This document shows positions 1-24,000 of a DNA stretch of 24,000 bases, in pieces. Under the pieces are notes generated by a model, which ran no database searches, was not told where the DNA came from, and saw nothing but the letters and a program-made list of their open reading frames with translations. Origin of the DNA: an uncultured Anaeroplasmataceae bacterium (GTDB lineage: Bacteria; Bacillota_I; Bacilli_A; Acholeplasmatales; Anaeroplasmataceae); contig CALVBA010000017.1 of assembly GCA_944325695.1 (NCBI GenBank), forward strand, positions 1 through 24,000. The letters run 5' to 3'. Position numbers and translations under genes: made by a program. Position 1 is the stretch's first letter. Every line of letters begins with the position of its first letter.

Positions 1-82
1 TGTTTGGTCACTTACATTTTAACATGATAGTAATCTCATGAGTTTTTTTGTTGCACTTGTTATGATAAATCACCTTTAAAAT

Positions 83-139
83 AAAAAAAGTGAAATTTTA
101 ATTTCTTTTTAACGAAATTAAATATTCCACAGTTTTTTT
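83..139. terminator. Probable bidirectional rho-independent terminator just downstream of dnaE
   Basis: Imperfect AT-rich hairpin: 90-105 gtgaaattttaatttc pairs with 114-130 gaaattaaatattccac (one bulge, one mismatch, 8-nt loop). It is flanked by an A-run at 83-89 (a U-run for the minus-strand transcript) and a T-run at 133-139 (a U-run for a plus-strand transcript). All three plus-strand frames hit stops within about the first 40 nt, which fits a convergent gene ending off-window. Confidence 0.5.
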
Positions 140-3116
140 ATAATTCCTTGATATCTTTAATTACCATTTGCTTAATATTATTTCTAATACTAATATCCAA
201 AGTAATAAACATTAAGCAATCTTTTTTTATTTTAGTAATTACTTCATTATAATTTTTAGGGAAAATAACGCCTTCTACTTCTGTAAAGCCATCATTAACC
301 TTAACAAATGCCATAGGTTCTTGTTTCTTAGTTGAAATACTTTTAACAGATAATATTTGCCCAATAATCACATTATCATACTGCTTTTTCAAGTAATTAA
401 ATGGTCGTAGTTGAAATTTTTTATATAAATCGGTTATGTTTTTAAATAAATCATAACGAATGTTAAAACCAAGGTATTCTTTTTCTTTAGTTATTAAAAA
501 GTCTTCTTGGTATTCACTTTCATCAATAATCACATCTAAATATTTATTAAATGAAACAACTTCTTGTCCCATATTCTCATGCATATATTTTTTACTATGA
601 CCAAAACAATCTAAAGCACCAGCAAAAATTAATCCTTCAAAAACACGATTACTAATAACTTTAAATGTTTTTTGTTTAAAATCATTATAATCTACAAAAC
701 CATCTTGACGTTCGTTTAATAAATCGATTACCGTATTAATTCCAATTCCCTTAATTGCTTGTAATGGCATATATAATTTATTATCACGTTCTTCGAATTC
801 TGTAGTTGAAATATTAATATTTGGTGGTAAAACTGTAATTTTATTTCTAAGACAATAATTAATATATTCTTTTAATGATGCTTCATTACCAATAGTATTA
901 TTCATTAAATGCTTCATAAAAATCGGTAAATAATTAGCTTTTATATATGCCATTTGATAGCTTACTAATGCATAACAAACTGAATGAGAACGATTAAATC
1001 CGTAGTTAGCAAATTTTAAAATATAATTGTATAATTCATTAGCTAACTCTAAAGTATGGCCTTTATTAATGCATTTTTCAATAAAATGGGAACGTTCTTT
1101 TTGCATAATATCTTCACGTTTTTTTCCAATAGCACGACGTAATAAATCAGCTTCCCCTAAAGAATATCCAACAAATTGATAACAAATCATCATAATTTGT
1201 TCTTGATAAACGATAATACCATAAGTGTTTTTTAAGATTGGTTCTAAATCGGGATGAATATATTTAAACTTTTTACCATTCTTTCGCGCAATAAATTCAT
1301 CAATATTATCCATCGCACCAGGTCTATATAAAGCTAATACCGCAACAACATCCTCAAATGTTGAAGGTTTTAATTTACGTAAAACATTTTTTATTCCTGC
1401 ACTTTCTAATTGAAATATTCCCACAGTATCGGCATTAGATAAAAGTTCATATGTTTTTTTATCATTTAAATTAATTTTACGAATATCAAAAGGTGTAATT
1501 TTATTAATGTCACTTGTCATTTGATGGATCATTTGTAGATTTTTTATCCCTAAAAAATCAATTTTCAAAAGTCCTAAAGCTTCTAAATCACTAGCTTCTA
1601 ATTGTGATTGATATAAACCATTTATTCCCTCTTGAATCGGAATTACATCTGTTAGATTATCACTACTTAAAATTATTCCCGCTGCGTGTGTGGAAATATG
1701 CCTTGGTAAACCTTCAATACGTGAAGCAATATCTAATAATTTGTATATTTCTTGATCATCATTAAAAATAATTTTTAATTCTTCAACTGTTTTAACTTGT
1801 AACATTTTAACAATCTCATCAACCTTAACAAGTTCCATTTTCATACATCTAGCGACATCGCGAATGGATGAACGAGTTTGAAATGTTCCGAATGTAGTAA
1901 TGTTACAAACGCGATTTTTTCCATATTTTTCTTGAACATATCCAATAACAAAATCTCTTTTATCATCAGGAAAATCTAAATCAATATCCGGCATAGAAAT
2001 TCGTTCTGGATTTAAAAAACGTTCAAATAATAAATCATATTTAATCGGGTCAATATCGACAATTCCCAAACTATACGATACAAGAGATCCAGCAGCTGAT
2101 CCTCTCCCAGGACCAACTAAGACATCATTTTTTTTAGCATAATTTACAAAATCATAAACAATTAAAAAATAATCTTCATATCCCATTTTTTCAATAACTT
2201 GCAATTCGTGATTTAATCGTTCAAAATACTTTGTTTGATCATTTATTTGATTAATTAATAATCGTCTTTTTAAACCTTTTTGTGTCAAATAACGCAAAAA
2301 ATCATGACTACTCATGTTCATTTTATTGGGATATGTTGGTAATTTAACTTTTGTTTCTGGAAGTGCAAAATTAATGGTACTGATTAATTTTTCTAAATTA
2401 TCAAATACATATGGATACATGATAAAATCTTGTTCTAACTCTTCTTTAGTTTTTAATGAATAATCGTCGTCTTCGATATTAGCTAATCTTCCATCAATTT
2501 TGCATAAATATTCATATAATTCTTTATCGTACTTATGATAATAAAGTGTCTTTGATAGTGGAACAACTAAAACTTCTTTTTCATTGGCTAATCTTTCAAT
2601 CATTGAAGCTGACATGTTTTCAGTTTTAAAAGATTGTACCATTAACCCTAAATAAAAATCATCTTCAAAAATCATTTTATATTCATCGATGATTTGTGAA
2701 GCACTATCTTCTTTTCCTAAAAAAATTAATTTATCTATTTCTGAATCAATTCCTGATGTTACAGCAATTAATCCATCTTTATATTTTTTTAATTCTTCTA
2801 ATGAAAAAGGTTTTTTATTTAACATGTAATTAGAAGATATTTTTAATAAATTTTGAAATCCAATTTTGTTTTTGGCGTATAAAAGTAATGCAGTATTTTC
2901 AATATAGACATTTTCTACAATTATTTTAAGACCTATAATTGGTTTAATATTATTTTGCATGCACTTTGTATAAAACTTGTAATATCCATGCATATTTTCA
3001 TCTGTAATCGTCAAAAAGGAATATTTTTCTTGTTTGGCAAAATTGATATAATCATCTAAAAAAAGAGCATTATTTAAAATTGAATATTCAGTCTGTCCGT
3101 ATAAAAATCCAATCAT
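138..3116 (-). CDS. dnaE: DNA polymerase III alpha subunit, DnaE type
   Basis: Long ORF with the motifs GPGRGSAAGSLVSYSLGI, PDIDLDF (catalytic Asp pair), LYRPGAMD, GFNRSHS and a C-terminal OB-like region. There is no internal exonuclease insertion, so this is DnaE rather than PolC. I moved the start to ATG 3116 (MIGFLYGQ...), which lies 6 nt after GGAGGA (3123-3128). The upstream ORF extension contains the predicted promoter. Confidence 0.95.
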   Translation of the reverse strand: MIGFLYGQTEYSILNNALFLDDYINFAKQEKYSFLTITDENMHGYYKFYTKCMQNNIKPIIGLKIIVENVYIENTALLLYAKNKIGFQNLLKISSNYMLNKKPFSLEELKKYKDGLIAVTSGIDSEIDKLIFLGKEDSASQIIDEYKMIFEDDFYLGLMVQSFKTENMSASMIERLANEKEVLVVPLSKTLYYHKYDKELYEYLCKIDGRLANIEDDDYSLKTKEELEQDFIMYPYVFDNLEKLISTINFALPETKVKLPTYPNKMNMSSHDFLRYLTQKGLKRRLLINQINDQTKYFERLNHELQVIEKMGYEDYFLIVYDFVNYAKKNDVLVGPGRGSAAGSLVSYSLGIVDIDPIKYDLLFERFLNPERISMPDIDLDFPDDKRDFVIGYVQEKYGKNRVCNITTFGTFQTRSSIRDVARCMKMELVKVDEIVKMLQVKTVEELKIIFNDDQEIYKLLDIASRIEGLPRHISTHAAGIILSSDNLTDVIPIQEGINGLYQSQLEASDLEALGLLKIDFLGIKNLQMIHQMTSDINKITPFDIRKINLNDKKTYELLSNADTVGIFQLESAGIKNVLRKLKPSTFEDVVAVLALYRPGAMDNIDEFIARKNGKKFKYIHPDLEPILKNTYGIIVYQEQIMMICYQFVGYSLGEADLLRRAIGKKREDIMQKERSHFIEKCINKGHTLELANELYNYILKFANYGFNRSHSVCYALVSYQMAYIKANYLPIFMKHLMNNTIGNEASLKEYINYCLRNKITVLPPNINISTTEFEERDNKLYMPLQAIKGIGINTVIDLLNERQDGFVDYNDFKQKTFKVISNRVFEGLIFAGALDCFGHSKKYMHENMGQEVVSFNKYLDVIIDESEYQEDFLITKEKEYLGFNIRYDLFKNITDLYKKFQLRPFNYLKKQYDNVIIGQILSVKSISTKKQEPMAFVKVNDGFTEVEGVIFPKNYNEVITKIKKDCLMFITLDISIRNNIKQMVIKDIKEL

Positions 3117-3141
3117 CAACATTCCTCCTCTTATCATTACA

Positions 3142-3170
3142 ATTATACCATTTGTAAAAATATAAGACAA
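3142..3170 (-). promoter_or_regulatory. SigmaA-type promoter for dnaE (TTGTCT, 17-nt spacer, extended -10 TGgTATAAT)
   Basis: The minus strand reads cttcTTGTCTtatatttttacaaaTGgTATAATtgtaatgataagaGGAGGAatgttgATG. The -10 is at 3142-3147, the TG at 3149-3150 and the -35 at 3165-3170. Confidence 0.55.
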
Positions 3171-3179
3171 GAAGAATGG

Positions 3180-4046
3180 CTACTTTAAACGATAGATAAA
3201 CTCTTTAATTTGGCTTAATGGCAATCGTAAATCAATTTTTACTTTATCATCTATTTTAATCGCATAAATTTGCTTTTCTAATAATTTATCATGTCTAATA
3301 TAAATTGTTAAATAACATCCATATTTTAGATCATCGTAGCTAATATTTAATTTTGTTAGATATTTCTGTAGGTATACATAATTTCTATAAATTATATTTT
3401 TAAAGTATTTGACATACTCTAGGTGAGTATCAACAGAAATAAACAAATCAATTTCCATACTACAATTTAAATCTTCAAGCATTGTTTCTAAATAACTGAT
3501 AAGTTGATAGTTTGACACTATGTATGGATAAACTTCTTTATTAGAATGAAGCTTATTAATAAAAATTAAATTGTCATAATCAATGAACATATTATTATCG
3601 TAGTTATATGTATCATAACTAAAAACACGATTATAATCGAAACAAACAACATATAATTCTGGCCATTTTTTAAATAAATGATTAAATTTTTCTTCCTCTA
3701 AATAATTATCTAATAATGAATCGATTAATATAATTTTAACTTTTTCTTCTATAATTTCTTCTAGTTTTAAAAAAATACGCACTTCACACTTAAGATAATG
3801 AATTACTTTTTCTGATGATTCAAATGCATTTTTTGAAACATATAGTATGGTATTTTTATTCATTACAGTATGAAGTAATAAAAACAATAGGATATGTTCA
3901 TCTTTCATCATTAAAAGTTGATTCTTTTTTCTTTTTGGATATAAATATTTTATAATATCGTCAAATATTTCACTATTTTCTTTTGAAAAACGATTTTTTT
4001 TAAACATTTTTAATTGTGGTTTATCCAAATATAGCATTTTAACCAA
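3180..4046 (-). CDS. Hypothetical protein (288 aa, no motif recognised)
   Basis: Intact ORF in an operon-like position, 11 nt after the stop of the upstream gene. It uses a TTG start 4 nt after the SD-like AGGTGA. It is rich in Y, N, K and L. There is no Walker A motif, no HTH, no TM segment and no signal peptide. Confidence 0.6.
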   Translation of the reverse strand: MVKMLYLDKPQLKMFKKNRFSKENSEIFDDIIKYLYPKRKKNQLLMMKDEHILLFLLLHTVMNKNTILYVSKNAFESSEKVIHYLKCEVRIFLKLEEIIEEKVKIILIDSLLDNYLEEEKFNHLFKKWPELYVVCFDYNRVFSYDTYNYDNNMFIDYDNLIFINKLHSNKEVYPYIVSNYQLISYLETMLEDLNCSMEIDLFISVDTHLEYVKYFKNIIYRNYVYLQKYLTKLNISYDDLKYGCYLTIYIRHDKLLEKQIYAIKIDDKVKIDLRLPLSQIKEFIYRLK

Positions 4047-4057
4047 ATTATCACCTA

Positions 4058-5419
4058 TTAGGAGTTTATGCGCTTTTTAATAAAATATTTATATATTATT
4101 AAAGATAAACCGACAAATGCTACTCCAATAATTATATATATTGTTTCATTTTTTATTTGTGATTCTAATATTTCAACTTCAACAACTGCAATTTCTGTTT
4201 GGTCGTTTCGTTTGTAATTTACTATAACCTGATAAATCCCTGCTTTATTCCAATCAATAAAACTATATACAACAACTACATCATCTAAATCATGATTATT
4301 ATCTAAAATACATGTCTTTAAATCTATTTTTTCTCCTTTTTTAAAAGTAAAATAATTATTAAATTCAAAAGCATCTTCAATAATATCTACTTCTAAAATT
4401 GCTTCTGTTTGATTATGATTATCATCAATCGCTATAATTTTCACGCTATAAATTCCTATTTTATCAATCTCATATTCCATTATAATTTCAATATCATTAT
4501 CTAAATTATCTTCTATTACCATATTTTCATTGATTTTTTCAGCTAAAATACTTAATTCGGATATTAAAACTATAATTTTCGGTTTTTTTAATGTAATTGT
4601 AGGTCCTACTACGTCCTCAACTTTTACATTTAAAGTAAATAAAGTTTCATTATTAGAGGAATCTAAAAGACGTAATTTTATTGGCTGTATCCCTAAAACA
4701 AATGGATTTAATTCATCGATAATCTCTATTTTATCAGTTATATCATCATCGACATTATCGATTCCTACAACAAAATCTAATAACTTATACTGGTATTCCC
4801 CATAATTAACGATTGGCTCTTTTACTAAAGCTATAACCGGTTTTATATCATCATATACAACTACATTAATTGTGTGATAACTTCTATTTTTTTCTAAATC
4901 TTCTAAATAAAAGGCTAATTGATATGTCCCAATTTGATTATAATTTACAGCTGAATCGTCAATAATAACTTTAATTTTATCTATAGGTGTGCTATTATCA
5001 GTTACTATAATACACGACCTTATATCAGTTATATTGACGCCATATGGTGTTTTGATTTCATTTTTTAAAAAGATACATTGTGGAGCTTCGTTATCATAAA
5101 CATTAAAAATTATTTCTTCGGTAAAAGAAATTCCATAACTAAAAAAATAAGCTGTATAATAAACTTTATATTGTCCTACAACATTTGTATTTACAGTCGA
5201 TAAAAATGTATCATTACTACCTCTTTCATACTGCAAATTTTTATCATTTACAATACTCCCGTTTAATACATAAATACATTTAGGTTTTTCAATAAAATCT
5301 TCTAAATCAGATCCAACAGCTATATTAATTACAGTATTTTCCCAATAATATGTCGCATTATTAGCTTTAGATTGGATATTAAAACATGATATTAAAATAA
5401 TTAGATGTATTAAAAACAA
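4058..5419 (-). CDS. Cell-surface protein with five tandem Ig-like (DUF5011/HYR-like) repeats, an N-terminal hydrophobic leader and a C-terminal TM anchor
   Basis: Five repeats of about 80 aa each end in the pattern G-x-Y-x-[VLI]...[DN]..N...h.h.V.D..xP: VGQYKVYY...NVYDNEAPQC; IGTYQLAFYLEDLEKN...VVVYDDIKPVI; LRLLDSSNNE...VKVEDVVGPTI; IGIYSVKIIAIDDNHNQ...; AGIYQVIVNYKRNDQ.... The C-terminus is IYIIIGVAFVGLSLIIYKYFIKKR (a TM segment with a basic tail). The maximal ORF starts at TTG 5434, but that codon lies inside the SD GGAGGTGA (5425-5432). TTG 5419, 5 nt downstream, is the better start. Confidence 0.75.
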   Translation of the reverse strand: MFLIHLIILISCFNIQSKANNATYYWENTVINIAVGSDLEDFIEKPKCIYVLNGSIVNDKNLQYERGSNDTFLSTVNTNVVGQYKVYYTAYFFSYGISFTEEIIFNVYDNEAPQCIFLKNEIKTPYGVNITDIRSCIIVTDNSTPIDKIKVIIDDSAVNYNQIGTYQLAFYLEDLEKNRSYHTINVVVYDDIKPVIALVKEPIVNYGEYQYKLLDFVVGIDNVDDDITDKIEIIDELNPFVLGIQPIKLRLLDSSNNETLFTLNVKVEDVVGPTITLKKPKIIVLISELSILAEKINENMVIEDNLDNDIEIIMEYEIDKIGIYSVKIIAIDDNHNQTEAILEVDIIEDAFEFNNYFTFKKGEKIDLKTCILDNNHDLDDVVVVYSFIDWNKAGIYQVIVNYKRNDQTEIAVVEVEILESQIKNETIYIIIGVAFVGLSLIIYKYFIKKRINS

Positions 5420-5452
5420 AAAAATCACCTCCAATTATATATTAGAGGTGAT
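5412..5452 (-). promoter_or_regulatory. Terminator-like hairpin that sequesters the SD, between the regulator and the surface-protein gene
   Basis: The minus strand reads ATCACCTC(5452-5445)-taatatataattg-GAGGTGAT(5431-5424)-TTTTTTTGTTTTT. It is a perfect 8-bp stem with a 13-nt loop. The 5' arm is an anti-SD mimic (CACCTC). The 3' arm is the SD of the downstream gene. The U-tract is formed by that gene's first codons. Confidence 0.5.
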
Positions 5453-5473
5453 TAAATTTATTACTTTTTTTAA

Positions 5474-6694
5474 TTAAAGTTTTAATGTTAAGATTTTAGC
5501 ATCAAAATTAACAATTTCTTCATTACAACGTGTGTAAAGATCAACACAATTTTTATATTTAAATTCTTTTTGTTCTAAATTAAGTATTAAATCACAATAT
5601 CTACGCATCTCTACTGGAAAATACAAGATTTTTGTCATTTTTAATGCCTCATTTAATAAGAATTCTTTATATAAACTAACATCATATAAATATTTATAGC
5701 GATAACTTTTATAACGATATTTTAAAGTGTTATCTTTAAAATCACGATTTTCTTGAACCATTTTGACAATATTTTTAGTATCTTTTAACTTTTCATATGA
5801 TAAAATTTTTAAGATATAAGTTAAATCATCATTCGCGTCTAATGCGATAATTTCTTTATAATATTCATTAATATATAGATATAAAACATCATATTCTTTA
5901 ATATAAATACTACTATTTTTATTTAAATGATACAGTTCATCACATACAGTCATCTGTTTTTTCATGACAGCATCCAAAAAACGGATAAAATTTAATTCAT
6001 CAATTAATAAAAAATTATTAGTAGCGAAAGCTTGACTTGATGAAATATTATATGCATCATAAAATGTTGTACTATTACAATAAAACGAAAGTTTTGTCAA
6101 TAATTCCATATAAATAGCGTAATCAAATCGATTTAATACTTTTACATTTACTTCACTAATAGCATTAATCGCTTTACGATTATTTTGACGCTTTAAATGA
6201 TAATATGCTAAGAATAATTGGATGATACTTCTATCATAATCAAGGGCATCTTTTAAAAAAGAAAGTTCATTATAAATACTAAGTAATTCAGCTGTTTTAT
6301 TTAACATGACATATCCAACAAATAAAACAACTTTAGCACGATAAAATTCCATCGTCTTATATTTATCAATTGTTTCTTCAATATGAGCATATTTACGATA
6401 ATATGCATCGATAATTATTTGGTCTAAAACGGAATCTAACTTATCTATTAATTTTAAATCACTACTGCTAAATCCTAATCGATTTAAAATTTCTGTTAAA
6501 ATTTCTTTATTTGGTTCAATTTTACCCGTTTCAACCTTACAAAGATAACTAATACTACAACATTTATCTGATAACTCTTCTAAATTTAAACCTTTCAACA
6601 AGCGGATTCTACGAATCTCTTTACCTATATAGTTGTTTTTACAAATATCATAATCGTTTTTTAAATTAATAATTCTTTTAGAAATTTTCTTCAT
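5474..6694 (-). CDS. XRE-family HTH transcriptional regulator with a long helical (TPR-like) C-terminal domain; architecture resembles RRNPP receptors
   Basis: The N-terminus IGKEIRRIRLLKGLNLEELSDKCCSISYLCKVETGKIEPNKEILTEILNRLGF is a classic HTH_XRE (Cro/C1) motif. The remaining roughly 330 aa are helix-rich, with recurring A/Y/L spacing such as LFLAYYHLKRQNNRKAINAISE. At 406 aa it is similar in size to NprR and AimR. The TPR assignment is inferred and was not computed. Confidence 0.7.
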   Translation of the reverse strand: MKKISKRIINLKNDYDICKNNYIGKEIRRIRLLKGLNLEELSDKCCSISYLCKVETGKIEPNKEILTEILNRLGFSSSDLKLIDKLDSVLDQIIIDAYYRKYAHIEETIDKYKTMEFYRAKVVLFVGYVMLNKTAELLSIYNELSFLKDALDYDRSIIQLFLAYYHLKRQNNRKAINAISEVNVKVLNRFDYAIYMELLTKLSFYCNSTTFYDAYNISSSQAFATNNFLLIDELNFIRFLDAVMKKQMTVCDELYHLNKNSSIYIKEYDVLYLYINEYYKEIIALDANDDLTYILKILSYEKLKDTKNIVKMVQENRDFKDNTLKYRYKSYRYKYLYDVSLYKEFLLNEALKMTKILYFPVEMRRYCDLILNLEQKEFKYKNCVDLYTRCNEEIVNFDAKILTLKL

Positions 6695-6732
6695 TATAAT
6701 CTTCTACCTTTTGCTAGATATTTATTTAAAGC

Positions 6733-6903
6733 TTACTCTTCATAAATAATTAGCGCAGAAAAAGAATATATTTGCTCACCTTGGGCAAAAAAATGACTTA
6801 TTTGATATTTTATATCGTGTATTTTATATTCCCCTAATAAAAAATCATTTATTGCTTCTTCTAAATCCCCTTCGTGTTCGAAGTCAAAAATTTTAACTTT
6901 AAT
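6733..6903 (-). CDS. Small acidic protein, Cse60-like (sporulation mini-protein family); start codon uncertain
   Basis: The core sequence IKVKIFDFEHEGDLEEAINDFLLGEYKIHDIKYQISHFFAQGEQIYSFSALIIYEE matches my recollection of the roughly 60-aa Cse60/YteV family (VK.FDEEHE.DLE..IN.FL...I.DIKYQ......IY.FSALI.Y). The only canonical start (ATG 7029/7026) would overlap nth by about 125 nt. In-frame ATT 6903 sits 6 nt after AGAAAGAAGG and right behind the nth stop. Confidence 0.45.
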   Translation of the reverse strand: MKVKIFDFEHEGDLEEAINDFLLGEYKIHDIKYQISHFFAQGEQIYSFSALIIYEE

Positions 6904-6904
6904 A

Positions 6905-7513
6905 CTAATCCTTCTTTCTGCAAATTTCTTTAAACGGGCAACGGAAGCATTCAGGATTTTTAGCTTTACACAAATACCGTCCAAAAAAGATAAATTGATG
7001 ATGAAGTTTAATCCAATCTTTTTCATCAAAAATTGCTTTTAATTCTTTTTCAACTTCCAAAACATCATTACTATCTACTAAACCTAAACGATTGGAAACT
7101 CTTAAAACGTGTGTGTCGACCGCGAAATTAGGGATTTGATAAATTTCTGACAGAAAAACATTGCATGTCTTTCTTCCTACTCCGGGAAGACTTTCTATTT
7201 CATTTCTTGTAGCAGGTACATTACCATCATATTTTTCTAATAATATGGTAGCTAGTTTTTTTATATTTTTAGCTTTGGTATTAGCTAATCCTAGTGGTTT
7301 TAAAATTCTAATCAAATCTTCTAAATTTGCTCCACTTAAACTTTTAACATCCGGATAAGAAACAAATAATTCTTTAGTCACAACATTAACTTTTTTATCT
7401 GTCGTTTGTGCACTTAATAGTACCGCAATTAAAAAGGAGAAATCATTAAAATATTGTAGTTCGCAATGGGCATCCGGAAACAATATGTCTAAGTTTTTTT
7501 GAATGTCATTCAT
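6905..7513 (-). CDS. nth: Endonuclease III (DNA-(apurinic/apyrimidinic site) lyase / glycosylase)
   Basis: Contains the HhH-GPD motif LPGVGRKTCNVFL, the DTHVLRVSNRLG segment, and the C-terminal 4Fe-4S ligand pattern C-x6-C-x2-C-x5-C (CKAKNPECFRCPFKEIC). It overlaps dnaD by 4 nt, the same arrangement as B. subtilis dnaD-nth. Confidence 0.95.
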   Translation of the reverse strand: MNDIQKNLDILFPDAHCELQYFNDFSFLIAVLLSAQTTDKKVNVVTKELFVSYPDVKSLSGANLEDLIRILKPLGLANTKAKNIKKLATILLEKYDGNVPATRNEIESLPGVGRKTCNVFLSEIYQIPNFAVDTHVLRVSNRLGLVDSNDVLEVEKELKAIFDEKDWIKLHHQFIFFGRYLCKAKNPECFRCPFKEICRKKD

Positions 7514-8148
7514 CGCTTAATACCTTTTAAAAAATCGTTAATAAATTGTGATGTTTCTTCATCTACTTCAACTTTATTGTTTTTGTTTTCTATTAAAAAA
7601 GCATCTAAAAATTTAAAATTTAATCGATGATTTTTCTTTGCATATACTAAAGCATTATTAATATCTTCTATTGTAATCCCACTATCAATCCATGAAAAAA
7701 TTGTATCGATTTCAAAATGGTTTAAATTACGATTAAAGTTATTTTCCATCATTTTAACAATTTCCTCTAGTTGATCATTATTTTGTATTGTTATTTCTTG
7801 TTTCATTTGATTACTGCTACCGATTTCATTAATATTGTCCTCAATCAATGAAAAAAGTCCTTTTAAAGTGAAAACTTCAGTTAATTTGCCATTTTTACCA
7901 ACAACAGTATCAATTTCTAAAATTTTTTTATCAAGTAAATCGCTTACAATTTTAGAACATAATTTCTCATCAAAATTTGTAGCTTGTTTAATAGCCACCA
8001 TTTTAAAGCTACCTTTTTTGTCAAAGAAAACTTTAATTAATCCAATACATACAAAAACCTCATCTGATGTTAAATTTAATGATGTATAGTTTTCAAATAA
8101 AAATTTTTCAAAATTAAAATATCCATTCTTTATTATTTTCTCAATCAT
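7510..8148 (-). CDS. dnaD: Replication initiation / membrane attachment protein DnaD
   Basis: The size (212 aa) and the position immediately upstream of nth fit DnaD. The C-terminal DnaD/DnaB_2-type domain is present (NFNRNLNHFEIDTIFSWIDSGITIEDINNALVYAKKNHRLNFKFLDAFL). The N-terminus is winged-helix-like. Confidence 0.85.
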   Translation of the reverse strand: MIEKIIKNGYFNFEKFLFENYTSLNLTSDEVFVCIGLIKVFFDKKGSFKMVAIKQATNFDEKLCSKIVSDLLDKKILEIDTVVGKNGKLTEVFTLKGLFSLIEDNINEIGSSNQMKQEITIQNNDQLEEIVKMMENNFNRNLNHFEIDTIFSWIDSGITIEDINNALVYAKKNHRLNFKFLDAFLIENKNNKVEVDEETSQFINDFLKGIKR

Positions 8149-8178
8149 AAAATCACCATAACTATTATAACATAATTG

Positions 8179-8880
8179 TTAAGGTAACGTACTATCAAAG
8201 TAAAATTCATAAAACATCTTAAGTCCTACAATATCATCTTTACCTAAAGCTTTAAGTGATAACATAAATCCCTTATCAAAGGCTTCTTGATTTAAAATTT
8301 CATGAGTGATTGTAAATCTCTCATCTTGATTGGAAAAGATAACTTGATGTGTTGTATTTGTATTATCTAATCGTAATACTTGGATATTTTCAATATTTTT
8401 ATCTAAATTAATCGCATATTCCTTTGCTGTACCACTTGGTTTATCGATTTTTCGTTTTTTATGAATTTCGATTAAATCATGTGAACTGAAATAATCTTTA
8501 TAATCGTTTATAAGTTTATACATCAAACTAGCCCCCTTAGCAAAATTAGGGGTATGAATAAACCCAACTCTATTCTTTTTAGCGATCATTATTAATTCAT
8601 CAATTTCGCTTTTTTTTAAATTTGTTGTCCCTGAAATAACTTTAATTTGATCTTTTAAAGCTTTTTTAATCGTTTGATAAGAAAAATCAGCTTTTGAAAA
8701 ATCAATTAACAAGTCTATTTCATTGTTATTTAATTCATCATAGGAAATATAAGTTTTAACATGTTCGAAACTTTTTTGATCAATTCCACATATTACTTGA
8801 TATTCGTCATTATTTTGTAAAAGTTCATAAATATGTCTTCCCATACTTCCACAAATCCCCACAATACATACCTTTAACAT
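8179..8880 (-). CDS. dapB: 4-hydroxy-tetrahydrodipicolinate reductase (DapB), short divergent form
   Basis: Has the N-terminal Rossmann motif KVCIVGICGSMGRHI, then VISGTTNL and PNFAKGASLM. The signature EIHKKRKIDKPSGTA corresponds to the canonical E.HH..K.DAPSGTA. Confidence 0.8.
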   Translation of the reverse strand: MLKVCIVGICGSMGRHIYELLQNNDEYQVICGIDQKSFEHVKTYISYDELNNNEIDLLIDFSKADFSYQTIKKALKDQIKVISGTTNLKKSEIDELIMIAKKNRVGFIHTPNFAKGASLMYKLINDYKDYFSSHDLIEIHKKRKIDKPSGTAKEYAINLDKNIENIQVLRLDNTNTTHQVIFSNQDERFTITHEILNQEAFDKGFMLSLKALGKDDIVGLKMFYEFYFDSTLP

Positions 8881-8960
8881 TTTATCACCTAAAGTAGTAT
8901 ATGCTAATTCGATGATAAATCTAACAACATAAATAAATAATTCTTTCTCCTTCCATTTCT

Positions 8961-8989
8961 ATTGTATATATTTATTTTTTGAAATACAA
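8961..8989 (-). promoter_or_regulatory. SigmaA-type promoter for dapB (TTGTAT, 17-nt spacer, TACAAT)
   Basis: The minus strand reads TTGTATttcaaaaaataaatataTACAAT, preceded by an A/T-rich UP-like tract. It lies about 80 nt upstream of the dapB ATG and downstream of the efp terminator. Confidence 0.45.
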
Positions 8990-9061
8990 CCATTTTTTTT
9001 AAAATATATATTTTTTTATCAAAAATTATGAAATAGAGGTTTTTAGATGTAATATCTCAAT

Positions 9062-9091
9062 AAAAAAACCTTAAGTTCATGACTTAAGGTT
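9062..9091 (-). terminator. Rho-independent terminator of efp
   Basis: The minus strand reads AACCTTAAGTcatgaACTTAAGGTTTTTTTTATT. It is a perfect 10-bp stem (9067-9076 with 9082-9091) and a 5-nt loop, followed by a U-run, starting 6 nt after the efp stop. Confidence 0.85.
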
Positions 9092-9096
9092 ACTTA

Positions 9097-9651
9097 TTAT
9101 GCACGAGAATCGTATTCTCCCGTATCAGTTGAAACAATAACTGACTCTCCTGTTTCGATAAATAATGGAACTAAAATTTTATGTCCTGTTTCTAAAATAG
9201 CATCTTTTTTAGCACTACCAGATACTCCTTTTGTTGCTGGATCTGTTTGTGTAATTTTTAATACTACTTTATCAGGTAATTTTAAACCTAAAATTTCTCC
9301 TTCAATTGATAAAACTTCAACTTCCATTCCTTCTACTAAGAAACGTGATTCATTTTTTATTTTTTCTGTTGGAATTTCAATTTGTTCATAAGTTTCATTA
9401 TTCATGAATACTTTATTTGCTCCATCTTCATAAATGTATTGCATTGGAATTTTTTCTAAAATAACTTGTTTTACTTTTTCTCCAGCTTGGAATGAATACT
9501 CAGTAATTGTTCCTGTACGCATATTTCTTAATTTAGTACGAACAAAAGCTGCACCTTTACCTGGTTTAACATGTAAGAATTCCAAAATAGCATATAAGTT
9601 ACCATTATATTCAATCGTCATTCCATTTTTAAAATCGTTACTTAAAATCAT
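9097..9651 (-). CDS. efp: Translation elongation factor P
   Basis: 184 aa. Contains the diagnostic loop HVKPGKGAAFVRTKLRN with the modified Lys, and colinear EF-P domains I-III. Confidence 0.97.
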   Translation of the reverse strand: MILSNDFKNGMTIEYNGNLYAILEFLHVKPGKGAAFVRTKLRNMRTGTITEYSFQAGEKVKQVILEKIPMQYIYEDGANKVFMNNETYEQIEIPTEKIKNESRFLVEGMEVEVLSIEGEILGLKLPDKVVLKITQTDPATKGVSGSAKKDAILETGHKILVPLFIETGESVIVSTDTGEYDSRA

Positions 9652-9687
9652 CTTTTTTGCTCCTTTTTTAAAATTTTAACCAATTTA

Positions 9688-10116
9688 TTATATCATATTA
9701 AAAAATTTTTTCAAATATTTTATTGCTTCAATATAACCATCTTCACGTAAATTAGTAATCGTATGATCACAAACACTAGAGATATAATTTATTTTACGAA
9801 ACTCTTCACGATTATTGACATCGCTTAAATGAACTTCTATCTTAGGAATATCTAAAAGTTCTAAAGCATCGTGAATCGCAATAGATGTATGAGTATAAGC
9901 AGCCGGATTAATAATTAAGCCATCATAATTAAATCCTTCTTGAATTTTAGAAACAATATCTCCTTCGTGATTAGATTGAAAAAAATCATAAATAAAATAA
10001 TCTTCTTGTTTCATCATTTCAATAATATCATTTAGCGTTTTAGTTCCATAATGATCTTTATTTCTTCGTCCAAGCATATTTAAATTAGGTCCATTAATGA
10101 CTAATATTTTCTTCAT
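9688..10116 (-). CDS. aroQ: 3-dehydroquinate dehydratase, type II
   Basis: Motifs ILVINGPNLNMLGRR...YG, NHEG, INPAAYTHTSIAIHDA and HLSDVNNREEFR. The SD AGGAGGA lies 7 nt upstream of the ATG. The gene overlaps the aroK 3' end by 23 nt. Confidence 0.95.
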   Translation of the reverse strand: MKKILVINGPNLNMLGRRNKDHYGTKTLNDIIEMMKQEDYFIYDFFQSNHEGDIVSKIQEGFNYDGLIINPAAYTHTSIAIHDALELLDIPKIEVHLSDVNNREEFRKINYISSVCDHTITNLREDGYIEAIKYLKKFFNMI

Positions 10117-10594
10117 CTAATATCCTCCTAATATGGTTAAGACATTTTTCTAAATTATCATTTATAACGACATAGTCCGCAAAATAGTGATAATTTTCAA
10201 TACGATTAGCGTATAAATCTTCTATTGATATATCGCGTAATAACGGACGATTTTTATCATTTTGAAGGCGTTTCTGTAAAGTTTTTAAATCAACATCTAT
10301 AAAAATAACAATGCCATGCATTAACTTTTTATTCATCTTATCCTTTACTATACCACCGCCAGTAGAAATTATTTTATTACTATTGATGTGATCTTGTAAG
10401 GCTTTTTTCTCCAAAATACGAAAATAATCTTCACCATATCTTGAAAAAATTTCAATAATGCTTAATCCTGATTGTTGTTCAATATATTGGTCTAAATCAA
10501 CAAAATCATAATTGAATCTGAAACATAGTTCTTTTGATATAGTTGTTTTCCCACTTCCAGGCATGCCAACTAAATAAATATTTTTATTTAGCAT
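10094..10594 (-). CDS. aroK: Shikimate kinase
   Basis: Walker A motif IYLVGMPGSGKTTISKEL, the shikimate-binding segment ISTGGGIV, and a size of 166 aa. Confidence 0.92.
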   Translation of the reverse strand: MLNKNIYLVGMPGSGKTTISKELCFRFNYDFVDLDQYIEQQSGLSIIEIFSRYGEDYFRILEKKALQDHINSNKIISTGGGIVKDKMNKKLMHGIVIFIDVDLKTLQKRLQNDKNRPLLRDISIEDLYANRIENYHYFADYVVINDNLEKCLNHIRRILDEENISH

Positions 10595-11471
10595 AAAACT
10601 CCTCTAAGTCACGCTTAATATTTTCAATAGTCTTTTCAATATTTGCTAAATCAACTTGATAAAAATGTGTATCCATCTGATTTTTAAACCATGTTATTTG
10701 TCTTTTAGCTAAATGTCTAGTATTTTTTTTAATTTCTTCTATTGCTGTTTCAAGGGATATTTCGTCTTTAAAATATGGAATAAATTCTTTATATCCGATT
10801 GCATTAATGATAATTCCATCGTCATAAAGTCCTTTTACTTCTTCTAATAATCCTTCTTTAAGCATTAAATCAACACGTTTATTAATTCTATTGTATAAAA
10901 CATCTCTATCTAAGTCCAGATAAATGATATAAGTATCATATAACAAAATGTCTTTTTTATTTTTATTTGATATATGATCATTGTTTAAAGCCATTTCTAA
11001 AGCTCTAAGTACCCTTTTTCGGTTATTTGGGTGTAATTTTTCACACGCTTTAGAATCATATTTTTCTAGCATTTCAAATAATTCTTGATTGCTACAAAAT
11101 GTAAATTTAGAAGCAAATTCAGCATCTCTTTTACTATCACTAAATTCATAATCATACAGTGCTGATTTAATATATAACCCTGTTCCTCCTACGATGAAAG
11201 GACGAGCAACTTCATCAATTATTGCCCGACAATGACGTTGAAAACATGCTGTTGAATACTCTTCAGTTGGATCTAATAGATCAATTAAATGATGTATTAC
11301 GCCTTCTTTTTCTTCTTCTTTGATTTTAGCACTTCCTATATCTAGGCGTTTATATACACTAACACTATCACCTGAAATGATTTCAGCGTTAAAATATTTA
11401 GCTAATTCAATTGATATTTTAGTTTTTCCACTTGCGGTTGGTCCGCATATTACTACAACTTTTTTCATCAC
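10584..11471 (-). CDS. miaA: tRNA dimethylallyltransferase
   Basis: P-loop VVVICGPTASGKT, then GDSVSVYKRLDIGSAKI, HHLID and GGTGLYI. The position immediately downstream of mutL is conserved in many bacteria. Confidence 0.95.
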   Translation of the reverse strand: MMKKVVVICGPTASGKTKISIELAKYFNAEIISGDSVSVYKRLDIGSAKIKEEEKEGVIHHLIDLLDPTEEYSTACFQRHCRAIIDEVARPFIVGGTGLYIKSALYDYEFSDSKRDAEFASKFTFCSNQELFEMLEKYDSKACEKLHPNNRKRVLRALEMALNNDHISNKNKKDILLYDTYIIYLDLDRDVLYNRINKRVDLMLKEGLLEEVKGLYDDGIIINAIGYKEFIPYFKDEISLETAIEEIKKNTRHLAKRQITWFKNQMDTHFYQVDLANIEKTIENIKRDLEEFYAK

Positions 11472-13282
11472 ATTACCCTCTTAAATAACTTTTCAATTTC
11501 ATATGTTGTCAACTTAACGATAGTTGGTCTACCGTGTGGACAAGTATAAGGATTATCACATTTTTTAAGATTATTTATTAAAGTGTTTATTTCTTCTAAG
11601 TTTATTTTGTGATTTGCTTTAATTGATTTTTTACACGCAATCATTTTGGCTAAGGAATCACGAAGTATCATCATATCTACGCTATTTTTTTCAATCATAT
11701 AATAAATAATTTTCTTAACAATCTCTTCAACATTATTATTTTTAATATAAGTCGGAATACTACGAATAAAGAAACTATTTAAGCCTGACTCTTCCAAATG
11801 AAAACCGATTTTAGTTAATTTATCTTTATTTTCTAGTAAAAAAAGAAGTTCATTTTTGGTACAGTTGACATTAATAGGGATTAGTAAATCAATTGTTTGA
11901 ACACTTTCTTTTTCAAAGAAATGATAATAGTACTCATAATTAATACGCTCTTCAGCTGCATGCTGATCAACTAAAAATAATCCCTCTTCATTTTGAAATA
12001 ATAAATAGGTTCCGTGAAGTGTACCAATATATTCAAAAGAAGGAAATGTCTTTCTATAATCTTCTTTTTTAGTATTAGAAATGTTTGGTGTTTGTTTTAT
12101 TTTTTCTTCATTTTTTTCAAAACTATACTCTTTTTTCACATCATATAAATGGTTTTTTTGGTATGTTGGTTCATCATATTTTTCTAAATTAAAATTTAAT
12201 GTTTGGGTTTCATATTTTGTTTCTAAATTAACTTTTTCATTAGTGTAGCTATCAACTTTACTACCGATATTGTAGTTTGGAATCATCTCTGTTTCTTTTA
12301 AAGCATCTATCGTTGCATTAGTTATTGTATATTTAATTACGTCTTCCTCACTAAACTTGATTTCTAATTTTGATGGATGCACATTCACATCAATCAATAG
12401 TGGATCAATTTTAATATCAATCACAGCAATTGGATAACGAAATTGTGGTAAATATGTTTTATATCCATCAATCAAAGCATTAATTAAATTTGTATTTCTA
12501 ACATAACGTTTATTACAAATTAGAATAATATCATTTTTACGTGATTTATTAATGATACTTTTAACTAAATATAATTTAATTTCGACACCTGGACAAAAAG
12601 CTTCTTTATATAAAAGATTTTTAGCAGCCTCAATGCCATAAATATTCGCTATTAAGCTTTGCATATTCCCTTGTCCATTACTTTGAAATAAAACTTTCTG
12701 ATTATTAATTAACTTAAAGCGAATATCTTTATTAGCTAATGCTAGTTTATCAATTAATTCTGTTATGTATGCCAATTCTGTATTCAAAGACTTAATATAT
12801 TTTAGGCGAGCTGGTGTATTAAAAAATAAATTAGAAACCTTAATATGCGTTCCTTTATTCATACTAACAGATTCTTCATTAATCATTTTACCAGCTTTAT
12901 ATGTAACTTTATAGCCATTTGTTAAACCGTTATTTGTTGATAATTCAAAAAGCGATACTGATGCAATTGAAGGAATAGCTTCTCCTCTAAATCCTAATGA
13001 ATTAATTCGATATAAATCATGTTCGTTTTTAATCTTTGATGTGGCATGTCTTTTAAAAGCCATCAAAGCATCATCTTGTGACATTCCATCACCATCATCT
13101 AGAACATCGATCATCGTCATTCCACTATCTTGTAAAGTAATTGTTATATTTTTTGCATTTGCATCAATACTATTTTCAACCAACTCTTTAACAACACTAT
13201 ATGGTTTTTCGACAACTTCACCAGCAGCAATCATATTTGCAAGATGATTATCCAGTTGAATAATTTTTCCCATTTTAATCAT
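11468..13282 (-). CDS. mutL: DNA mismatch repair protein MutL (endonuclease-type)
   Basis: GHKL ATPase N-terminus IAAGEVVEKPYSVVKELVENSIDA, plus GFRGEA. The C-terminal endonuclease motifs are DQHAAEERINYE, ACKKSIKAN and CPHGRPT. The start is either ATG 13282 (an ATGA overlap with the mutS stop) or ATG 13273 (8 nt after AGGA). Confidence 0.95.
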   Translation of the reverse strand: MIKMGKIIQLDNHLANMIAAGEVVEKPYSVVKELVENSIDANAKNITITLQDSGMTMIDVLDDGDGMSQDDALMAFKRHATSKIKNEHDLYRINSLGFRGEAIPSIASVSLFELSTNNGLTNGYKVTYKAGKMINEESVSMNKGTHIKVSNLFFNTPARLKYIKSLNTELAYITELIDKLALANKDIRFKLINNQKVLFQSNGQGNMQSLIANIYGIEAAKNLLYKEAFCPGVEIKLYLVKSIINKSRKNDIILICNKRYVRNTNLINALIDGYKTYLPQFRYPIAVIDIKIDPLLIDVNVHPSKLEIKFSEEDVIKYTITNATIDALKETEMIPNYNIGSKVDSYTNEKVNLETKYETQTLNFNLEKYDEPTYQKNHLYDVKKEYSFEKNEEKIKQTPNISNTKKEDYRKTFPSFEYIGTLHGTYLLFQNEEGLFLVDQHAAEERINYEYYYHFFEKESVQTIDLLIPINVNCTKNELLFLLENKDKLTKIGFHLEESGLNSFFIRSIPTYIKNNNVEEIVKKIIYYMIEKNSVDMMILRDSLAKMIACKKSIKANHKINLEEINTLINNLKKCDNPYTCPHGRPTIVKLTTYEIEKLFKRVM

Positions 13283-15846
13283 CCTTTAATTAATTTTTTT
13301 TGTAAATTAGATAAATATGTCATACATTCAAGGGGTGTCATTTCATTTATATCTAGATCTTTAATTTCTTCTATTAACGGATCTTTAGCATCTTGTTTTA
13401 TTTCATTTATCTCATCAAAATTAAATAAATCTAAATTAATATTTTCTTTGACACTTGTACTTTCAAAATGATTTAAAATATCAGTTGCACGCCTAATTAA
13501 TGGTTTTGGTAATTTAGCAAGTGATGCAACGTTAATTCCGTATGACTTATCTTGGGGTCCATCTAAGACTTTATGTAAGAAAACAACTCCATCTTTCTCT
13601 TCTTTAGCTTCAACATGAATATTTTTTAAATGTGAAAGCTTATTTTCAAGAGCTGTCAGCTCATGATAATGTGTAGAAAAAATAGTTGTTGTACCTAATT
13701 TTTCATGGATATATTCAATTATTGCCTGAGCTAAAGCCATACCATCATATGTCGCTGTACCACGACCTATTTCATCTAATAAAATCAAAGAATTTTTTGT
13801 AGCATTAGTAAGAGCGTAATTTGTTTCAAGCATTTCAACCATGAATGTTGATTGTCCACTAACTAAATCATCACTCGCACCAATGCGCGTAAAAATCTTA
13901 TCATAAAGTGGTAGTTCCGCTTTAGAAGCTGGAACAAAACATCCTATTTGTGCCATGATAATCGTTAAAGCTAATTGTCTCATATAAGTCGATTTACCAC
14001 TCATATTAGGCCCTGTAATAAGTAATAAATTATATGAGTTAATGTAAATATCATTGGCAACGTAATTATTTTCTAAAATCTTTTCAATAACTGGATGACG
14101 ACCTTCAATTACAGTTAGATTACGGTTTAATGTAAAAGTAGGACGTACATAATTATTTTCTTCTGAAACATCAGCAAATGAACATAAAACATCGATTAAA
14201 GCGACAATGTTTGATAATTCTTGAAGTTGTTTGATGAATTTTTTACTAAATTCACGAATTTCTACAAATAATTCATATTCAAGCTTTAATATTTTATCTG
14301 AAGCACCTAAAACAAGATTTTCGTGTTCTTTTAATTCCTTAGTAATAAATCTTTCACTATTAGCTAATGTTTGTCGTCTTTCATATCCAAATTCATCCTT
14401 AATTAAAGCATTATTAGCTTTTGATATTTCTATATAATATCCAAAAACGCGATTATATCCTACCTTTAAATTTTTAATTTGTGTTTTTTCTCGTTCTTGC
14501 ATTTCATAGTTAATTAACCAATCTTTTCCATTTGTTGTAACATCTAAAAGTTGATCTAAAACATCATTATATCCTGATTTAATCATTCCACCTTCTTTAA
14601 TAGTTAAAGGAGGATTATCGACTAAAGCTTTCGATAAAATTGTGGTTAAATCTTCCATTAGATCAATTTCATCTGACAATGAATTTAATGTATCATCATT
14701 TAATAATCGAACTAAACGTTTTAATTCTGGCATATTTAAAAGAGACCGACGTAATTGGACCAAATCTTTAGCATTTGCATTACCACATGATATTCTTCCA
14801 ACAATTCGTTCTAAATCATAAACTGTTTTTAAGGTTTCTTTTATATCATATCGAATAATATAATTATTCATTAACGCACTTACGGCATCTAATCGTTGAT
14901 TGATTTCTTTATAATCAAGTAATGGACGTTGTAGCATTTTATATAGATATCGACTACCTAGAGCCGTACTACATTTATCCAATAACCATAATAATGATCC
15001 ATTTTTTTGATTATTACGTAATGTTTCTGTTAATTCTAGATTTCTTCTTGAATGTACATCAATCTGTAAAAAGCGATTTGCTTCATATATTTCAACTTTT
15101 TTTAGGTGAGTTAATTCTTGTCGTTGTGTATTTAAAATATAATTAATTAATAATCCAATCCCTTTGTAATAATTTTTATTACTTATATCTTCCATTAAAT
15201 AATTTAAATAATCTGGTATTTCTATTACATCATAATATGATACACAAATTTGGAAGTTTTGTAATAATTTATTCGCAAGATCTTTATTAAAAGAACTTAA
15301 TACAATAATTTCACGACATTTAAGTGATAATATTTCATTAATTAATAAATCATCAGTACTGATTTCTGTTAAATAGATTTCTCCTGTTGAAACATCTGCA
15401 TAGCTAAAAATATATTTTTTATTATCTTCAATTACACTAATTAAGTAGTTATTGATTTTATCGTCTAATCCTTGTTCGATTAAAGTTCCTGGGGTAATTA
15501 AACGAACTACATCACGTTTAACAATACCCTTAACACTTTTTGGATCTTCAACTTGTTCTACTATCGCAATTTTATATCCTTTTGCGACTAATTTTTCAAT
15601 ATATGTATTACAAGCATGAAACGGAATTCCACACATTGGAACACGTTCTGATGCTCCAGCATCTCTTCCTGTTAAAGCAATTTCTAACTCCCTTGAAGCA
15701 ACTAAAGCATCATTAAAAAACATTTCATAAAAATCACCTAATCGAAAAAAGACTATAGTATCTTTATAGTCTTTTTTTATATCTAGGTATTGTTGCATCA
15801 TAGGGGTATATTGCGATTTATCAATTTCTTTATATTCTAATTTCAT
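13279..15846 (-). CDS. mutS: DNA mismatch repair protein MutS
   Basis: N-terminal mismatch-binding region YTPMMQQYLDIK...FYEMF, Walker A GPNMSGKSTY, LDEIGRGTATYDG and FSTHYHELT. The track start at 15855 is a GTG inside the SD AAGGGTG. ATG 15849 or 15846 is more likely. Confidence 0.96.
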   Translation of the reverse strand: MKLEYKEIDKSQYTPMMQQYLDIKKDYKDTIVFFRLGDFYEMFFNDALVASRELEIALTGRDAGASERVPMCGIPFHACNTYIEKLVAKGYKIAIVEQVEDPKSVKGIVKRDVVRLITPGTLIEQGLDDKINNYLISVIEDNKKYIFSYADVSTGEIYLTEISTDDLLINEILSLKCREIIVLSSFNKDLANKLLQNFQICVSYYDVIEIPDYLNYLMEDISNKNYYKGIGLLINYILNTQRQELTHLKKVEIYEANRFLQIDVHSRRNLELTETLRNNQKNGSLLWLLDKCSTALGSRYLYKMLQRPLLDYKEINQRLDAVSALMNNYIIRYDIKETLKTVYDLERIVGRISCGNANAKDLVQLRRSLLNMPELKRLVRLLNDDTLNSLSDEIDLMEDLTTILSKALVDNPPLTIKEGGMIKSGYNDVLDQLLDVTTNGKDWLINYEMQEREKTQIKNLKVGYNRVFGYYIEISKANNALIKDEFGYERRQTLANSERFITKELKEHENLVLGASDKILKLEYELFVEIREFSKKFIKQLQELSNIVALIDVLCSFADVSEENNYVRPTFTLNRNLTVIEGRHPVIEKILENNYVANDIYINSYNLLLITGPNMSGKSTYMRQLALTIIMAQIGCFVPASKAELPLYDKIFTRIGASDDLVSGQSTFMVEMLETNYALTNATKNSLILLDEIGRGTATYDGMALAQAIIEYIHEKLGTTTIFSTHYHELTALENKLSHLKNIHVEAKEEKDGVVFLHKVLDGPQDKSYGINVASLAKLPKPLIRRATDILNHFESTSVKENINLDLFNFDEINEIKQDAKDPLIEEIKDLDINEMTPLECMTYLSNLQKKLIKG

Positions 15847-15868
15847 CATATACACCCTTAATTTCTAT

Positions 15869-16747
15869 TTATTTTTTAAAAATGAAATTCCATGTGTTAC
15901 CAACCCATTCATAGAATTCACCAATCCATTTTAAAATAGGCTTTGTAAAGTAATTTCCTTGTCCTTTAACATTGTCATAGAAGAAATAGAAAACACCTAA
16001 GGCTACAGCTAAAATCAATAATATAATCAATAAAGTTATGATAATTTTACCAATTACACTTAAAAATCCTCTTCTTTTTTTATGTCCTACTTGTTGTGGG
16101 ACTAAAAGATCGTTATTTTCAACATATTCTGGATTAATATAATTTAGTTGATCTTTTTTGTTAGCTTTACGCATTTTCTTTGCCTTTTTTTTCTCTTCTT
16201 TAGCTAATAGTTTAACTTCACGACGTGAAAGTTTCTTTACTTCCCCATTTTCATCTTGAATGTGACTAACTTGATTATTATAATCATTTAACGCATTTAA
16301 AGCAGCTCTTTCAGCGATTTGCTGTTTTGTTAGTGGAGCTTGTGGTTGATAAAACTCGTTTACTCCATCATATTGCGGATATGGATTATAATATTCCCCT
16401 GGTATCATATGTTGTTGCGGTATAAAGTATGGGTGAGGATTTACTCCATTATATTGTGGGTTTTGTTGAGACATTACATTTGGATATGGGTAATAATATG
16501 GGTAAGGCTGTGGTTGCTGAGGAAGTCCTTGACAATTTGGACATCCTTGCGGATTTTGTTGTTGATACATTGGTTGTTGTGGGTAAGGCTGTTGTTGATA
16601 CACTGGGTAAGGGATTACAAACGGTGGTACCATGTATGGAATATGTGGTCTACGTTGTACCCTAGTTGGACGTTCTTGTCCTTTTTTTTCTGTTTTATTT
16701 TCATTTGTTAATTCTTTTTTATCATTAATAACTTTGTTATCTAACAT
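15869..16747 (-). CDS. Hypothetical tail-anchored membrane protein with a P/Q/Y-rich low-complexity N-terminal region
   Basis: An intact ORF 13 nt upstream of mutS. Its parts are a P/Q/Y-rich region of about 110 aa (PYPVYQQQPYPQQPMYQQQNPQGCPNCQGLPQQPQPYPYYYPYP...), a Lys-rich charged helix (EVKLLAKEEKKKAKKMRKANKK), HKKRRG followed by one TM segment (FLSVIGKIIITLLIILLILAVALGVFYFFY), and a 35-aa aromatic tail. I prefer the start at ATG 16747, because ATG 16759 abuts the SD. Confidence 0.65.
   Translation of the reverse strand: MLDNKVINDKKELTNENKTEKKGQERPTRVQRRPHIPYMVPPFVIPYPVYQQQPYPQQPMYQQQNPQGCPNCQGLPQQPQPYPYYYPYPNVMSQQNPQYNGVNPHPYFIPQQHMIPGEYYNPYPQYDGVNEFYQPQAPLTKQQIAERAALNALNDYNNQVSHIQDENGEVKKLSRREVKLLAKEEKKKAKKMRKANKKDQLNYINPEYVENNDLLVPQQVGHKKRRGFLSVIGKIIITLLIILLILAVALGVFYFFYDNVKGQGNYFTKPILKWIGEFYEWVGNTWNFIFKK
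16325..16650 (-). repeat. Low-complexity P/Q/Y-rich coding tract (locally GC-enriched, degenerate QQPYP-type repeats)
   Basis: Reiterated ccaca/caaca/ggtaaggctgt(g/t)gttg units, for example at 16501-16516 and 16582-16597. The composition differs clearly from the flanking AT-rich DNA. The tract produces two long spurious plus-strand ORFs. Confidence 0.8.
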
Positions 16748-16762
16748 CAAAACACACATCCT

Positions 16763-19015
16763 TTACTTTTTATTTTTTTTCAACTTTTTTAATTCTTTCC
16801 TATATAACTTCTCGTATAATTTACGTTCTTTCTTTGATAAATTATTTATATCAAATGCAATTTCACTTGTAGAAGATTCATCTTCCTCAGTATTTTCTTG
16901 GTCATTTTCCTCTACTTTTTCACCATAATAATTATCATAGTATTGATTATAAAGCTCGTCCATATAATCATCATATTCGCGTTGTTCATCTAGTTCTTCT
17001 TTGATTTCTGACATACTTTGCTTTATGTTATCCATTTCTGATTTGTTTAACAAAATAAAATCATCCATTGTTTTTTTGCTATCTAAAATAGCTTGCTCAA
17101 TACTTCTTGTTATTACGAAATGATCGAATTTATTTGTAGCATTTTCTAAGCGATTTGATAAATTAATGATTTGTTCTTTCATGTTTCTATTAATTTCATC
17201 TGTTAATTGCCGATATGTATCCATATCATCTTGAATTTTCTTCATATTTTGTGCAAACATTTCATTAATATATCCATAAACTTGCTGTAGTTTATTATTA
17301 GTAACTTCTTCAATTATCTTATTTACTTCTTCTAAAGAAACACCTTTTTCAGCTTTTTCTAATGTATTAATACGGTCTTCTAAATGTGCATGCATTTCAA
17401 CTGTAGCAAGACTTCCGATTTCTTCATTTTGTATTGTATTTATATTAGAATTTATTTTATCGCAAGTCTCATCAATATACTGATATAGATTATTTGTAAT
17501 TTGATCTAATTCTTCACTAAAATCCCCAATTTTTTCATCAATATATCCCTTTAGGGTATCTGTTTCATTATTGTTTTCTGTAATTGATTGAATCTTAGCA
17601 TCAACATAATCATGAATATCTGATAAGGTCATAACTTCAAAATCATTATTTTCAACTGAAACAACTTCGCTTTTTTCTGATATATTTTCGATTGTTTCTT
17701 CTAATAGATTAATCTTTTCTGTAATTTCATTTAGTATGTTATTATCTACTATTTTTTCACTGTGATCAAGTGTACTTAAGCTATTTTGAAGTCCATTAAC
17801 TTTATCGACAAGTTCATTATAAAATTCTACACCTTCATCATCACTTGCTTGTAATTGTGCAATTTTGTCATCGATATCATTTAATTTAGTTGTTACATTA
17901 TTATCCAAATTTTCATTTTGAATAAATTGGATTTTTTCCTCTAAAAAAGCAATTTTTTTAATTAATTCATTAGAATCTGTAATATTTTCATTTGTCTTTT
18001 CTTCTTTTAATGATGTAATCTCAGTTTCTAAATTAGTGATTTTATTTTGTAATTGTTCAATAATATTTGTTATTTCATCTTTATAAACAATTTCCCCTTG
18101 TTCTACTTCATCTTCAATATTTTCTTCTTGTGGCTCTTCTTCAATATAATTAAATTGACGAGGAAAATATTGTTGTACATCATCGACAATATAATCGAAT
18201 GCTTGTTCTGACCATAATTGACTTTCAAAACGACGATTTAAAATATATTCAACTAATTCTTCTTTTTTCAATTCAATTGAAGCTTTGATATTGTTATCTT
18301 TGCAAAACCGTTGTAACGATACAATTGACCCTTTTTTTAGTTTTTCAACAATTGCATCATCTAATTTACAAACTTTTTCCAATTCTTCAAAAATAATTTG
18401 TAATAATTCTTCTTTTTTTAGACGTTTTGGAACGTTGATTTTATATTTATTGTTTCCCAAATCACGGATATCAACTAATGTAGATGAAGCGGCCAATACT
18501 CTTCTAAAAGTAGCTATACCTAATCCATCAAATTCTTCTTTTTCATCCACAAAAATAGATAATAATCTTTGATTATACGATATAATATCTTCTTTATCGC
18601 CAATTCGACTGTTAAATATACTAATTATGTCATTATCTGTTAGACCAATTTGGGTTGCATTTAAAAAAATGCTGTACCATAAATTTTTCTTATATTCAAG
18701 AACAAGCTTACTGTCGGTATAAATATTAAATAAAGATTCTAATTGATACTCACTAAATTCATTAAACCAATTTAAGCGATATAGAAACTCATCACTAAAT
18801 CCGTCAGATCTTAATACTCTACTTTTTTCAACTAAATCTCTAAATGTTAATCTTAATGCATTAATTCGGATTTTTCGTGGTAATTTGATGTTTTTCTTGT
18901 TAAAAAAATCGACAATATGCGTTGAACTTATGATAGCAATTTTTTCAATTTCATCAGATAAAATATAATTTTTGCCATTTAACACAATTAAGTTGTCGCT
19001 TACCGAAATTTGCAT
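16763..19015 (-). CDS. Hypothetical large acidic coiled-coil protein (about 750 aa)
   Basis: Intact ORF. The start is ATG 19015, 7 nt after GGAGG (ATGTATGGAGGTGTTTCTATG). It has a globular N-terminal region of about 300 aa containing two helices of the KKEELLQIIFE / KKEELVEYILN type. Then comes about 400 aa of heptad-like E/N/I/K-rich sequence (NLETEITSLKEEK..., LLEETIENISEK...), an acidic Y-rich stretch, and a basic tail KKERKLYEKLYRKELKKLKKNKK. I recognise no enzymatic motif. Confidence 0.7.
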   Translation of the reverse strand: MQISVSDNLIVLNGKNYILSDEIEKIAIISSTHIVDFFNKKNIKLPRKIRINALRLTFRDLVEKSRVLRSDGFSDEFLYRLNWFNEFSEYQLESLFNIYTDSKLVLEYKKNLWYSIFLNATQIGLTDNDIISIFNSRIGDKEDIISYNQRLLSIFVDEKEEFDGLGIATFRRVLAASSTLVDIRDLGNNKYKINVPKRLKKEELLQIIFEELEKVCKLDDAIVEKLKKGSIVSLQRFCKDNNIKASIELKKEELVEYILNRRFESQLWSEQAFDYIVDDVQQYFPRQFNYIEEEPQEENIEDEVEQGEIVYKDEITNIIEQLQNKITNLETEITSLKEEKTNENITDSNELIKKIAFLEEKIQFIQNENLDNNVTTKLNDIDDKIAQLQASDDEGVEFYNELVDKVNGLQNSLSTLDHSEKIVDNNILNEITEKINLLEETIENISEKSEVVSVENNDFEVMTLSDIHDYVDAKIQSITENNNETDTLKGYIDEKIGDFSEELDQITNNLYQYIDETCDKINSNINTIQNEEIGSLATVEMHAHLEDRINTLEKAEKGVSLEEVNKIIEEVTNNKLQQVYGYINEMFAQNMKKIQDDMDTYRQLTDEINRNMKEQIINLSNRLENATNKFDHFVITRSIEQAILDSKKTMDDFILLNKSEMDNIKQSMSEIKEELDEQREYDDYMDELYNQYYDNYYGEKVEENDQENTEEDESSTSEIAFDINNLSKKERKLYEKLYRKELKKLKKNKK

Positions 19016-19051
19016 AGAAACACCTCCATACATATTATTGATTTCTATTAT

Positions 19052-19080
19052 ATAATATAATAAAATGTTGTTTTTGACAA
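19052..19080 (-). promoter_or_regulatory. SigmaA-type promoter in front of the coiled-coil gene (TTGTCA, 17-nt spacer, TATTAT)
   Basis: The minus strand reads TTGTCAaaaacaacattttattaTATTAT. It lies about 35 nt upstream of ATG 19015 and downstream of the cotE terminator. Confidence 0.45.
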
Positions 19081-19202
19081 GCATTTTAACGATACAAAAA
19101 CATAATAAATTGCATTATAACGCTTTTTTATGCATATTATTATATCTTAAACTAGTTCAATGTTATATATGTATATTATACTACAAAATATCAAAAAAGT
19201 GA

Positions 19203-19231
19203 TATAAAAAAACTGGATTTTCATCCAATTT
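19203..19231 (-). terminator. Rho-independent terminator of cotE
   Basis: The minus strand reads AAATTGGATgaaaATCCAGTTTTTTTATATC. It is a 9-bp stem (one G-U pair) with a GAAA loop and a U-run, 14 nt after the cotE stop. Confidence 0.7.
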
Positions 19232-19244
19232 CTTTAAAAAAAGT

Positions 19245-19754
19245 TTAAGTATTTAAAAATAATTCTTCTACATTAGCGTCAATTTCATCATCAATTGAAT
19301 AAACATCTGACGTATTAAAAACCGTAACTTGCATTTTGGTTTCTCCTATAATTTCGGCAAGTATTTCAAATTGAATATCTAATTCTAGATGTTCATTTAA
19401 AATTTTTGCATTTAAACATGTTGGATGTTTAATAATTTTAGCTAAGATATCATCTGTGTTTTCTAAATATTCTTTAACAATTTGTTTTGTTTTAATATCT
19501 TTTATATATTTTACTTTATGACGCAAGATATCTGTTTTTTCATTGTTATTGCTTGAATACCATACATTTATTTCAAAATTACCGGAAATTTTAACCATTT
19601 CATCAACTCTTGTAGCTTCAAATTCGTGATTGATAATCCAAACTCCTAAAATCGAGTATGGAATAATATCGAAAGGAACTTCTTCTTTTAAATTAAAAAC
19701 TTTTTTTCCTTTAGCAACAATTGCTTTGGTAACAATTTCTCTTATCTCATTCAC
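19245..19754 (-). CDS. cotE: Spore coat morphogenetic protein CotE
   Basis: Colinear with B. subtilis CotE as I recall it: REIVTKAIVAKGKK (REIITKAVVAKGRK), SILGVWIINHEF (SILGGWIINHKY), INVWYS, LAEIIGETK (LAEVVGETK) and an acidic C-terminus. It starts at GTG, 5 nt after AAAGGAGGA. The position between ymcA and mutS is syntenic. Confidence 0.9.
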   Translation of the reverse strand: MNEIREIVTKAIVAKGKKVFNLKEEVPFDIIPYSILGVWIINHEFEATRVDEMVKISGNFEINVWYSSNNNEKTDILRHKVKYIKDIKTKQIVKEYLENTDDILAKIIKHPTCLNAKILNEHLELDIQFEILAEIIGETKMQVTVFNTSDVYSIDDEIDANVEELFLNT

Positions 19755-19773
19755 AAAAATCCTCCTTTAATTA

Positions 19774-19800
19774 TAATATATGAATTAGTTCTTAAAAAGT
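19774..19800 (-). promoter_or_regulatory. Mother-cell sigma (sigmaK/sigmaE-like) promoter candidate for cotE: AC, 16-nt spacer, CATATATTA
   Basis: The minus strand reads cACtttttaagaactaattCATATATTAtaattAAAGGAGGA. It fits the published sigmaK consensus AC-16/17 nt-CATAnnnTA. B. subtilis cotE is transcribed by sigmaE and sigmaK. Such short AT-rich motifs can arise by chance in this genome. Confidence 0.4.
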
Positions 19801-19830
19801 GAAAAAATGTAGGTCTATAATAGATCTACA
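19800..19830 (-). terminator. Rho-independent terminator after ymcA-like gene (overlaps its last codons)
   Basis: The minus strand reads TGTAGATCTAttaTAGACCTACATTTTTTC. It is a 10-bp stem with one mismatch, a 3-nt loop and a U6 run. The stop codon TAG (19815-19817) lies inside the stem. Confidence 0.7.
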
Positions 19831-20135
19831 TTAATTTCTTGTTCGATTATATTACATATATTATTTAAAAGCTCTAATACTTCTTCGAAAGCATTAAAAA
19901 AAGAAACTACCGATGGCTTAGAAAAATATTGATCATAAATAATATTATATTCTTCTTGAAATTTTTCCACATCTTTTTTAAAATACTTAGCATTAACTAA
20001 TGCTTTCTGGGCCTTTTTTACGTCTTTTAACAAGTTTTGATGTTCGTCATTTAAAACAATTGCCTCTAATCGCTTATATTCTTTAACAGGCTCATAATCA
20101 GCAACCATTTCCAATAGACTTTCTAAATTATTCAA
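19815..20135 (-). CDS. YmcA/YheA-family protein (RicA-like)
   Basis: 106 aa and all-helical. The segment EYKRLEAIVLNDEHQNLLKDVKKAQKALVNAKYFKKDVE parallels B. subtilis YmcA (FFKRAEAQINENDK...IKALQKQAVNLKHYEKHEA). Its position between miaB (ymcB) and cotE is syntenic. It overlaps the miaB 3' end by 8 nt. Confidence 0.65.
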   Translation of the reverse strand: MNNLESLLEMVADYEPVKEYKRLEAIVLNDEHQNLLKDVKKAQKALVNAKYFKKDVEKFQEEYNIIYDQYFSKPSVVSFFNAFEEVLELLNNICNIIEQEINVDLL

Positions 20136-21573
20136 CTAACTCACCTTTAACAAACCACGTTTTAGCCTCAGTAATTCGTACTTTAACTAATGATCCAATT
20201 AAAGATTTATCGCCTACAAAGTTAACTAATTTAAAATGTTCGCTATATCCACAAACCATTCCAGGTTCTTTAGCTTCTTCATCAACTAGTACTTCTACAA
20301 CTTTTCCAACGAAACGTTCATTTCCTTCTTTATAAAAACGATTTGTATGTTCAACTAGTTCATTTAATCGAGCATGTTTTTCTTCTTCCGTTAATAAATT
20401 TTCATATTTACTAGCTGGTGTTCCTTCACGAGGAGAATAAATAAATGTAAATGCCCCATCAAATTTAACTTCATCAACAAGTTCAAGTGTATCTTGGAAT
20501 TGTTCTTGTGTTTCTCCAGGGAAAGCAACAATAATATCAGTTGTAATAGCAATTCCAGGAATTGCTTTTTTTAATTTTTCAATTAAAACTAAATATTCAT
20601 CTTTTGTATATTTACGATTCATTCGTTTTAAAACTTCGTCATTTCCAGATTGAACAGGTAAATGAATATGTGGCATTACTGATTTACATGTTGCCATAGC
20701 TTGAATTGTTTTATCATCTAAATCTCGTGGATGACTTGTAGTATATCGAATACGTTTGATTCCTGTTTTATCTAAATCAACTAATAAATCACCAAACGTA
20801 TATCCATTATCTAAATCTTTACCATAGGCATTAACATTTTGTCCTAATAAAGTAACCTCAACATATCCTTCAGAAACTAAACTCTTAACTTCATTTATTA
20901 CATCGTCTTTATCACGGCTACGTTCTTTACCACGAGTATATGGCACGATACAATATGTACAAAATTCATCACATCCGTACATAATATTTACCCATGCACG
21001 ATGTTTATTAGCACGTTTTTTTGGCATATTTTCAACAATCTTACCTTCAGTAGATAAAACTTCAATTACCTTATCTTTTGACATATAAGTATCATAAATA
21101 ATTCTTGGCAGATTATTAATATTATGCGTACCAAATACAATATCAATTTGATGATATTTTTCTAATAACGTATTAACGACATTCTCTTCTTGTGGCATAC
21201 ATCCACAAATTCCAATAATCATATCCGGATTATTACGTTTGGCTTGTTTTAAACGTCCTAAAACTCCCCAAATTTTATTTTCGGCATTTTCACGAACAGC
21301 ACAAGTATTAATAATAACAACATCATTTTCATCAGTTGTAGTTCCTTTTTCATATCCTAGGCTTTCTAAAATACCGCTTATTATTTCACTATCTGCTTCA
21401 TTTCCCTGGCATCCATAAGTTAAAACGGAATATGTTTTTCCATTACCAATGTTTTCATATTTGTTTTCTAAATTATATCTAACTGTTTCAATTTCTTTTT
21501 CAATTCTTTTACGAGCCTTTTTTAAATCAGGCATAAAATATTTCTCTAAGTTTTTGTCTAATTTTTTTTTCAT
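20128..21573 (-). CDS. miaB: tRNA-2-methylthio-N6-dimethylallyladenosine synthase (radical SAM methylthiotransferase)
   Basis: N-terminal UPF0004 domain (TYGCQGNEADSE, NTCAVRENAE), the radical-SAM motif CDEFCTYCIVPYTRG, and a C-terminal TRAM domain. Confidence 0.95.
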   Translation of the reverse strand: MKKKLDKNLEKYFMPDLKKARKRIEKEIETVRYNLENKYENIGNGKTYSVLTYGCQGNEADSEIISGILESLGYEKGTTTDENDVVIINTCAVRENAENKIWGVLGRLKQAKRNNPDMIIGICGCMPQEENVVNTLLEKYHQIDIVFGTHNINNLPRIIYDTYMSKDKVIEVLSTEGKIVENMPKKRANKHRAWVNIMYGCDEFCTYCIVPYTRGKERSRDKDDVINEVKSLVSEGYVEVTLLGQNVNAYGKDLDNGYTFGDLLVDLDKTGIKRIRYTTSHPRDLDDKTIQAMATCKSVMPHIHLPVQSGNDEVLKRMNRKYTKDEYLVLIEKLKKAIPGIAITTDIIVAFPGETQEQFQDTLELVDEVKFDGAFTFIYSPREGTPASKYENLLTEEEKHARLNELVEHTNRFYKEGNERFVGKVVEVLVDEEAKEPGMVCGYSEHFKLVNFVGDKSLIGSLVKVRITEAKTWFVKGELVE

Positions 21574-21647
21574 TTTCTATACCACCACTTCTAATTATAC
21601 TAACTTATTATATCTTCTAATTTAGTAGTTTTTTTAAGATACGTATT

Positions 21648-21676
21648 ATTTTACCATAATTTAAAATGATAATCAA
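21648..21676 (-). promoter_or_regulatory. Candidate promoter for miaB (TTGATT, 17-nt spacer, extended -10 TGgTAAAAT)
   Basis: The minus strand reads TTGATTatcattttaaattaTGgTAAAAT. It lies downstream of the spoVS terminator and about 75 nt upstream of the miaB ATG. The -35 element overlaps an inverted repeat at 21672-21687. Confidence 0.4.
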
Positions 21677-21691
21677 TTAAAATTGATATGA

Positions 21692-21733
21692 TAAAAAAGA
21701 AAGTTGAAGAATACTTAAAGTATTATTCAACTT
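21692..21733 (-). terminator. Rho-independent terminator of spoVS
   Basis: The minus strand reads AAGTTGAATAATACtttaaGTATTCTTCAACTTTCTTTTTTAT. It is a 14-bp stem with one mismatch, a 5-nt loop and a U-rich tail, 7 nt after the spoVS stop. Confidence 0.8.
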
Positions 21734-21740
21734 ATAATTT

Positions 21741-22001
21741 TTATGCCACTTTTACAATCAACTTTATCGCTGTACGTTCTTCTCCATCAATTAAAATATC
21801 TGAAAAAGCTGGAATACAAACTAAATCTTTTCCTGTTGGGGCAACATATCCGCGAGCAATTGCAATGGCTTTAATAGCTTGATTCAATGCTCCAGCACCA
21901 ATTGCTTGCACCTCAACAACTTGAAAATCTTTAAAGGCATTAGCTAAAGCTCCTGCAACTTTATTTGGTAATGATTTTGATGACACTTTTAAAACTTCCA
22001 T
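21741..22001 (-). CDS. spoVS: Stage V sporulation protein S
   Basis: 86 aa and nearly colinear with B. subtilis SpoVS: MEVLKVSSKS.PN.VAGALA...IQAIGAGALNQA.KA.AIARG.VAP.G.DL.CIPAF.DI.IDGEERTAIKLIV. The SD AGGAGGA lies 6 nt upstream. Confidence 0.95.
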   Translation of the reverse strand: MEVLKVSSKSLPNKVAGALANAFKDFQVVEVQAIGAGALNQAIKAIAIARGYVAPTGKDLVCIPAFSDILIDGEERTAIKLIVKVA

Positions 22002-22051
22002 ATAATTTCCTCCTATTTTTTGATAGTAAATTATATGCTCGTTTAAATTTA

Positions 22052-22813
22052 TTATTCTTCAATATGAATTCTTGTGATTTTTGGTTTATCTAAAATCGTA
22101 AAATCGAGTAAAACGGCATTAAATTGCATTTTTCCTGTAGCAACTTTATTTGGTTCACTAAATCCATTTACAAATCTTGAAATAATAACATTTCGATCAA
22201 CTCCAATGACACCTTCTAATGGCCCAGTCATTCCGATATCTGAAATATATAAAGTTTTATTTGGTAAAACTCTTTCATCAGATGTTTGAACATGAGTGTG
22301 TGTACCAATAACAGCGTGAGCAATACCGTCCAAATAATATCCTAAAGCAATTTTTTCACTTGTAGCTTCAGCATGAAAGTCAATTATGTAATAATCACTT
22401 GGCACGTTTTGAATGATTTCTTTTGCTACTTTAAATGGATTGTCTAAACTCATTTCAAAATAAACACGTCCTAAAAGATTTATAACCGTAATTTTTTTAC
22501 CGTTATAGTTAATAGTCACATATCCTTTTCCGGGAGCATTATAGTTTGCGGGACGACATAAGTTATTTACTTCATCGATATAATCAAGAATTTCTTTTTG
22601 TCCGAACGTATGATTTCCCATAGAAATAACGCTAACATTTAATTCCATTAATTCTTTATAGTGTTTTTTACTTAAACCGCGTCCATGAGTAATATTTTCT
22701 CCATTCACCATTAATAAGTTATAATTATATTTTTCTTTTAACATCGGTAATAATTTTTTCAAGTAGGTAATCGAATTACTTGAATACATATCTCCAACAT
22801 AAAGTATTTTCAT
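22052..22813 (-). CDS. ymdB: YmdB-type metallophosphoesterase (2',3'-cyclic-nucleotide 2'-phosphodiesterase family, TIGR00282-like)
   Basis: Motifs ILYVGDMYS, VNGENITHGRG, MGNHTF, DFHAEATSEK and GTHTHVQTSD. The position between rny and spoVS matches B. subtilis. Confidence 0.92.
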   Translation of the reverse strand: MKILYVGDMYSSNSITYLKKLLPMLKEKYNYNLLMVNGENITHGRGLSKKHYKELMELNVSVISMGNHTFGQKEILDYIDEVNNLCRPANYNAPGKGYVTINYNGKKITVINLLGRVYFEMSLDNPFKVAKEIIQNVPSDYYIIDFHAEATSEKIALGYYLDGIAHAVIGTHTHVQTSDERVLPNKTLYISDIGMTGPLEGVIGVDRNVIISRFVNGFSEPNKVATGKMQFNAVLLDFTILDKPKITRIHIEE

Positions 22814-22828
22814 TGCATATCTCCTTTC

Positions 22829-22856
22829 TAAAAAAAAAGAAGCTTAAAGCTTCTTT
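22829..22856 (-). terminator. Hairpin plus U-run between rny and ymdB (terminator or attenuator)
   Basis: The minus strand reads AAAGAAGCTTtaAAGCTTCTTTTTTTTTAGAAAGGAG. It is a 9-bp stem with a 3-nt loop and a U-run. It starts at the rny stop codon and ends at the ymdB SD. Confidence 0.65.
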
Positions 22857-24000
22857 TACTTAGCTACATCTATAGCTCTTGTTTCACGAATAACTGTAAC
22901 CTTGATTGTTCCTGGATAACTTAATTGATCTTCAATTTTTTCCTTAATTTCTCTTGCTACAGCAAATGTTGATAAATCATCAACAACATCAGGCTTTACT
23001 AATACGCGAATTTCACGTCCTGCCTGAATTGCAAATGATGAAGCAACACCATGAACAGAATTAGAAATACTTTCAAGGTTTTCTAATCGTTTAACATAAT
23101 TTTCTAATGAGTCACTTCTAGCACCAGGTCTAGCACTTGATAAAGCATCGGCAGCAGCTACTAATACAGCAATAATCGACTCCGGAGCTTTATCTTCGTG
23201 GTGTGAAGCAATAGCATCGATAACCTCAAATGGCTCACGATACTTCGTCGCTAATTCAACTCCAATTTCTACGTGTGATCCTTCAACTTCATGATCAATT
23301 GCTTTACCAATGTCGTGGAATAAACCAGCACGTTTAGCTAAAATCTCATTTTCACCAATTTCTACAGCTAGCTTAGCAGCTAAAAACGCTGTTTCAATCG
23401 AATGTTGTAAAACGTTTTGTCCATATGATGTACGGTAATTTAAACGTCCTAATAACTTAATTAAATCAGGATGGACTTTACCAATTCCCGTATTAAAAAC
23501 AGCTTCTTCACCTTTTTCACGAATGAACATTTCTACTTCTAATCGACTACGTTCTACAATTTCTTCAATTCTTCCTGGATGGATTCTTCCATCACTTAAT
23601 AAAGCTTCTAAAGATTTTTTAGCAATCTCGCGACGAATTGGATCAAAACCACTTAAAACGACAGCTTCAGGTGTATCATCGATAATTAAATCAACCCCTG
23701 TTAAAGCCTCAATAGTACGAATATTACGCCCTTCTCGACCAATAATTCGTCCTTTCATTTCATCGCTAGGTAGCCCAACAACTGTTACTGTTTTTTCACT
23801 TGTTACTTCACTTGCATATTTTTGAATTGCTTGAGCAAGTAAATTTTTAGCTGTTGAACTAACATGTAGTTTTGCTTTTTCTTCCTCTTCTTTAATGTAT
23901 GTCGATATTTCTAATGACATATTACTTCTAACTTCATCCATAATTATTTTACGAGCTTCTTCTTTATTTAGCTCAGCGATGAACTGAAGTTTCTCTTCTT
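22856..24000 (-). CDS. rny: Ribonuclease Y (5' end outside the window)
   Basis: KH domain [42 protein letters not shown] and HD domain [21 protein letters not shown]...ASHHED. The C-terminus is [19 protein letters not shown]. The frame stays open upstream of ATG 23941 to the window edge (...[23 protein letters not shown]...), so the track's M is internal. Confidence 0.95.

Follow-up and report, generated by a model that had tools for sequence, protein, structure and literature searches.

What lies between cotE and mutS in this uncultured Anaeroplasmataceae bacterium, and do the two reading frames found there encode two partner proteins or the parts of one? The window analysed here (24,000 nt, positions 1 to 24,000 of contig CALVBA010000017.1) has the order cotE-A-B-mutS, and the interval is indeed filled by two ORFs, A of 750 aa and B of 292 aa, as a preliminary description of the same DNA had stated. 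That description also regarded the 3.2 kb as a lineage-specific insertion into a Bacillus-like miaB-ymcA-cotE-mutS-mutL block, which our data support, and took the ORFs for a two-component module of scaffold and membrane anchor, which they do not. We consider it highly probable that the region is one lineage-specific gene that has undergone a species-specific fission and not a conserved two-component module. All features of the cotE-to-mutS region lie on the minus strand:

19245–19754, minus strand: cotE, the upstream neighbour (Pfam CotE, E=7.6e-42)
16763–19015, minus strand: ORF A, 750 aa plus stop, predicted soluble and cytoplasmic; putative N-terminal 72% of the ancestral gene
15869–16747, minus strand: ORF B, 292 aa plus stop, putative tail-anchored remnant; C-terminal 28% of the ancestral gene
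13279–15855, minus strand: mutS, directly 3′ of ORF B (Pfam MutS_I-V on the same gene of near-identical loci)
11468–13282, minus strand: mutL (Pfam DNA_mis_repair and MutL_C on the same gene of near-identical loci)

The identity of ymcA is upheld by Pfam Com_YlbF, and the near-identical loci have the order rny-ymdB-spoVS-miaB-ymcA-cotE-A-B-mutS-mutL-miaA. The longest reading of ORF A (16763–19084) would give 773 aa. The likely start is the ATG at 19015, which is preceded by a GGAGG ribosome-binding site at 19023–19027 (Shine–Dalgarno duplex of −13.1 kcal/mol) and yields an N-terminus that aligns with those of the homologues. ORF B follows ORF A after 15 nt and mutS follows ORF B after 13–22 nt, depending on the choice of the mutS start. 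This is close enough for co-transcription, which we consider almost certain for the gene and mutS-mutL; as far as spacing can tell, the suggestion that the pair heads the mutS-mutL operon holds. Neither A nor B scored above threshold in searches of Pfam, NCBIfam, PADLOC and PHROGs. Literature searches found the family undescribed, and the source annotation reads only 'hypothetical protein'. The earlier impression of two ORFs outside all characterised families was correct, Pfam, NCBIfam and PDB having given no usable match, and an origin in anti-phage defence or a prophage was rejected for want of PADLOC and PHROGs matches.

In 40 of 40 related loci the corresponding position is occupied by a single ORF of 384–798 aa which carries both parts, and none contains the pair; no relative has A and B as separate genes. 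The intact one-protein form is known from these ~40 loci and from ~340 cluster representatives (50% identity clusters), its carriers being Acholeplasmatales, Anaeroplasmataceae and related MAGs, for example Haploplasma modicum ATCC 29102, Peloplasma aerotolerans and Tenericutes bacterium MO-XQ. In 36 of the 40 loci mutS is the next gene downstream, at a median distance of 24 nt, and 35 of these 36 gaps are at most 42 nt. From the N-terminus, the parts are a conserved 267-aa N-domain closed by two consecutive putative helix-extended-helix (HeH; Rho_N/SAP-like) motifs with many invariant Lys/Arg residues, a freely variable spacer that is usually acidic, a juxtamembrane stretch of Lys/Arg, a single transmembrane (TM) helix and a tail of ~40 aa. 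Among 149 family representatives, 120 have a TM helix in their final 90 residues, with a median tail of 37 aa and about four K/R residues just ahead of the helix. Other members, also found directly upstream of mutS, are predicted to be TM-less and show that the anchor would be dispensable in some lineages. The window has in common with this family the homologous N-domain, a location between ymcA/cotE and mutS and the order of parts; it differs in that an in-frame TAA breaks the gene into two ORFs. A role in the spore envelope, which had been considered, is unlikely because the intact gene is also found upstream of mutS in loci lacking cotE. The latter adjoins the family gene in only 7 of 40 loci, and BLAST with the window's cotE detected none in the mollicute Haploplasma modicum or in many Acholeplasmataceae loci carrying the family gene, which is equally conserved there.

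ORFs A and B share one reading frame, a circumstance that the preliminary description had missed, and translation of 15869–19015 in this frame meets a sole stop codon:

16763–16765, minus strand: in-frame TAA dividing the gene
16755–16764, minus strand: Shine–Dalgarno sequence of ORF B, AAAGGATGTG, overlapping the stop codon of ORF A (anti-SD duplex of −9.4 kcal/mol)

The TAA sits in a lysine-rich stretch, and three sense codons separate it from the first ATG of ORF B. The Shine–Dalgarno sequence of the latter ranks among the best 1.4% for the 654 minus-strand ATGs and beats the sites of mutS, mutL and miaA. The N-domain and C-terminal TM anchor, which in the family are on one polypeptide, are thereby separated. 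Every gene call of the species, comprising 16 variants of A and 13 of B from several studies, shows the split, which was seen in at least 24 contigs read; the collection has ORF A indexed in 49 blocks. Full-length calls give 750 aa for A (748 aa in one) and 292 aa for B in all 13 variants, and the A/B junction is identical in six sequences, namely the window and five loci from different samples. The split is fixed in the species and is not an assembly error. Further split members were sought among five TM-less loci (L015, L019, L031, L040 and P0076); in none of these does the frame lead on into an anchor ORF. With diversity within the species at only ~0.1% (~10 SNPs in 14 kb among six strains, without power for pN/pS), selection acting on A or B since the fission is not measurable. 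The polymorphisms in these six strains, too few to measure selection, are four synonymous and no non-synonymous in A and no synonymous and two non-synonymous in B.

The N-terminal part of ORF A carries the family signature and two short repeated motifs:

18215–19015, minus strand: conserved N-terminal domain, family signature (A residues 1–267)
18371–18523, minus strand: putative HeH motif 1 (about residues 165–215), STLVDIRDLG..VPKRLKKEELLQII
18230–18364, minus strand: putative HeH motif 2 (about residues 218–262), SIVSLQRFCKDNNIKASIELKKEELVEYIL

The N-domain profile A2 matches 340 representatives, in every one of which the domain is N-terminal, and the window domain is matched with E=1.0e-103. 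Against a profile from which the window sequence had been left out it scores 283.9 bits, compared with a family median of 281.8, and it retains 15 of 17 highly conserved columns; judged by its sequence the domain is undegraded. An AF2 model of the domain is confident (pLDDT 89, pTM 0.80), yet it matched no fold in PDB or BFVD (best Foldseek E=0.79), and neither the N-domain nor either HeH profile, used as a query against PDB sequences, gave anything meaningful. A candidate β-clamp-binding motif, the invariant Q91-L92 in 'QLESLF' resembling QLxLF, was rejected because it falls within a confidently folded helix of the domain core (residues 89–99).

Motif 1 has predicted helices at residues 167–177, 180–190 and 201–214 (AF2) and the invariant residues R184, K190, R198, K200 and K201. 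Comparison of the two motifs by hhalign indicates an internal repeat (probability 90.5%, E=1.4e-6). Four of eight homologues (P0002, P0007, P0089 and P0102) have Rho_N matches above the Pfam gathering score at the position of motif 1, with 26.6–40.4 bits at the aligned positions, and homologues also give weak HeH and SAP matches. The likeness to the Rho_N/HeH/SAP families (PF07498, PF12949, PF02037) consists of two tandem motifs with the pattern S.L..LR..(G/A)K...I.....LKKEEL(I/L)..I. The window protein differs from these families in that its own weak Rho_N match, which falls on motif 2, stays below threshold (12.2 bits against a cut-off of 24.9, residues 249–287 of the 773-aa ORF) and in that its motifs form part of a larger domain of 267 aa without a structural neighbour. 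The head of ORF A is possibly nucleic-acid-binding, a prediction that relies on the short motif since the N-domain model has no structural neighbour.

On either side of the cut lie the following stretches:

16838–18214, minus strand: acidic, predicted helical spacer (A residues 268–726, net charge −75)
16766–16837, minus strand: Lys/Arg-rich C-terminus of A (residues 727–750, 13 K+R in 24 residues)
16328–16651, minus strand: P/Q/Y-rich low-complexity stretch (B residues 33–140, 59% P+Q+Y)
15872–16148, minus strand: family-type C-terminal anchor module (HKKRR basic stretch, TM helix, 35-aa aromatic tail)

ORF A is acidic, as had been noted, with a pI of 4.5. For its spacer long helices are predicted at low confidence (pLDDT 41, single-sequence AF2 of full-length A), and this part cannot be aligned with the spacers of homologues. 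Within the family the spacer of the window is unusually long (~780 codons in all), and the P/Q/Y-rich stretch is found nowhere else, the alignment revealing no counterpart among the homologues.

ORF B had been called P/Q/Y-rich and tail-anchored, and both traits were recovered. The predicted TM helix spans residues ~228–257 (nt 15977–16066), with HKKRR ahead of it and a 35-aa tail after it. A profile of 123 family C-termini matches ORF B residues 200–290 with E=2.9e-6 among 1284 ORFs, and ORF B is the only ORF of the window that it matches; the bit score of 23.7 is the lowest among family C-termini (25–65). With no signal peptide and one C-terminal TM helix that has positive charges on its N-terminal side, ORF B fits the tail-anchored class by its predicted topology. 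No homologue of ORF B as a separate protein was found, the sole match among 5.8 billion proteins being ORF B itself.

We propose that a single in-frame TAA has cut the ancestral gene. ORF A, consisting of the N-domain and spacer, would now be soluble, and ORF B would comprise further spacer and the membrane anchor, translated from its own strong Shine–Dalgarno sequence that overlaps the A stop. The N-domain and spacer would lie in the cytoplasm because a signal peptide is lacking and on account of the positive-inside rule. It is conceivable, and we suggest it only tentatively, that the intact protein would be a membrane tether holding a nucleic-acid- or partner-binding head at a distance set by the spacer. 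The earlier guess of a membrane-tethering function is compatible with such an ancestral single protein. In the window species the head would be freed from the membrane, and it probably still works since natural TM-less family variants exist; ORF B would be retained as a translated remnant of uncertain use. Two further observations count against this proposal, beside the low Rho_N score of the window protein and the missing structural neighbour of its N-domain. The conserved adjacency to mutS could reflect inherited gene order and not a functional link, and Flg_new repeats, which are usually extracellular, occur within the supposedly cytoplasmic spacer of some family members.

Could the gene simply be dead? 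A nonsense mutation that inactivated it and left A, B or both decaying without function would produce a premature stop within an otherwise single conserved gene, just as observed, and the two non-synonymous polymorphisms of B against no synonymous one as well as its bottom rank among the family C-termini would fit such decay. But the N-domain of A scores at the family median, B has a good Shine–Dalgarno sequence and functional-looking TM-less variants exist. Moreover, a neutral 292-codon ORF at 26% GC should quickly gain stops, and the estimated chance of none appearing in random sequence of B's composition is ~4e-12. We therefore regard a pseudogene as improbable. Slightly less probable still is a genuine two-component module in which a soluble scaffold and a membrane anchor assemble non-covalently. 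Both ORFs are intact in all strains, B has a strong Shine–Dalgarno sequence of its own, the 15-nt spacing would allow translational coupling, and the halves could still associate after fission. Against this, the gene is one fused ORF in all relatives, B lacks any homologue that exists as a protein of its own, and the cut falls in low-complexity spacer with no evident interaction surface.

That full-length protein continues to be made through readthrough or recoding of the TAA is suggested by the common frame and by the mere three sense codons up to the next ATG, but we judge it very improbable. TAA is the standard stop of this genome, scans of the window found no tRNA, suppressor or other, and no Rfam element, and we know of no bacterial reassignment of TAA; a change of the genetic code was rejected because the neighbouring genes are all normal under table 11. 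A sequencing or assembly error in an intact gene deserves practically no credence: the stop does follow an A-rich run (AAAAAAAATAAAAAGTAA), an error-prone context, but the same junction recurs in independent assemblies from several studies with consistent call lengths, and a homopolymer indel cannot account for the split because A and B share the frame. The supposed new two-gene system gives way to a simpler and better-supported species-specific fission of one gene.

The proposed architecture recalls known tethers. Heh1/Src1, Heh2, MAN1 and LEM2 are eukaryotic LEM/HeH proteins of the inner nuclear membrane, and PEND and MFP1 anchor plastid nucleoids. What they share with the present family is only a layout, in which the N-terminus forms a head of the HeH or a DNA-binding type and a long linker, disordered or coiled-coil, connects this head to a membrane anchor; with no homology detected beyond the short HeH motif this is an analogy and not membership. 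The mutS-upstream family differs from them in being bacterial and in its single C-terminal TM helix. E. coli ZipA, a bacterial membrane tether of the spacer type, has a TM helix, a charged region, a P/Q-rich linker and a globular head and is anchored at its N-terminus. It resembles the family in that a charged, P/Q-rich flexible linker joins the TM anchor to a globular cytoplasmic head, and it differs by its opposite polarity, a different head domain and the lack of sequence similarity. By analogy, the family might be a bacterial counterpart of the HeH/LEM tethers whose tandem-HeH head would hold chromosomal or newly replicated DNA at the cytoplasmic membrane by way of an adjustable spacer and work together with co-transcribed MutS-MutL, a reading to which we assign a low probability. 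If it were true, the window species would amount to a natural experiment with a head severed from its anchor, and a DNA-binding tandem HeH head would make for a new type of bacterial membrane-nucleoid tether tied to mismatch repair. New in any case is an undescribed family with a confidently modelled N-domain fold that has no PDB neighbour. In Acholeplasmatales, Anaeroplasmataceae and related lineages alike, its gene has stayed at the head of the mutS-mutL operon. The natural variants of the family (the split form, TM-less forms and forms with swapped spacers) are ready-made constructs for probing the role of the anchor.

Two signals lie between cotE and ORF A:

19052–19080, minus strand: candidate sigma-A-like promoter, TTGTCA-17-TATTAT
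19198–19236, minus strand: hairpin followed by a U-run, likely intrinsic terminator 3′ of cotE

The promoter proposed at 19080–19052 does match at 10 of 12 positions. It is unproven because this AT-rich region contains promoter-like sites no more often than shuffles do (38 observed, 31.2±5.7 in shuffles). As for the terminator thought to close cotE, the hairpin is poor in G-C pairs and absent from the minus-strand list of a consensus terminator scan, though it is real by RNA folding (−14 kcal/mol, z=−3.7), none of 200 shuffles being equally stable.

In the window, whose G+C content is about 26%, all genes of the miaB-to-mutL part lie on the minus strand, and two ORFs, A and B, separate cotE from mutS:

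20128-21573, minus strand, miaB
19815-20135, minus strand, ymcA (Com_YlbF)
19245-19754, minus strand, cotE (Pfam CotE 7.6e-42)
16763-19015, minus strand, ORF A (750 aa)
15869-16747, minus strand, ORF B (292 aa)
13279-15855, minus strand, mutS
11468-13282, minus strand, mutL

This order is also seen on near-identical loci. The ymcA start is ambiguous (20108-20135): a TTG at 20135, overlapping miaB, gives 106 aa, and on near-identical contigs the gene callers chose an ATG giving 97 aa. As the longest ORF, A would measure 773 aa. Its likely start is ATG 19015, giving 750 aa, which agrees with the N-termini of homologues and has GGAGG 7 nt upstream, with a Shine–Dalgarno duplex of −13.1 kcal/mol against +0.7 for ATG 19084. 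ORF B starts at ATG 16747 behind the Shine–Dalgarno sequence AAAGGATGTG (16755-16764, −9.4 kcal/mol), which ranks in the top 1.4% among the 654 ATGs of the minus strand and outscores the mutS, mutL and miaA sites.

The composition given in the preliminary description is borne out, with a net charge of −75 over residues 268-726 of the acidic A, 59% P+Q+Y in residues 33-140 of B and one transmembrane (TM) helix at the end of B, its proposed tail anchor. Neither ORF reaches threshold in Pfam, NCBIfam, PADLOC or PHROGs. The hairpin and U-run of the terminator placed after cotE are convincing (z=−3.7). The proposed sigmaA-like promoter (19080-19052) does fit at 10 of 12 positions, although sites of this kind are not commoner here than in shuffled sequence. 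Antisense to B and the last part of A, the plus strand carries three ORFs (16340-16928; 78-123 aa). Most likely these are not genes but result from the P/Q/Y codon bias, which leaves the opposite strand poor in stops.

What had been overlooked is that A and B share a reading frame. Translation of 15869-19015 meets a single internal stop, the TAA at 16763-16765, followed by AGG ATG TGT GTT TTG ATG. Since both ORFs are in one frame, a homopolymer indel cannot explain the split and was excluded as its cause. Five other loci share the window's junction exactly. In 90% clusters, A is represented by 16 sequence variants and B by 13, with full-length calls of 750 aa (one of 748) and 292 aa, and the commonest A variant alone accounts for 24 contigs read and 49 indexed blocks of the collection, drawn from several projects. 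The split is genuine and fixed in the window species. Polymorphism in A is 4 synonymous and 0 non-synonymous, in B 0 and 2, at a diversity (only about 0.1% across studies) too low to gauge selection after the split. Dozens of independent assemblies of this species end at ~29.7 kb around the block (L041-L045, contigs of 29670-29876), which implies repeats at both its ends. In one of these loci, from a single metagenome (L044:12982-12984, sample ERZ24773558), mutL codon 414 is changed from GAA to TAA and gene calling splits mutL into 413 + 109 aa, possibly a natural mutator allele within a population that is otherwise near-clonal.

The intact gene is found in relatives. A word-indexed search with A returned rare homologues (14 matches, all confined to the first ~270 residues), and with B no match except B itself. 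In three homologue contexts a single ORF of 586-731 aa lies between ymcA or cotE and mutS. In each, the conserved N-domain is followed by an acidic low-complexity spacer, then by a K/R stretch and, at the C-terminus, by a TM helix with a short tail; this layout is that of A and B concatenated. When 1.84 billion proteins were searched with a profile of the N-domain, 340 representatives (50% identity) were found. Nearly all matches listed carry the domain at or near the N-terminus, with total lengths from ~200 to 2550 aa. A TM helix inside the last 90 residues is present in 120 of the 149 representatives that were examined; the tail has a median of 37 aa and about 4 K/R fall among the 15 residues preceding the helix. 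A scan limited to a single genome for each species yielded 36 loci, from MAGs of Acholeplasmataceae, Acholeplasmatales, Anaeroplasmataceae and Erysipelotrichales and from the cultured Haploplasma modicum, Peloplasma aerotolerans and 'Tenericutes bacterium MO-XQ'. The family is real, undescribed and moderately interesting; source records name it only 'hypothetical protein', and a literature search found no description.

A profile of 123 family C-termini, none from the window species, matched ORF B, alone among the ORFs of the window, at residues 200-290 (E=2.9e-6 in a set of 1284 ORFs), comprising HKKRR, the TM helix and an aromatic tail. Judged by this match, ORF B bears the family's anchor. 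The gene is one ORF in 40 of 40 related loci and B has no separate homologue, so that the conserved two-component module proposed earlier is not supported. No other split member was found among the related loci, TM-less ones included. We conclude that gene fission has produced a soluble head-plus-spacer protein, the head being the N-domain (residues 1-267 of A), and a separately translated anchor. The split gene is probably not a dead one. Natural TM-less versions occur directly upstream of mutS in some lineages and end in another conserved motif, FPF..KVSKK..PVPV, instead, so a head without TM anchor is viable. This end, with a basic stretch before PVPV (L016, L022, L024 and L039; proteins P0064-P0066, P0076 and P0088), may be an alternative localisation module. 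In three other members (P0152, P0153 and P0156) the helix lies at about residue 450-500, followed by 860-1285 residues without Pfam match, which implies a large extracellular part. In an Acholeplasmatales locus where mutS is not downstream (L040:2914-4014), a second ORF upstream of the N-domain gene matches the anchor profile (E=4e-10).

A spore-envelope role had also been suggested. However, mutS lies downstream in 36 of 40 related loci (median gap 24 nt; at most 42 nt in 35 of the 36), while cotE adjoins the gene in only 7 of 40, so the association is with mutS and not with sporulation. The seven are a pig-gut metagenome contig also carrying spoVS (L001) and MAGs labelled Anaeroplasmataceae, Anaeroplasmatales or Erysipelotrichales (L005, L006, L010, L017, L021, L027). 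BLAST with the window's cotE detected none in Acholeplasmataceae loci, so this coat gene is present in some of the family's loci and absent from others.

Against a profile that leaves it out, the N-domain of A reaches 283.9 bits (family median 281.8); it keeps 15 of the 17 columns conserved at ≥85%, the remaining two being conservative changes. Its predicted model is confident (pLDDT 89, pTM 0.80); Foldseek found no structural neighbour in PDB and BFVD (best E=0.79), and a sequence search no relative in PDB. The last 100 residues appear to form two tandem helix-extended-helix (HeH) motifs. Rho_N exceeds the Pfam gathering score in 4 of 8 diverse homologues and gives a sub-threshold 12.2 bits on the window protein; HeH and SAP matches are weak. 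The two motifs align with each other (hhalign probability 90.5%) and hold most of the invariant basic residues (R184, K190, R198, K200, K201, R236, K239, K251).

With no signal peptide and by the positive-inside rule, head and spacer are predicted to be cytoplasmic. Spacers differ wholly among lineages (acidic or Ala-rich, K-rich, or Flg_new repeats), which suggests that length and flexibility count more than sequence. The most economical model, which we offer tentatively and consider doubtful, is a membrane tether that would present a possibly nucleic-acid-binding head and would be expressed together with MutS and MutL. As an analogy only, the architecture resembles that of eukaryotic HeH/LEM inner-nuclear-membrane proteins, plastid PEND and, with reversed polarity, ZipA. 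Listeria-Bacteroides (Flg_new) repeats, normally extracellular, occur in up to 8 copies in P0089 (residues ~300-1000), and also in P0003 and P0076 (L046:4001-5926), yet here they lie inside the spacer predicted to be cytoplasmic, between the N-domain and the C-terminal end.
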